Part shown: positions 1 through 64,000 of the stretch, one piece after another | How positions within the stretch are numbered: the stretch's first letter is position 1 | How the letters are laid out: every line of letters starts with the position of its first letter | DNA from: Ruditapes philippinarum | Lineage: Eukaryota | Length of the DNA stretch: 64,000 bases | NCBI RefSeq assembly: GCF_026571515.1 | Contig: NW_026864022.1 | Span: 124,001-188,000, forward strand | Reading direction: 5' to 3' | Made by a program: the position numbers and the translations under genes | The notes under the pieces: model-generated | What the model was told of the DNA's origin: nothing | What the model saw: only the letters and a program-made list of their open reading frames with translations | Database searches by the model: none

Positions 1-3000
1 AGGCATCCACTAACAGGGAGCTGTCCTGTATCCTGTCAATAAACATTAATGATTTATATAGAAAGATACTGGGATGTAAGTAAAAGTAAACATTGCATGT
101 ATGCATTAAAACATTTTTACATCGTTTATATAGTTACGTTAAAATTTGCTAAAATTTAGACCCGAAAATGTGAACGCACTCAAAACATTAGATATTTTCA
201 TTTTTTAATGTGTGCTGTCTTATCAGCAAGATATAAAGAGATCTATATATCACTTGTTGGGAAAACTATATTTCCTAGAATGACACGAAACAAGAAAAAA
301 AATCTTATGAATACGATCTATAAGTTAATATTTATCAAACTTTTGAAGTACCTTTATCAAATAAATTTTTCGTTTTGATTACTGCAGTTGCTTTGAATTT
401 GGAACGATCCTTTAGATATAAAAAAAAGGTATTCGTTTTGTTAAAAATCAAAGATTAGCCAATACCAAAACCAGGGTATATTAAGGGTCAGGTGGAACCG
501 TAGAACATATATAGCAATATACATATGCAGATAATATGCGGGGGTGGGCGGGGGACATAGAAAGGAAATAATATAACTGAAGTCTCACCACAAAACTGAT
601 AAATCGAATGAAATCAACATCCATTTGTGTGGATTTATTGTAAATGTTTGTGCAAACTAAAATGTAAAACAATAAATGTTGTTTTTTTAAATTCATTTTT
701 AAATGTTTCTTTAAACGTCTCCTCGAAACTAAATGTAAATTAAATAAGATTATGATTTTAATACATGGGACTAATGTCAGATTTCAATTCATGGAGTCAA
801 TGACAGATTTTAATATATGAAGTCAATATCGGATTTTATTACACGGTGACAATGTCTGATTTTATCACAGCATTGTGACCAATATTGGACTTTAAAACAT
901 TTAACATAGGATCAATTTCAGATTTTAATAATGAGGACAAAGTCAGATTTTATTACAGTCTGAGACATTGTCAGATTTGTTATATCATTGGGACAATGTC
1001 AAATTTATAATACAGAATATGGATAATGTCAGATTTTGTTACACCTTGAGAATGTCAGACTTTAGTACAACACGGGGTCAAACAATTTGAAACAGACGTC
1101 AAAAATAAATACCTCAACGCCTTTCATATAATGGCGGAACTCCGGACAGACGAACGCACTTCCGGCATAAGCAGCGTCTATATGCAGCCAAATATCATTC
1201 TCTTTACCTATCATATTAAAAAATCTTGAATTATTTGATTCAGAGAAAACTAATTAAATTAATCTATATCCTACTTTTAGTGGTTGATTAAGCCAAATAT
1301 CAACGTTTCAACGTTTAAATCAGATGTATCAAAGCGCTGAAGGCACCGATTTGGTACACAAAAATAATGTTAGCCAGTTAATTTTGTTTTGTGTGCATTT
1401 TCGTTTGCTTTGTTCGTATTAGTCGATAACGATTTTTCATCATCATTAATTTTTATTTGAATTTATATTTTAATTCTTGTAGTGGCAATGCCATAGACGT
1501 GTATAATCAACCGACTGTCGAGCTTCGTATCGATTGATTCGAAGGTATGAACACTATTTTTGACAAATGTTCGAGAAAAAAAGTCTCGAAAATAACATGT
1601 CTTAATCATGGATCGTTCTGAAATTTCTAAAATTATTTGGATTCTGCAAACACTCGCGCATCAAAATGTCTAATCTTATAGTAATATGACTTCACATGTT
1701 TCGTTTTGTAGAAATAAGTTGAAATTCTAACATATTGGTCCGATTTCATCCAATCTATCAAACGCACACGATCCAGTGGTTCCGAGAGAGGCACACATCT
1801 AAAATTTTAAAAAAAGTTAGTGACTGAGAAATAAGTGTATAAAACAAAACATTGCGAGGTAAATAATATGGTGATAATTGAACGAGAAAATATTGTTTAC
1901 GTACATGTATACAGCTTCAACAGTGTAAATCAAAACGATATAAAGAATGTATTTAATTTGTATATATGTCGTGTTGTGTCTGTTGTGTTAAATATTATTA
2001 TGTTAGGTAATGTCATTTTAGGCTGCCGTTACTTTACGTTACGTAATGTTACGTTATGTTATGTTATGTTATTTTGTGTTAAATTATGTTCTGTTCAGAA
2101 TGTCCTTTTCTTTATTTGGCTGATTTTGGACATATTAACAAAATAAAACGTCAGTCACAAATGATTTACATGTTAACATACAATTGTATCTTTGAAAAAA
2201 TCAACCTACAAAAAATGGAATTTTCCCTTCTGCTTTGTCTTTTTCAATTTGTTGTTTAAGGAGGTCACCATGGAGACTGAACTTCTCGTCACTTTGTAAT
2301 TTTACCATGGTAACAGAACCGAGTAACCCGGATCTATGAACCGAAGAGTTCGCCTAAAAATTAATAAACAAACACACTTGATTAAATTCAATTCCACTGC
2401 TCTTTATATACTCTTTCATTATTATTTTAATCTCTCAATGTTGAACACCATCAATTTTGTTCGCCATGGGATTATATTTCAATATTTGATATTGCTTACT
2501 AGCATACATGTATAATTATATGGTTAATGGCTTTAACGGCTGAAGTTCGTTTACTAGTACTTGTTTTCACCAACACCACCACCAAAAACAACAACAATCA
2601 ATCAATAACGTTGTCTTTAATATACAGAATACATCTATTATTAATAGAATGTAAAAAAAACTTTATATTGTGGAAATGAGTGCCTATGGTTTTTAAATAA
2701 AATGATTGTAAGAAAACTCCAGCACACATTAATTAATTGTTTGTAAGATAGAAAAATGGTACCTGATCTGATGTGTATCCAACCAACTTTGATATAATTT
2801 CCAATTCATCCAACGCCGGGTTCTGTGATTTAAGTTTTGTCACCATTTTATTCCTTGCAGCTAACAAACACAGGAACACAGTCTCGCTGGCTGTCGTCTG
2901 GAGAAACAAATATGTTACAATATATTATACAGTTTTTGATAGTTTCCTTGACAATCCTTTTCAAAATTATAGATTAGCTTTTATTTTTTAAAAAAAGAGT

Positions 3001-5488
3001 TGTCCGTAAAACAGCGCGCTCGGCTATTCTTAGTTCTTGACACTGTAAGAATAGGGGCACAACTTTGTGTTAAAGTGTTACTCAGAGTTATGGGACCTAT
3101 GCCAATTATGCTAGGTAATCACAGAGAAGAAGTGTGTTAAGTTTCAACTCGTTCCCTTCTTTGGTTTTGGTGACTCCAACTTGCATGTGAATACCTTAAT
3201 CTAAGTGTGAGATAAAATAGCTGCTCTTATAAATTTGAATTGGAAAGTAAATTTAAACTACAACACAAATCGACGTCTGTCTGTGCCGGAATTACCTGTA
3301 TGACGCCGCCACCCTTGCCTTTCCCACAATGCAAGAACTGTTCCGGAAGTGAAATCATTTTGCCAAGCCAGTCTGTAGTAATCATCTCTAGCTCGGTACA
3401 GGCTGGACTGGCTGCCTGAAATAGGGGATAGAACAAACAAATGAAATGTTCATAAAAACATATTGACATAGGCCATTTAATGTCGCATCTTTTATTTTCG
3501 GGTATCTTTTTTCACCAAACATACTGTAAGATTCCCTGTTAATTATTTGTTTTCCGAATCTGAATAACCTAATGACCTAATGATGTATTTGACCTATGTG
3601 CCTTGTCGAAGCAAATTAAATCATAGAAACTTTTTCTAGTTTAGTGTCCTTTCACTATTTTGTTTGGAGACTCGTATTCGTCTCAAACTTAAATGAGCCG
3701 CGTCACGACAAAACCAACATAGTGCGTTTGTGACCAGCATGGATCCAGACCAGCCTGCGCATCCGCTGCTGTTCGCTATCAGTTTAACTACTTGTTATGG
3801 GGTTTGTAAGCGAACAGCATGGATCCCGATCAGACTGCGCGGATGCGCAGGCTGGTCTGGATCCATGCTGGTCGCAAACCCATTATGTTGGTTTTGTGGT
3901 GACGCGGCTCACATAGAAAACGTTTCAACTTTCAAATCTGTTATCTAGGACAAAATGTTGATGCTCAAAGCTAAATTCTGAGATATTGTTGTTTTCTTTC
4001 AGAATTTCGTAGAGGGATTGCCCATACATAGAACAATATCTAACTTGTAGTAAATGTCCTAACATTTAGTTTGACTTTTCTGTTATCAATAATAATTACC
4101 CAGGAGAAACCTATACAACCAATGGCGTCCGACAACATATCACCAAGGATGGATGGGAAGGAATTACCAGCAGCATAGTAGGCATGGAAGTATGGACTGT
4201 GCCAATGTGTTATCTGAAATACAGATATCTTTTTTAATAATTCACATCTGAAAGTGATTCAAGTGATAATTTTAAATTCATAGACATTGTATTTATGTAA
4301 TGATGGCATTTCCAACTTACATTTTTAAGCTGGCTTATTTAAATGAATATTGCAACTAGATTTGTTCTAGATAAACAATTTCCCGATTATATATATAATA
4401 GTGACTTTTTTACAGAGCGTCTTTCTTATTATAGAGGGAAAATTCCGACAAATAGGGCGCGTAAATCATCAAAGTAGAAATTGCTTTTATCATTTTATAC
4501 TGGAACGTTTTATTCTGCTTTCATTTTGAAATAAGACTTTTTAACTAAAACTTTCTTAAGATATGGCTGTAAGAATATGAATATAGTGTAACTGTATACA
4601 GTTCTTTGAAATTTCTATAGCCTGTTTCACCAGTTATAGAACAAACGACAATTTTTAGCAAATCTAGCAAATCTAACCCAATACAGTGATTTTTTAAATA
4701 TTTATTAGAAATACAAAAGATTTTCTTACCCCAGGCATTATGACCCTCTCTATGTCTTTCATTACTTCAGAAAATTCTTCCGGCTTTTCCGGGGCTTCAT
4801 CTGGTATAAGTTTCTGAAGTAAAAAGCCTTGCAAAGTTCTTTTACCCTTGACCTTGGTTTTAGGTCAAATTACATAGCCTATAAGTAATCTTTTATTTCG
4901 TGCATAGGAGATCAATATCGCGATCCAAGGCGTTTGAGTGGCGTTGAAAATCCTGCTTTAAGGTTGCAAGAGTGCGGGTCCCTTATTTAGCTTAATTAAT
5001 GAAAGGTCCTAATTGGGCCTGGATCCAGATTTAATAGAAAAAAAAGCACATGCGCAGTCAATGAATAGTTTATAGCTTTTAAATTATCAAATTTGGCCTA
5101 CTTTTCATGACTTCTTTTCATATAAGCATTTATTCACATTATCTGGATTTTTGTAAGTTTGTCTGAGTGCATTTCAGCATATCATCAAAGTTCAGATAGG
5201 TACAAGGGCAAATACAAAAGTACTAATGTACGCAGAGGACATAACTCTCAAAAAAAAAACATTTATGCCAGGATTATTAGTTTATGTCAAAATCTTCTCT
5301 TTTGATTTGCTTCGATCGTTATCATTTCTAAAATAAGTATCAGTACTGTTTAATGCGCAGTATTTACTAACCTTCAAGTAGCCAGGTTTTACCCTGTGTA
5401 CGACGGGTCTTTCCCGAATCTCCTTCAAATAGTCTGCAATATAATCAACCATCTCTCGGCCATATTTCCGGAATCCTTCCGCGTCCAT
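1..5488 (-). CDS. DDC: Aromatic L-amino-acid decarboxylase family protein (DDC-like, possibly an aldehyde synthase), 3'-truncated by the window edge
   Basis: Coding exons with GT-AG boundaries and a continuous frame: 5488-5372, 4813-4730, 4213-4100, 3415-3296, 2897-2763, 2353-2210, 1798-1732, 1207-1113, 656-589, 32-<1. Translation contains [74 protein letters not shown] and the PLP lysine motif NPHKW (K303). The symbol denotes the family; exact orthology is not established. Confidence 0.93.
760..1080. repeat. Degenerate ~28-30 bp minisatellite in a DDC-like intron
   Basis: About 11 diverged copies of a unit resembling GACAATGTCAGATTTTAATAC. Confidence 0.7.
3695..3910. mobile_element. Palindromic MITE family A, copy 1
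   Basis: Termini GAGCCGCGTCACGACAAAACCAACAT / ATGTTGGTTTTGTGGTGACGCGGCTC; the whole element folds into a hairpin. Confidence 0.9.
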
Positions 5489-5710
5489 TCTCTATATGCA
5501 AATAGGTCCATAGATAAATATCACAGGTACCTGCGAAACTTTCAAAGTGCATTTGACGTGCATTACATTTGAATATCTGATTCACGGTCATCAGAGTAAA
5601 TCAACGGGAGCGAGCGTTCGTAGGGAGTTATTTATGATAATAATAATGCCATATATGGTACGACACTTATATACGTAACCATAGTAAATATAAATATATA
5701 TGTCTTTTAC

Positions 5711-5960
5711 GCGGGGTTGCCGAGTGGTTATGTTTGTCAACTTCAAACCACTTGTCCGTTATCGCTGCGGGTTGAAATATCCACAGGGACATGTAAGGAA
5801 GATATTCAAGTAGCTTACGGAACGTCGGTGGTTCTTCTAAGGTGCCCTTTAGCCTGATATAATGCACGAAGGGGCACCTGTGGTCCGCCTCCAACAGTAA
5901 AGAGGGAAAGACACCATATGACCTTTACAGTGTTGGCGCTACGTAAAACAGTACTAAAAA
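5711..5960 (+). mobile_element. tRNA-derived SINE, diverged copy
   Basis: tRNA-like head GCCGAGTGGTTA, then the core GCTTACGGAACGTCGGTGGTTCT...GGGGCACCTG shared with 7725-8047. Confidence 0.75.
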
Positions 5961-7040
5961 GAAGATAATCGTTTTCGAATAATTTAGAAAGTTATTATGA
6001 AAGTCTTGCAAACAATAAGGTATTTCTCATCAGATGTTTACTTGTAAAGTTACCTATTTAACATTAATGATTACTTTTATCAAAACCTGTAGACTATAGT
6101 ACATTTTTCAATCCCTTTTTTGGACAAAATAGTTTTTATCTTACATTAAACGAATTTGATGACACAAAATATGTAGAAATGCGCCTATATCCATACTTAC
6201 TGGTCGCCTTTTTTTGTCGCCAAAAGTTCCAATTTATGAGCTAAATACGTCTAAACTCTCACTTTTAAATTGTTATTTTGTACTCTCTTTACCTTCATAT
6301 GGCCTGTGTGTCAAAAGGTGGACAAGATAAGGTTGGAAAATCTCTGAGATTTGTCTGTGGGAATATTTACAGATGTTATTTTAATCTCAACCATGATAAA
6401 ATTTAGATGTCTAACTCTTAACAAGCAAACCTAAAACTATGTTTGGCCTTAGGCATTTTAATTCGTCTACTTTAAGAATGTCGGTCGGCGCCCGGTCAAC
6501 GAGAAAAGCTCGCATTGAGTAGTTGATAACGTCGGGGTTTTAATATGGAATTTAGGGCAAAAATAAATGTTTAAAAAAACTCATACTATTGTCTTATAAG
6601 CATGTTCACTTATTACAGTCAGGAAATTATTCATTATAGTATCGCTAGCCAATGCGTTGCTATTTTATATGCATTGTGTAATTTTAGAATTTTTAGTGCA
6701 AGCATCAGGCAGTAAGCCTATTGTTGTAGCAATCTTTATATTTATTAAATACATTAATTACTTACCTATGGACTACTAGCCAAAGGTAGCATCCTTTAGA
6801 CGGTTTATATGGAATTGATCCGTAGTTTTGTAGATGGTTTTCTAAGTATATATGGATCTCTTTGCCACATGTAAAGCTTGAATGAACTTTTGACCACTGA
6901 TACTTTCGTTTGGGGCCAAATCTCAATGATTTTTAATGATTATCGGATTTTCATGCAGCGTTCGTGGACAAATTCTTTCCGTCATAGGTTCCACAGACAC
7001 TTGCGGGTCCTATCTGTATCTGAGGATGGGTTCTGGTGTG

Positions 7041-7350
7041 TGTCACAGGGTGAGAAAGTGTGCAGCCTGACCGGGACTCTCCTAATTAGTGAACAGTTCT
7101 GAACCATGCCATACTTTCCAATTCGTCCTCGAATTTCACAGAGTTACAGAGCAATGTAAATTAAACTCTGAGCTATATCAGTCGCGGTCCCCCGTTGGGC
7201 GCCAAATGTCACAGGGTGAGAAAAATGTGCAGCCTGACCGGGACTCGAACCCGGGAGCCTTGGAATACCGTTCCGCGGCTCTACCGACTGAGCTATCCGA
7301 CCGCTTACATATTTTCTCTTCTAATTAGTGAACAGTTCTGAACCGTGACA
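7041..7350 (-). mobile_element. Miniature non-autonomous LTR retrotransposon (TRIM) with a tRNA-like sequence inside the LTR
   Basis: 5' LTR 7350-7207 (TGTCAC...GTGACA); PBS TGGCGCCCAACGGGGG (tRNA-Lys type) at 7204-7189; purine-rich tract GAGGACGAATTGGAAAGTA; 3' LTR 7111-7041 with an internal deletion; 4-bp TSD TGTG at 7037-7040 and 7351-7354. Confidence 0.88.
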
Positions 7351-7724
7351 TGTGTCCAAAAACACAATAAACGGACTCAAAATACAAAGTTTTCACTTTG
7401 TGACCGCAAAACGCTTCTGGTCATTAAAATCAACCCTCAATTTTTTTATAGATTTGGCTTTAAAACGAAGGAATGGGCAGTCAAATCCCATTCGAGCTTC
7501 ATGTGTGTTGAAGAGATCCATAGATGATGTAAAAAACTACATTACTGTGCATCAGCTTCATATAAACATTCAATAGCCATGCAGCCTCAAACACCAGCTT
7601 AATTTAAGTTGGAAGTCCGTTTGTAAGTAATATTGTGTTTGATGATTATACGTCACTACAACAATAGGCTTACGGTCTAATGCTACACAATTGAAGAAAA
7701 TAATCATTATAGTGTTACCCTGTT

Positions 7725-8047
7725 GGGGCCTCCGTGGCCGAGTGGTTAAGGTCGCTGACTTGAGATCAGAGGTCCCTCACGCTGTAGGTTCGATTCTCAC
7801 TCGGGTCGAAATCTTTCATGTGAGGAAGCCTTCCAGCTGGCTTACGGAAGGTCGGTGGTTCTACCCAGCAGCTGCTGCCCGCTCGTGCCTGAAATAATGC
7901 CCGGAGGGGCACCTGGGGTCTTCCCCAACCAATATAAGCTGGAAAAAATCGACGAAAAAATCTCGGCAGGACGCTCTGGGATGGCCCGCCTTGAGTCCCA
8001 TATATGGGCTTTCCGGTGGCGACCTAAAATAAACGCATTAAAAAAAA
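7725..8047 (+). mobile_element. Full-length tRNA-derived SINE with A-tail and 12-bp TSD
   Basis: A box GTGGCCGAGTGG, B box GGTTCGATTC, conserved core and poly(A) end; TSD TGTTACCCTGTT at 7713-7724 and 8048-8059. Confidence 0.9.
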
Positions 8048-8109
8048 TGTTACCCTGTTTCGTTATTCTGTTATTCTGTCATGCCGTCATCATGGTGATG
8101 ACACCAGTT

Positions 8110-8960
8110 TCCGTTCTTTATCTTGGCAACATTCCCACACATTCAGTTATATGGATACATCATAGGAACATACATGTCAAGTACGAATTTGGTCTTGGTT
8201 AGATGATTTTTGACGGTGGTCCCTCTTGAACTTTGAAAAAAGAAGAAGAAATGTTCAGTTTCTGGTCATTATCTCCCCAATAGTTGTACACATTCAACTC
8301 AAATTTGACATATAGATACATTATATGAATAAGCACAATCATGAAGCAGGTCAAGTTTGAATTTGGTCATGGTTCGATTATTTTGGACAAAGTCATCCCT
8401 CTTGAACGTTGGAAAAAAAATGAAATTTTCAGTTTCCGCATTCTTATTATGGTGGAAATGAGTTGAAATGTACATGTATTTCATCAGAAAATTCAAGTCA
8501 ACTTCGAATATGGTTTTGCTCCGATGATGTTTGACAGAATTAACCTTCTTGAACTTAGAATAAATCAGAAATGTTCAGTTTCTGCTCTAACTTTTGTAGG
8601 AATGTTTGTCCGAAGTTAATTGACATTGCATGTGCTGGTACATATATCTTACCAGAAGATACAAGTTCTAATTTGGTCATGGTCGGATGTTTTTTCGACA
8701 GTTATCCCCCTTGAAGATTAAAAAAAATAACTAATACAAAAATTTCTAATCATTATCTCGGCTACAGATATGTAATATGAAATTTGCAAAAGGTTAACAT
8801 TGAATAGTTTATGGGTCTTGAACTTTGTAAGTAACATTGAATAGTTTAAGGGCCTTGAACTTGGAATGAAGCAAACAAAGTTGGAACTAAATATTTTTAT
8901 ATCATTTGAAATTTTGGCTGCATGCGGGGACATTCGTTACATTAGGACACATTTCTAGGT
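8110..8960 (+). mobile_element. Decayed Helentron-associated (HINE-like) element with internal tandem repeats
   Basis: Repeated GAATTTGGTCATGGT...CCCTCTTGAAC units; 3' end GCGGGGACATTCG...GGACACATTTCTAG. Confidence 0.6.
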
Positions 8961-8990
8961 TATGAATGTTTTATGTAAGTGACCCGTAAG

Positions 8991-9522
8991 TATGTAGATG
9001 AAATGATATATGTACGCGGGCACGAGTTTTCCATGCTGTGACCCTTCGTGTAGAAAGTTGAGTAGATCATTCTATTTTGCCATTCTATTTCATATCCGAT
9101 AAACACATCGTTATATAAAGAATAATTTTTTTTTTTTATAAAAGTTTTATGTAAGTGATCCGTAATGTTGTTGATGATTTTTTATCATGCACCTATATAT
9201 ATGAATCGCTTCAGCATATATGCAATTCAGATAGAATTTTGACCGCCGATTTCATTGTTTGGAGCCAGATCTCATAAATGTTTAGAAATGTTTAGAATCG
9301 CTTAATTTATATTCATTTTCATTCATTCTTGAAGCTATTATATATCTATGACATATATTTATTTTAAGAGACAACGCGATCATTCATCGGTTTTATAACA
9401 GTATTGTGTAGATGAAATGATATATGTATACGTGCACGGGTTTTGCATGTTGTGACCGTTCGTGTAGACAGTTAAGTAGATCATTCTATTTTGCATATCT
9501 ATTTCATATCCGATGAACACAT
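8991..9522. repeat. ~115-bp direct duplication upstream of NSFL1C (8991-9108 and 9406-9522)
   Basis: Both copies read GTAGATGAAATGATATATGTA...AGTAGATCATTCTATTTTGC...TCATATCCGAT. Confidence 0.85.
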
Positions 9523-9667
9523 TCATATTCTCATAAGCCATTAAACAAAATTATGTAACAGAAAAGAGCGGTCGACAAGGATCTCCATGTAAAAAATAAT
9601 TCGACGTATGAATATTTCAAACAGTTACGCACAATTTTAAAAATACGCCGGAGAACAAACAGCAAAC

Positions 9668-12600
9668 ATGGCTGACAAAGCAAAACAAGACATGATTGAT
9701 AATTTTATCAAGATCACTGCTGTTGATCAAGATAGAGCGCGTTTTTATTTAGAATCATCTGCCTGGAATCTTGAAGTATGTACTGTATTAGTTTCATCGG
9801 TTAAGTTTAGTTAGAATTTTCACACACGATATTTTCTTATTTGTAGCTTGCTGCTAGTGGGTGGGGTAATGTATAATAAAAGTATACATATTTCGGATGT
9901 AAAAGTATCCGATTGTTATTTTAGCAGTTAGTTGATGGTTTGCAAAGCTCTTTCGTTGGTGATAGTAAAGTTACATAATGGATTGATATGAACAGTTTAT
10001 GTGGAATAAGTTAATCTTTTATCATTTATTTCTAATACTACAGGAACAAACAATAAAAAAGGCAATAATTGATATCCACATGATATAGGAATAGGATAAT
10101 GTGTAGCTTATGTGCCCTTGGCAATAGAAATGGAAAGCACTATATACTTTTTTTAGTATTAAAATGTCAATTTGTCCTTTCATTTCCAGGAAAACTTTTA
10201 AAAATTATGGGGCAACTTTTGAATTATGACACCTTTTTCTGGTAGACTTTATGTATCTGAAAAGTCATGATGGATAATAACTGAAAATGTACTATTGCAT
10301 TATTTTTCAGAAATTCAATTGATCAATGAACCAACATTAATTAATTTGAGATAATATGTAATTAGGCAAAGCCTATAAACAGGGACGTCGGTAAAAAATC
10401 CTTTCATTTTTCCGTTTTAAAGGTGTCATTCGGTATTATATGTACCCACTTCCGTTTTCATTCGGAACACTCGACGATTATTATTAATCTGAAAAGTTGA
10501 GATTTGTTCTGTTATCGGAATACCCCGCCTATTATCATTGAGTTACATTGATAATGCAAAGAACAAGGTTTCTTAATGGTATACTTACTATTTGTATAAT
10601 TTATGCATTGATCTGTCACTTGTAACCATGACTTTGTTACATGCCCCAGTTATTCACACACTGTTAATAACTTGAAGTTGGCAGTGACTTTTACTAGATC
10701 ATCCCCTCAAGTCAAGGATTTCTAGTTATTTATGTCAAAGTCCAAGTAATATTGAAGAGATCAGGACCAAAGATTACATCTAACTAAACCAGTTCAAAGT
10801 TCATTTGTTGTATATTTGTCATATAAATAAATGCAAATTGAAATAGTTTTTAACACATTTTCTCCAGTTTAACTTTAATTGTTCTTGATTGTATACCAAA
10901 AACATCTTCAATGATTAACCCTTATTTGTTGTATGTATTACAGTTAGCCATGGGAAGTTTCTATGAAGGTGATCCAGATGATGATGATGATCTAGTTGGT
11001 GGTGTTGTCGGCTCAGCTATGCCTCAACAACCACCAGCCATGGCACCGCAGGAACCTGAGACTGGCAGTCGTAAATCCAAGACAACAGGAACCTCAAGCT
11101 CAAGGTTCTCGTACATTCCAATATTTTTATTATTACACAGTAGATGAAATGATTTAATTATGTGTTTGTCATAGATTTGTTGTTATTTCAAGAGAAGTTT
11201 GTTGAAGTTAATGAAGTTCAAAAAGAAAAGCCTTGTTTTATTTTGGCTTTTAAAAGTAAGGGCAAGTTTAACCTGAGTTTGTTATGTCATGACATATTGA
11301 AGATCACCTGGAGTGAATATTTCACCAAATTTTGCTTTATATCTTGAGTGAAAAACAAACAGCTTTGCTCAGATTCATATTTGTAAACAATACAAAAGAG
11401 GTTATATTCTTGCAAGTTCAGTTGATGCTCAATGTATGTAAGTAGAGCTTTTAAATTTCAATTTTAGAGCTTGATGCTATTTATAGAACATGTTGTATAT
11501 AACAACTACAATGTATGTATAATGTAATCCAGGTTTGCTACAATAGGAAGTATGCAAGGTCAAGGTGAAGATTCAAGTGAGGAAGAAGGTCAAGCTTTCT
11601 ATGCTGGTGGATCTGAGAGAAGGTACCATTAGAGCTGATTTGAGCTGCGCCATGACAAAACCAACATAATGGGTTTGCTACCAGCATGAATCCAGACCAG
11701 CCTGCACATCCATGCTGGTCTGATCAGGATCCATGCTGTTCGCTTACCAACTCTATTACAAGTAGAGAAACTGATAGCGAACAGCATGGATCCTGATCAG
11801 ACTGCGCGGATGCTCAGGCTGGTCTGGATCCATGCTGGTCACAAACGCACCATGTTGGTTTTGTCGTGACACGGCTCATTTATAGGTCTTTATTTAACCT
11901 TCAACATTTCTTAACTGGACTTGTCTGTCCTTCAACCTTGGACAATACCATTCATCATTTTAGGGAAAATTTCAAAATACATGTATATACTGATTGAATA
12001 GCAAACACTGCAGACCATGATCAGATAGCAGGTAACTGCCAGCTGATCTTTGTGGTCAACAGATGCATTTATTGATCAGTTGCGACTAACAGAATAAAAA
12101 GGATTTGTTGAGAAGCTGGATGGCCAAATAATGACAATGTAAGCAAGACAGTTATCATGGCTGCAGGTTAAATGTTCCTCTCCCTCATCCCCCCTACTTC
12201 TTACCCAATTTCTTTTATTAATGTCAATTTGCCGGAAGATGTGGGTTTTAATCTCTGATCTTGTGCCTGTACTTCGATTTCGATTTAAACATGTATTACG
12301 GCTCATTAAATTTTATCGGTCTTTATTTAACCTTCAACATGCTAAATTTCTTAAATGGACTTGTCTATCCTTCAACCTTGGACAAAACCATTCCATCATT
12401 TTAGGGAAATTTTCAAAATATATACCAATTGAATAGCGAACAGTGCAGACAATGATCAGATTGCATTAAAGTTCCAGCTGATCTTGGTCTACACTGGATG
12501 CCCATTTCTTTCACTAAAATCAATTGGCAAAAAGTTATACGTTATTTTGTGAATTATGGGGATCCAAGGAGGGTTTCAACACAATTAATTGGTTGTTTGT

Positions 12601-15600
12601 TTGATAGACAGACAGACATCTTAACCACCTGGCAATTTAATCAATTGTCACAATAGTTTTGTGCATTGCTATTATGAAGAAAATAAGCTTTTTAAAGGTT
12701 CTTTTAATACATTAAAGGTCACACTTTTAATGATGAATTCTGGTAATGTTTTTTTTTATTGCAAACTTTCAGTGGACAGCAAGTTTTAGGACCTAAAAAG
12801 AAGAAGACAAATGTTGTGGAAGATCTTTTCAAGTCTGCCAGGGAGTATGAGCTTTGTTTACTTGTAGTGTTTGTAAATGATAACATTGATGTGCACAGTG
12901 CTAAACATAACCTATTTCTTTGTTTTTAATACAGATTATTTCATGGCATATTTTACACTGGCCACCTTATTATGAATGAGCCTCACTTTTCTTAAGTTTT
13001 TTTGTGCATTTTGGTACATGTATCTCCATAGCTACTGAAGGGAATGGGGTGAAACTTAACACACTTACTAGAAAGTATAATATGAGGCCACTGTATAATG
13101 CCAATAATTCTGACATGGCCCTTTTTGACCTTAGAAAATGCCACATAAAGCTCTTATATACTATCAAGCAATGGAAAAAGTAAAGCCCGCTGTCCTATTA
13201 ACAGCTCTAATTTCTTTGGATGTGTTTTACGTCCAGTGCCCCTCCGTACATTATTTTAGGCACAAATGAGCACCTGAGTAGAACCACCAACATTCATTAA
13301 GCTAGCTGGATAGCCTCCTCACATGAAAGATTCCAATGTTCCTGGAGGGATTCAACCAACAGGAGTGAGGGGCAAGTGGTTTAAGGTCATTGACCATAGC
13401 CACTTGCTCCTGATGAATTTACTAACTAACAGTATTAGCACTGTGTTTTGATGTGAATACTTATTGTGGTATATTAAATTTTAACTAGACATGGTGCTGA
13501 GGAAGTGAACAGTGCTGAGCCACCAAGGCCGGGAGGCAGTAGGGCCTTTAAGGGCTCTGGTTACCGGCTCGGGGATGGTGAAGGACAGGATTCTGAAGAA
13601 ATCTCTGGGGAACCAGTAGCAAAAAGTAGAAGACAGGTACCAGGTCATTTGACCAAATTAGGTTGTTGGCTGACTGGCAACACTTGTTAGTGTGTCTATT
13701 AAAGTATTTCTATGAGAATAAGAATTCAATCTGATCATAATTTTGATGTTTTCATCAAAATTTAGCATGAGGCCATTGAAAAAAGAAGAGTACAACTTGT
13801 AGAAGCTGTTTAGAAATAGATTGATGTTAAATAGGAAAACATGATTTTTTCATACTTATGGCTTTTCGATGTATCTACATTGCATTGATTTAGAAACACA
13901 CTGGCTGTTAGATTTATATATCTAATACTTATATAAAATTAAAATTTCATTAAGATTCATACAAAGAGTTAACAGCACACAATCATATTTAAGACTGTGG
14001 ACTATTTACTTTATTTAAAGTCAATGAAAATAAACAAAATTGGGGAAAAAAAAATGATATCAAGTGTAGTTCTTACCCTCAAAGTGTTTGAAGATATGAG
14101 CCGTGTCATGACAAAACCAACATAATGGTTTTGCGACCAGCATGGATCCAGACCAGCCTGCGCATCCGCGCAGTCTGATCAGGATCCATGCTGTTCGCTA
14201 ACCAACCCTTTTACAAGTCAAGAAACTGATAGCGAACAGCATGGATCCTGATCAGACTGCGCGGATGCGCAGGCTGGTCTGGATCCATGCTGGTCGCAAA
14301 ACCATTATGTTGGGTTTGTCGTGACACTGCTCAATTATGTATATTTATTTGTGTATATAGGTTGACTGTGTGTTAAAACTATGGAAGAACGGGTTCAGTG
14401 TAGATGACGGACCTCTAAGAGATTTTAAAGATCCAGCTAATAAAGAATTCCTAGCCTCCATATCAAAAGGGTATAATTATGTTGTTTGAATTTTGTAACT
14501 TAAAGATCTTGTATGTTTTGTGATTGATATTGTTATGGTGTGTATACCACACTTACAAAAAATTATATATGTATATAATTATGCAAATAAAACAATTTTC
14601 AAACATCGAAGAATATGTAAAATGTGTACTGCAAATATTTGTGCACATTATAATTAATCAATAAATTACATGCATTCATTTCTTATTTGACTTAGAATTT
14701 ATATAAAATAAATTTCTAATTACCTCCCTTTATTTACATGAAATGTTAAATTGGGTAATATCTTTATATATAATGCTTATTGGAACTTACAATATTGACA
14801 AATCTTAATTTGAGCATCATATTTATGAAATAAAACCATAAAAAAATTATGTAACAGGGATTCTAGTTAAGATGATAAAAAAGTTTTGTTTTTTTTTCAT
14901 TTTGAGTCTAGTGATGTTTAATGAATGTGGAAGCTTGTGTATTAGAGTCTTTGTTATAATTTTAATGTTTCTGATTCTCATTTACCTAATTTACTTTATT
15001 TATTTATTTATTTATTCTCTTTCTTTTTGAGATGTTCATTTGCCCTTTTGGTTATATAAATGTTATCTTGTTTGAGTTTATGTATTGTTTGTTTATTAAA
15101 GTGACTTGTAAGTGAATAAGAACCTCCTATTTCAGAGTTTTGCCTTTTATCTTTACTAGTTTTAGACATGACTTACAAGTAGAGTAGCACTGCTTCTCTA
15201 ATTCGAAAGGTAAGACAAATTTTTATGATATTCTGATATTTAGACTGCTAAAATGGCATCTATATTCTATTTTTAGAGAAGTTCCACATGAGTTAATTCA
15301 AGAAGCGAGAGGTGGGGAAGTTAATTTAAATATGGAAGATCATCGAACAGAAGATTATGTGAAGCCAAAAGTTCCGACAAAAGCTTTTACAGGGGAAGGG
15401 AATGTTCTTGGAAGGTAAGTTTACTTTTAAAAAGCAAGTTAAGATTTGTGAATTAACCTATATACTAACTTTAAGATGAAATTGTAAAATTTTATGAATT
15501 CTTTTGGTTGAGGAAGATTTTCCATTAAATTGCAGCATAAGGAAATAATCTATGATCAGTATGAATTTTATTAAGCATGATGAATAACATATTTGTTATA

Positions 15601-18600
15601 TTTGGCAACTGCCCATGTTCCCATTTTACTTTCTTCCATAGAGAATTTATTTTGCCATTTTGTATATGCTTGACCTATGGAAAATTTTTATTGAATTTTT
15701 AAGAAAATAGTTTAAATGTTTTAACGGTCTCTTAGAATAAAATTAAGTTTTCTTTACCTTTTTGACTTCATAGTTCATCATAAAATCCGTCTGCTTAGCT
15801 CAAAAGAACATTGGATTTTGTTATCTCGTGGTCAGTGGATTAATCATAGGTTTAAAGCAAAAATATCTCCTGTATAATTGATCTTGCACATTGTATCTTT
15901 TGGCCTTTTATGTCTCACCTCTGGTGCAAAAAATAATGTGGGATTCATTGTCGATCACTTGCGGAGAAATTGGTTATTACTGGTTTGTTATCCAGGAAAG
16001 CTGTTAAGGTAGACTGATCAACATTACAAGATATAACCAAAAATGTGTTAAAATTGTGGTAAAAATCAGACAAACGAACAAAATGTGTATCACAGGACAA
16101 CAGGCATCTTCATTTTATCATTTACCTCTTCAAGTGTTTCTGTGAATGACTTGTATAAATGTATAGTTATTATTATATATATGTATATGTATAAATGTTG
16201 TATACCTCCTAATCACATGAGTTTATTTACAGTCCAGCTCCGACTGTGGTTAGTGCTTCATCTAAAAGTTCCAGTAAAGCTCCTAGTTCAAACCAGTCAA
16301 CGTTGAAGGTAGATGAGTCAAAACCAGTCACCACGATACAAATACGTCTAGCCGATGGATCAAGGTAGGGTGTTTGAAAAAAACATTTTCATGTAGATAG
16401 ATAGCCAACTAAAAATCGATATGCAAGGGAACTCTGTTATCAAGTTGTGGGGTAAAGTTATGTTGTGTCTTATTTCTATATTTATAAAATCTCAATAATA
16501 TACGTGTAAATGATAGTGACGTTGATATATAGGTTGGCGTCATCTTGATTCCTGCCATCAAGACATTGTGAGTGTTCCCGCTTAAACATAGCGTATGTTC
16601 TCTCGACATAAGTGTTTAAAGTTGCTGACCTCTTATCATTTTGCTTGAGCAGTATGGATTCAAATCTACCAGAGGTTTTGGAAACTCTTTAACATTTTAC
16701 CTCATATACACGGCTTTTGACGGCTTTTTGACCCCTCCCCCCCTTTTTTGAGGCCTCAAACAGTGAAAAAAATGCCCTATTCAGGCCCCAAACACTGTTT
16801 TTCGTTTGAGAAATGTTCTTAAAAATATTGATCACTTTTTCGGCGCTGCTCCCCATCTTAATGGTACATCAGGGGCTGCCAGAAAGGGGATATGCCCCCT
16901 TCTGTTTGGGGGTTTGAAGGGGGGTGCAGTAATTCCCCTCATCGCCAAGAAAATTCCATCTTAGGGTAACTAGTAACCAACGCTGAAAAGTCTTTTACTC
17001 TATCTCAATTCATTGAGAAGTTGCAGCACTTTGAAATCAGTTTTGATGGGGGAAAAAACAATGCAAAATAGTGATTTTTGGCCTGGTTGCACTGGTGCAA
17101 ATCCTACAAAATCATATCACATATTAGTTGCTTATTCACTCTGATTATTTTACTTGAGACTAAAATGTAACAAAAAGAATGATGAAAGGCATATAATTTT
17201 TATATATTTTAGCATCAGAGTCAGTTTGATACACACAATCAGTATTATAATCATTGAAAACTTCAGTTATAACACTGTCACTGTATTTTGACCCCTTATT
17301 ATTGTGCTGCCAATAAGCCAGAAAGGAGCTTACATATATGTATGATTGCTACATTGTTTCTTGCCCTATGTTGAAGAGAAAGCAGGTAATAATTTAATGC
17401 TTGTTGAGGTCTTTTATCTTGTTCCATGCATTGTCCTAAAATGTTTAGAGCTGTTTCTCTATGTTTAAGGTTTTCAACAGTTTCTATGGTTCTTATAAGT
17501 TTACTAAGTGCTTGTTGTTGATCTTGATGTCTTTGTAGATGACTGTAGATCTTGTATTGTAGGAAGTATAGAAAAGGTAGAGAATCAACTACAGCCCAGT
17601 CCATCCAATGGACCACATTTTCTTCTCTGTGTATCATGTCATCTTGTGGAGATCTGAACATTTCATATTGTAGTTCATGAGGAATACAGTTGATCTCTTT
17701 CTGTATAAATCTGACACAAAATGCTGTTATATGTTTGATACAGTCCTCACTTTGTTCACCACATACCCTCTTGAATTCTGCTGTTACTGCTGTTACTGCT
17801 GGTAGAGGCGTGTCCCAGCAGGCACAGATATGTAAAACAGGATAGGAGTAAAATTGCTGTTCAGTGCGTCTAAGAATTAGTTCAGCTTTCTCCATATCTC
17901 CTTTACTGTAGAACACAGAAGCCAATTTAAGTCTGCTAGATGAGATATCAGCTGATAGCCAAACCAATGCTTCAGGTGACACTTGATTATTTTCACCAAT
18001 GCTGAATGATGCCAGGATAGATCCATATGTGGTAAAAACACAAGGTGCTAGAAACTTGAATGCAGCCTGTTCTAATCTGTTTCCATTAACATTGAAAGTA
18101 TTTAGTTTACCTATACAATGCTTCATTGTTCTAACGTTTTTTGTGTGTAAATATTCTAAAACAAGCTTATGATGTCTGCTTACACAGTTTGCTGTGTTTA
18201 AATATTCATTGGTCATATAATTTTCATGTATCGCAAGAGAAGATTGATAATAATATGCTCCGTGCCGTACAATGTTCAGTTTTACTTGCAATCTCAAGCC
18301 AAGATCATCAATATCAATTCTTAGTAACATTTGTCTGTCATTCTGTAAAAAATCACTTATATTTTTTGAAAGTTCATGTTTTTTTTCAGCTGTAAATTGC
18401 CCTGCCATCAAATTATTTTCTCCGATAATAAAATGTGAACAACGGTCATTCTGCACACAGCTATATAATTCTAATAAGCAGTATGTTAAGCATATAAATA
18501 AATTGTTCTCTTTCCATATACTTGACTCTGTGTTTTCTATACAGTGTAATAGAACTGTTTTACACATGAAGCTTGATATGTTGATTTCCCCTTGAGGATT

Positions 18601-21600
18601 AAGGAAGGATTTAAGAATCATTTTCAATAATACATAGCACCTTATTTGTGTTATATTTAGATCGAACATAAGTTTTCTTTCTGCCAATGATGTAGATATT
18701 CTCCATTCAAGTTCAGGATATTCACTGACCTTACTTTCAGTTGGAACAACAAAACACCCAGTACTGGCTGCATATCTTCTCATGTCTTGTGTTGGCCATC
18801 TGCTAATACCTTGTCTCTCTAACCAACCAGATGCTGATTGAGGCCAGCCTTTACAAGGAAGAGCTTTCACATTGTCTGTATCACAAAATCCAGGCCCTGC
18901 ATATATAGCATTTGATGGTCCATGATCTACAGCACCCGGAATGAAACCATTAAATGTTGTGTTTTTAAACAGTACTCTTCCACTTCTGTCTATTATATGG
19001 TTTTCATTAGGAATGACAGTAACAGGGAGAGGTACACAAGGTTGGAGCAATTGTAAGAAACAATAACCAGGGGTAGTGTTCTCATCCTGTATCATTAGGT
19101 AGTTTTTCTTGCCATGTTTCCACTCTGACCAGTCTTGCATTATATTGTAATCATGATCACAGACTAGAAAATCACAGTCTGAGCTAAGTCCTATAGTAGT
19201 TGTACCTTCAATCTGACTCCCTAGATGATATACAGTGATATTACTAACAGTTACCTTGCACTGGATTTTACCCATAGTCTCCCTCAGCATGTCTTGCCTT
19301 CTCCTTCTCATCACCAATCTTTCATTGACACCAATGTCATCTAAAACCTCTGATAACGCCAATGATAGGTTTTCTTTGAAGTCAGCTTCTTGAAACATTC
19401 TGTGATATGTTAGTACAAAGGAAAAATTGTTTCAGTCAGCAACCAAGTTTATTTTGTCACATACTGTACTTCTTCATGTTTATACTTAACTAACCTAGAT
19501 GTCCTAGAACAGAACAGTACGGGATAGCCAGTACAGGATAGCCAGTTCTGAAATTTTACATAATTTTAGGTAGATATTAATGAATAAATTTAATTTTATA
19601 GATTTTTTTTCCTTTTATCTTACAGATTTTTTTTCCCTTTCATCTTATTGTTTCAATATTTTCCTATTTTTATTACATTAACATTTTGATGTCAGTGTAT
19701 TAATAGATGAGGGGATGTGTGATTAACTAATTTCTTAATACTGAATGTTTAAGTTAGTCCTGGCAAATTATAACTGAATGTTTTTATCATGGTGAATTTT
19801 CTATCAGTCTATTTTGTGTCACAACTTTTCCAGTTCAATTTATTAAAAAATTTCTTATTTCCATTTTTGTTTGTAAAAAAAACAAGCAAAACAAAACAAA
19901 ACAAAAAATTATTAAAAATAAATAAATAACATATTAATATTTTATCAATAGTAAATTGAACTAGTCCTTTAAAATAGTGAAAGATTCTTGATTTCCAGAG
20001 TTACATTACATTTAAAATATAAAAAAAAATTTAATACATAGTTTTAAATTTGATTATATTTTGTGTAAAAATTACATTATATTAAATAAAAATTGTAACT
20101 TAAAGCAGAAGCTAAGAAAAGGATACTCGAATTAAATATAATCATACTGGCATTAAACTCTTACATAATTAAATTTTCAATGAAATACTTTGTTAAAATA
20201 TTATGTGTACAAAAAAAAAATCATAAACTTAAACTTTTGAAAAGTTTGAATTTTGTAACTATGTCGCGAAAAAATGAAAAAAATTTATATTTATATGTAA
20301 TATCTGTTTCCCGCAAACCATGAAAAAAGAAGTTTTGGCTACTTTTTTACTTTCCTGTGATCAAATTGAAGAAAGGAAAATAACTCAATTGTTTTTTCAT
20401 CCCTCCCATAATCTCATTTAATATTATTTAAAGAATATTGCATGTACAATTATCTCAAAGATAAATAACTGTATTTTCATCAGAAAACTTAAAGGTATAT
20501 AAAACCATGTTTAACAGACACACCCAATCAAGATTTTAACATTATTGAAAACACAGAAAGTTTAGAAAGAATTGCATAATTATTATCTAAATAACTGACA
20601 AGAGTTTTCATCATGCTAACTTGATATAAATATCGTACAATGTATTATGGTTTATAAATTTGAAAAAAAGAAAAGAAAAAAGATAATGACTATTTTTTTG
20701 TAATAAAACTAAAAAAAAACAACAGTATTTTCATGAGAAAACATACTTATCACCCTTGTGGCTGAGGGGTTGCCTGTAAGGGTTGAGGCATCAGAATTGC
20801 AGCCATCCCTGTGTTATCATTATAAAAAGGCGACTAAATGGGTTTAAATTATTGGAGTCTTTCTTTGCTCCAGCAGGTGAGATGGCTTTGACCCCTGGTG
20901 TTGCTCATCCAGGGATATCCAAATTCATCTTTCCTGTTTCAGAACCTACAATGACCTTACTTTAAGTTGGTGCCCTGTAAAACCAAATCAAACAAAAACA
21001 ACAACAAAAAATAAAAAACTATCTAGGTATACCTAATAATTATATGGCAATAGATCTTCTGATAGAATTTTGTCCTATATGTTATAAGACCCCTACTGGT
21101 TTAACTGGAGGGGACTTTAGGTTTAACCCTCTGTCTGTCTGTCTGTCTGTGTACAAACATGTAGATACTTAGAGGGCTATGGGATAGGTAAATTTCCTTT
21201 GATGCTTTCATTCAGTAAGCTCTTATTTGGCTACTATTTCTCTTACCTGGCTAAAATAACAATAGAGAGAACAAAAGAGTAGCCACTTATATAACAGACT
21301 TTGAGCACGTCCATCCATCCATCCACAAAATAGATCCCTTGATAACACAAAAAGAACTGAAAATATTTTTGTGAAACTTGAAATATGGGTAGATATGGCA
21401 GTCTGAAGATTATGCATGTATTTTTTTCTTCCTATGTTGAAACATTTGGTTGTTATGGTAACAAATAGTTTTAAAATATTGCAAATATATAACACAAAAA
21501 CTGGATCCCAGGATAACAAAAAGAACTGAAAACATTTTTATGAAACTTGAAATATGGATAGATGGCAGTCTGGAGATATTGCACATCAATGTTGAAAAAT

Positions 21601-24600
21601 TTGGTTGCTATGGCAACAAATTGACTTAAAATATGGCAAATATAACTATACATGTATTTGTGATAAATTAAAAAAATACTGAGAATATTTTTTTAAAAAC
21701 TTGAAATATGGATAGATATGGAGATTATGCAAAACAAGGTCCACAACTCTTAACACTAAGATTATTAGATTTACCTCCCCTTCTCTTAGAAAAAAAATGT
21801 TGTTTTTGTATGACTTCTTTATTTCTTTATGTATCTACTTCAAACTTTAAATATATTTTTATCATCACCAAAATCATATGTGGCAATAGGTTCATATTTC
21901 TATTAGAATTATCGTCCTTTAACTCAGGAAATTTTATGGAAAAAAAATGTAGTTTTTTATAAATTATTATTTTTTCCTCATTTCTAACAGGATTTACTTC
22001 AAACTTTAAAAATCCCAGATCATAATAATATGACAAGGTTTATAAATCTATTGTCCACATTTCCAGAATAATCTTCCCTGTTCAATTTGATTTTCCCTCT
22101 TTTATTCAATTACTCTTATTTCTTCATGGATTTACTTTAGAATTCAAATATATGTTCATTATTAACACTTACATCATATGTGATTAGATTTATAAGTCAA
22201 GCACCTGGGTTTATGATTATTGAGCCCCAACTATAGGGATGGGGGATTTATGATTATTTAGCCCCCCCCCCCCACTATAGGTGTGGGGGGCATTTAGATT
22301 TACCCTTGTTCATCCATCCCTCAGTCTGTTCTCTTTTTGTGTCCCTTGAAGCTCAAAATGTATTTGACATAGGGTCATGAAACTTTACAAGAATGTTGAT
22401 CAGCATGTGCTTAAGCACCTGGTGTTTGGCTTGTGGATTTATCGAGTATTTCAAGAGTAATTACCCTTTGATGTATGTTGCACAGCATGTGAAGCTGTGC
22501 ACCTGGTGAATTTATTCTGTTTTGTCTGAGTTGTTACCCTTGACATTTAAATTGACCCTTGTCCGTCCATCCCTTAGTTCATTCTCTTTTTATAAAAGAA
22601 TTTCGGGCATATTATGTTATACCCCCTGGCGTCCATCCGTCTGTCCGTCCATCTGTCCATTAGCAATTTGGTTTCCGGAGCATAACTTAAGTTCCATTTG
22701 GCCCACAGTATTCAAACTTCATAGGATGATAACCCGTATTGGGTAGAAGACCCCTATTGATTTTGGGGTCACAAGGTCAAAGGTCAAGGTCACCATTACT
22801 TTAAAACTGAAAATGGTTTACGGAGCATAACTTAAGTTCCATTTGGCCCACAGTCTTCAAACTTCATAGGATGATTGTCCATATTGGGAAGAAGACCCCT
22901 TTTGATTTTGGGCTCACAAGGTCAAAGGTCAAGGTCACTATTACCTTAAAACTGAAAATGGTTTCAGGAGCATAACTAAAGTTCCATTTGGCCCACAGTC
23001 TTCAAACTTTATAGGATGATTGTCCATACTGGGTAGAAGACCCCTATTGATTTTAGGGTCACAAGGTTTACATAAAAATAAACAGAAAATGAATCGGAAT
23101 CTATCCCCTAAATGATACAAAAAATACCGACAAAAAATATCCACGAAGAAAAAAGTGAGGCTGTTAATGGCATGTACATGTAAAGCAATGCGGCGCATGG
23201 TATAACTTTGAAAGTGACGTTAAGGAAGTCACAAGCGTATGGTCTTTAATGGAGCAGCTTTTTACTCATTCAGACAAAGGCCAGTACATGATACACATGT
23301 TGTTGATGCGGCAGATATATCTCTGTACAAGTTGGCATCATATTGTATTGTAATATAATGGATGATGATAAAGATCTCCTGTAATAACGCATACTTCTGT
23401 TCTTTCCTTTTATAACTTGATTGCTGGAAAAATCGCACATGCAATAAACTATATCTACAAATAATGTAATATTTGCAGAATTATGCCCCTTTGAAACTTA
23501 AAAATTTTGGTTACAGGTTAAAGGTCTTAAGGACTATCAAAGATATTTATTTTAAACTTTCCATATTTACTTAAGGTCATAATTGAAGGTCACATCTCAT
23601 TTTGACTGAATTATGCTCCCTTTTGTACTAAAAAAAATCTCCTTTTCTTGGTTAAGTTTAACATGCAAGTTTTGCATATCTCTGAAACTATTAAAGATAC
23701 AAACTTGAAACTTCATATGTATATTTGTGGTCATAAATGATGATCACTGAACAGAACTAATATCTGTGTCATGTATTTAGGCTGATTTAACTCCCCTTTT
23801 TAGCTCACCTGTCACAAAGTGACAGGGTGAGCTTTTGTGATCGCTTTTCGTCCATCGTCCGTCTGTCCTCCGTCCGTAAACTTTTACTTTAAATGACATC
23901 TCCTCATAAACCACTAAGCCAATTTCATCCAAACTTCACAGGAATGTTCCTTTGATGGTCACCTTTGAAAATTGTTCAAAGAATTTAATTCCATGCAGAA
24001 CTCTGGTTGTCATGGCAACCAAAAGAAAAAACTTTAAATATCTTCTTCTAAAAAACCCAAAGAGCTAGAGCTTAGATATTTGGCATGAAACATCTTCTAG
24101 TGAGTGTCTACCAAGTTTTTTCAAATAAAAGCCCTCGGGTCAAAATTGGCCCCACCCAGGGGGTCATTGATTTTCCCTATATGCATATAGTAAAAACTTA
24201 AAAAATCTCCTTTTAAAAAACCCAAAGAGCTAGAGCTAAGATATTTAGCATGAAACATCCTCTAATGGGTGTCTACCAAGTTTGTTCAAATAAAAGCCCT
24301 GGGGTCAAAATTGGCCCCGCCCCAGGGGTCATTGATTCTCCCTATATGCATATAGTAAAAACTTAAAAAATCTTCTTTTAAAGAACCCAAAGAGCTAGAG
24401 CTAAGATATTTAGCATGAAACATCCTCTAATGGGTGTCTACCAAGTTTGTTAAAATAAAAGCCTTGGGGTCAAAAATGGCCCCGCCCCAGGCGGTCATTG
24501 ATTTTCCCTATATGCATATAGTAAAAACTCAAAAAATCTTCTTTTAAAGAACCCAAAGAGCTAGAGCTAATATATTTAGCATGAAACATGTTCTAGTGAG

Positions 24601-27422
24601 TGTCTATCAAGTTTGTTTTTATAAAAGCCCTGGGGTCAAAATTGGCCCCGCCCCGGGGGTCATTCATTTTCCTTATATGTGTATAACAAAAACTTTAAAA
24701 AATCTTCTTTGAAAAAACTCAAATAGCTAGAGTTTAGATATTAAACACGAAGCATCTTCTAGTGAGTGTCTACAAAGTTTGATCAAATAAAAGCCCTGGG
24801 ATCAAAATTGGCCCCGCCCCGGGGGACATTGATTTTTCTTATATGTGTATAGCAAAAACTTATAAAATCTTCTTTGAAAAACCCGAATAGCTAGAGTTTA
24901 GATATTAAGCATGCAACATTTTCTAGTAAGTTTCTACAAAGATTGTTCAAATAAAAGCCCTTGGGTCAAAACTGGCCCTGCCCCAGGTGTGTCATTGTTT
25001 TTAACTATATGTGTACAGAAAAAAACTTGACCAGCTGGACCTTAGATGTTTAGCATGAAACATCTTCTAATGGGTGTCTACCAAGTTTGTTCAAATAAAA
25101 GCCCTGGGGTTTAAACTGGCCCCGCTCCAGCGGCCTATATACAGGTGAGCCACTTCAGGGCCATCATGGCCCTCTTGTTTACTTAGTCTCTTGGTTAATG
25201 TTTACATGTAAGTTTTACATATCTCAATAACTATCAGAGATTATGATTTGAAACCTCACATATGCATGAAAGGTCATAATTGTATGTCACTGACCAAGTT
25301 CAATAACTGTATCTTGCATTTAGACTGATTTATCTCCCCTTTTCTACTTAGTCTCTTGGTTAATGTTTACATGCAAGTTTTACATATCTCAATAACTATT
25401 TAAAAATATTAATTTAAAACTTCAAATATGCATTTAGGGTCATAATTATAGGTCACTGACCAAGATCCATAATTCTATCTTGCATTTAGGCTGGTTTTTC
25501 TCCCCTTTTTCAACTTAGAAATTCATGGTAAAGATTTTGCTTGTAAGCTGTTATCTCCATAACTACTGAAGGGTTTGTGCCTTTTTGGGGACAATTTTAT
25601 GTATTCATAATAATAAAGCAGTGATTTACTTGATAAAACATCTTAATAACAAGCCTTTATACCTTTTCGGACAATTTTATGTATTCATAGACAAGCATTA
25701 TTATACTCAATAAAACACCCTTGTGACAAATTTTTCGAATAGTCGAGTCTTACTGTCCTCCGACAGTTCTTATTCACAATATGCTTATGGGGTAAAAGGT
25801 TATAGGACACCAAAAAATAAAACACTTATGAAAAATTAAGATACAAGCATTTCTGAGGCATAATGAACCTTTAATAGTTGATTGGTGCCCAACAAAAAGA
25901 AATATTGATTTTTCTTGATCATCTCTCATATTCATTTGACTTAAAACCTAACGTAAATTGATGAGATATACAATAAATAGAATTGGAAAAAAATATGATT
26001 TTGATTTTTATTGCAGATTGGTATCGAAGTTCAATCACTCACATACAGTCAGAGATATACGGCAACATATCACCTCGTATCCTTTTATCATTATTATAAA
26101 CTTCTTTACAACATGGGTGAAAGTTTTCAGGATTATTCCTGAAGTTCAGGATTCTCAGTCTCCTAAAAGCCTTCTATTTCCTATGTAAAACTATAGAAAA
26201 ACTGCTAAATTCAGGATTTTCAGGATTTTTAAAATTTCCAACTTTCACCCATTGTAATACAATAATATTTTACTCCAAATGTTCATATTTACATATCTAG
26301 TTATACCTATGTGAAAAATTACTGTTATCTTCATCTGCCCACTTAGCTCAGTAGGGAGAGTATCGGATTAGTAATCGCTGGGTTGCTGCCTTGCTGGATT
26401 GAGCCATGGGCAAGAGGAAATTACTGGTTCTCTGTTACATTTGAGCCGCGTCACGACAAAACCAGCGTAATGCGTACGCGCAGTCTGATCAGGATCCATG
26501 CTGTTCACTGTCAGTTTCTCTACTTGTAATAAGGTTTGTAAGCGAACAGCATGGATCCTGATCAGACTGCGCAGATGCGCAGGCTGGTCTGGATCCATGC
26601 TGGTCGTAAACGCACTATGTTTGTTTTGTCGTGACGCGGCTCATTTGATCTTGGACATAATCACATTTTAATCACAAAGTTATTTGTCTATCACCACTGA
26701 TTTAGAAATCAAGTGGGATTTATAACATTAATTTAAATGATTTTACTTTTAAATTCAATAATAAAAAATGGGATATTAAAATTTGGTGGGACAGACTATA
26801 GTAGTCAGTCAACTGAGATGAAATTGGTAATTACTGGTTAGTTATCCAGGAATGCCAGTTAGGTGGATCACTACAGAGATATTTCAAATTGGTATTGGTA
26901 TAAAAACAAGAAAAACAAACATATTAGTTATATTGTAATACTTTGTTTGTTTGTTTCATTTCAAGCCTTTTCCCAACAGTATTTCAGTCATATAGGCGGG
27001 TAGTTTCCTAACCATCGTTCCTGGAGAGTTACACCAGTACTAGACAACCTTCCTCCGCTATATTGTAATACATGATATGTGAAAAAAAATCATGCAAAAA
27101 TGAGATTCATCAAAAGCAAAAAAAATAAAAATGAATATGTGAAAATTGTAGTTTTGATTTATTTGTAGTTTTTTTTAACAGACAAGGGCATCGTGTCTCC
27201 GGTTTTCCGAGCAAGGGCCAGGTCGGGGATCAAGCACTCTATGGAATGGTCTGAGTAGAGACAATTAAAAACCTTAACTTCATTCCTAGATCCCGTCCAC
27301 AGTATGAAGGTGCGAACTTCATACTACAAACAACGTTTCCAAACCGTGAGCTTACCAATACTTCAGAGACTATAGAACAAGCTAAACTCCAGAATGCCGT
27401 CGTAGTACAGAGGTTAACGTGA
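9668..27422 (+). CDS. NSFL1C: NSFL1 cofactor p47 (UBA-SEP-SHP-UBX p97 adaptor), 383 aa
   Basis: Exons 9668-9775, 10944-11104, 11533-11622, 12773-12844, 13489-13636, 14361-14470, 15277-15414, 16233-16364, 26017-26076, 27290-27422 (1152 nt, phases consistent). Motifs [13 protein letters not shown] (UBA), [41 protein letters not shown] (SEP), [10 protein letters not shown] (SHP), [10 protein letters not shown]...FNHSHT...TTFPNREL (UBX). Confidence 0.96.
11642..11877. mobile_element. Palindromic MITE family A, copy 2
   Basis: Same TIRs; identical ATTT flanks (4-bp TSD). Confidence 0.9.
11875..12500. repeat. Local direct duplication of a ~190-bp interspersed-repeat fragment (11875-12070 and 12298-12500)
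   Basis: Both copies read GGTCTTTATTTAACCTTCAACAT...GGACTTGTCT...CCTTCAACCTTGGACAA...GAATAGC...GCAGAC..TGATCAGAT; a related fragment lies at ~46480-46610. Confidence 0.75.
13225..13408 (-). mobile_element. tRNA-derived SINE fragment
   Basis: Reverse complement of the 7725 SINE head and core (GTAGAACCACC, CCTCACATGAAAGA, GGGGCAAGTGG). Confidence 0.7.
14098..14332. mobile_element. Palindromic MITE family A, copy 3
   Basis: Same TIRs and internal GGATCC-rich palindrome; flanks ATAT / AATT. Confidence 0.9.
17299..19398 (-). CDS. cGAS-like receptor (Mab-21 nucleotidyltransferase with C-terminal helical/TPR-like region), 699 aa, nested antisense in NSFL1C intron 8
   Basis: Uninterrupted 2.1-kb ORF with an in-frame stop upstream at 19432-19434. 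NTase motif HLGS(60-61)...DCD(74-76), [12 protein letters not shown]...W..R...[40 protein letters not shown]; C-terminal [13 protein letters not shown]...ALNYYLLSL resembles a TPR. Confidence 0.9.
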   Translation of the reverse strand: MFQEADFKENLSLALSEVLDDIGVNERLVMRRRRQDMLRETMGKIQCKVTVSNITVYHLGSQIEGTTTIGLSSDCDFLVCDHDYNIMQDWSEWKHGKKNYLMIQDENTTPGYCFLQLLQPCVPLPVTVIPNENHIIDRSGRVLFKNTTFNGFIPGAVDHGPSNAIYAGPGFCDTDNVKALPCKGWPQSASGWLERQGISRWPTQDMRRYAASTGCFVVPTESKVSEYPELEWRISTSLAERKLMFDLNITQIRCYVLLKMILKSFLNPQGEINISSFMCKTVLLHCIENTESSIWKENNLFICLTYCLLELYSCVQNDRCSHFIIGENNLMAGQFTAEKKHELSKNISDFLQNDRQMLLRIDIDDLGLRLQVKLNIVRHGAYYYQSSLAIHENYMTNEYLNTANCVSRHHKLVLEYLHTKNVRTMKHCIGKLNTFNVNGNRLEQAAFKFLAPCVFTTYGSILASFSIGENNQVSPEALVWLSADISSSRLKLASVFYSKGDMEKAELILRRTEQQFYSYPVLHICACWDTPLPAVTAVTAEFKRVCGEQSEDCIKHITAFCVRFIQKEINCIPHELQYEMFRSPQDDMIHREENVVHWMDWAVVDSLPFLYFLQYKIYSHLQRHQDQQQALSKLIRTIETVENLKHRETALNILGQCMEQDKRPQQALNYYLLSLQHRARNNVAIIHICKLLSGLLAAQ
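20747..20974 (-). other. Candidate non-coding 5' exon of the nested cGAS-like gene
   Basis: Higher-GC island bounded by TTTTACAG (acceptor) and GTATGT (donor) on the - strand; an acceptor ATTTCAG at 19548 precedes the ORF. The island has no long ORF. Confidence 0.4.
21086..22210 (+). mobile_element. HINE-like element (CCCCTACCGG family), decayed copy
   Basis: 5' inverted repeat CCCCTACTGGTTTAACTGGAGGGG, (TCTG)n microsatellite and internal repeats; homologous to 31157-32153. Confidence 0.75.
22600..23068 (+). mobile_element. HINE-like fragment with about 3 copies of a ~145-bp repeat
   Basis: CCGTC microsatellite followed by units starting GGAGCATAACTTAAGTTCC at 22677, 22821 and 22967. Confidence 0.7.
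23801..25178 (+). mobile_element. Complete HINE-like (Helentron-associated) element with a ~165-bp satellite array
   Basis: 5' TAGCTCACCTGTCAC...GGTGAGC inverted repeat, CCGT microsatellite, ~6.5 tandem units (AGCTAGAG at ~24061, 24226, 24391, 24557, 24723, 24887), 3' CAGGTGAGC plus hairpin AGGGCCATCATGGCCCT-CTTGTT; inserted in a T run. Confidence 0.88.
26077..27289 (+). other. U12-type (minor spliceosome) GT-AG intron of NSFL1C
   Basis: 5' splice site GTATCCTTT at 26077; branch site CCTTAAC at 27272-27278, 11 nt before the intron end (AG at 27288-27289); splicing here keeps the UBX frame. Confidence 0.9.
26443..26642. mobile_element. Palindromic MITE family A, copy 4, inserted in a tRNA-SINE remnant that starts at ~26337
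   Basis: Same TIRs with ATTT TSD; upstream TTAGCTCAGTAGGGAGAG tRNA-like head. Confidence 0.88.
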
Positions 27423-30016
27423 GGCACTTGTAGAATGTTGTGTTCAAGATATTACGCTGTTAGTTCTATCTTTTCTACCTGAATAATCACACTTTCATGA
27501 AGGAGTAATAAAATAAAACAAACACACCAGTTATTCTGTATGCAAAATTGAAATCAGTACCTTACGTGTATAGAAATTGACAGTATTTACAGATTTTACT
27601 CAATAAATGCATTGATATTGCTGAAAGAAGTACAATTTATATTTATTAAAAATAATTTAGGATATAGATGTTACGTTTTGAGTACAATGTCTTATAATTT
27701 TGATTCAGTTCAGTTATTTTGCAAAGTGATTGTATTTAGGTTGCATGCCTACTGGTCTGGGACCATCAATCGGACACTTCTTGAACATTGTTCCCGACAA
27801 ATTTCATAATTTCAAACCTAGAGACCTGAAAATTTGAGACAGTACAGCTAAGTTCTTCTCCTAACTAACAAAATAGTTTGTTTATTTCTGTTAATTTTGA
27901 CAATGACATCTGAGGCTCGTCAAGGAGGGTATCAAAATTACCTAAATTGTCTACACTTCAGTACCATGTGTCCGGACAGATATGTACATGTGATGATTTA
28001 ATTCAGATAAAATGTTTGGGTGTTTTAATTTTTTATTTTTAATATGAAATACAATATTTCAGCAGCAAATGCTGAAGTTTTGGATATTAAATTGTTTACT
28101 CTGTAAATGATTATAGCTGGCATATGAGGTCAAGTATTGCACTCTTGATGCCCAAGTTTCCAACGTCAACATTCTTGAAATAGAAATTAAAATATTACCG
28201 TTTACAGAAATTAATGAATTTAATTAATTATAGAAGAAACATGTATGTTGATAAAAAAGTGACTGAAATATTGAATACCACTGAACAAAGAAAAACACTA
28301 AATAAAGCATTTTCTGGGCCGTCCGGGTTTGGTGGTTGTCCAGTTTTGGTGGTCCTCGACCAGTACAGATTTGTTTAATATTGTATTGACAACTTTAAAA
28401 GGGTTTGAATAAGTCTAACATGAAGTCTAATGTATAAATAATGTGATTAACCCAACAAGTGAATTGTCAAAATATGCAAATATTTCTCTTGCTTTGTTAA
28501 TTAGTTGAAATTTTGATGATGAAGAAAATAGTAAATTCTGTTATATTTTGCATAATATATGAAAAAAAGTTACACCTGGATTGTTAATATTTATGCATTT
28601 TTAGCTTGACTATTTGAAGTATAGGGAGAGTTATTGTACTCAACCTGGCGTCAGTGCTGGTTTTGGCATCACCCCTTTGGTAATGTTTTTGCATGCATGT
28701 TGGTATCTCAGAAACTTAACTAAAGGAATGTAACTTCACATGCTTCTTTCAGAGCATAATTCTAACATGGATTTTGACTGGACCACGGTCCTGTTTTGAA
28801 AATTCTAAATAATCCATGCTGTTGTTTTAGTATTTAACAAACTGAGAATATAGTCAAGCAAGCTCTCTTTTGTTGGAGATTTATGTCATTCATATGGAAG
28901 CTTGTCACTTTAATAAGGAACTTATTGGAAATATGTTAATTTAATTTATAATTAAGAATTCTATTCATTATCTATTGAGCTGGGGATATGATCAAAATGC
29001 TATGTTTGAATATTTCAGTCTATGCAGGAGCTTAAATTATTCAGAGAATCATTATTTTTATTATTTCAGTCACATAGATCTTTAGAAATTACACTGACAT
29101 GCCATTAATATTGTATTGGCATTAGTGTGAAAACATTCCTTCATTTGAGTCAAACAGATTTTTGTGGAAATAAAAATTATATGATATGTATACTACATAC
29201 CACTTTTCTTTAAATTATTTCATACTGCTAAGGTACTTCATTTATTGTTCACGTTTATTGAAAGATTTGTTTTAGTTTTTGTCTTTCATATTGAAAGAAA
29301 ACACCAGGTTTTAAGTCTAATATGAAAATTATTTATATGCACAAGGTTGCTGATTCTGTTTTTTGCAAAAGATGTTGATAATAATTTAAATTTTACACAC
29401 AGCTATCTTAGAAAAATTGAAATCAGTGATTTTTCACCTTTCTCAGAGGCTTATAAAAGCCCTCTTCCCAATTGAAATGTTTCTTTAAAGTCATGCAGTT
29501 TCTCCCAAAAATCTGAACTTACACCAGCTTTATTATTTCCCAAAAAAGCAATTTTAGCAAAACTTAGTCAGGCTAATGCCTCGTCCCAATTGAATTAGAA
29601 AAAAAAACTGAAAAAAATTCCTCAAATATTTTTTAATATTCTTCTCAATTATAGAATCTTGTCACCTTAGTGCAATAACTGGTTAACTTCTCTTGAATTT
29701 AGAAGGATTTAACCCGTTACTGCACTAATGTGACAATTATAATTATGTTCAAAGGCCTAGTTTCCTTTAGTACATATTATATAGGATAGGGCCAATATGT
29801 ATAGATCTGAAATATCTAGAATAAAATCAACCAAGATATCCCAAAATAAATTCATAGTCTATTGTATATATCAAAATGCACAAGTGCTTTTCTGTATTTA
29901 CACAGTTTGTCTGGTGTGTTATAGTAGTTGGATTAAGTAACCTTGCAACTCCTGAAAATATTTCAAAGGCTTGTTACACATTCTGCTAGGCTTACATATA
30001 ACTTTAATCTTTAAAT

Positions 30017-30249
30017 GAGCCGTGTCACGACAAAACCAACATAATGGGTTTGCGACCAGCATGGATCCAGACCAGCCTGCGCATCCGCGCAGTATGATCA
30101 GGATCCATGCTGTTCCCTATCAGTTTCTTTACTTGTTATAGGGTCTGTAAGCAAACAGCATGAATCCTGATCAGACTGCGCGGACGCGCAGGCTGGTCTG
30201 GATCCATGCTGGTTGCAAACATTATGTTGGTTTTGTCGTGACACGGCTC
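30017..30249. mobile_element. Palindromic MITE family A, copy 5
   Basis: Same TIRs; AAAT TSD. Confidence 0.9.
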
Positions 30250-31156
30250 AAATGCTCATTATGCCTCCGAAATGAATAAAATTTTACTTTTTTTTAAGAA
30301 ATGGCTAACATGAATTTTTTAACATTTAAATAATGGTTTTAAAGACTCTGAGATGCTTGTTACTTGAAGAAAGTAGTGATAAACAAGAATTTATTTGTCA
30401 TAAAACTAGCAAAATGTAAACAATGTACTATTTTGACCTTCTATACAAAATACTAAATCTTTTTAACTGTACTAATTGCCAAGAAGCAACAGAAAGAAAA
30501 ATGTTCAGGTAATTGACTAATGAGTAACTTTTGGTTTTGGAAATTATAAAAGTACACCAAGAATAAAAAGTGTTTGAAAATTAAGATTAAAAGCATTTCT
30601 TGGGCATAATGGGCCTTTAATCATAAATACAGTGTATGTAGTATTAACATAGGGTCTACACTATCATTGGTGTTTATTTTGTTTTTATTTTGTATGACAT
30701 AAGAGCATTAGACTATACATTACTGTTTTTTGGGGGTTTTTAATTTTATAACCTGGGTTCTGCATCAAGATGGGTAAGCATGACATAATGTGACTGTGAT
30801 TTAAATAATTTGTTTAGCTCAAGTCTGTACTATTGACATAACTCTTCATTTGAAACAATGATTTTCAGAGATATAAATTATGCATATTTGTTTTTGGGTG
30901 AAAAAAGTCATTAAAATTGTGTGTTGAAGGTTCACTTATTTTTTAAAAAAATGTACACATTATGTATAGATGCTTTTCATATAGCATTTTCAACCCTCCT
31001 TGGCTGCCATTTTGAGGGTCATTTCCATATCGCATACCATATCTTCATGAAAACTGGTAAAAATCTTTTACATATTGGTACTGTAATAATATTTTGCTGC
31101 ATATGTAAAAATAATGATTTGATAATTCACTTAAATCAGCTGTTTATATTTATTAT

Positions 31157-32153
31157 TAGTCCCCTACCGGTTTAACCGGAGGGGACTTTAGGTTTACCCT
31201 CCGTCCGTCTGTCTGTCCGTCTGTCTGTCAGTCCGTCCGTCCACAAAACTGGATCCCGCGATAACGCAAAAAGTACTGAAAATGTTTTTATGAAACTTGA
31301 TATATGGATAGATGGCAGTATGGAGATTATGCATGTCTTTTTTTTTTCTTCCTATGTTGAAAATTCTAGTTGCTATGGCAACAAATAGTCTGAAAATATG
31401 GCAGATTTAACACATAAACTGGATCCAGTGATAACTCAAAAAGTACTGAAAATATTCTTATGAAACTTGAAATATGGGTAGATGGCTATGGCAACAAATA
31501 GCCTGAATTTCAAGATTTCTGATTTAAATTTTTCAGCTTTTTCACTATATGTTCTTTATTTCTTAAGGTGTTTACTTCAAACTTTAAATATAAGTTTCTG
31601 GTCATCAACCACATCATATGTGACAAGGTTTATAACTCTAGCACAAAAAATATCAGTATTACCTCCCTTGAACTTAGATTTTTTAGGGGAAAAAATGTTG
31701 TCTTTTTTAAATAACTTCTTTATTTCCTAATGTATCTACTTCAAACTTCATATATATGTTTCTTATTATCACTCGACATTTTTGAGAAGGTTAAATACTC
31801 TAGCAAGACTATTTCCAGAATTATGTCCCCCTTGAACTTAGATTTTTTTCGAGAAACTGGTATTTTCACTCCAACTTCTTCATTCCTTATAGGATTTACT
31901 TTAAAATCCCACATCGTAATAATATGACAAGGTTGTATAAACATAATTTCCTTACTAAGCATGGAAACTTAACACATTACTGTGATATAGACAAACTTAT
32001 TTTATTATGTTTTGTGGTTGATATTTTCAAATACAGACTTCATCCTCAAATTCATTATAAATGGCAATACACAGGAGTGTATGACAATTAAAGAACTTTT
32101 TGAGGGACCGGTAGGGGACTACTGTATTGCCCGCAATACTATCAAATGCTTGT
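31157..32153 (+). mobile_element. Complete HINE-like element (CCCCTACCGG family)
   Basis: 5' AGTCCCCTACCGGTTTAACCGGAGGGGACT, (CCGT/CTGT)n microsatellite, 3' CCGGTAGGGGACT plus hairpin GTATTGCCCGCAATAC, end GCTTGTT. Confidence 0.85.
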
Positions 32154-32543
32154 TTTTCATATTTTGTCAATTATATGATATAAGAAATACTGACCCCCAA
32201 AATGGCTGCCACTTTTGGCAAGGGAGGTAAATATTGTAAAAATTGGGAACTATCTAGACCCTTTAACTGCTGGAGCTGACAGTGATATAGCCTTTGCCAC
32301 CAGTATAGAGCCAGGCCAGCCTGTATTATGTATAGAGCCAGGCCAGCCTGTATATGATTGTCTGTGTAGTGTAGCCTGATAAGGCTTTATACTGTTTGGT
32401 AGGTCAATTTTAGTGTGCATTTTGATATTGAAATCCCTTACACTTCACTAAAACTTGGCACTGTTCCAAATTCAAAGCCGGGCTAGTTCATTACACAAAT
32501 TCAGCGGGATTAAGGTTAAAGAAATATTATAAAAATAATAATT

Positions 32544-32740
32544 GAGCCGGGTCACGATAAAACCAACATAGTGCCAGCCTGTGCATCCGCGCAGTCTGAT
32601 CAGGATTCATGCTGTTTTCGCTGTCAGTTTCTCTACTTGTAATAGAGTTGGTAAGCGAACAGCATGGATCCTGATCAGACTGCGCAGATGTGCAGGCTGG
32701 TCTGGATCCATGCTGGTCACAAACGCACTATGTTGGTTTT
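32544..32740. mobile_element. Palindromic MITE family A, copy 6 (right end truncated)
   Basis: Left TIR and internal palindrome present. Confidence 0.85.
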
Positions 32741-33764
32741 ATGTTTATGTACTTTAAGAACCAAACAAACTATACTTGGTGTTATACAGGGTTCATTGTG
32801 ATATTTTTAATATGAGGAATTATAAGAACAAAAATTGAGACTGTGTGTTTTGTGCATTTTAACAAGTGCTACTTTTCAATATGAATAAATATCATCTGAA
32901 TGTGCTAACAATGAATATTATATGTAAATTGCATTGTTACAATGTACAATGTTATTTATTGATTTTTTTTTTCAATATTAAAACTATTGAAAGCATTTAG
33001 TGTTGTTCTCTCTTAAATATTTATGCTTCATTTAGCCTGCTAGCTGCAAGCAGTGAGGTTTTCTTTTTCAATTTTTAAAACAACCTGTGGCTTTCTGAAG
33101 GAGAAGATACTGCACAAATAATAAGAAAAAGAGAAAAACCGTACATAAAATTCCAACATCAACTAGCTGGAATGTTAGCTACTATTAAGACAATGTTCTG
33201 ATGAAGAATGTGCACAGTGCTTTTCAGGGGAATAAATAGCATTTTTAGAAGGAAATATACCTATTGTGAGCAAGGAGAAACAGCCTCTATTCGGCTGTAA
33301 AAAAATAGATGAAAAAATCCTTGGCAAGTGAATATACCCATGTCACTAGTGCAGACCAATCATTGTATGCGCTGTTCGCTATACAGTCAGTACAAATTTT
33401 GAAAATTTTCCAAACAAATGATGACTGGTTTTGTCCAATTGAGAAAAATTGACCATTTCATATTTTTGGCTTTGTAAAATTAAGATAAGATAAAAGTTAC
33501 TTGCTATACATGTATTATAAATGTATACATTTAAGAAGGTACTGGTAATTGAACCAATTTTTATGTCTTTCATATGTTAAAGAATAAGTAGCAAAAATTA
33601 TAAGAATATTCATTTGAGAAGCACAGATCTGCAAATTTTTAGGAAATCGAATACATGTACGTAAAAAGTTGGTATACGGTAAAGAGCATTTGCTTCTGCT
33701 TCATTCGCTCTTAAGAATTAATGCACATATAATTATTTCTTACATACGTGTATTTTGGAAAAAA

Positions 33765-33932
33765 AATCTGGAAACAAAGTGATCCCTCGGAAGCATTAAT
33801 CACAACAAAATTACAAGAGAATTGCAGACTCGGTTTGATTGAGTCTGTACATGAGGGATAATGAATAAGTGCAACATCCCTCACGCCCCCTAGCACCGGC
33901 TTGAACGGTACTCCAAGAGCAGTCGTGGAAGT
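33765..33932. repeat. Interspersed repeat with inverted copies at ~55540-55710, ~56945-57020 and ~36420-36470
   Basis: Shared blocks GATCCCTCGGAAGCATTAATCAC and CTAGCACCGGCTTGAACGGTACTC. Confidence 0.7.
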
Positions 33933-36017
33933 ACCCTTTTTCAAAATTAAAAAAAAATCTTTGCAGCAGATATAGATAGCTTTATACACTTTATTAAAAG
34001 TCCCTAGCATATGTAATTTATAAATCTAACACGACTGCAATATTCCGTATTGAACATAGAGAAAGTGTGTTAAAGTTATATGTTAGACATTGTAACGTAA
34101 CCATTGAAAATGCAACGCGCTTAAAATAAATATTTGTGGATATGTTAGAATCGAAACAATATATACCAATCATAACTGTTTGTCGCCTCGCATCCGAACT
34201 AAGCTATATAATCACTGTTGGGGGAATATATCATTATTAGAGGCCGATATTTTTTCAATCTGTGTGATGCTGGTCTCCAAAGAAACTTGAGAGTAAGTCA
34301 ATCATTAAACAATATCATAATTCAGTTTATTAACTGATATACAAGAACCTGTTGTGTGTCTTCCAAATTTTTCAAAAGCCCCATGGCAGGTTAGATGACG
34401 GTGAAATACCCATTAGATATAAATTTCAGTTTCCTTATAATGATGATATTCCAAAATATTTTTTTCAAATCCATTTTTAATTTCTTCTGACTATGTTTTT
34501 ATACCATTAAACATAATAGCTGTTGATGAACAGAATAGCAAATTATAAAACCTACTTTAATTACTGAATATGTTTTTTTTTTTTTTTTTGAATTCTACGT
34601 GGCAGTCCAACACTGTTAAAGGTCATATGACGACTGTCGAGCGAAAAGACCTCATGTGTCCCTCCGTGTTTTATATATCCGACAAGAGCGGTCACCGTAG
34701 TAGACTTCACGTAAGCTAGCTGGGGAATAGACATAAACACATACAATCTTATCACATATATTAACAGGCATATATATAAAAACAAACACATAAATGCAAC
34801 AAAAATATTTACAAGATTAATTTATGAGTATGTTCTATGTTATCCTAGGATTGCCCATTAAGCTAAAAGCTAATTTCCAATGGGGTCCATTTATTGTAAA
34901 ATTATCACACTAACTTGCATAATAATAAATGAATTACAAAGAAGTTAAAATAATTGACAATTTTTGAAAAATTGTTCAAGAATCAAAGCACATTTTTCAA
35001 TATACACAATGTAATAAGGCCAGTACTTATAGCTTCCTAACATGAAAAAAATCCAAGTCCGAAATCGAAATAAAGCTATGAGATGCAAGTAATAATTCAA
35101 CATCTTCAATACTCGGCCACGATCTCCCCTCTTACTGAATTTAATACAAGATGAATTAGACCGGAACCTATAGAAGTGACATTTGCTTTTTGATAACAAA
35201 GATGAACTAAAAATGTATTTGACGAATTGGAACGAATTGGTATCGTTGAAGGAAGAATAAAAGTTATAATTTTAAAGAAAAAAATATGAATTATAAATCT
35301 GGAATTGAAAATTTTGCAGGAAAGCTTTTAATTTGTTTTCAGGTATGACAGGTCATATAAAATATATAGAGTACTTGAAACCGCTGGAAATAAAATAATT
35401 AAAAAAAATATTAGAAATCACATGGATCTACGTACAATACTTAAACCGAAAATTCAACTGATCTTTTACTAATATCCGGTAATTTCACTTTGTGTAACGG
35501 TGTTTTTATTAATATAAAACAATGAGATTGAATAATGTAATTTGTTATTTGCATGGCATTTGAGAAAATCGCTTAATATTCAGTTATAACACTTTCGACA
35601 TTTTGCTGATTTTTTTATCCACTTTCATTAGTTCCATCCCTATTACACGACTAAATGTGAAACATGTAATGAGTAGCTTAATATGGACTTTATGTCTTCA
35701 TTGGCACAATTGTTCATGTTTTATTTATTAATTATTGAATTAATATTTTCATGCATTGCTCTATTGAAAATTAGCATTTTTCCCTCGATAATTCCCCGGG
35801 TACGTCACATCCGGTAAGGAAAGTACATGTATTTCACGATTAGAATAGTGCTTGCTTTGCTTTGTTCACATCCACAATACGAGATTTTTCGTTTTTAAAT
35901 ATTTTATCATTTATTGTTATATATTAACAAATAAGTCAGATTATCATTGAATTTTATTAGCGGACCTTTTTTAAGTGATTGTTGATTGAATTTACGTTTA
36001 TGATAAAGACTTTTAAA

Positions 36018-39000
36018 ATGGAACACAAAAGCTTAGATAATGAAACATTTAGGAACGAAAGCGATGTAGGTAAAAATCAAACGGACTTCTCTACATTTGA
36101 GGTAAATATTGATTTCTCTATTTTTGAGGTAGATATGAAGACCTCTTCATTTGAGGTAAGAGAACGTGTAAACAGATCTTAATTATTTGCAAAATGATTC
36201 TTAATCATACAGGGAGGTTATAAAAGCAATAAGCTTGTGCTTTCCTTAGGAAAAAAAATATTAGGATTAATTTAAATGGAATCTAGTTATGTGGAAACTT
36301 TATTGATAAGATGAGATGAATTTAAGAAAGGGAAGAGAAAATTTGAATAAATTTTAACATTTAGAGTAAATTAATGCTTGGCTTTTTCTTGCCCTTCAGG
36401 ACCATTAATTTTAATATTATTCGTGTTGAGGATTGAGTACTGCGCGCTTCAGCCGGTGCTTGGGTGTGTGGGAGTATAAATATCTTACAGAGCCTCGTTA
36501 CTGTCGTTTAACTGTTACCTTCGAGCTACACAGAAACAAAACTTAATTATTTTAACAAAGTGTCAACTATGTGCTATGTTTTCATTGCTCTGAGGGTCTC
36601 CATTTTTCAAGATTTTTCATTTATGTCGGGCATAAGAATATGAAAATTATTATAATAACAGGTAATAACAGCCACTCTATTTAAATGATGAAATCACTGA
36701 TTGCCTAAATAGTAGAAAAAACTAATTCCAGTCACAATTACATAAACATTGCTAATAGAAACTGCCGTCTCGTTCAACAAAAAAAAGTGATTTTAGTGAT
36801 TGAAGAGTTAACAATACACGAAGTAAAATTCTGTACACCTAATATTTGAAAGTAAAACATCATGTTAACCCATTTTGTCTCTTTCATTAATAATGCAAAT
36901 TCTATTAGATGAAACGTCTGTCCTTTTGTTTACACATGTACTTCTAGTATTTTATAACTTTGCATTTAATCTCTATTTATTTATTTAAGAATTGGACATT
37001 AAAATTTTTTAAAATATTATAAAAAAAAACCACATGTTTCTGCAGATATTTTTTTCAAATATGGATTATTTGCTAATTTTCTTTTATATCTTTCAATATT
37101 TGAATAATGAATAATGAAAAAATGATACACCGTATGTTCCAGGAAAATACGAGTACTTGCCGACTCCAATGGTATATGAGCCGTGTCATGACAAAACCAA
37201 CATAATGGGTGTGCGACCAGCACGGATCCAGACCAGCCTGCGCATCCGCGCAGTCTGATCAGGATCAATGCTGTTCGCTATCAGTTTCTCTACTTGTTAT
37301 TGGGTTTGTAAGCGATCAGTATGGATCCTGATCAGACTGCGCGGATGGTCTGGATCCATGCTGGTCGCAAACGCACTATGTTGGGTTTGTCGTTCCGCGG
37401 CTCAATTATAATTTTCCAATGTACCTCTTGTACTTTTCCCGTTATGATTGCATAAACTTTTCTTCGGCTGCTGTATATTTAGATACACTTTTTTTGCAAA
37501 CAAATCGGGTAAAATACAAGAACTACATTGGGGAATATGTACTATTGGAATTGGAGAACATTTGCTTGGCACATGGAGTATGCTTTATGTTTTGTTTTGT
37601 TGGGTTTTTTTTGTTTGACAAAAACTCAAAAAGATACTGTAAATTTGGCGAGAACTACATTGGAGAATATGTACTAATGGAATTGGAAAACATTTGCTTG
37701 GAACATGGAGTATGTTTTTTTTCGTTTGACAAAAACTCAAAGAGATACTGTATATTTGACGAAGATCACTCCTGCAAAGCAGTTTAATTCAAATTTTATA
37801 AAAGAATGGAAACAATTTATTCTAAAATTTCAGCCGTACGAAGAAGCCGCCGCTACAATTCTCTTACTTTTATTCACAATCATAATTTGTCTAAATGGAG
37901 TTGTAATTTACACCCTCGTGTTTACAAAACCAAAGGAGAGTCGACTCTTCTATTTTGAACTGCATTTAGCAATAGCAGGTAAGAAAAGACAGGAATTAAT
38001 TTGAGAAAAAATAATCTTAGATTATTATAAATGTTTAAAATCTTTATTTATTTTATTGTTTTATGTTTTAGAATTTTCATCTTTGTAGTGCATGTAATAT
38101 AGATAGCTTAATTAATCTATTATGCATTTGAGAAACCATCAATTGCTTAAATGATAAAAATTTAAAACTAGAATAATAATGCACATACAAATCTTATTGA
38201 ATCTAGATAATTGTTACCTAATTTCAGATTTTCTTGTGGGTATATGTAGTGTTCTTGGAGACGGTATAACAAATGCGCTGCATAACGAGTGGCACGGAGG
38301 TGACTTCTTATGTAAAATATATCGCTTTATTTCATCGATGACCCTCATTGCATCCAATAACCTCCTGATCGGAATGAGTATGGATCGGTTTATAGCAATC
38401 AAATATCCACATCATGTTGCTAAAAGAAGTAAGGGTTTTTAAAGTTTCAATTGTTTTTATCAATCTTTCTGAAAAGGCAGTATTCCAAATTACAGGAATA
38501 GTAAATAAACGCTGAACTTAGCTTACAGTTAAATGTCATTTGTTCATCTTANNNNNNNNNNNNNNNNNNNNNNNNNNNNNNNNNNNNNNNNNNNNNNNNN
38601 NNNNNNNNNNNNNNNNNNNNNNNNNNNNNNNNNNNNNNNNNNNNNNNNNNNNNNNNNNNNNNNNNNNNNNNNNNNNNNNNNNNNNNNNNNNNAAAAATAT
38701 TTTAATCACGTTCTATTCTATTCTGTTCTATTCTTGAACCTATTCCTAAACAAAAGTCGCTCTCCAAGCCTCGAGCTGGCTGAAACAAAAATCAGTTAAA
38801 TAAATACATCATGGCACAATAATTATGGAATTAAGTAACAATTGTATATATGATTAAACGGTGGTGAACATATAGTTTATCATTTTGTCGTTACCCTTCG
38901 GAAATGACCCTTTCTTTAAGGCAAACAAGCCTAGTAAATGTTTTTACGTTTATGTCTCAAAGCATTGTATTATGCCACGCTATGGTTATGACAAGGGGCG

Positions 39001-42000
39001 TATAGTGCTACTCCTGCCCGTCCGTAATTCAAAACATTTTGGCACAAATGTGTAGTATGATATAAGGCACTGTGTCATGCGCCATACCTTGACCCCTACC
39101 TCCAGGACCAAGGTCACGGGCGTCAAAGGTCAGCAGAAGGAAAAACTTGTCCATCAATTTTTCATGAATCAAGAGATTTAAACTTTTGACAAAAGTGTTA
39201 TGCATAATGAGCCCCTTTTTATCATAGCAAATTTTAAAGATCAAAGTTTTACTTTGACTTAACCGAGAAATTTGTGCTTTGTCACTCTAAAATTAAAGTC
39301 TTGTCAATATTTAGACACCCACAGAGTCTACCGAAAGAGGGAGGGGGGATGAAAGACTCACTTGGACGGATTTTATGGAATCGACGCGGCCCGCAAAATC
39401 GACTATGAAAACAGCACCAGAAACAACAGTTACATGCAAATGCGGAAAGGTTTGCAAGAACCAACGAGGTCTACGAATCTACCAAGGCAAGACTGGTTGT
39501 CAACTTGCAAGGTCCCGAGAACAGCGCTTAGTCGGTTTGACTAGTGAGACGCAGGAGTACCCTAATCCGGATTCAACTCACAGTATTGAGGAACCCTCCG
39601 TTTTCGAGACAACACACGATGCCTCTCATGACCCAGAGGTTGAAGAAGAAGACCCTCTCCTAGAACTACTTAAGATTCCGGGACATTGCAGCCAAGAAGC
39701 AGAGCAGGTAGCTGTTCTGGATAGACCACGTCTAGACCCTACCACTAGTCAAAGGAAACAAAGGATTATGTGGACCAAGGCATCAGACAAGACAGTATGG
39801 AAACTCCTAGACGGTGACCTAGATACTATCCTCGAGACATCCATGCAATGACCAGTGGACCGGAAGCTACACACCATCTCTACCTTAGTCTACTCTGTAG
39901 CAAAAGAAAGGTTTGGAGTGGAGCAAGTAAAGGTAAGAAAGGAGGCTCCAAAACCTAACAGACGGCAGTTACGCATTGTGAACCTTCGAAGGGAACTCCG
40001 TCAGCTGAAGCAAAGATACAAGAAGAGTTCATCGTAAGAGCGACTCGGGTTATCCCAGCTGAGAGACAAAGCTCGTGCACAAGCAGAGCTGAAATCCCTG
40101 CGGAAAGCCGAAAAAACGAGGAGGAAGGCCCGGGAGAGAGCCGAGAAGAGAATGGCGTTTACAGCCAATCCCTACAAGTTTGCAAGAACTCTACTTGACA
40201 AAGAGCGATCGGGTGTTCTTGAAGTTCCGCTGGAAGAGGTTGATACATACCTTCATGAGACCCACTCCGATGCTAGTAGAAACAATGCATTAGGTGTCTG
40301 TGAATGCATAGACCCCGCAGCACTTCCAGAGATTGAACTCTTAACTACAGAGCCAACACTGGGAAAAGTAAAAGAGGTCATCAAAAAAGCAAGATTTGGT
40401 TCTGCTCCTGGACCTAACGCCATCCCTTGCAAAGTGTATAAGATGTGCCCACTTCTACTGAAAAGGTTATGGAGGCTTCTCAAGGTGGTTTGGAGGAAAG
40501 GTGAAATATCAAAAGGAATCAGAGGGAATATTTACTTCCAAGGAAAGGAACTCCAAGAATGTCAACCAGTTCCTTGCAAGAAGACTTACATCTTACCTCA
40601 CATCCAACAAGTACATCAACACTTTCATCCAGAAGGGAGGAGTGCCTGGGTTTTCAGGTTGTGTAGAGCACACAAGTGCTATTTCACAGCTCATAAGAGA
40701 GGCAAAGGCATGGAAGAAGAACCTCACAGTAGTTTGGCTTGATCTAGATAACGCATATGGTTCCATCCCACACCAGCTGATCTACACAGCCCTCCGACAC
40801 TACCATGTCCAAAATCATGTGCAGAAAATCATCACCAGCTACTTGGATGGCATCAAACTCCGGTTCTCTGTTGGTGACCAGCTGACAAAGCGGCAGAAGT
40901 TGGAGAAAGGTATTGTAACCGGATGTACAGTTTCCGTGGTACTCTTCATCATGGGAATGAATCTCCTCATCAATGCTGCTCTTAGAGAGACTCGTGGGCG
41001 AAAGACAGATTCAGGGATTTACTTGCCATTTGCCATCCAGGCAAGGTTTCATGGATGACCTTACTTTCACCACAACCACCCATGTACAGGCGAGATGGAT
41101 GTTTACAGCCCTGACAGATGTCGCTTCATGAGCTAGAATGAAATTCAAGGACGCGAAATCCAGATCTCTCATTATCAAGAATGGCAAAACCACAGATAGG
41201 TTCATTCTCCGAGCACAGAATGAGGAATATCCCATCAATCACAAGAGTCCAATCAAGTGCCTAGGGAAGTGGTTTGATGCAAGCCTGCAAGATGGTGACA
41301 ATGTCAAGAAGCTAGAAAACCAGGTGGAAGACGGGCTTAAGGAAAAAGACAAAAGCAATCTCCCTGGGAAGTTCAAAGCCTGGTTATACCAGCATGCCTT
41401 ACTTCCAAGGCCAATCTAGCCTTTGATGCTGTATGAGATACCAAGCTCAAAAATTGAAGCCTTAGAGAGGATTACAAGCAGACACCTCCGCAAGTGGTTA
41501 GGAATACCACCCAGTTTCTCCGGTGTAGGACTGTATGGAAAGAGCAATCAGCATCAACTCCCATTTTCTTCACTGGTAGAGGAATTCAAGACAGCGAAGA
41601 CAAGATTGGTGCTCACCCTCAGAGATTCCCCAGATGAGCAAATTCGGGAAGCAGGGATTGTTACCCGTACAGGCAGAAAGTGGTCAGCATCAGAGACCGT
41701 TAACCAGGCTGAAAGCTCACTGAAGCTCAAGGTCATTGTGGGAATGACCGCTGTGGAACGACAGGGAATTGGTGCTACCACAACAACTCTGTGGAACCGG
41801 GCAGACCAGAAGAAGAGACGTGCCATGATTCAGTCAGAAGTCAGACGAGAGTGCAAGACAGGCTAGAGCAGTAGAGATGGGAGCACAGGGAGCATGGACC
41901 ACATGGAACACCATAGACAGGAAGCTGACTTGAGAAGACATATGAAAGTATGAACAATTACGGTTATCCTTTCTTATCAGGTCAGTTCATGACCTCTTAC

Positions 42001-45000
42001 CCTCCCCAGCTAATCTCCACCTGTGGGGACTTACAACGGACCCAGCATGTGACCTGTGCGATCGTCCTGGCACTCTGGAGCATGTCCTTTCTTCCTGTTC
42101 CACTGCACTGACACAGGGAAGGTACAGATGACGTCATGACAACGTCCTCAGGGAGGTGGCTGACTGTCTTGGAGGTGAAAGGAAAAGGAACGAAGGAGTA
42201 ACCCCAAGCTTTGTCACATCAACTTTGTGAAACTGGGTGAAACTGCCAAGACACAGTCCCACATCAACCATCAATTCTAGATGACACAACAGGTTGGAAC
42301 ATGGAGGTGGATCTTAGCAAGAAGCTTGTTTTCCCAAGTATTTCCAGACCAACTTAATACCAGATATTGTTTTGTGGTCTGAAAAAGGAAAGAAACTCGT
42401 CATGATTGAGTTAACAGTACCTTGGGAGACAAGATGTGAAGAGGCCCACGAGAGGAAGAAAGTATACAGAGCTACTCAACCAATGTAGACAGAGAGGCTG
42501 GCATACATGGCTGTTTCTTATTGAAGTTGGTGTGAGAGTGTTCTGTTCACAATCTGTGTGCCGACTGATGACAGCGATAGGAACTACTGGAAGGGATAGA
42601 CGTAGGACAATCCAGAGACTGAGCCAAGCTGCCGAGCGTGCGTCTAGCTGGCTGTGGCTGAGACGAAAGGAGAAGAGCTGGAAGCAATCGACCTCAACAC
42701 CGTAAGACGGTGGGCCCACTCGCCAGCAGATATACATGGATAAGGGCCGAAATATCAATGACGGCGAGCACCATGCTGATGATGGAGGTCGATCAGCAAT
42801 CTAGAAGCACCACAGGCAGGAGATCTACAGAAGATCTCAGATTGTATCTTACTCATCAAAAAAATTCTATCAACAGCCATCTGTCCTCTGACTTTAAAAA
42901 GTCCTGCAAGCAGTTATTGCAAAAACGTTTGATGAAATACCAACTACTGTCCTATTATGACATCATTCGGTGTCCTATAGAGGGGGCATCCGAGACTTTC
43001 AGACACACTTTCAGTTTTTGATGTTTTGTAACTCACTTAAATGACCCTTTAAATGAATCATTTTGATATTTTCTGCAAATTTTTTTTTTGAGGGGCCCTC
43101 AAAAAAATTATAGTTTAAATTTTAAAATTTTGAATTTGGGAAAACAATTAAAACCAAATTCCCTTTACGTTTTAAATTCTTTTTAAAAAACAATTATTAA
43201 AACCTTTATTATTATTTTTTTGGGCCCTGACATGCTGGGAAAACCATTTCAAAAATTTTAAAAACACAGCTTTGTTTTTTCCTTAAAAGGAAAAAATTTT
43301 ATTCAAAGCTAAGTAAGAAATTTAAATAAGTTTGTATTTATAACTGGTTTCTACTTTCCCGTCAGTACATTTTTGTTGTTGTTGTTTTTTCTAGGGATGT
43401 TAATCATTAGTAGATGGGAATCTGCAGATATATCGGATTAAGAGAATACTATTATACTATTTTGTATCAATTAAATCATGTATTTGAAACAATGGAATCT
43501 TAAAATTCAAAGAAAACTATGCTTATAAATCTATCCTTGTAGGTATTGACAGATGTATGGTTTTTGGAGCATGGCTTTTAAGTTTTGTGGTATCAAGTTT
43601 AATGTTTCCACTCGGTACAGGAGTCGATGCAAATCCAGACGCTGATGATTTAACGAACAAAAAAGGGGGGTATTTTAGAGATGCCCTTTCCCGTGGTGGA
43701 AGGGAAAACATTTTATCATTTAATATTGTAAAGGGTTAAAAGAGGGGAATACAAATCGTTTTTAAACTACATCTAACAAATGAGCCGCGTCACGACAAAA
43801 CCAACATAGAGGGTTTGCGACCAGTCTGATCAGGATCTATGTTGTTCGCTTACTATTACTCTATTACTTTATTACAAGTAGAGAACCTGATAGCGAACAG
43901 CATGGATCCTGATCAGACTGCGCGGATGCATGCTGGTCGCAAACGCACTATGTTGATTTTGTCATGACGCTGCTCAAATAACGAAGTTTCAGTACTCCAT
44001 CGCTTTTATCAAATTGATTAAACTTTGGTAAGAAAACATATTGCAGAAACCCAAACCCTAAAAAAATATGCATTTTATTTTTTTACATATATTTACAGCC
44101 ATATAGTCTAACAGTTGCAATTACAATCTACGTGTTACCTACGATCGGTATATCCGTATGTTATATAGGTATATGTGCTGTCTGGATGAAATGGAGCTCA
44201 AGATTTAATTTATCACAGAAAGACACGACTGGAAGCAGCGGTAAGACACATTGAATACACATGGTATTTAATATTCGATTACTAGTACTTAAAGGGACTC
44301 CACTGAGTTTTTTTTATTCTTTTTTTATTTTGAATGGACTGGAAATATATTTTCGAGATTTGTGTACCATTTGATATAGGTCTGAATCAAAAACTTGTGT
44401 GCAAAATTCATTAAGGTCATTCTAACTATTCCGTCTTCTTCCCATTTTTCCAGAATCATCATTTTTCTTTTGCAAAATATCTTAAAAATTAAAAGTGTAC
44501 TCAAATCGAGCTAAGAATCGGACACAATAAAATCGATTTTTAATTTAACTCTGAGCATGATTTTATATTGTGCTTCACTTGACCTATGTAAAGGATTTCA
44601 AATTTTATATGTTTAGGCTTTGTAACCTAAGTTGTGCCCCTTTAAAAAAATCACGGATTTATATTATAAATCTGCGATAAAAGTTATTAGATACTAAAAA
44701 GTAAAGTTTAATGATAATAACTTTCTTGAAAGATAGTTTATAGATTTTAATCCATACAAAATTACAAATATTTTTCAAATCGGCTATTTTTTATAATAAT
44801 TAAACACCCGTTTCTAAATTAACTCTTAAGAATTTACCGTAATGAAATATACTTTAGAATGTATTCCAATAAATTAATACATGTAATCCAGAAGTGACAA
44901 CTTAGAGTTCACAGTACAATATAATTCACATGAATAGAAATAAATGTCGAATATCAGCTTAATAGAAATTGTCACTGCAGTAAGACATGTTTTAAATTAG

Positions 45001-46025
45001 TAAAAAAAAAATTGTGTATAAACGTATTTTTATTGTTGTATCATGCATTTGTAGACAAACTTCCGGGTGAGAGATCAGAGATCAAAGGACGTATCTCAAA
45101 GGCGAAGATAAAGAGCATCAAAATGACCCTGGTTGTATGTTTGGGTATGTTGTAAATTGCAAGATTATTACGCGGTTACCCTCTAAACACTATATACTTT
45201 GTTTACATGTTGCTACTTTTACGATACAACCATCACTACTTTCTTCAGCTGTGTAACATCTAACATGCTCTATCATTATTTATGTCAAGTATGAGTTTTC
45301 TAAAGAATTAAAATATTATTAATTTCGGAGGAATGATGTGTCTATAACATGATTTGAATCTTTATAACTATACTGGTTTGGGGCGCCAACAAAACCGGAC
45401 AACCGCCAAACAGTCAATACCATTTTTTTTATGAAAGCTACAATTATTTTATGAGACGAAATTTATCATAATTGTTATAGAAACAGTTATATATAGTTAT
45501 TGTCTATTATTCAATTTCTTTGATATGTGTCTGTCGAGCGATGGACATCAACAACATAATTATCAAAATATAAGCTTATCGGCCCATAATATTCAATACA
45601 CGATGAGAATAAGGTTTTTTTAAATATACATTTATGCAATGTTTCGTGAAATTATTATCAATAAGCTTAAAGAAATCCACTCTTGAAATGTTTCCCGGTA
45701 TAATAATAATAATAACATAAATGTATATATTTATTTTTCAGCCTTTTTTATTTGCTGGACGCCATATTTCCTAGTTATGCTTATAAGCATTTATCACCCA
45801 GGTACGATTGAAACGAAAGCTTACCTGATATTAGGCTGTCTATACCCACTCAACAGTGCCTGCAATCCTATAATATTTATAATGTTCAACCGCAAACATT
45901 TCACTTGCCAACAAAAAAACCAACAGGTTGTACAGTCGAGTGAGGGCGCGAGCACAAGTGACGTCAACGTGACTAGGTGCATTCCTTTGGATGATTACCC
46001 AGATCCTTCGAAAAATAAGATCTAA
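36018..46025 (+). CDS. Class A neuropeptide GPCR, CCAP/neuropeptide-S/vasopressin-receptor-like
   Basis: Exons 36018-36155 (alternative donors 36101, 36128), 37834-37978, 38228-38428, 43543-~43702 (3' end corrupted), 44099-44240, 45055-45144, 45742-46025. Motifs: N-glycosylated N-terminus, SRLFYFELHLAIAD, W.GGDFLCK, MSMDRFIAIKYP, AWLLS, ISKAKIKSIKMT, FFICWTPYF, PLNSACNPIIF. Confidence 0.85.
37178..37403. mobile_element. Palindromic MITE family A, copy 7
   Basis: Same TIRs; flanks ATAT / AATT. Confidence 0.88.
37519..37760. repeat. Tandem duplication of ~120-130 bp in GPCR intron 1
   Basis: GAACTACATTGG.GAATATGTACTA.TGGAATTGGA...GACAAAAACTCAAA.AGATACTGTA occurs twice. Confidence 0.85.
38552..38692. 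other. Assembly gap (N run)
   Basis: 141 consecutive N. Confidence 1.
39315..42830 (+). mobile_element. Near full-length, decayed non-LTR retrotransposon of the R2 group (HERO-like) with restriction-like endonuclease
   Basis: N-terminal zinc finger CKCGKVCKNQRGLRIYQGKTGC; RT motifs SAPGPN, QKGGVPGFSGCVEH, WLDLDNAYGSIPH, GIVTGCTVS, FMDD (~41048); CCHC knuckle CDLC...EHVLSSC; GRYR*RHDNVL; endonuclease PDIVLWS...IELTVPWE...KY. Multiple stops and frameshifts; boundaries approximate. Confidence 0.9.
43782..43975. mobile_element. Palindromic MITE family A, copy 8 (internal deletions)
   Basis: Same TIRs; AAAT TSD. Confidence 0.88.
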
Positions 46026-46234
46026 AATGAATTCTGAGTCTACATTTACATTTGATAAAATTTACATTTGATATAGCATGCGTCAATTTTCAGTCTGTGG
46101 AAAATTGTGCTGTCTGACGTCATGCGCTTTCCTTGGCGTTGATTTCTGTTGAAGATGTCATAATAACTATATTGAAATATTGTTTGTTTTAAAGATTAAA
46201 CAATACCTTGCTTACTTTTTTAATTTTTTTAATG

Positions 46235-46478
46235 GTTGGATTGTACTAGCACCAACACAGTATAGATCCAACACAGTATATAGATCAACAAGTGACTTTC
46301 CAGCTTTACTGTTGGAGGAACGCCTCAGGTCCTCCTTGCATTGCATTATTTCAGTCACGAACGGTCACGCGAGTAGAACCACTGAAATTCTGTTAGCTAG
46401 CTGGATTGCTTCCTTACATGAAAGAATCCAAAGACCATGATAGAATTCTAACCCACAGCGTTGGGGGACAAGTGGCTA
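46235..46478 (-). mobile_element. tRNA-derived SINE fragment
   Basis: Reverse complement of the 5711/7725 SINE core (TTTCCAGCTT, CCTCAGGT, GTAGAACCAC, CATGAAAGA). Confidence 0.7.
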
Positions 46479-48509
46479 AATATTTTAAATGGACTTGTCC
46501 ATCTTTTTATCTGAACAAAACCATAAAAAAAGCTGACCATAAAGTGAACAGTGCAGACCATGAACAGGGCTAATCGTTGTCTGGACTGGTGCATTGGTCG
46601 TCACCAATAGGCTATGAGTAAACAAAACATTTCAACATTCTTATAATGGCCTTCACCTTTTCTTAAGGTCAAATATGTTATTTTTAAATAAATTGTTTCC
46701 TATAATTGCGAAATCAAAAGAATTAAGGTGGAAAATGAAATTTGCCAATGATAAAATACATAAACAATAAGGAAATTCCTCGATACCTCTAATCTACCGG
46801 TCAGCTCTCATTATTTTAATTAGTAAAGCGGACGATTCGTTTCCCGATATTCTATATTTAGAAACGGACATTTATTTTTATTCCACATTGGTCATCAGTA
46901 CAGGTTTCACAGTAAACTTCCACTCCTGTTGATTTTATCTCTATATAAACATGTTGGAAGACAGTAAGCATTTACAACAGCTTCTAAATTTGTAAATATT
47001 TTATTTGTACAATAAATTGATAAATTTTACAATAAAAATGGTAAATATATGATAAATGATATACTATGTATTGCTTTAGTCAATTACATGCATTCTTTCA
47101 ATGTAAAATTTATTTAAATGTGTATAACTATAATTCAAAATGTCATCTGCGTTACTTCTGTTAAAAAAATTAGTGGAAAGTCCGAAACAAGAGGACCACA
47201 ATAGTCTATGGCTTTACATTGCTCACCTGAGAACTTGCTGGCAAAGGAAGTAATTTCCATAGTGCAGAAGGTCTTCAGTCAGTCAAGGTCGTACAATGCT
47301 AATATAGCTCTGTACTTAGGTGAGCTAAAAATCTACCAATAGCGCAAAATTCGATGTGACTCAATAACAATCTTGTAGAATTCAGTGCATTCATTTTTTA
47401 TCAATATTATTTCTTTATCATATTAAAATTCTTTTATCACTTTTCCAAATAAGATGCTCTGAGGTTTATACTACAGGCTATCACCTTTGCAAACATATTC
47501 TTTTGCCTTAATTCTGTAACATGATATACTGATTAATAAAAAAGAATCTTAGTATAAACTGCTTGAAGACCTTGATTACACCTATTTGTTAATTAATGAG
47601 TCTATCATTGAGTGTAAAATATTAATTTCCTTGCTTATATACCAGTCTTGAAATAACTTTCTTAAATTAAACCAATCTCAAAAAAGGATATAAAAAAATG
47701 AAAAAGGAGATAAAAAGAAACATTTTACTTATTTTTGATATTGCATCAAAATATAGCTTGTTATTACTAACAATGACAATTGAAAGAATGAATGAATCTG
47801 ATAGTGCTCTAGCTATGGAATGCTTAAAATATTAATATAAATTCTCTAACACAACACAAATATGAAAAACACATTCAAATATAATAAGAGACATACCATT
47901 ATTATACATGTATTCTAGGAAAACACCTTTCATTCTCAGTTACAAGCCTATGGCAGTGAAAATCATATACATGTACTTGTATTACTCTTATATATATATA
48001 AATTTTGCTTTTTTCCCCCCAGCCTGTGATATTTTGTTCCTTTCCTTTATCTTATTCAGTCATTTATTTGCATAAAATTCACAACCGAAGCTTTTTTTTA
48101 ACACAAAACAGTAAAAAGACTTCTGACATATTACACAAATGCTCTCTGGTTCTTTTATTCCATATCCTAATATAATTATAGTAAAAAAAATCTGACTGAC
48201 TAATTGAAACAAACTTTTAGATTGATTAGTGTTTCTGGTCTGAAATTTAGAAAAAGAAAACCTAGTATTGTTGGGTTTTTTCTTTGTCCAGATCTTAATG
48301 TTAAGATAAAAATTTATATCATAATTTATATATGTGTATAATTAGTTATCTTATAGGAAAGACATAAAGCATAGACCAGTAACCAACTTTGATTTTATAG
48401 GAGAACAGGTTTCTCTGATTTGTGATACAACACACTATCTATACAAACCAAATTTTGTATAAAATTTAGACTTGAAACACTAATGAATCAGTGAAAGTTA
48501 TTTAATTGT

Positions 48510-51500
48510 TCATGGAGTCTGGCGTCTTTTCGATGACCTAGTTTTGTCAAATCGGGCTTCCATTTCTTCCAACACTCGAGGAGTGTATCTCACAACAAGT
48601 CGAACTTTGCCTGAAAATAAAACAACAAAAAACTTTGTTTTAAAGGCCAATTATGCCAGAAAAGCTTTTATTTTCATTCTCTTTTTATTTTTGGTGTCCT
48701 ATTATGTAGACTAAATGGTCCTTATACACATTTTCATATGAACTTTGACCCCTATATGTGACCTTGACCTTAGCTACTGAGACATATTCTTTAAAAAGTT
48801 ACTCACTCACCAGTTATCTGAACAGTCTTTTGCTCCTGTTGCTATTTGGTACACTGTAAGTGATTTTAAAGTATTTTGTATGGAAGACAAAATACTAGTT
48901 TGTTTACATTTTGCTACCTTTATAACAAAAAATTAAATATCCCCCTTTACTTTTGTGAAATGTTAAGCTAAAGCATCATTAACATGTTCTAATGCTGTAA
49001 CCTTTCTAAAGAAGGAAATATTTATCTGTTTTCTAGGCATTATATAGCACCAAGTGAAATATGAACTTTTGGTGTTCACGAAATGAAATATATTTCGATC
49101 AATTCATACACAAAACTAAACAAAATGTTCTCTTCATTATATGCCAAATAACGTTTAAAAAGACATTTTGACCTAATACTAAATGAGAAGCGGGCCAAAT
49201 AATAATACAATGTGACATCATTTACAACGTCATGTGAGTAAGTTGGTTTCCAGTTCTGTGCACGCTGGTTTTTCACTGAAACAACGCAACAGGCTTAAAT
49301 TTAAAACAGTGAAAATTATCAAATTGATAATTTCGCTGTTTGAAACAGTAAAATAACAGTTTTTTATTTCTCTGATGTATTTCAATAAACTACCGCCAAA
49401 AAACATGTAATAAATGCCTTTAACCCCCATATTGCTGATCTTGTTCTCAATGGATTCATCCTGCTCAGATTTATTATCAAAGTACATAAAATGAGCTACA
49501 TGTACTAACAATAAAGAGCTTATGTGGGCAAGTCTGATTCTATACTGATGGCAAAGGCTGAGCACTCGAAAATCAAGTAGGTTCAGAAATTTTTTTCAGC
49601 TAATTCCTCCTGCATTATGTACACTTTTGGCTTGACTTTTAAGATATCTATGTGAATATTACATAGAAAATCTTCAACAATCTTTACAACGAAAAATTTT
49701 CAAACTTAATTGTTCCCTGGACAAAGGCACTTAAAAATACATGCTGACAAAAACTAATGAGTTTACAGTAATTTTGTATTATATTTACCTTGTGCCTGTT
49801 TTAGAAGTTCGACAGCTTTCTCATGATGTTCCCCTTCCACACTCTGAAATATTTAATCATCATGTACCATAAATTTGTGTTCAAAGACAAGAAGGTCGTA
49901 ATTGATCACCATAATTCTTTAATAAATTAGTATTTCTTAGCTGTATGTCTATTAAAATAAATAGGATGTCACTGTTAGCTCCCCATAGTTTCTGAATAAT
50001 TAATACTTAAAATAAATCTGTCTATATCACATAACTAAAGCCTTAGAATTTGAACCAAATGTTGTAAAATATGGGAATGAATAATAATGTACATGCTGGA
50101 AAAAAAAAGTGGAGTTACATATAGACAATTAGCAGAATTCTAGAGCAGGTAACTCTTAAAACAAATTTAGTGACCTCCAATTTCTTTTTTTTTTTGGTTT
50201 AAAATGTTTTTATTTTTAAAATATTCTAAGAGAAAGTAAAGTTTATTATATATTCTATTATACAGTTTTCATTCTGCTATATTTCTATATGTAACCTAAA
50301 CATTTATGCCTTAAAACCAATTATAATAGCAGTGAGGGGCAAGTGGCTAGAAAAAAATTAAATGGACAAGTCCATCTTTTTATCTGCTTTATGTCTAATA
50401 GTTATCTTGACACTGTTTTGAAACCAATTATAATATCAGTGATTTCTTTCACTGTATTTTACAGCTGAATAAAGGCCCAAAATAGGTATATTTTCCACTA
50501 TAAATGCTAATATTTTCCCCTAAAATGCCTCATGCTCTAAAAATTGCTCTTCCTTACCAGAACCATGACTTAACAGCATCTGACTTACATCAGCTAGAAG
50601 ACAGAAATCTGTCTGAAATAGATAGCCCCTGCTATACATTGTATACCATTCATATTAAATTGAATTGAATTATTTTTTATATATATAATGTTAAGGTAAA
50701 TTTCATTTTCAGTTGTTGGAATTTGATTTCAGGTTTTCCCCCTTTTCTGATTTATCGCGCTACATTTTCCCCCTCCAGAAAGCCACAGGTTGTTTTGAAA
50801 ATTGGAAAAAAAAATCACTGAATATACAAGGTAAGATAATATTAACGTACCACTCCATTAACAGATATGAGCTGGTCACCTCTCTTCAAACCTTGATGTC
50901 TGTCAGCCAGGCCCCCAGGTATAATACGTGAAATGTAAATTGGCGAGTTCTGTTCTTTTCCACCCATAACATTGAAGCCGAGACCTTCCTCTGTTTTCGG
51001 CAGCTCAACTACACGAGGGTGAGCATGACCTTCGCTCGCGGCAAAAGCTGCCACTGTTGCCTTCAATGCAGATATTAAAAATTTTAAGTGTTAAACAAAT
51101 TTTAAGTTCACTAGTACCTTATTTTTTTTTTATATACAAAACTTGCAATTCAACCTTGACCATATTAATTAAGAATCTTTATTTGCTACATAGCACTGGT
51201 ATAATGTAATGAATATTGATGTAATTCATAGAAAATATTTTAGAATCTAGTCTGACAATCACACTAGCTTGCTCTTATGTTAAAATTACATTTAATAAAG
51301 CAACAAGACTTTGTAATAGAAACATCATTTAAGTGAGTTAAATAACTGAGTATTTGCTATTTAGAAACACTATGATTAATCAGCCCTAAAGACGTTTATA
51401 GTATTAGAATATTTTACCAGTTAAAGATTTATACCCTTTAATTAAGCAAATTTTATTATATATGGTATCTTGATTCAATCTCCTGAATTTGTAGCATAAG

Positions 51501-53592
51501 ATTTTTACAGTAGGAATTCACAACCTAAAGAATTTTCTCACTTAATTCGGAAGAGGCCTAAGCCTCTTGATTTTAAAGGGAAAATTATAGCTTAATGTTC
51601 ATTTAGGAAGTAAATAAACTGGGTTGGTTCAGATTTTTGGGAAAACTGCATGATTTTTATAGAAAATTTCAATTGGGAAGAGGCCTTTTATAGGCCTCAC
51701 TTATATAAGGACGAAAATCACTGGTATAAGAAAAGTTCAGTTTGTTTCAACTTAATTCTCTTTTCTTCTCACCTTGGCTGTAGCATTGGCCCTCACTTCA
51801 GGATTACCAGAGATTTCTACCGTCTCATACACACTTTCATAAACTTCTCTCACTGCATTCAGGAAGTCACTCTGTAATACACGCTGCAAGGCTGCAAGTT
51901 TCTGGGGAGGTACCTGACCACCTGTAATATAATAATGTTCACATGAATTCACTTGCCATAATGGATTCAACTTGTTTTGCATTTATTGCAGTACAATTGT
52001 TAAATTCTCAACCAGTGTTGCATCTAGGCTGCGTGATGTGTGATTTGCACACATTTTTGCAAATCGCGCATTTTATCATTAATGAAGTCATTGCATGATT
52101 GCCATCATGTCGCGAATCAGACATTCTTTTCAACTTCATCGTATCTTTAATGCTTCAGCCATGTTTGTTTTCACTTGCAGTAATGACTTAAATACATAAT
52201 AAATTGCATGAAGCAGCTGGCAAGGTCATCTCACATGTGTATTGACGGTTTTATTTCCGCATTTTGCAAGTATTTGACTATATCTTATTAATTTTTTTAT
52301 TTTCTTCTTGAGCACATTTTGTTTTTCAAATCCTCCACATTTTTCAGTTCACTGGGGGGGGGGGGGGGGGGGGGGGGGGGGGAATCCCCCATTATTTTGA
52401 AATTCTAGATGCAACACCGCCCTCAACCTGCTGGAACAGAGCCAGGCAAGCCTGCACTAATGGAATATGATTAACAAAAGGTGCAAATTCATAAATTTCT
52501 TTTGTTTAATTGATGAATTGCAAAACTTTGCAAGTGGAAGAAAAATTTTAATTTTAGATCTGATTGCAAACAGGCAAACACTGATAAGAAATATCAATTG
52601 TATCATTAATTAAAACTGCACATGCAAATCACTAGACAAGTGTAACTACATGTATCGTTATCGTTAATTCAGCATAACTTGAAAGTATTTGAGAAGAGGG
52701 CTATATGGGACTGAAATTAGTTGAACCCCGTATCTTAAAATGTTATTTTTACAAACTCCCCAAAAACTTACTTTTCTGCAAAGCATCTAGCAGCTCTATA
52801 GCTCTGTTGATGTCTGAAATTATACAATAAATCCTGGTGTTATTTATAAAATAATGACTTTTTTATTAAACCATAGAAAAACATGCTTTATCAAAATTGA
52901 TAAATTTACATGTCAATGAATAAAAAAATCATAACATGGATCAAAACTTATCATGTTATTTCATAATTGTAAATAGTTTGGAATACTCTCGGTTATTTAA
53001 AAGTGACACTGCTTAATATATTTTGTTGTACAAAGATCCTAATACTTTTTTTGTGGCAAGAAAAAAAAGTGAACTTTAGGGCATTTCGAAATTAAGGAGC
53101 CCTGCAGTATTTCTGAAACAATCCATTTGCAAGCTGGGGTCTGACTAACATCTGGTTATTGATTTGACCTTAATGTTTCCTGATAGAAATCCTAAATCAT
53201 TTCTTGAAAGTGGAATGTCAATATGTGGCCACCCAAAGTAAAGATTTCTGAAGGTATAGGTCTGTAGGTCATATCTTTCCATTAATAAAGAATTGTTTGC
53301 TAAATATAGATATATAAAACGGTGGCCATTTAACCAAAGACAAATTTTAATTTTTTTATTTTACATTTAGAAATAAGAAATGTCAAAATTATTTAGAATA
53401 AAAAATAATCCGAAATCATTGTTTGCTTGTTGGTGTTAGATCTACTTAATTTTCGTGTTTAGCATCTTTAAATCATAATTTAAATGTTTTAGACTGTGCA
53501 TAAATGAATTATAACACAATATCGAATGTAAATTGTGTAAAATTCAATGAAATACCTCTGTCCAAGTGTAACGGTTCAGACATGGCGGCCAT
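48510..53592 (-). CDS. LIN7: Protein lin-7 homolog (Veli/MALS; L27 + PDZ), 197 aa
   Basis: Exons 53592-53556, 52813-52772, 51921-51773, 51060-50851, 49843-49789, 48610-48510 (594 nt). Translation [21 protein letters not shown]...[16 protein letters not shown]...[54 protein letters not shown]...[14 protein letters not shown]...[18 protein letters not shown] closely matches LIN7C. Confidence 0.97.
52013..52419. mobile_element. hAT-like MITE containing a G29 run
   Basis: 15-bp TIR CAGTGTTGCATCTAG / CTAGATGCAACACCG; imperfect 8-bp TSD TTCTCAAC / CCCTCAAC; poly-G at 52354-52382. Confidence 0.75.
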
Positions 53593-53804
53593 TTTTATTT
53601 TTTCACTTCCGGGTAAGAATTAATTCCCTTAAATGGTTGAAGAACGCTAAATATTTTCCCTCTCCATTTCTCTTACCTCGAATACAAAAACGGTATTTAC
53701 AAAAGAGTAACATACATATAATAATATGCAAATATTTACCAAAAAAACGAGATGTTTTACTCTTGAAATAAACGAAGAAAATGATATAGCAATAGCGATC
53801 TGCA

Positions 53805-53942
53805 GGCAATCCGGTCAACTCGTCCCCTAGTCAACTCGTCCTCTGGTCAACTCGTCACCTTTTTGGTCAACTCGTCCCCTACTTTTGGTCAACTCGTCCC
53901 TAATATGGTCAACTCGTCCCCTACGTTCGATCTATTCGTCAC
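53805..53942 (+). repeat. Array of GGTCAACTCGTCCC motifs, probably a DNA-transposon terminus
   Basis: Six near-identical copies plus one degenerate copy, separated by 2-7 bp linkers. Confidence 0.75.
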
Positions 53943-56900
53943 TATTATGTTGTAAATCAATGTCTTTAAATTTTAAGTATTTTTAATGTTTAAAATTAAT
54001 CATGAATTTGATTGGGATATCGAAATATTAAATAAAATTTAACGTTCTTTTTTTACGTTTTAAATTTTTGATCTTATTCTAACCCCAAGTGCCATAGCTT
54101 GGGATGTAAAACTTACAAAGACAGGTAAGTTTGCAAACATTCAATTAATGTTTAATTAATCGGAGTTTTAATGATAATTAAAACTAAAATTAGGTCCAAC
54201 TCTTTGATTTTTACCTCCTCCCTGAATGGATTAAAGACTGACGACAGATTAACAAATTTTATTTCCCAGGTTTATATGCCTCTTCCTCTTCACACATTTA
54301 AGATTTTTAAATAAACTCACAAGTCCACACCAAATTGATTTCTTTAATATATTATACTCAAATAATATTAATTTTCAATTAAACAAACATTTTATCTATA
54401 CGCTACGTGTTCATGAAGACAATATAAGATTTTTTTCATTAGCATTTTTTTACAAGTGCTAAGTTCATATAAACTATTTAAAGATCAAATAACCAGGCAA
54501 TAAAACCATTTTGTGAATATGTGATAACCCATGTCTAAGTTCACATGAATATTCAATGTAACATTTTCTGAATATGTAGAAAATTTAACATGTTCTAAAA
54601 GCTTGTAACAAGTTCACATGGACGGACAATTAAACAAAAGAATTGAATATATATTTACAACTTATAAAAAACAAAATATACAAACATAGCGAAAGAAAAA
54701 TTTACCTCCATTTGCAGGAAAAAAGAAGAAAATACAAGTTTAAGTAAACTATAGAAAAAGCCTGTTATTTCAGATTATTTTTTTTTATAAACAGAAGTGT
54801 TAACTAAACTTTGAAAAAACATATGCATTAAGGTTTCTATTTATATCTTGAAATTATCTAAATAAAATTAAGGTAGGCAGCTACTATTCTTGCGTAGTTC
54901 TAACAATAAATGCATAGTTCTAATAATATAGTCTTTTAGAATGTTAAAAACTAAAAAAAAACAAAGAGGAAAAAATAAAGGTTCAAGAGTGTCAGGTGGA
55001 TGTTTTTTATGTAGCTTGTTGAACGGAAAATAAACATTTAAAAGATGATGCAAACCATGATTTAGACAAAAATCACAGCATTAAGTTATATAAAGCATAT
55101 AAGTTAACAATGTACTACCAGTCCTGTGTTGGTGTAAGTGATGCTAGTGGGGCCCAAAGTCTATTAAACTTATTTAGATAGAAAGTTAGGACAGCGACCA
55201 AATGTTCTGCTTTAAAATAGGAAAAGAAATGCTTTTTTAAATAGTTGAATCAGGTACTGTCATTTTCATCAACTTTGATATATATAGAATTTAGCTAGTA
55301 TGATAAACTGGTTATTACAGATTTGTTTGTTTTGATATTACCAGGATGATATCAAGTTTTAAGACCAATCAACATTAACCACAGAAGAGGATCTTCCCCT
55401 TTGCCCCTAGTTTTTATTTCTTTTATTTACCCCCTTCGCCGGGTCTCCTGTCCCCTCCCCCCGTGCCCTTTGGCAGCTGTAAAAAGTTGCCCTGTACTTC
55501 ATTTCATTGTTGTTATATTTTTCTGGTCCCTTCTTCTTAGTGTTTGAGAATTGAGTACCGCTCAAGCCGGTGTAGGGGCGTGGGGATGTTGTACCTATTC
55601 ATATCCCTCCTGTACAGACTCATTAAAAACCGAGTCGCATTTCTCTTGTTTAATTTTTTGTTGTTGATTTTAATGCTTTTCCGAGGGAGCACTTTGGGGT
55701 TTCCAGATTTTTATCTGCATATTATTCAATCATTTATTTGTTTCCTTCGAATTCCTCATTAGTTACTAATTATTTCTTTTATGTGTGATTTTAGTGATTG
55801 GCCTGCCCATGCTTTGCCTTGTGCCCTGTCCTGTTTTTGTTTGGGGTTCCCCTGGACTCCTTGCCACAGACGATTGTTGCTGATCGTGTGGGGGTTGCGT
55901 TCATTGAATGCCACCTGTCCTTGTTGATCTTGTTTATCATATTTTTTGGTTCTGCCAGTCATTATATTTTGCCAAAATTTCATTAAAAAAGGTGGGGGTA
56001 TAGTTTCACTTGCTGTGTGAAAAAAGAAGACACAAGTCATCTTGTCGTAATCCCATTTTAAGCAAAAGTTTATTAGTGCCTAATATGCTGTGATTTATCC
56101 TATATTGAAATTATTGTAATTTAGTTTTATAGTTAAATCGTATACATATACATGTACATGCACAGTGCGTTAACTGGAGTGCAGGTATTAGTTACCCGCA
56201 CTATAGAGCATGTCCATTGATTGGTTCATTTTTGCTGGGATTTACTTAAATTGTGACGGCAGAGAAAAGGGGAAAGCGACAGAAATATTTCATATTTTTT
56301 CGGATGCTCGGTTTCATTTTTGGCTACTTTTTCCGGGGTTTCATATTGCGGAACAACAGGGACCGGGGTTTTATGTTTGACTATTGATTTAACAAAAGAA
56401 GAAAAGAACATTCAAAACCTCCCGGCAATCTGATTAATACTCGGGGGCTACGCCCCTCGTGAACAAATCAGATAGCCTCGTGTTTTCGATGCCCTTTCTA
56501 TAACATATTTTTCCCAGTCTTGATGATTGGTGTTCAAAGAAATCTCTTAACTTATTTTTGATTTAGAAAAATGTTAATGGATTTAATACACAAGTGTTCA
56601 ATAGAATATTCTGCAACCTTTTACTTGATATAAATCATTTAATCTTAATCAATAAGGGTTGTAATGGATTTAATTCTTTTATTGAATTATGGGAAATCCT
56701 TAAGGAATCTAAATATGATCTAAAAGAGTGTATGATATTATTATATCGTAAAAAGTTTGTGGTAAAGATATATTTGTTTTGAAATTCCTGTAGAGTATAA
56801 AAGTCACAAAATCATTTATAAATATTATCCCTCTGTTAAGGTAAGAATTATTAGTAAAGGATTTTCCACTTATCTTAAACTTATGATTCTACCAAACAGT

Positions 56901-57885
56901 TAGAGATAAAAATCCAATCCACGACTTTACATGTACATACTCGATTAAACCGAGTATGCAATTTTCATGTTATTTTGTTGTGATTAATGCTTCCGAGGGA
57001 TCACTTTGTTTCCAGATTGTAATATTTAAAGATTCCATATAGGAAACATAGCCTGACCAACATCTTTGCAGAAAATATTTTTAATGTCCTTTATTTTATA
57101 TTTTACATAATCAGAACTAAATTTATCATATGATTTAATAAAAGGACAAAATGTTAGTATACCACAAAATACGTCAATAAAAAGTAAATCTTTTTTCCTT
57201 AAATGGTTCTTATTTTAGATATTTGATAAATATAATATTACATTTGTGCAGCTTAATTACAAAGTTAATTGAACTAGTTGAAAAATACTGGCTGGCATAA
57301 TACAATTCTATTCAAGTATACATTCAGTGTTGAACATGAATTGTACATCTAGATATCAAACTGTGAATGGCTAAAAGAATTAAATAGAGGAAAACGGAAT
57401 CCCTAAAGAACGTCCAAAACCAACGACAAAATTGAAAGGTTTGTTTGAGCCCGTTTATGGACGGTACTGGAAAGTGCAAGTTTCCATCCGCGCCCCACTA
57501 GCACCGACTTCGGCATAAATTAAACACGAAAATGGTGAAAGTCTCACAAACTGGGTCGATAGTTGTGAAAAAACATTGATCCCAATTTCAAAAGGCTAAC
57601 GGAATCTTAAACAAAGATGATCACATATATGTGCAAGGTAAGACTATAAAACCGAAACATGTTATATATACACCGTCACTTACAATACTTTTAAAGGAAT
57701 TGATAAACTACTGTACAGTATGTTTTTTTAAGAAAAGTAACATAAACAATATAACATCCAAAGCAAACTACTAGTTTCGCTTTATTAAAAGAAACTTTAA
57801 AACATCAAACCAAAAGGTTTAGGAGGTTCCATAAATGACAAACACTCTATTTAGGATAAAAAGATATATAAAAAACAACACAATT

Positions 57886-57927
57886 TATCAAAACATGTTT
57901 CGCTTTAATAAGCTTCATCAGTTAATA
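57886..57927 (-). ncRNA. Minimal type I hammerhead ribozyme motif (Penelope-like element type)
   Basis: - strand reads TATTAA-CTGATGA-A-GCTT(ATTA)AAGC-GAAA-CATG-TT-TTGATA: conserved core, 4-bp stem II, palindromic ACATGT stem III and 6-bp stem I with one G-U pair. Confidence 0.65.
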
Positions 57928-58464
57928 TGATAAATAACAAAGGAAATGACGTAAACGTACCAAACAGACGTCTACGGTAATAGACGCCACATTTGGGGCG
58001 TAAAAGAAACGTAATTTAGTAAAATAGATCGTTTATTACTGATTTATATAATAAAATATGTACATGCGTAACTAAGACATAATTGTTTTAAACAGCACAT
58101 ACTATTTTCGAAAAGATTTACAATCAGATAACTGGATAAAAAATATATACATTTTCACAGAGAAACTAGGCTAGTAAATAAATCCATTAAGTGTGAAAGT
58201 AAAAGTTACTTATGTGAAAGTTTAGAATTTCGAAAAAACACTTGCTTTAATCACATTTTGAAATTGTAAAAAGGGAAATAATAATTTAAAAAACAGCTAT
58301 CATTTAATTTATCTTTTAAAGCTAACTATCTATCTAAATTATCTATCTATTATCTATTCACGTTAAGATATTATGTTCAAAAAATAATTAATGTTACATA
58401 TATATTTTATTTCAAATTCTATGTTAAAATGAATTATATTGTCCTTTAATCTGGTAACCATCTT

Positions 58465-58720
58465 GTGTTTAAGGTTGAAGGTGCTCGGAGAGCTGCAGTT
58501 AGGTTCATTTACAATGACATTTTCAACATTGCCTCGCCTTTTTGATCTTTATTTTCTCGAAAGTGATGAAACGAAAGTATTTATTTGCACTTTACTACAA
58601 AATTAACCATCAACTAGTCTTTGTAGAACATAAGCACCTAGTCCCACTGGAAATCTTAAAGGTCCTTAAATTATTTTCAGGTACTCAATACTTCTTTACT
58701 GGAGCTATTCACTATTGAAA
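58465..58720 (+). mobile_element. Highly decayed 3' fragment of a LINE (CR1/L2-group) ORF2
   Basis: Fragmentary translation KVEGARRAAVRFIYND...YYKINHQLV resembles the conserved QRRAARF...YKI C-terminus. Confidence 0.4.
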
Positions 58721-58748
58721 CCAAGCGGAATATCCTCTTAGGACATAT

Positions 58749-59010
58749 CCCAGATAGCATTCTATATGGGACCCATGTGGGGCCCATATGGGCACCTATA
58801 TGGGTCCCATTTGGGCTGCCCATATGGGCCCCATATAGGAAGTGCAACCGGGTTCCAAATGGGTCCCATCTGGGCAGCCCTTATACTCAATATGGGATTC
58901 ACATGGGCCCCATCTGGGCAGCCCATGTACACAATATGGGCCCCACATGGGCCCATATGGCAGCCTTGTACTAAATATGGGTTTCAAATGGGCAGCCCAG
59001 ATACTTCCAT
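58749..59010. mobile_element. Probable EnSpm/CACTA (CMC) transposon end with subterminal palindromic repeats
   Basis: Terminus CCCAGATAGCA followed by a dense array of ATGGG/CCCAT direct and inverted motifs. Confidence 0.6.
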
Positions 59011-59879
59011 TATAGGTAGATTTTGAATTCCGGGTAGATCTATTTTCAATTACTTCAATTATAAGTTTGCTGAACGTTTAGATAGCAACCGCTTGCTACA
59101 GAGCATGATTCTTGTACTTGCGTTAAATATTCAAGTTATGTTTTAACTCATTCTGTTTCCTGGAACAGACAGATTATGGCACAAAGCCTTTATGATCATG
59201 CAAGAAAACAATACACAATGTATATGCTTTAACAATGTAACTTTATTTTAGTAATCTCACTTATGGTAAGTGTATATCATATATATACAGATTCTCAATA
59301 CATTCTGTGGACGCCTGATGTCAACAAAGAAACCTTTACTTATGTAAATAAACTTAGAAAAGTGTACAATATAAAAATCCGAGTAAACTGTACATATTTG
59401 TAAATCCACAGAATTTCATTTTTGACTACATAGTTTTTAATTCAAAAATACAGAAATATTAATTATTATTCAAAAGTCCTATGTAGTAAATATTACTTTG
59501 GTACACTAAATAAGCAACATGTAATGGAAAACTGTTTATAATGTACGAACAAAATAATTAAAAATGCAGTTTTATAACATTAGATACCTTACAGATCACT
59601 ATAAGGAAAAATGAAACTTATGCTAGACACTGGTAAAACTTTACAGAAGGTCTTTGGAACTCCAAGAAATATATGTGTATAATGTTTAAATTTCAGTGAA
59701 TCAACACGTATAACCCCAAATGTCTTTTTAACTTTCTACATAATTCATAGAAAAAGTATTATACATTTACTGTAATTCATTACAAATTTCTATCTACCAA
59801 TTACTTTCATTTTCAAATGATATAGATCTACATCAATTAATATAAAAAGTTGTTCATTACAACCATGTATTACACTTTG

Positions 59880-62520
59880 GTATGGTAGTGCTGAAGAAAA
59901 AAATGTTATGCAGCTCGTGAAAAGTAACAAATATAATAAAAACAAAACCTTGGCACAGTTTGTAATACTGTTCATAGATGTGTAAACAAAATATTATGCA
60001 GCTGATGAAAAAAAAAATTAATATAATTAAAACAAAACCTTGGCACGGTTGTAATACTGTTCATAGATGTGTAAACAAAATATTATGCAGCTGATGAAAA
60101 AATTAATATAATTAACAAAAACCTTGGCACGGTTGTAATACTGTTCATAGATGTGTAAACAAAATATACAGCTGATGAAAAAAATTAATATAATTAACAA
60201 AACCTTGGCAACGGTTGTAATACTGTTCATAGATGTGTAAACAAAAATATACAGCTGATGAAAAACAAGAGGGCCATGATGGCCCTAGATCGCTCACCTG
60301 AATTATCAAACTCATCCAAACAATTACCTTTAGCCCAAGCTTTTCTGACCAATTTCATGACGGGTGAGTCAAAAAGGGTAAAACCCATTTACATGTTAAA
60401 AAAAGGATTTTTTCCATTTTGGGGGCAGTGCGACCTTTTTTTTTTCCCAAAAAGGTGCACATTTAACATTTTGCCCTAAAAATCATCAAAAAAAACTTTC
60501 AGACCAATTTCCGGGAAATTATTTGGATCAAAAAGTAGAAAACCTAAAAGTGTTAAAAAGTTTTTTCCTATTTTGGGGCCCCGGGTGCCCTAGTTTCACA
60601 TGCGATTTCGAACTCACCCAAGAATTCCCTTTAGACAAGCTTCTGCCCAATTTTGTTTGAAAGGGGAGCCCGAAAATGTGCCCACTAGAATTTAAAAAGG
60701 GTTTTTTTTCCATTTTTGGGCGGGTGCCCTATTTTTTCACCCAAAAAATGACCCATGTTCGATCTTGACTTAGAAATCATCAAAACAAACTTTCAGACCA
60801 ATTAACAGAATATTTGGATCACAACAGTAGCCACTAGAGTGTTAACAAGATTTTTTCTATTTTAGCTCCTGTGACCTAGTTTTTCATCCAAGATGTCCCA
60901 TGTTCGATTTATTCCCAGCAATGACCTAGACAAGTTTCCTGACCAAGTTTTGATGACAATTGAGTCAAAATTGTGACCACTAGAGTGTTAACAAGGATTT
61001 TCTATTTTAGCTCCTGTGACCTAGTTTTTTTCATCCGAGATGACCCATGTTCGAACTCATCCGAGTTATTACCTAGACAAGCATCTTGATCAAGTTTGAT
61101 GATGATTGATGCAAAAATGTGACCGCTAAAGTGTTAACAAGGTTTTTCTATTTTTAGCTCCGGTGACCTACTTTTTCATCCGAGATGACCCATGTTCGAA
61201 CTCATCCAAGCTATCAACTAGATAAGCATCCTGACCAAGTTTGATGATGATTGATGCAAAAATGTGACCGCTAGAGTGTTAACAAGGTTTTTTCTATTTA
61301 TAGCCTCCGGTGACCTAGTTTTTCATCCGAGATGACCCATATTCGAACTCATCCGAGCTATTATCTAAACAAGCATCCTGACTAAGTTTGATGATGATTG
61401 GGTCAAAAATGTGACCACTAGAGTGGTCACAAGGTTTTTCTATTTTTAGCTCCTGTGACCTAGTTTTTCATCAGAGATGACCCATGTTCGAACTCATCCA
61501 AGCAATTGACTAGACAAGCATTCTGACCAAGTTTGATGATGATTGGTTCAAAAATGTGACCACTAGAGTGTTCACAAGGTTTTTCTATTTATAGCTCCTG
61601 TGACCTACTTTTTCATCCGAGATGACCCATGTTCGAACTCATCCGAGCTATCACCTAGACAAACATCCTGACCAAGTTTGATGAAGATTGGGTCAAAAAT
61701 GTGACCTCTAGAGTGTTCACAAGGTTTTTCTATTTTTAGCTCTTGTGACCTAGTTTTTCATCTGAGATGACCCATATTCGAACTCATCCGAGCTTTCAAA
61801 CTAGATAAGCATCCTGACCAAGTTTGATGATGATTGAGGCAAAAATGCGACCGCTAGAGTGTTCACAAGCAATTGTGGACGGCCAGACGGACGACGGACG
61901 ACGGACATTCATCGATCCTAAAAGCTCACCCTGAGCAAGCTCAGGTGAGCTAAAAATTAATATAATTAACAAAACCTTGGCACGGTTGTAATACTGTTCA
62001 TAGATGTGTAAACAAAATATACAGCTGATGAAAAAAAATTAATATAATTAACAAAACCTTGACACGGTTGTAATACTGTTCATAGATGTGTAAAAATATT
62101 ATGCAGCTGATGAAAAAAATTAATATAATTAACAAAACCTTGGCACGGTTGTAATACTGTTTATAGACGTGTGGACAAAATATGCAGCTAATGAAAAGTA
62201 ACAAATATAATACACAAAAGGTTGGCACTGTTGTAATTGTCACTATAATATGCAGCTAATGAAAAGTAACAAAAAGTAATACAAAAAAGGTTGGCACGGT
62301 TGTAATACTGTTTTATATAGACGTGTTAACAAAATATGCAGCTAAAGTAACAAATATGATACACAAAATGTTGGCACGGTTGTAATTCTGTTAATAGACG
62401 TGTAAACAAAAATATGCAGCTAATGAAAAGTAACAAATATAATACGCAAAATCTTGGCACATTGAAATACTGTTTATAGACCATGTAAACAAAATATGCA
62501 GCTGATGAAAAGTAAAAAAT
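59880..62520. repeat. ~82-90-bp tandem repeat array, split by a HINE insertion
   Basis: Unit GCAGCTGATGAAAAAAATTAATATAATTAACAAAACCTTGGCACGGTTGTAATACTGTTCATAGATGTGTAAACAAAATAT, present at 59880-60263 and 61953-62520. Confidence 0.9.
60264..61952 (-). mobile_element. Complete HINE-like element with a ~145-bp satellite array
   Basis: Ends AACAAGAGGGCCATGATGGCCCT...GCTCACCTG and (GGAC)n...GCTCACC...GGTGAGCTA, the same terminal design as 23801-25178 but inverted; units at 61039, 61183, 61330, 61476, 61621, 61766. Confidence 0.88.
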
Positions 62521-63625
62521 AGTTTTTACAAGTTTGTAAAAAATCAATAATAATTAAAATGTGATATTACACAAAGATCAAATTTGTTGTGAAGAAATTC
62601 ATTAAAAAATTGTCAGTAAAAATAGTTGGTTTTAGTAATTTCTTCGATATTATCAAAGTTTCAACAATAACAACAATAAAGATTACAAGAATCATCATTG
62701 TAAAGTATTTCAACTTTATTTTAAAGGTTAATACCATATCAATACATGTGTTCCCTGTTAGTGTCAAGTTTTGACAAAGATGTTATTATTGTATTGATCA
62801 GTATCAAAAACATTCCCCAAGCATTTAATGTCTTGATTTAAATAGTAACAATTTTTTTGTTTGTTTGTTTCATTTTAACGACTTTTACGTCATATAGGCG
62901 GGTAGTTTCTCTAACCATCGTTTCTGGAGAGTTACACCAGTACTAGACTTCCTTCCTCCGTGCAGTAACAATGTTTAATGGAAAAAAACCAGCATATAGA
63001 CAACAAAAAAACAGCATATAATTGTCAACAACAAACATAACATAGCAGCAGAATATACTGACTAGAAGGCAAATTTTGACTAGACAAGAATTTTGCATTT
63101 ACAAGAAAGACATGCTATGCTGATGACCTCAAACATTTAAATTACAACAAAAGTATAACAAGATAAACAAATGAGCCGCTTACTGTAGTTCTGACCCTTA
63201 TCACATTTTAAAAAATACCTTGATACATATTGACTTTTCAATCAGTGGAATAACTTATATGCAGATGAAGTAAAGGTTTGAAAATGTAAAATAAAAGTCA
63301 TTTATTTTATGCTTTTGAGTGTATTACTGATGTATCCGTGAAAAAATATATTTGATAATTTCACAGTGAAATGATTAAAATTTCAAACTTTTCTATGACG
63401 AGACTACTTTTTAAAGATTTTATCATCATTCAAATTTTTGAATTCAATAAATAATATCAATGGCTATTCAACGTTGATTGTCAAACTTATTTTTCAGCCC
63501 AAGACTTCCTGTATTTATGAGAAATTGGACTTAAATTCAACTAAAATTTGATGTTAACAGTGGGGAAAACAGATTTAATATTAACGTTAATATTGAGGAA
63601 ATTTCATTAGCATTAAATAAAAAGA

Positions 63626-63780
63626 CACTTTATTGTTTGTTGTGTAAGATGTAATTTTATAATCATTGAAGGAACTTTTAAAAAACAGTGTTCTCACGAG
63701 CGCATAGCCACTCATGAGAATACTGTTTTTAAAGCTCTCTTGATGATATAAAATTCATCTTACACACAAACAACAAATAT
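63626..63780. mobile_element. Hairpin MITE (long imperfect inverted repeat)
   Basis: TTGTTTGTTGTGTAAGATG...AAAAACAGTGTTCTCACGAG / CTCATGAGAATACTGTTTTT...CATCTTACACACAAACAACAA; a similar small hairpin lies at ~56412-56487. Confidence 0.7.
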
Positions 63781-63816
63781 CCTCTATAAATTTGCATTTT
63801 TAAATTAAAAACATGT

Positions 63817-63978
63817 CTAGTCACTTCCTTCGTTTTCTTCAGGTAAGGTCTCTGACACTTTGTTTCTTGCTTTCCTTCCCCCATCGCGGTCCCGCGCCCC
63901 CAGCCAGCAACTTTGAAACCTCTATTTCAACATCCTTCCTCGTTGCAGCCTTTGTCGGCAAGTTCCTTTGGACACATT
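63817..63978 (-). pseudogene. Terminal exon of a DUF4806/BEN-like transposon-associated gene with a 1-bp frameshift
   Basis: Acceptor TTTTTGTAG, then CVQRNLPTKAATRKDVEIEVSKLLAG; removing one G from the G5 run gives ARDRDGGRKARNKVSETLPEENEGSD*, a motif I recognise from DUF4806-type C-termini. Confidence 0.5.
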
Positions 63979-64000
63979 CTACAAAAACAAGCATTCTTAT

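What the first reader, a model, noticed from the sequence alone, without database searches (positions are those of the whole stretch)
2348..4177. Non-insect DDC-family enzyme with the aldehyde-synthase (DHPAAS/DOPAL synthase) signature Tyr80 + Asn192
Seen: the spliced protein is colinear with DDC numbering (PLP lysine at K303). Residue 192 is Asn (codon AAC, + strand 2348-2350; YTSDQ|ANSSVHR rather than the usual AHSSVE), and residues 79-80 are Tyr-Tyr (FHAYY, versus Tyr-Phe in DDC). Established: His192 stacks on PLP in DDC, TDC and HDC. In insect DHPAA synthase (alpha-methyldopa-resistant protein), Asn192 together with Tyr80 switches the reaction from decarboxylation to decarboxylation-oxidative deamination, giving a reactive catechol aldehyde plus H2O2 used to cross-link flexible cuticle. 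Inference: this apparently molluscan gene may be an unrecognised aromatic aldehyde synthase, either convergent or ancient. It could act in tanning of periostracum, ligament or byssus, or in defence. Automated pipelines would likely label it plain DDC.
Basis: partly seen in the sequence, partly recalled or inferred. Interest (0 to 1): 0.88.

Follow-up and report, generated by a model that had tools for sequence, protein, structure and literature searches.

The report
Mollusc DOPA-decarboxylase paralogue with aldehyde-synthase asparagine
The Manila clam has an intact, expressed relative of DOPA decarboxylase whose PLP-stacking histidine is an asparagine, the change that turns such enzymes into aldehyde- and peroxide-makers in insects and plants; every bivalve and gastropod member of its family that I sampled has the same change, and none has been assayed.

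Summary
[quoted passage not shown] It is identical to RefSeq XP_060564972.1, "aromatic-L-amino-acid decarboxylase-like" of Ruditapes philippinarum. It has Tyr79-Tyr80, Asn192 (AAC, window 2348-2350), Lys303 and Tyr332.

Spliced cDNA contigs from two independent studies match exons 3-8 exactly. Neither carries the base change that would make codon 192 His.

Asn192 is not a private oddity. All 15 aligned members of a mollusc clade have it, plus 15 further members of their 90% clusters that cover the site. The clade includes venerid clams, Dreissena, Mytilus, scallops, Pinctada, Tegillarca, Haliotis and Littorina. All 39 canonical DDCs and 6 HDCs compared have His. One Batillaria model inside the clade has His192.

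The clade also changes the substrate loop (Gly78, Ala81, Ala82) and carries a C-terminal extension. Tyr80 is not diagnostic.

The ML tree separates the clade from insect DHPAAS, but an AU test does not reject a single origin.

Best reading: a mollusc-wide aromatic aldehyde synthase, or a bifunctional enzyme, labelled as plain DDC. Substrate, products and tissue role are untested. I found no paper describing it.

The parts
5372..5488 (-). Exon 1, coding part (Met1-Lys39). The 5' UTR lies further upstream and was not mapped.
   Evidence: ORF and GT donor; matches residues 1-39 of P0274.
4730..4813 (-). Exon 2 (residues 40-67)
   Evidence: AG/GT borders; P0274 residues 40-67.
4100..4213 (-). Exon 3 (residues 68-105): substrate loop ...[14 protein letters not shown]. 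Tyr79 is at 4178-4180, Tyr80 at 4175-4177, Ala81-Ala82 follow.
   Evidence: Aligns to DDC residues 68-105. Transcript contigs of X15 and X17 end exactly at its borders (L013 4719-4833).
3694..3911 (.). MITE-like repeat inside intron 3 (73-nt inverted arms). Not part of the gene's function.
   Evidence: Inverted repeat, 95% complementary. Summed contig depth of 10^5-10^6 in all runs (bins 4201-4600 of L013).
3296..3415 (-). Exon 4 (residues 106-145)
   Evidence: Borders; transcript pieces at L013 3916-4034.
2763..2897 (-). Exon 5 (residues 146-190; Ser149 is the phosphate-binding residue)
   Evidence: Borders; transcript pieces at L013 3382-3517.
2210..2353 (-). Exon 6 (residues 191-238), small catalytic loop
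   Evidence: Borders. Aligns to DDC 193-239 and DHPAAS 192-237. Transcript pieces at L013 2830-2972.
2348..2350 (-). Codon 192, AAC = Asn (His in DDC, HDC and TDC)
   Evidence: No T>G change at L013:2970 in either transcript contig. Asn in all 15 clade members aligned and in 15 more cluster members.
1732..1798 (-). Exon 7 (residues 239-261, ...LGTTG; Thr246, Gly247)
   Evidence: Borders. The record coordinates of X17 contig 8 leave exactly 69 nt between exons 6 and 8.
1113..1207 (-). Exon 8 (residues 261-292; HIDAAYAG with Asp271)
   Evidence: Borders; transcript pieces at L013 1732-1831.
589..656 (-). Exon 9 (residues 293-315; Asn300, His302, PLP-lysine Lys303 at 624-626)
1..32 (-). Start of exon 10 (residues 315-345). 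The exon runs on to 58 bases beyond the window start and holds Val328, Pro330, Ile331, Tyr332. Exons 11-13 and the stop lie 511 to 1673 bases beyond the window start (contig C12509:122327-123489).
   Evidence: The exon 11 borders match transcript contigs (L013 11-109).

Best explanation
This is the Manila clam member of a mollusc-wide paralogue family of DOPA decarboxylase. It is an active, dimeric PLP enzyme of the group II decarboxylase fold. The small-loop histidine that stacks on PLP and helps protonate the decarboxylated intermediate has been Asn since before bivalves and gastropods split.

The inferred mechanism follows insect DHPAAS and plant His-to-Asn aldehyde synthases. The aromatic L-amino acid forms the external aldimine on Lys303-PLP and loses CO2. 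The carbanion or quinonoid is then not efficiently protonated. It reacts with O2, held by Asn192 and Tyr332, and gives an aromatic acetaldehyde, NH3 and H2O2, with at most a minor amine side-product.

Shown here: gene structure, expression, the residue, its conservation, and retention of all PLP and catalytic residues. Inferred: the aldehyde-synthase chemistry. Unknown: the substrate and the tissue role. The DDC residues Pro81-Thr82 that hold the catechol are Ala-Ala here, so the substrate may not be L-DOPA. Tanning of periostracum, ligament or byssus, or peroxide-based defence, are guesses.
For: 1. The gene is intact with 13 exons, identical to XP_060564972.1, and matches PF00282 at 525 bits.
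2. Spliced transcripts occur in two studies.
3. Asn192 is in 15/15 aligned clade members from 7 named bivalve genera and 2 named gastropod genera (Haliotis, Littorina), against His in 39/39 DDC and 6/6 HDC. 15 more cluster members from Mercenaria, Ylistrum, four Mytilus species, three further Haliotis species and Littorina (three unnamed transcript-derived Mytilus-like sequences among them) also have Asn.
4. Lys303, Asp271, His302, Asn300, Thr246 and Tyr332 are kept in every aligned member, and Ser149 and Gly352 in nearly all (one broken Pecten model at 149; Ser352 in one Littorina copy). This looks like purifying selection on an active enzyme.
5. Clade-specific substitutions sit beside known active-site residues: 78, 81, 82, 152, 154, 192, 198, 296 and 298.
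6. Gly247, Tyr432 and Val164 are shared with insect DHPAAS and are rare in DDC.
7. In the literature, Asn192 is the main determinant of DHPAAS versus DDC activity. Asn192His takes B. mori DHPAAS from 95% to 22% aldehyde synthase (PMC6494836). N192L and Y332F abolish H2O2 and DHPAA formation (PMC13651850). The same His-to-Asn change marks natural plant aldehyde synthases and makes poppy TyDC bifunctional (bioRxiv 10.1101/404970).
8. The genome also holds a canonical-type DDC gene on another contig, so this copy is not needed for amine synthesis.
Against: No enzyme of this clade has been assayed for aldehyde or H2O2. The Meretrix orthologue was deposited as 'dopa decarboxylase'.

His-to-Asn alone leaves decarboxylase activity in poppy TyDC and about 5% in B. 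mori DHPAAS.

Features linked to the insect oxygen tunnel are not shared. Residue 330 is Pro, as in DDC, and R330P lowers DmDHPAAS kcat about five-fold. Most clade members have DDC-like Tyr79-Phe80.

The protein is closer to Drosophila DDC (661 bits) than to Drosophila DHPAAS (533 bits).

One clade member, the Batillaria model KAK7479113.1, has His192.

Coverage is low in the one raw RNA run laid (about 1-fold with 4% of the run read), and the tissue is unknown.
Confidence: 0.55

Rival explanations
1. It is an ordinary decarboxylase that makes an amine but has a changed substrate preference. Asn192 is tolerated, and the remodelled loop (Gly78, Ala81, Ala82) retunes specificity toward something other than DOPA.
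For: His-to-Asn poppy TyDC still decarboxylates. Thr82-to-Ala is also the state in HDC and in the clam's TDC-like gene. Tyr332, the proton donor for decarboxylation, is kept. Pro330 and Tyr79-Phe80 are DDC-like in most members. The Meretrix orthologue was named dopa decarboxylase by its depositors.
Against: Every natural Asn192-type AAAD that the papers read here report as assayed is an aldehyde synthase: insect DHPAAS and the plant enzyme EgPAAS. His192 is otherwise invariant in 45 of 45 DDC and HDC sequences compared. Strict conservation of Asn across deeply diverged molluscs argues for a selected new chemistry rather than tolerance.
Confidence: 0.3
2. The mollusc clade and insect DHPAAS are one ancient lineage: a single His-to-Asn event before protostomes diverged, followed by loss in most phyla, rather than convergence.
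For: The AU test does not reject a tree that joins the two Asn clades (delta lnL 21.6, p-AU 0.24). Consensus site patterns are balanced, with 6 sites grouping by phylum and 5 by function. Gly247, Tyr432 and Val164 are shared. With HDC as root, the mollusc clade branches outside all bilaterian DDCs.
Against: The ML tree under LG+C20, and the interim tree under LG+F+G4, nest insect DHPAAS with insect DDC (SH-aLRT 96) and keep the mollusc clade apart (SH-aLRT 100). A 2026 survey reports DHPAAS absent from non-insect arthropods (PMC13651850). No annelid, brachiopod, nemertean, chiton or deuterostome Asn192 member appeared among the 120 best relatives. A tree placing the clade with mollusc DDCs fits as well as the free tree (p-AU 0.55).
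Confidence: 0.2
3. It is an artefact or a dead gene: an assembly error at codon 192, or a pseudoenzyme that no longer turns over substrate.
For: The same assembly has a corrupted, homopolymer-inflated stretch in the other DDC-like gene.
Against: The window's gene lies in clean sequence, is spliced in cDNA, and carries A at the first base of codon 192 in two transcript assemblies. Orthologues in other species have Asn. All PLP-binding and catalytic residues are conserved.
Confidence: 0.02

Closest known systems
Insect 3,4-dihydroxyphenylacetaldehyde synthase (DHPAAS; the amd / alpha-methyldopa-resistant protein; PDB 6jrl)
   Same: It has the same fold and numbering, and Asn at 192 in place of the PLP-stacking His. 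Tyr332 is kept. This clam protein has the Tyr79-Tyr80 pair of the crystallised Drosophila enzyme. Trp71, Ile101, Phe103 and the Leu-Gly of the 350s loop, which line the insect tunnel, are all present. Gly247 and Tyr432 are shared.
   Different: It is not nested with insect DDC in the tree. Residue 330 is Pro, not Arg. Residues 81-82 are Ala-Ala, not Pro-Thr or Pro-Ala. Tyr80 is not conserved in the clade. It has a C-terminal extension of about 50-60 residues with a conserved Pro-x-Ile-Asp-Ile-Asp motif. It scores 533 bits to 6jrl against 661 to Drosophila DDC. Its activity is untested.
Canonical DOPA / aromatic L-amino acid decarboxylase (PDB 3k40, 1js3, 3rbf)
   Same: This is the closest solved relative, about 58-61% identical, with the same exon-level colinearity. 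All PLP residues and the catalytic-loop Tyr are shared.
   Different: His192 is Asn. Pro81-Thr82 is Ala-Ala, Ala78 is Gly in the clade (Ala in this clam), and Ser296 and Asn298 are changed. It forms a separate, well-supported mollusc clade. It lies on a different contig or chromosome from the canonical DDC in Ruditapes, Dreissena, Pecten, Haliotis and Mytilus, judged from the contig lengths listed.
[quoted passage not shown] Eucalyptus EgPAAS)
   Same: They carry the same single-residue switch at the same structural position, with the large-loop Tyr retained.
   Different: Plant AAADs are a separate radiation, scoring 360-440 bits to the plant structures. Their substrates are Phe or Tyr, used for volatiles and phenylethanoids.

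Membership tests
Group II PLP-dependent decarboxylases, AAAD branch (Pfam PF00282) | Match to the Pyridoxal_deC profile above its cut-off | tested here: met
   525 bits against a cut-off of 27, residues 35-412.
Group II PLP-dependent decarboxylases, AAAD branch (Pfam PF00282) | PLP lysine in NPHKW, Asp271, His302, Asn300, Ser149, Thr246 and the catalytic-loop Tyr332 | tested here: met
   All are present in the clam protein. Across the clade the only departures seen are a broken Pecten model at 149.
Canonical DDC (EC 4.1.1.28) | His192 stacking on PLP | tested here: not met
   Asn192.
Canonical DDC (EC 4.1.1.28) | Pro81-Thr82 catechol-binding loop | tested here: not met
   Ala81-Ala82 here. Ala81 is in 15/15 and Ala82 in 13/15 clade members, against Pro and Thr in 35/39 DDCs.
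Canonical DDC (EC 4.1.1.28) | Falls inside the bilaterian DDC clade | tested here: inconclusive
   The ML tree puts the clade outside all DDCs (support 93-100). A tree joining it to mollusc DDCs is not rejected (p-AU 0.55).
Insect DHPAAS | Asn192 | tested here: met
Insect DHPAAS | Phe79-Tyr80 (or Tyr79-Tyr80) motif | tested here: inconclusive
   Tyr-Tyr occurs in this clam, Meretrix, Mercenaria and one Littorina copy, while the rest of the clade has Tyr-Phe. His192 DDCs of Mya, Mactra and Haliotis also have Tyr-Tyr.
Insect DHPAAS | Arg330 in the ordered 320-350 region | tested here: not met
   Pro330 in all clade members. Arg is in four of the five insect Asn192 sequences used in the tree and conservation analysis.
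Insect DHPAAS | Descent from the insect Ddc duplication | tested here: inconclusive
   The tree separates them. The AU test does not reject one clade (p 0.24).
Insect DHPAAS | Converts L-DOPA plus O2 to DHPAA, CO2, NH3 and H2O2 | not testable with these tools
   Needs an enzyme assay.
Aromatic aldehyde synthases, His-to-Asn mechanistic class (function, not descent) | Small-loop His replaced by Asn with the large-loop Tyr kept | tested here: met
   Asn192 and Tyr332. The class is defined in bioRxiv 10.1101/404970.

The most novel reading that the evidence does not exclude
Molluscs have their own family of aromatic aldehyde synthases, dating from before bivalves and gastropods split. These are His192Asn paralogues of DDC with a remodelled substrate loop. 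They would make a reactive aromatic aldehyde plus H2O2 for cross-linking of secreted matrices (periostracum, ligament, byssus) or for haemocyte or hepatopancreas defence. Aldehyde-based sclerotisation chemistry would then not be an insect invention.
Probability: 0.3. Interest if true: 0.8.

Novelty: new variant of a known kind. Interest (0 to 1): 0.64.

Why it matters
A 2026 paper presents DHPAAS as insect-specific and builds a selective-insecticide rationale on that (PMC13651850). A conserved Asn192 family in bivalves and gastropods would be a further animal lineage with the same catalytic switch. It would offer a natural experiment on how PLP decarboxylases become oxygen-using aldehyde synthases, here with Pro330 and an Ala-Ala substrate loop. 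It also raises a non-target question for DHPAAS inhibitors in aquaculture species.

The family also gives mollusc biomaterial and immunity research a concrete, testable candidate source of free reactive catechol aldehyde and H2O2.

Database annotation currently hides the family under 'aromatic-L-amino-acid decarboxylase-like'. Expression studies that read it as a dopamine-synthesis marker may therefore be misinterpreting it.

Tried and rejected
- **Representative search with exon 6** returned mostly exon-sized fragments without taxa. It was useful only to show other Asn-type exons.
- **Joined model.** I did not search with my own joined spliced model. Exons were searched one by one by reference.
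- **Alignment of all 13 exons with a Haliotis HDC** (A1) was scrambled by MAFFT and dropped.
- **Search with the HDC** listed only HDCs, but it revealed the species through a contig length.
- **treekit's AU test** under the mixture model did not finish in three runs. I replaced it with an IQ-TREE LG+G4 test.
- **Ultrafast-bootstrap run** did not finish. Only its interim topology is used.
- **Codon 192 of the canonical DDC-like gene on C1338** lies in a homopolymer-inflated stretch and I could not read it reliably. No clean second copy exists in the assembly.
- **Scallop 'CfDDC' paper** (PMC3076384: 560 aa, 1.65 ng dopamine per h per mg, methyldopa lowers haemocyte ROS). I could not show it belongs to this clade, because its glycine-rich motif is in none of my sequences. 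It is not used as evidence.
- **Scallop mantle proteomics hit A0A210QV28** (PMC9641012) is not the accession of the Mizuhopecten Asn-type protein, which is A0A210R4Z3.
- **Not run:** structure prediction, fold search and complex prediction. They return no coordinates, and the sequence alignment to solved DDC and DHPAAS already fixes residue 192.


Full report
**What is in the sequence**

The finding lies in a gene on the minus strand. Six-frame translation and splice-site inspection give 13 exons with canonical GT-AG borders:

| Exon | Window coordinates |
|---|---|
| E1 | 5372-5488 |
| E2 | 4730-4813 |
| E3 | 4100-4213 |
| E4 | 3296-3415 |
| E5 | 2763-2897 |
| E6 | 2210-2353 |
| E7 | 1732-1798 |
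| E8 | 1113-1207 |
| E9 | 589-656 |
| E10 | from 32 to 58 bases beyond the window start |
| E11-E13 | 511-1673 bases beyond the window start, on the same contig |

The window is G000:C12509:124001-188000.

Exon 6 starts GCG AAC, so codon 192 is AAC (+ strand GTT at 2348-2350). The exon aligns without gaps to DDC residues 193-239, and its Asn pairs with Asn192 of Drosophila DHPAAS 6jrl. Exon 3 aligns to residues 68-105 and gives Tyr79-Tyr80. NPHKW puts the PLP lysine at 303. The catalytic-loop Tyr332 (DPIYLRH) lies just beyond the window and is present.

**Identity of the gene**

A search with a Haliotis HDC listed a Ruditapes philippinarum HDC on a contig of 99,163 bp, which is the length of G000 contig C5238.

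I then built a profile from a Limulus DDC-like protein with four of the window's exons as separate rows (A2). It returned as top hit P0274, 'aromatic-L-amino-acid decarboxylase-like [Ruditapes philippinarum]', 532 aa, on a contig of 304,567 bp. That is the length of C12509.

All 13 exon translations occur in it, one after another. Its accession is XP_060564972.1. It matches Pfam PF00282 at 525 bits.

**Expression and the codon in reads**

I laid four runs on 6 kb of the gene. Contigs of two runs from different studies (X15, X17) are spliced exactly at the modelled borders of exons 3, 4, 5, 6, 8 and 11. One 1,196-nt contig carries exons 3-8 in continuous record coordinates, with 69 nt left for exon 7. 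The gene is therefore transcribed and spliced as modelled.

A His codon would need T>G at L013:2970. Each of the two runs has a single T>G place on the whole stretch, and it is listed at 3419. Both transcripts therefore start codon 192 with A.

There are three limits. 63 difference rows were not shown. The independent DNA run X5 has one unlisted T>G. Depth in the raw RNA run was only about 1-fold, with 4% of the run read.

**Other genes of the family in this genome**

A Pfam search of the whole assembly and exon-wise tblastn find four AAAD-type loci:

- This gene, on C12509.
- An HDC-like gene on C5238, with His192 and NPSKW.
- A TDC-like gene on C3138, with His192 and NPNKW.
- A canonical-type DDC on C1338.

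The C1338 exons 8-13 resemble the DDCs of Mya and Mactra. Its exons 4-6 lie in a homopolymer-inflated, evidently uncorrected stretch of the assembly, so its residue 192 is unreadable. Its exon 3 also reads Tyr79-Tyr80.

**Relatives**

With P0274 as query, scores fall roughly stepwise. Two insect models, a fused one from Phaedon and a 635-aa one from Cyphomyrmex, intrude because of their size.

- The closest relatives are Meretrix 86%, an unnamed transcript 76%, Dreissena 74%, Mytilus 72%, Mizuhopecten 70%, Haliotis 69%, Pecten 69%, Tegillarca 69%, Pinctada 65% and Littorina 62% and 60%.
- After these come canonical DDCs of all phyla, at 61% or less.

All 15 members of this group have Asn192. 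All 39 canonical DDCs and 6 HDCs in the same alignment have His. Fifteen more members of the 90% clusters also have Asn: Mercenaria, Ylistrum, four Mytilus species (including three unnamed transcript-derived sequences), three further Haliotis species and Littorina.

Positions that are fixed in the group and different in DDC are 31, 78, 81, 82, 151, 152, 154, 192, 198, 280, 296, 298, 434 and 462. Nine of them (78, 81, 82, 152, 154, 192, 198, 296, 298) sit next to known active-site residues: Thr82, Ser149, His192 and Asn300. That these neighbours are active-site residues is established knowledge from the DDC and DHPAAS structures, quoted.

Lys303, Asp271, His302, Asn300, Thr246, Tyr332, Val328 and Pro330 are kept throughout. 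Ser149 and Gly352 are kept in nearly all.

Tyr80 is not a marker. Most members have Tyr79-Phe80, and His192 DDCs of Mya, Mactra and Haliotis have Tyr-Tyr.

The group carries a C-terminal extension with a conserved Pro-x-Ile-Asp-Ile-Asp motif of unknown role.

One sequence placed inside the group, a partial Batillaria model, has His192 and Ala198. It may be a chimeric model or a reversal.

**Origin**

I built a maximum-likelihood tree of 68 sequences (LG+C20 PMSF, HDC as outgroup).

- The mollusc group is one clade (SH-aLRT 100), sister to all bilaterian DDCs (93).
- The insect Asn192 sequences form their own clade (100), joined to insect DDC (96).
- The interim tree of an unfinished LG+F+G4 run has the same arrangement.

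The Asn-type gene and the canonical DDC lie on contigs or chromosomes of different length in Ruditapes, Dreissena, Pecten, Haliotis and Mytilus. This differs from the Ddc-amd tandem of insects, which I cite from my own knowledge.

The question is not closed, for three reasons.

- Under LG+G4, a tree that forces the mollusc and insect Asn clades together costs 21.6 lnL and is not rejected (p-AU 0.24). A tree that places the clade with mollusc DDCs fits as well as the free tree (p-AU 0.55).
- Consensus site patterns are balanced: 6 sites group by phylum, 5 by function and 2 otherwise.
- Val164, Gly247 and Tyr432 are shared by both Asn clades and are rare in DDC.

What is settled is that the substitution is old within molluscs, since it predates the bivalve-gastropod split. 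Independent origin from insects is favoured but not proven.

**How it most likely works**

- In B. mori DHPAAS, Asn192His lowers the aldehyde-synthase share from 95% to 22%. The triple mutant at 79, 80 and 192 lowers it to 6% (PMC6494836).
- In Drosophila DHPAAS, N192L and Y332F abolish H2O2 and DHPAA formation. O2 is modelled between the intermediate, Asn192 and Tyr332 (PMC13651850).
- In plants the same His-to-Asn change marks natural aldehyde synthases and makes poppy TyDC bifunctional (bioRxiv 10.1101/404970).

An enzyme that keeps every PLP and loop residue, and has held Asn192 in every sampled bivalve and gastropod lineage, therefore most likely carries out decarboxylation-dependent oxidative deamination. 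The products would be an aromatic acetaldehyde, CO2, NH3 and H2O2.

This is inference. Against it stand Pro330, the DDC-like Tyr-Phe in most members, and the residual decarboxylase activity of His-to-Asn enzymes.

Ala81-Ala82 replaces the Pro-Thr that contacts the catechol. The substrate may therefore differ from L-DOPA, and I cannot name it.

**Known or new**

Full-text searches found no paper that links aldehyde synthase, DOPAL synthase, DHPAAS or dihydroxyphenylacetaldehyde synthesis to molluscs. The 2026 paper states that DHPAAS is insect-specific, but it surveyed arthropods and vertebrates only. Databases call these proteins DDC or AADC-like.

I file the gene as a new variant of a known kind: the His-to-Asn class of AAAD-derived aldehyde synthases, not a member of the insect DHPAAS family.

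**Verdict**

Interest is 0.64.

Noticed in passing
G000 contig C1338, about 110,900-112,600 and 115,700-116,400 (loci L011/L012): The clam's canonical-type DDC gene is interrupted by stretches in which nearly every base is doubled or tripled (homopolymer-inflated, uncorrected long-read sequence). Exons 4-6 and part of the 5' end are unreadable there. The gene also has Tyr79-Tyr80 and Ala81-Ala82 in its clean exon 3.
   Followed up: partly
window 3694-3911 (intron 3 of the gene): A MITE-like element with 73-nt inverted arms (95% complementary). Summed contig depth there reaches 10^5-10^6 in every run, so it is an extremely abundant repeat family of this genome. Similar sequences recur in translations of the neighbouring contig stretches.
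   Followed up: partly
protein P0418 (Batillaria attramentaria KAK7479113.1, partial): It sits inside the mollusc Asn192 clade and shares its loop residues (Gly78, Ala81, Ala82, Thr296, Ser298), but it has His192 and Ala198 in the exon-6 region. It may be a chimeric gene model or a true reversal.
   Followed up: no
protein P0373 (Vollenhovia emeryi, 'aromatic-L-amino-acid decarboxylase-like isoform X2'): This ant protein is nested among hymenopteran DDCs, not in the DHPAAS clade. It carries both Asn192 and Phe at the catalytic-loop Tyr332 position, so both known aldehyde-synthase switches occur in one protein.
   Followed up: no
C-terminal 60-100 residues of P0274, P0275, P0278, P0280, P0393, P0394 and P0396: The mollusc clade has a C-terminal extension absent from DDC, with a conserved short motif (Lys/Tyr-x-Pro-x-Ile-Asp/Asn-Ile-Asp, often followed by Ser-Pro). 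No Pfam family matches it.
   Followed up: partly
L013 5030-5879 (window about 4410-5260, introns 1 and 2): The cDNA assemblies X15 and X17 also hold unspliced contigs across introns 1-2, at about a third of the depth of the spliced contig in X15 (similar depths in X17). This could be pre-mRNA or genomic carry-over.
   Followed up: no
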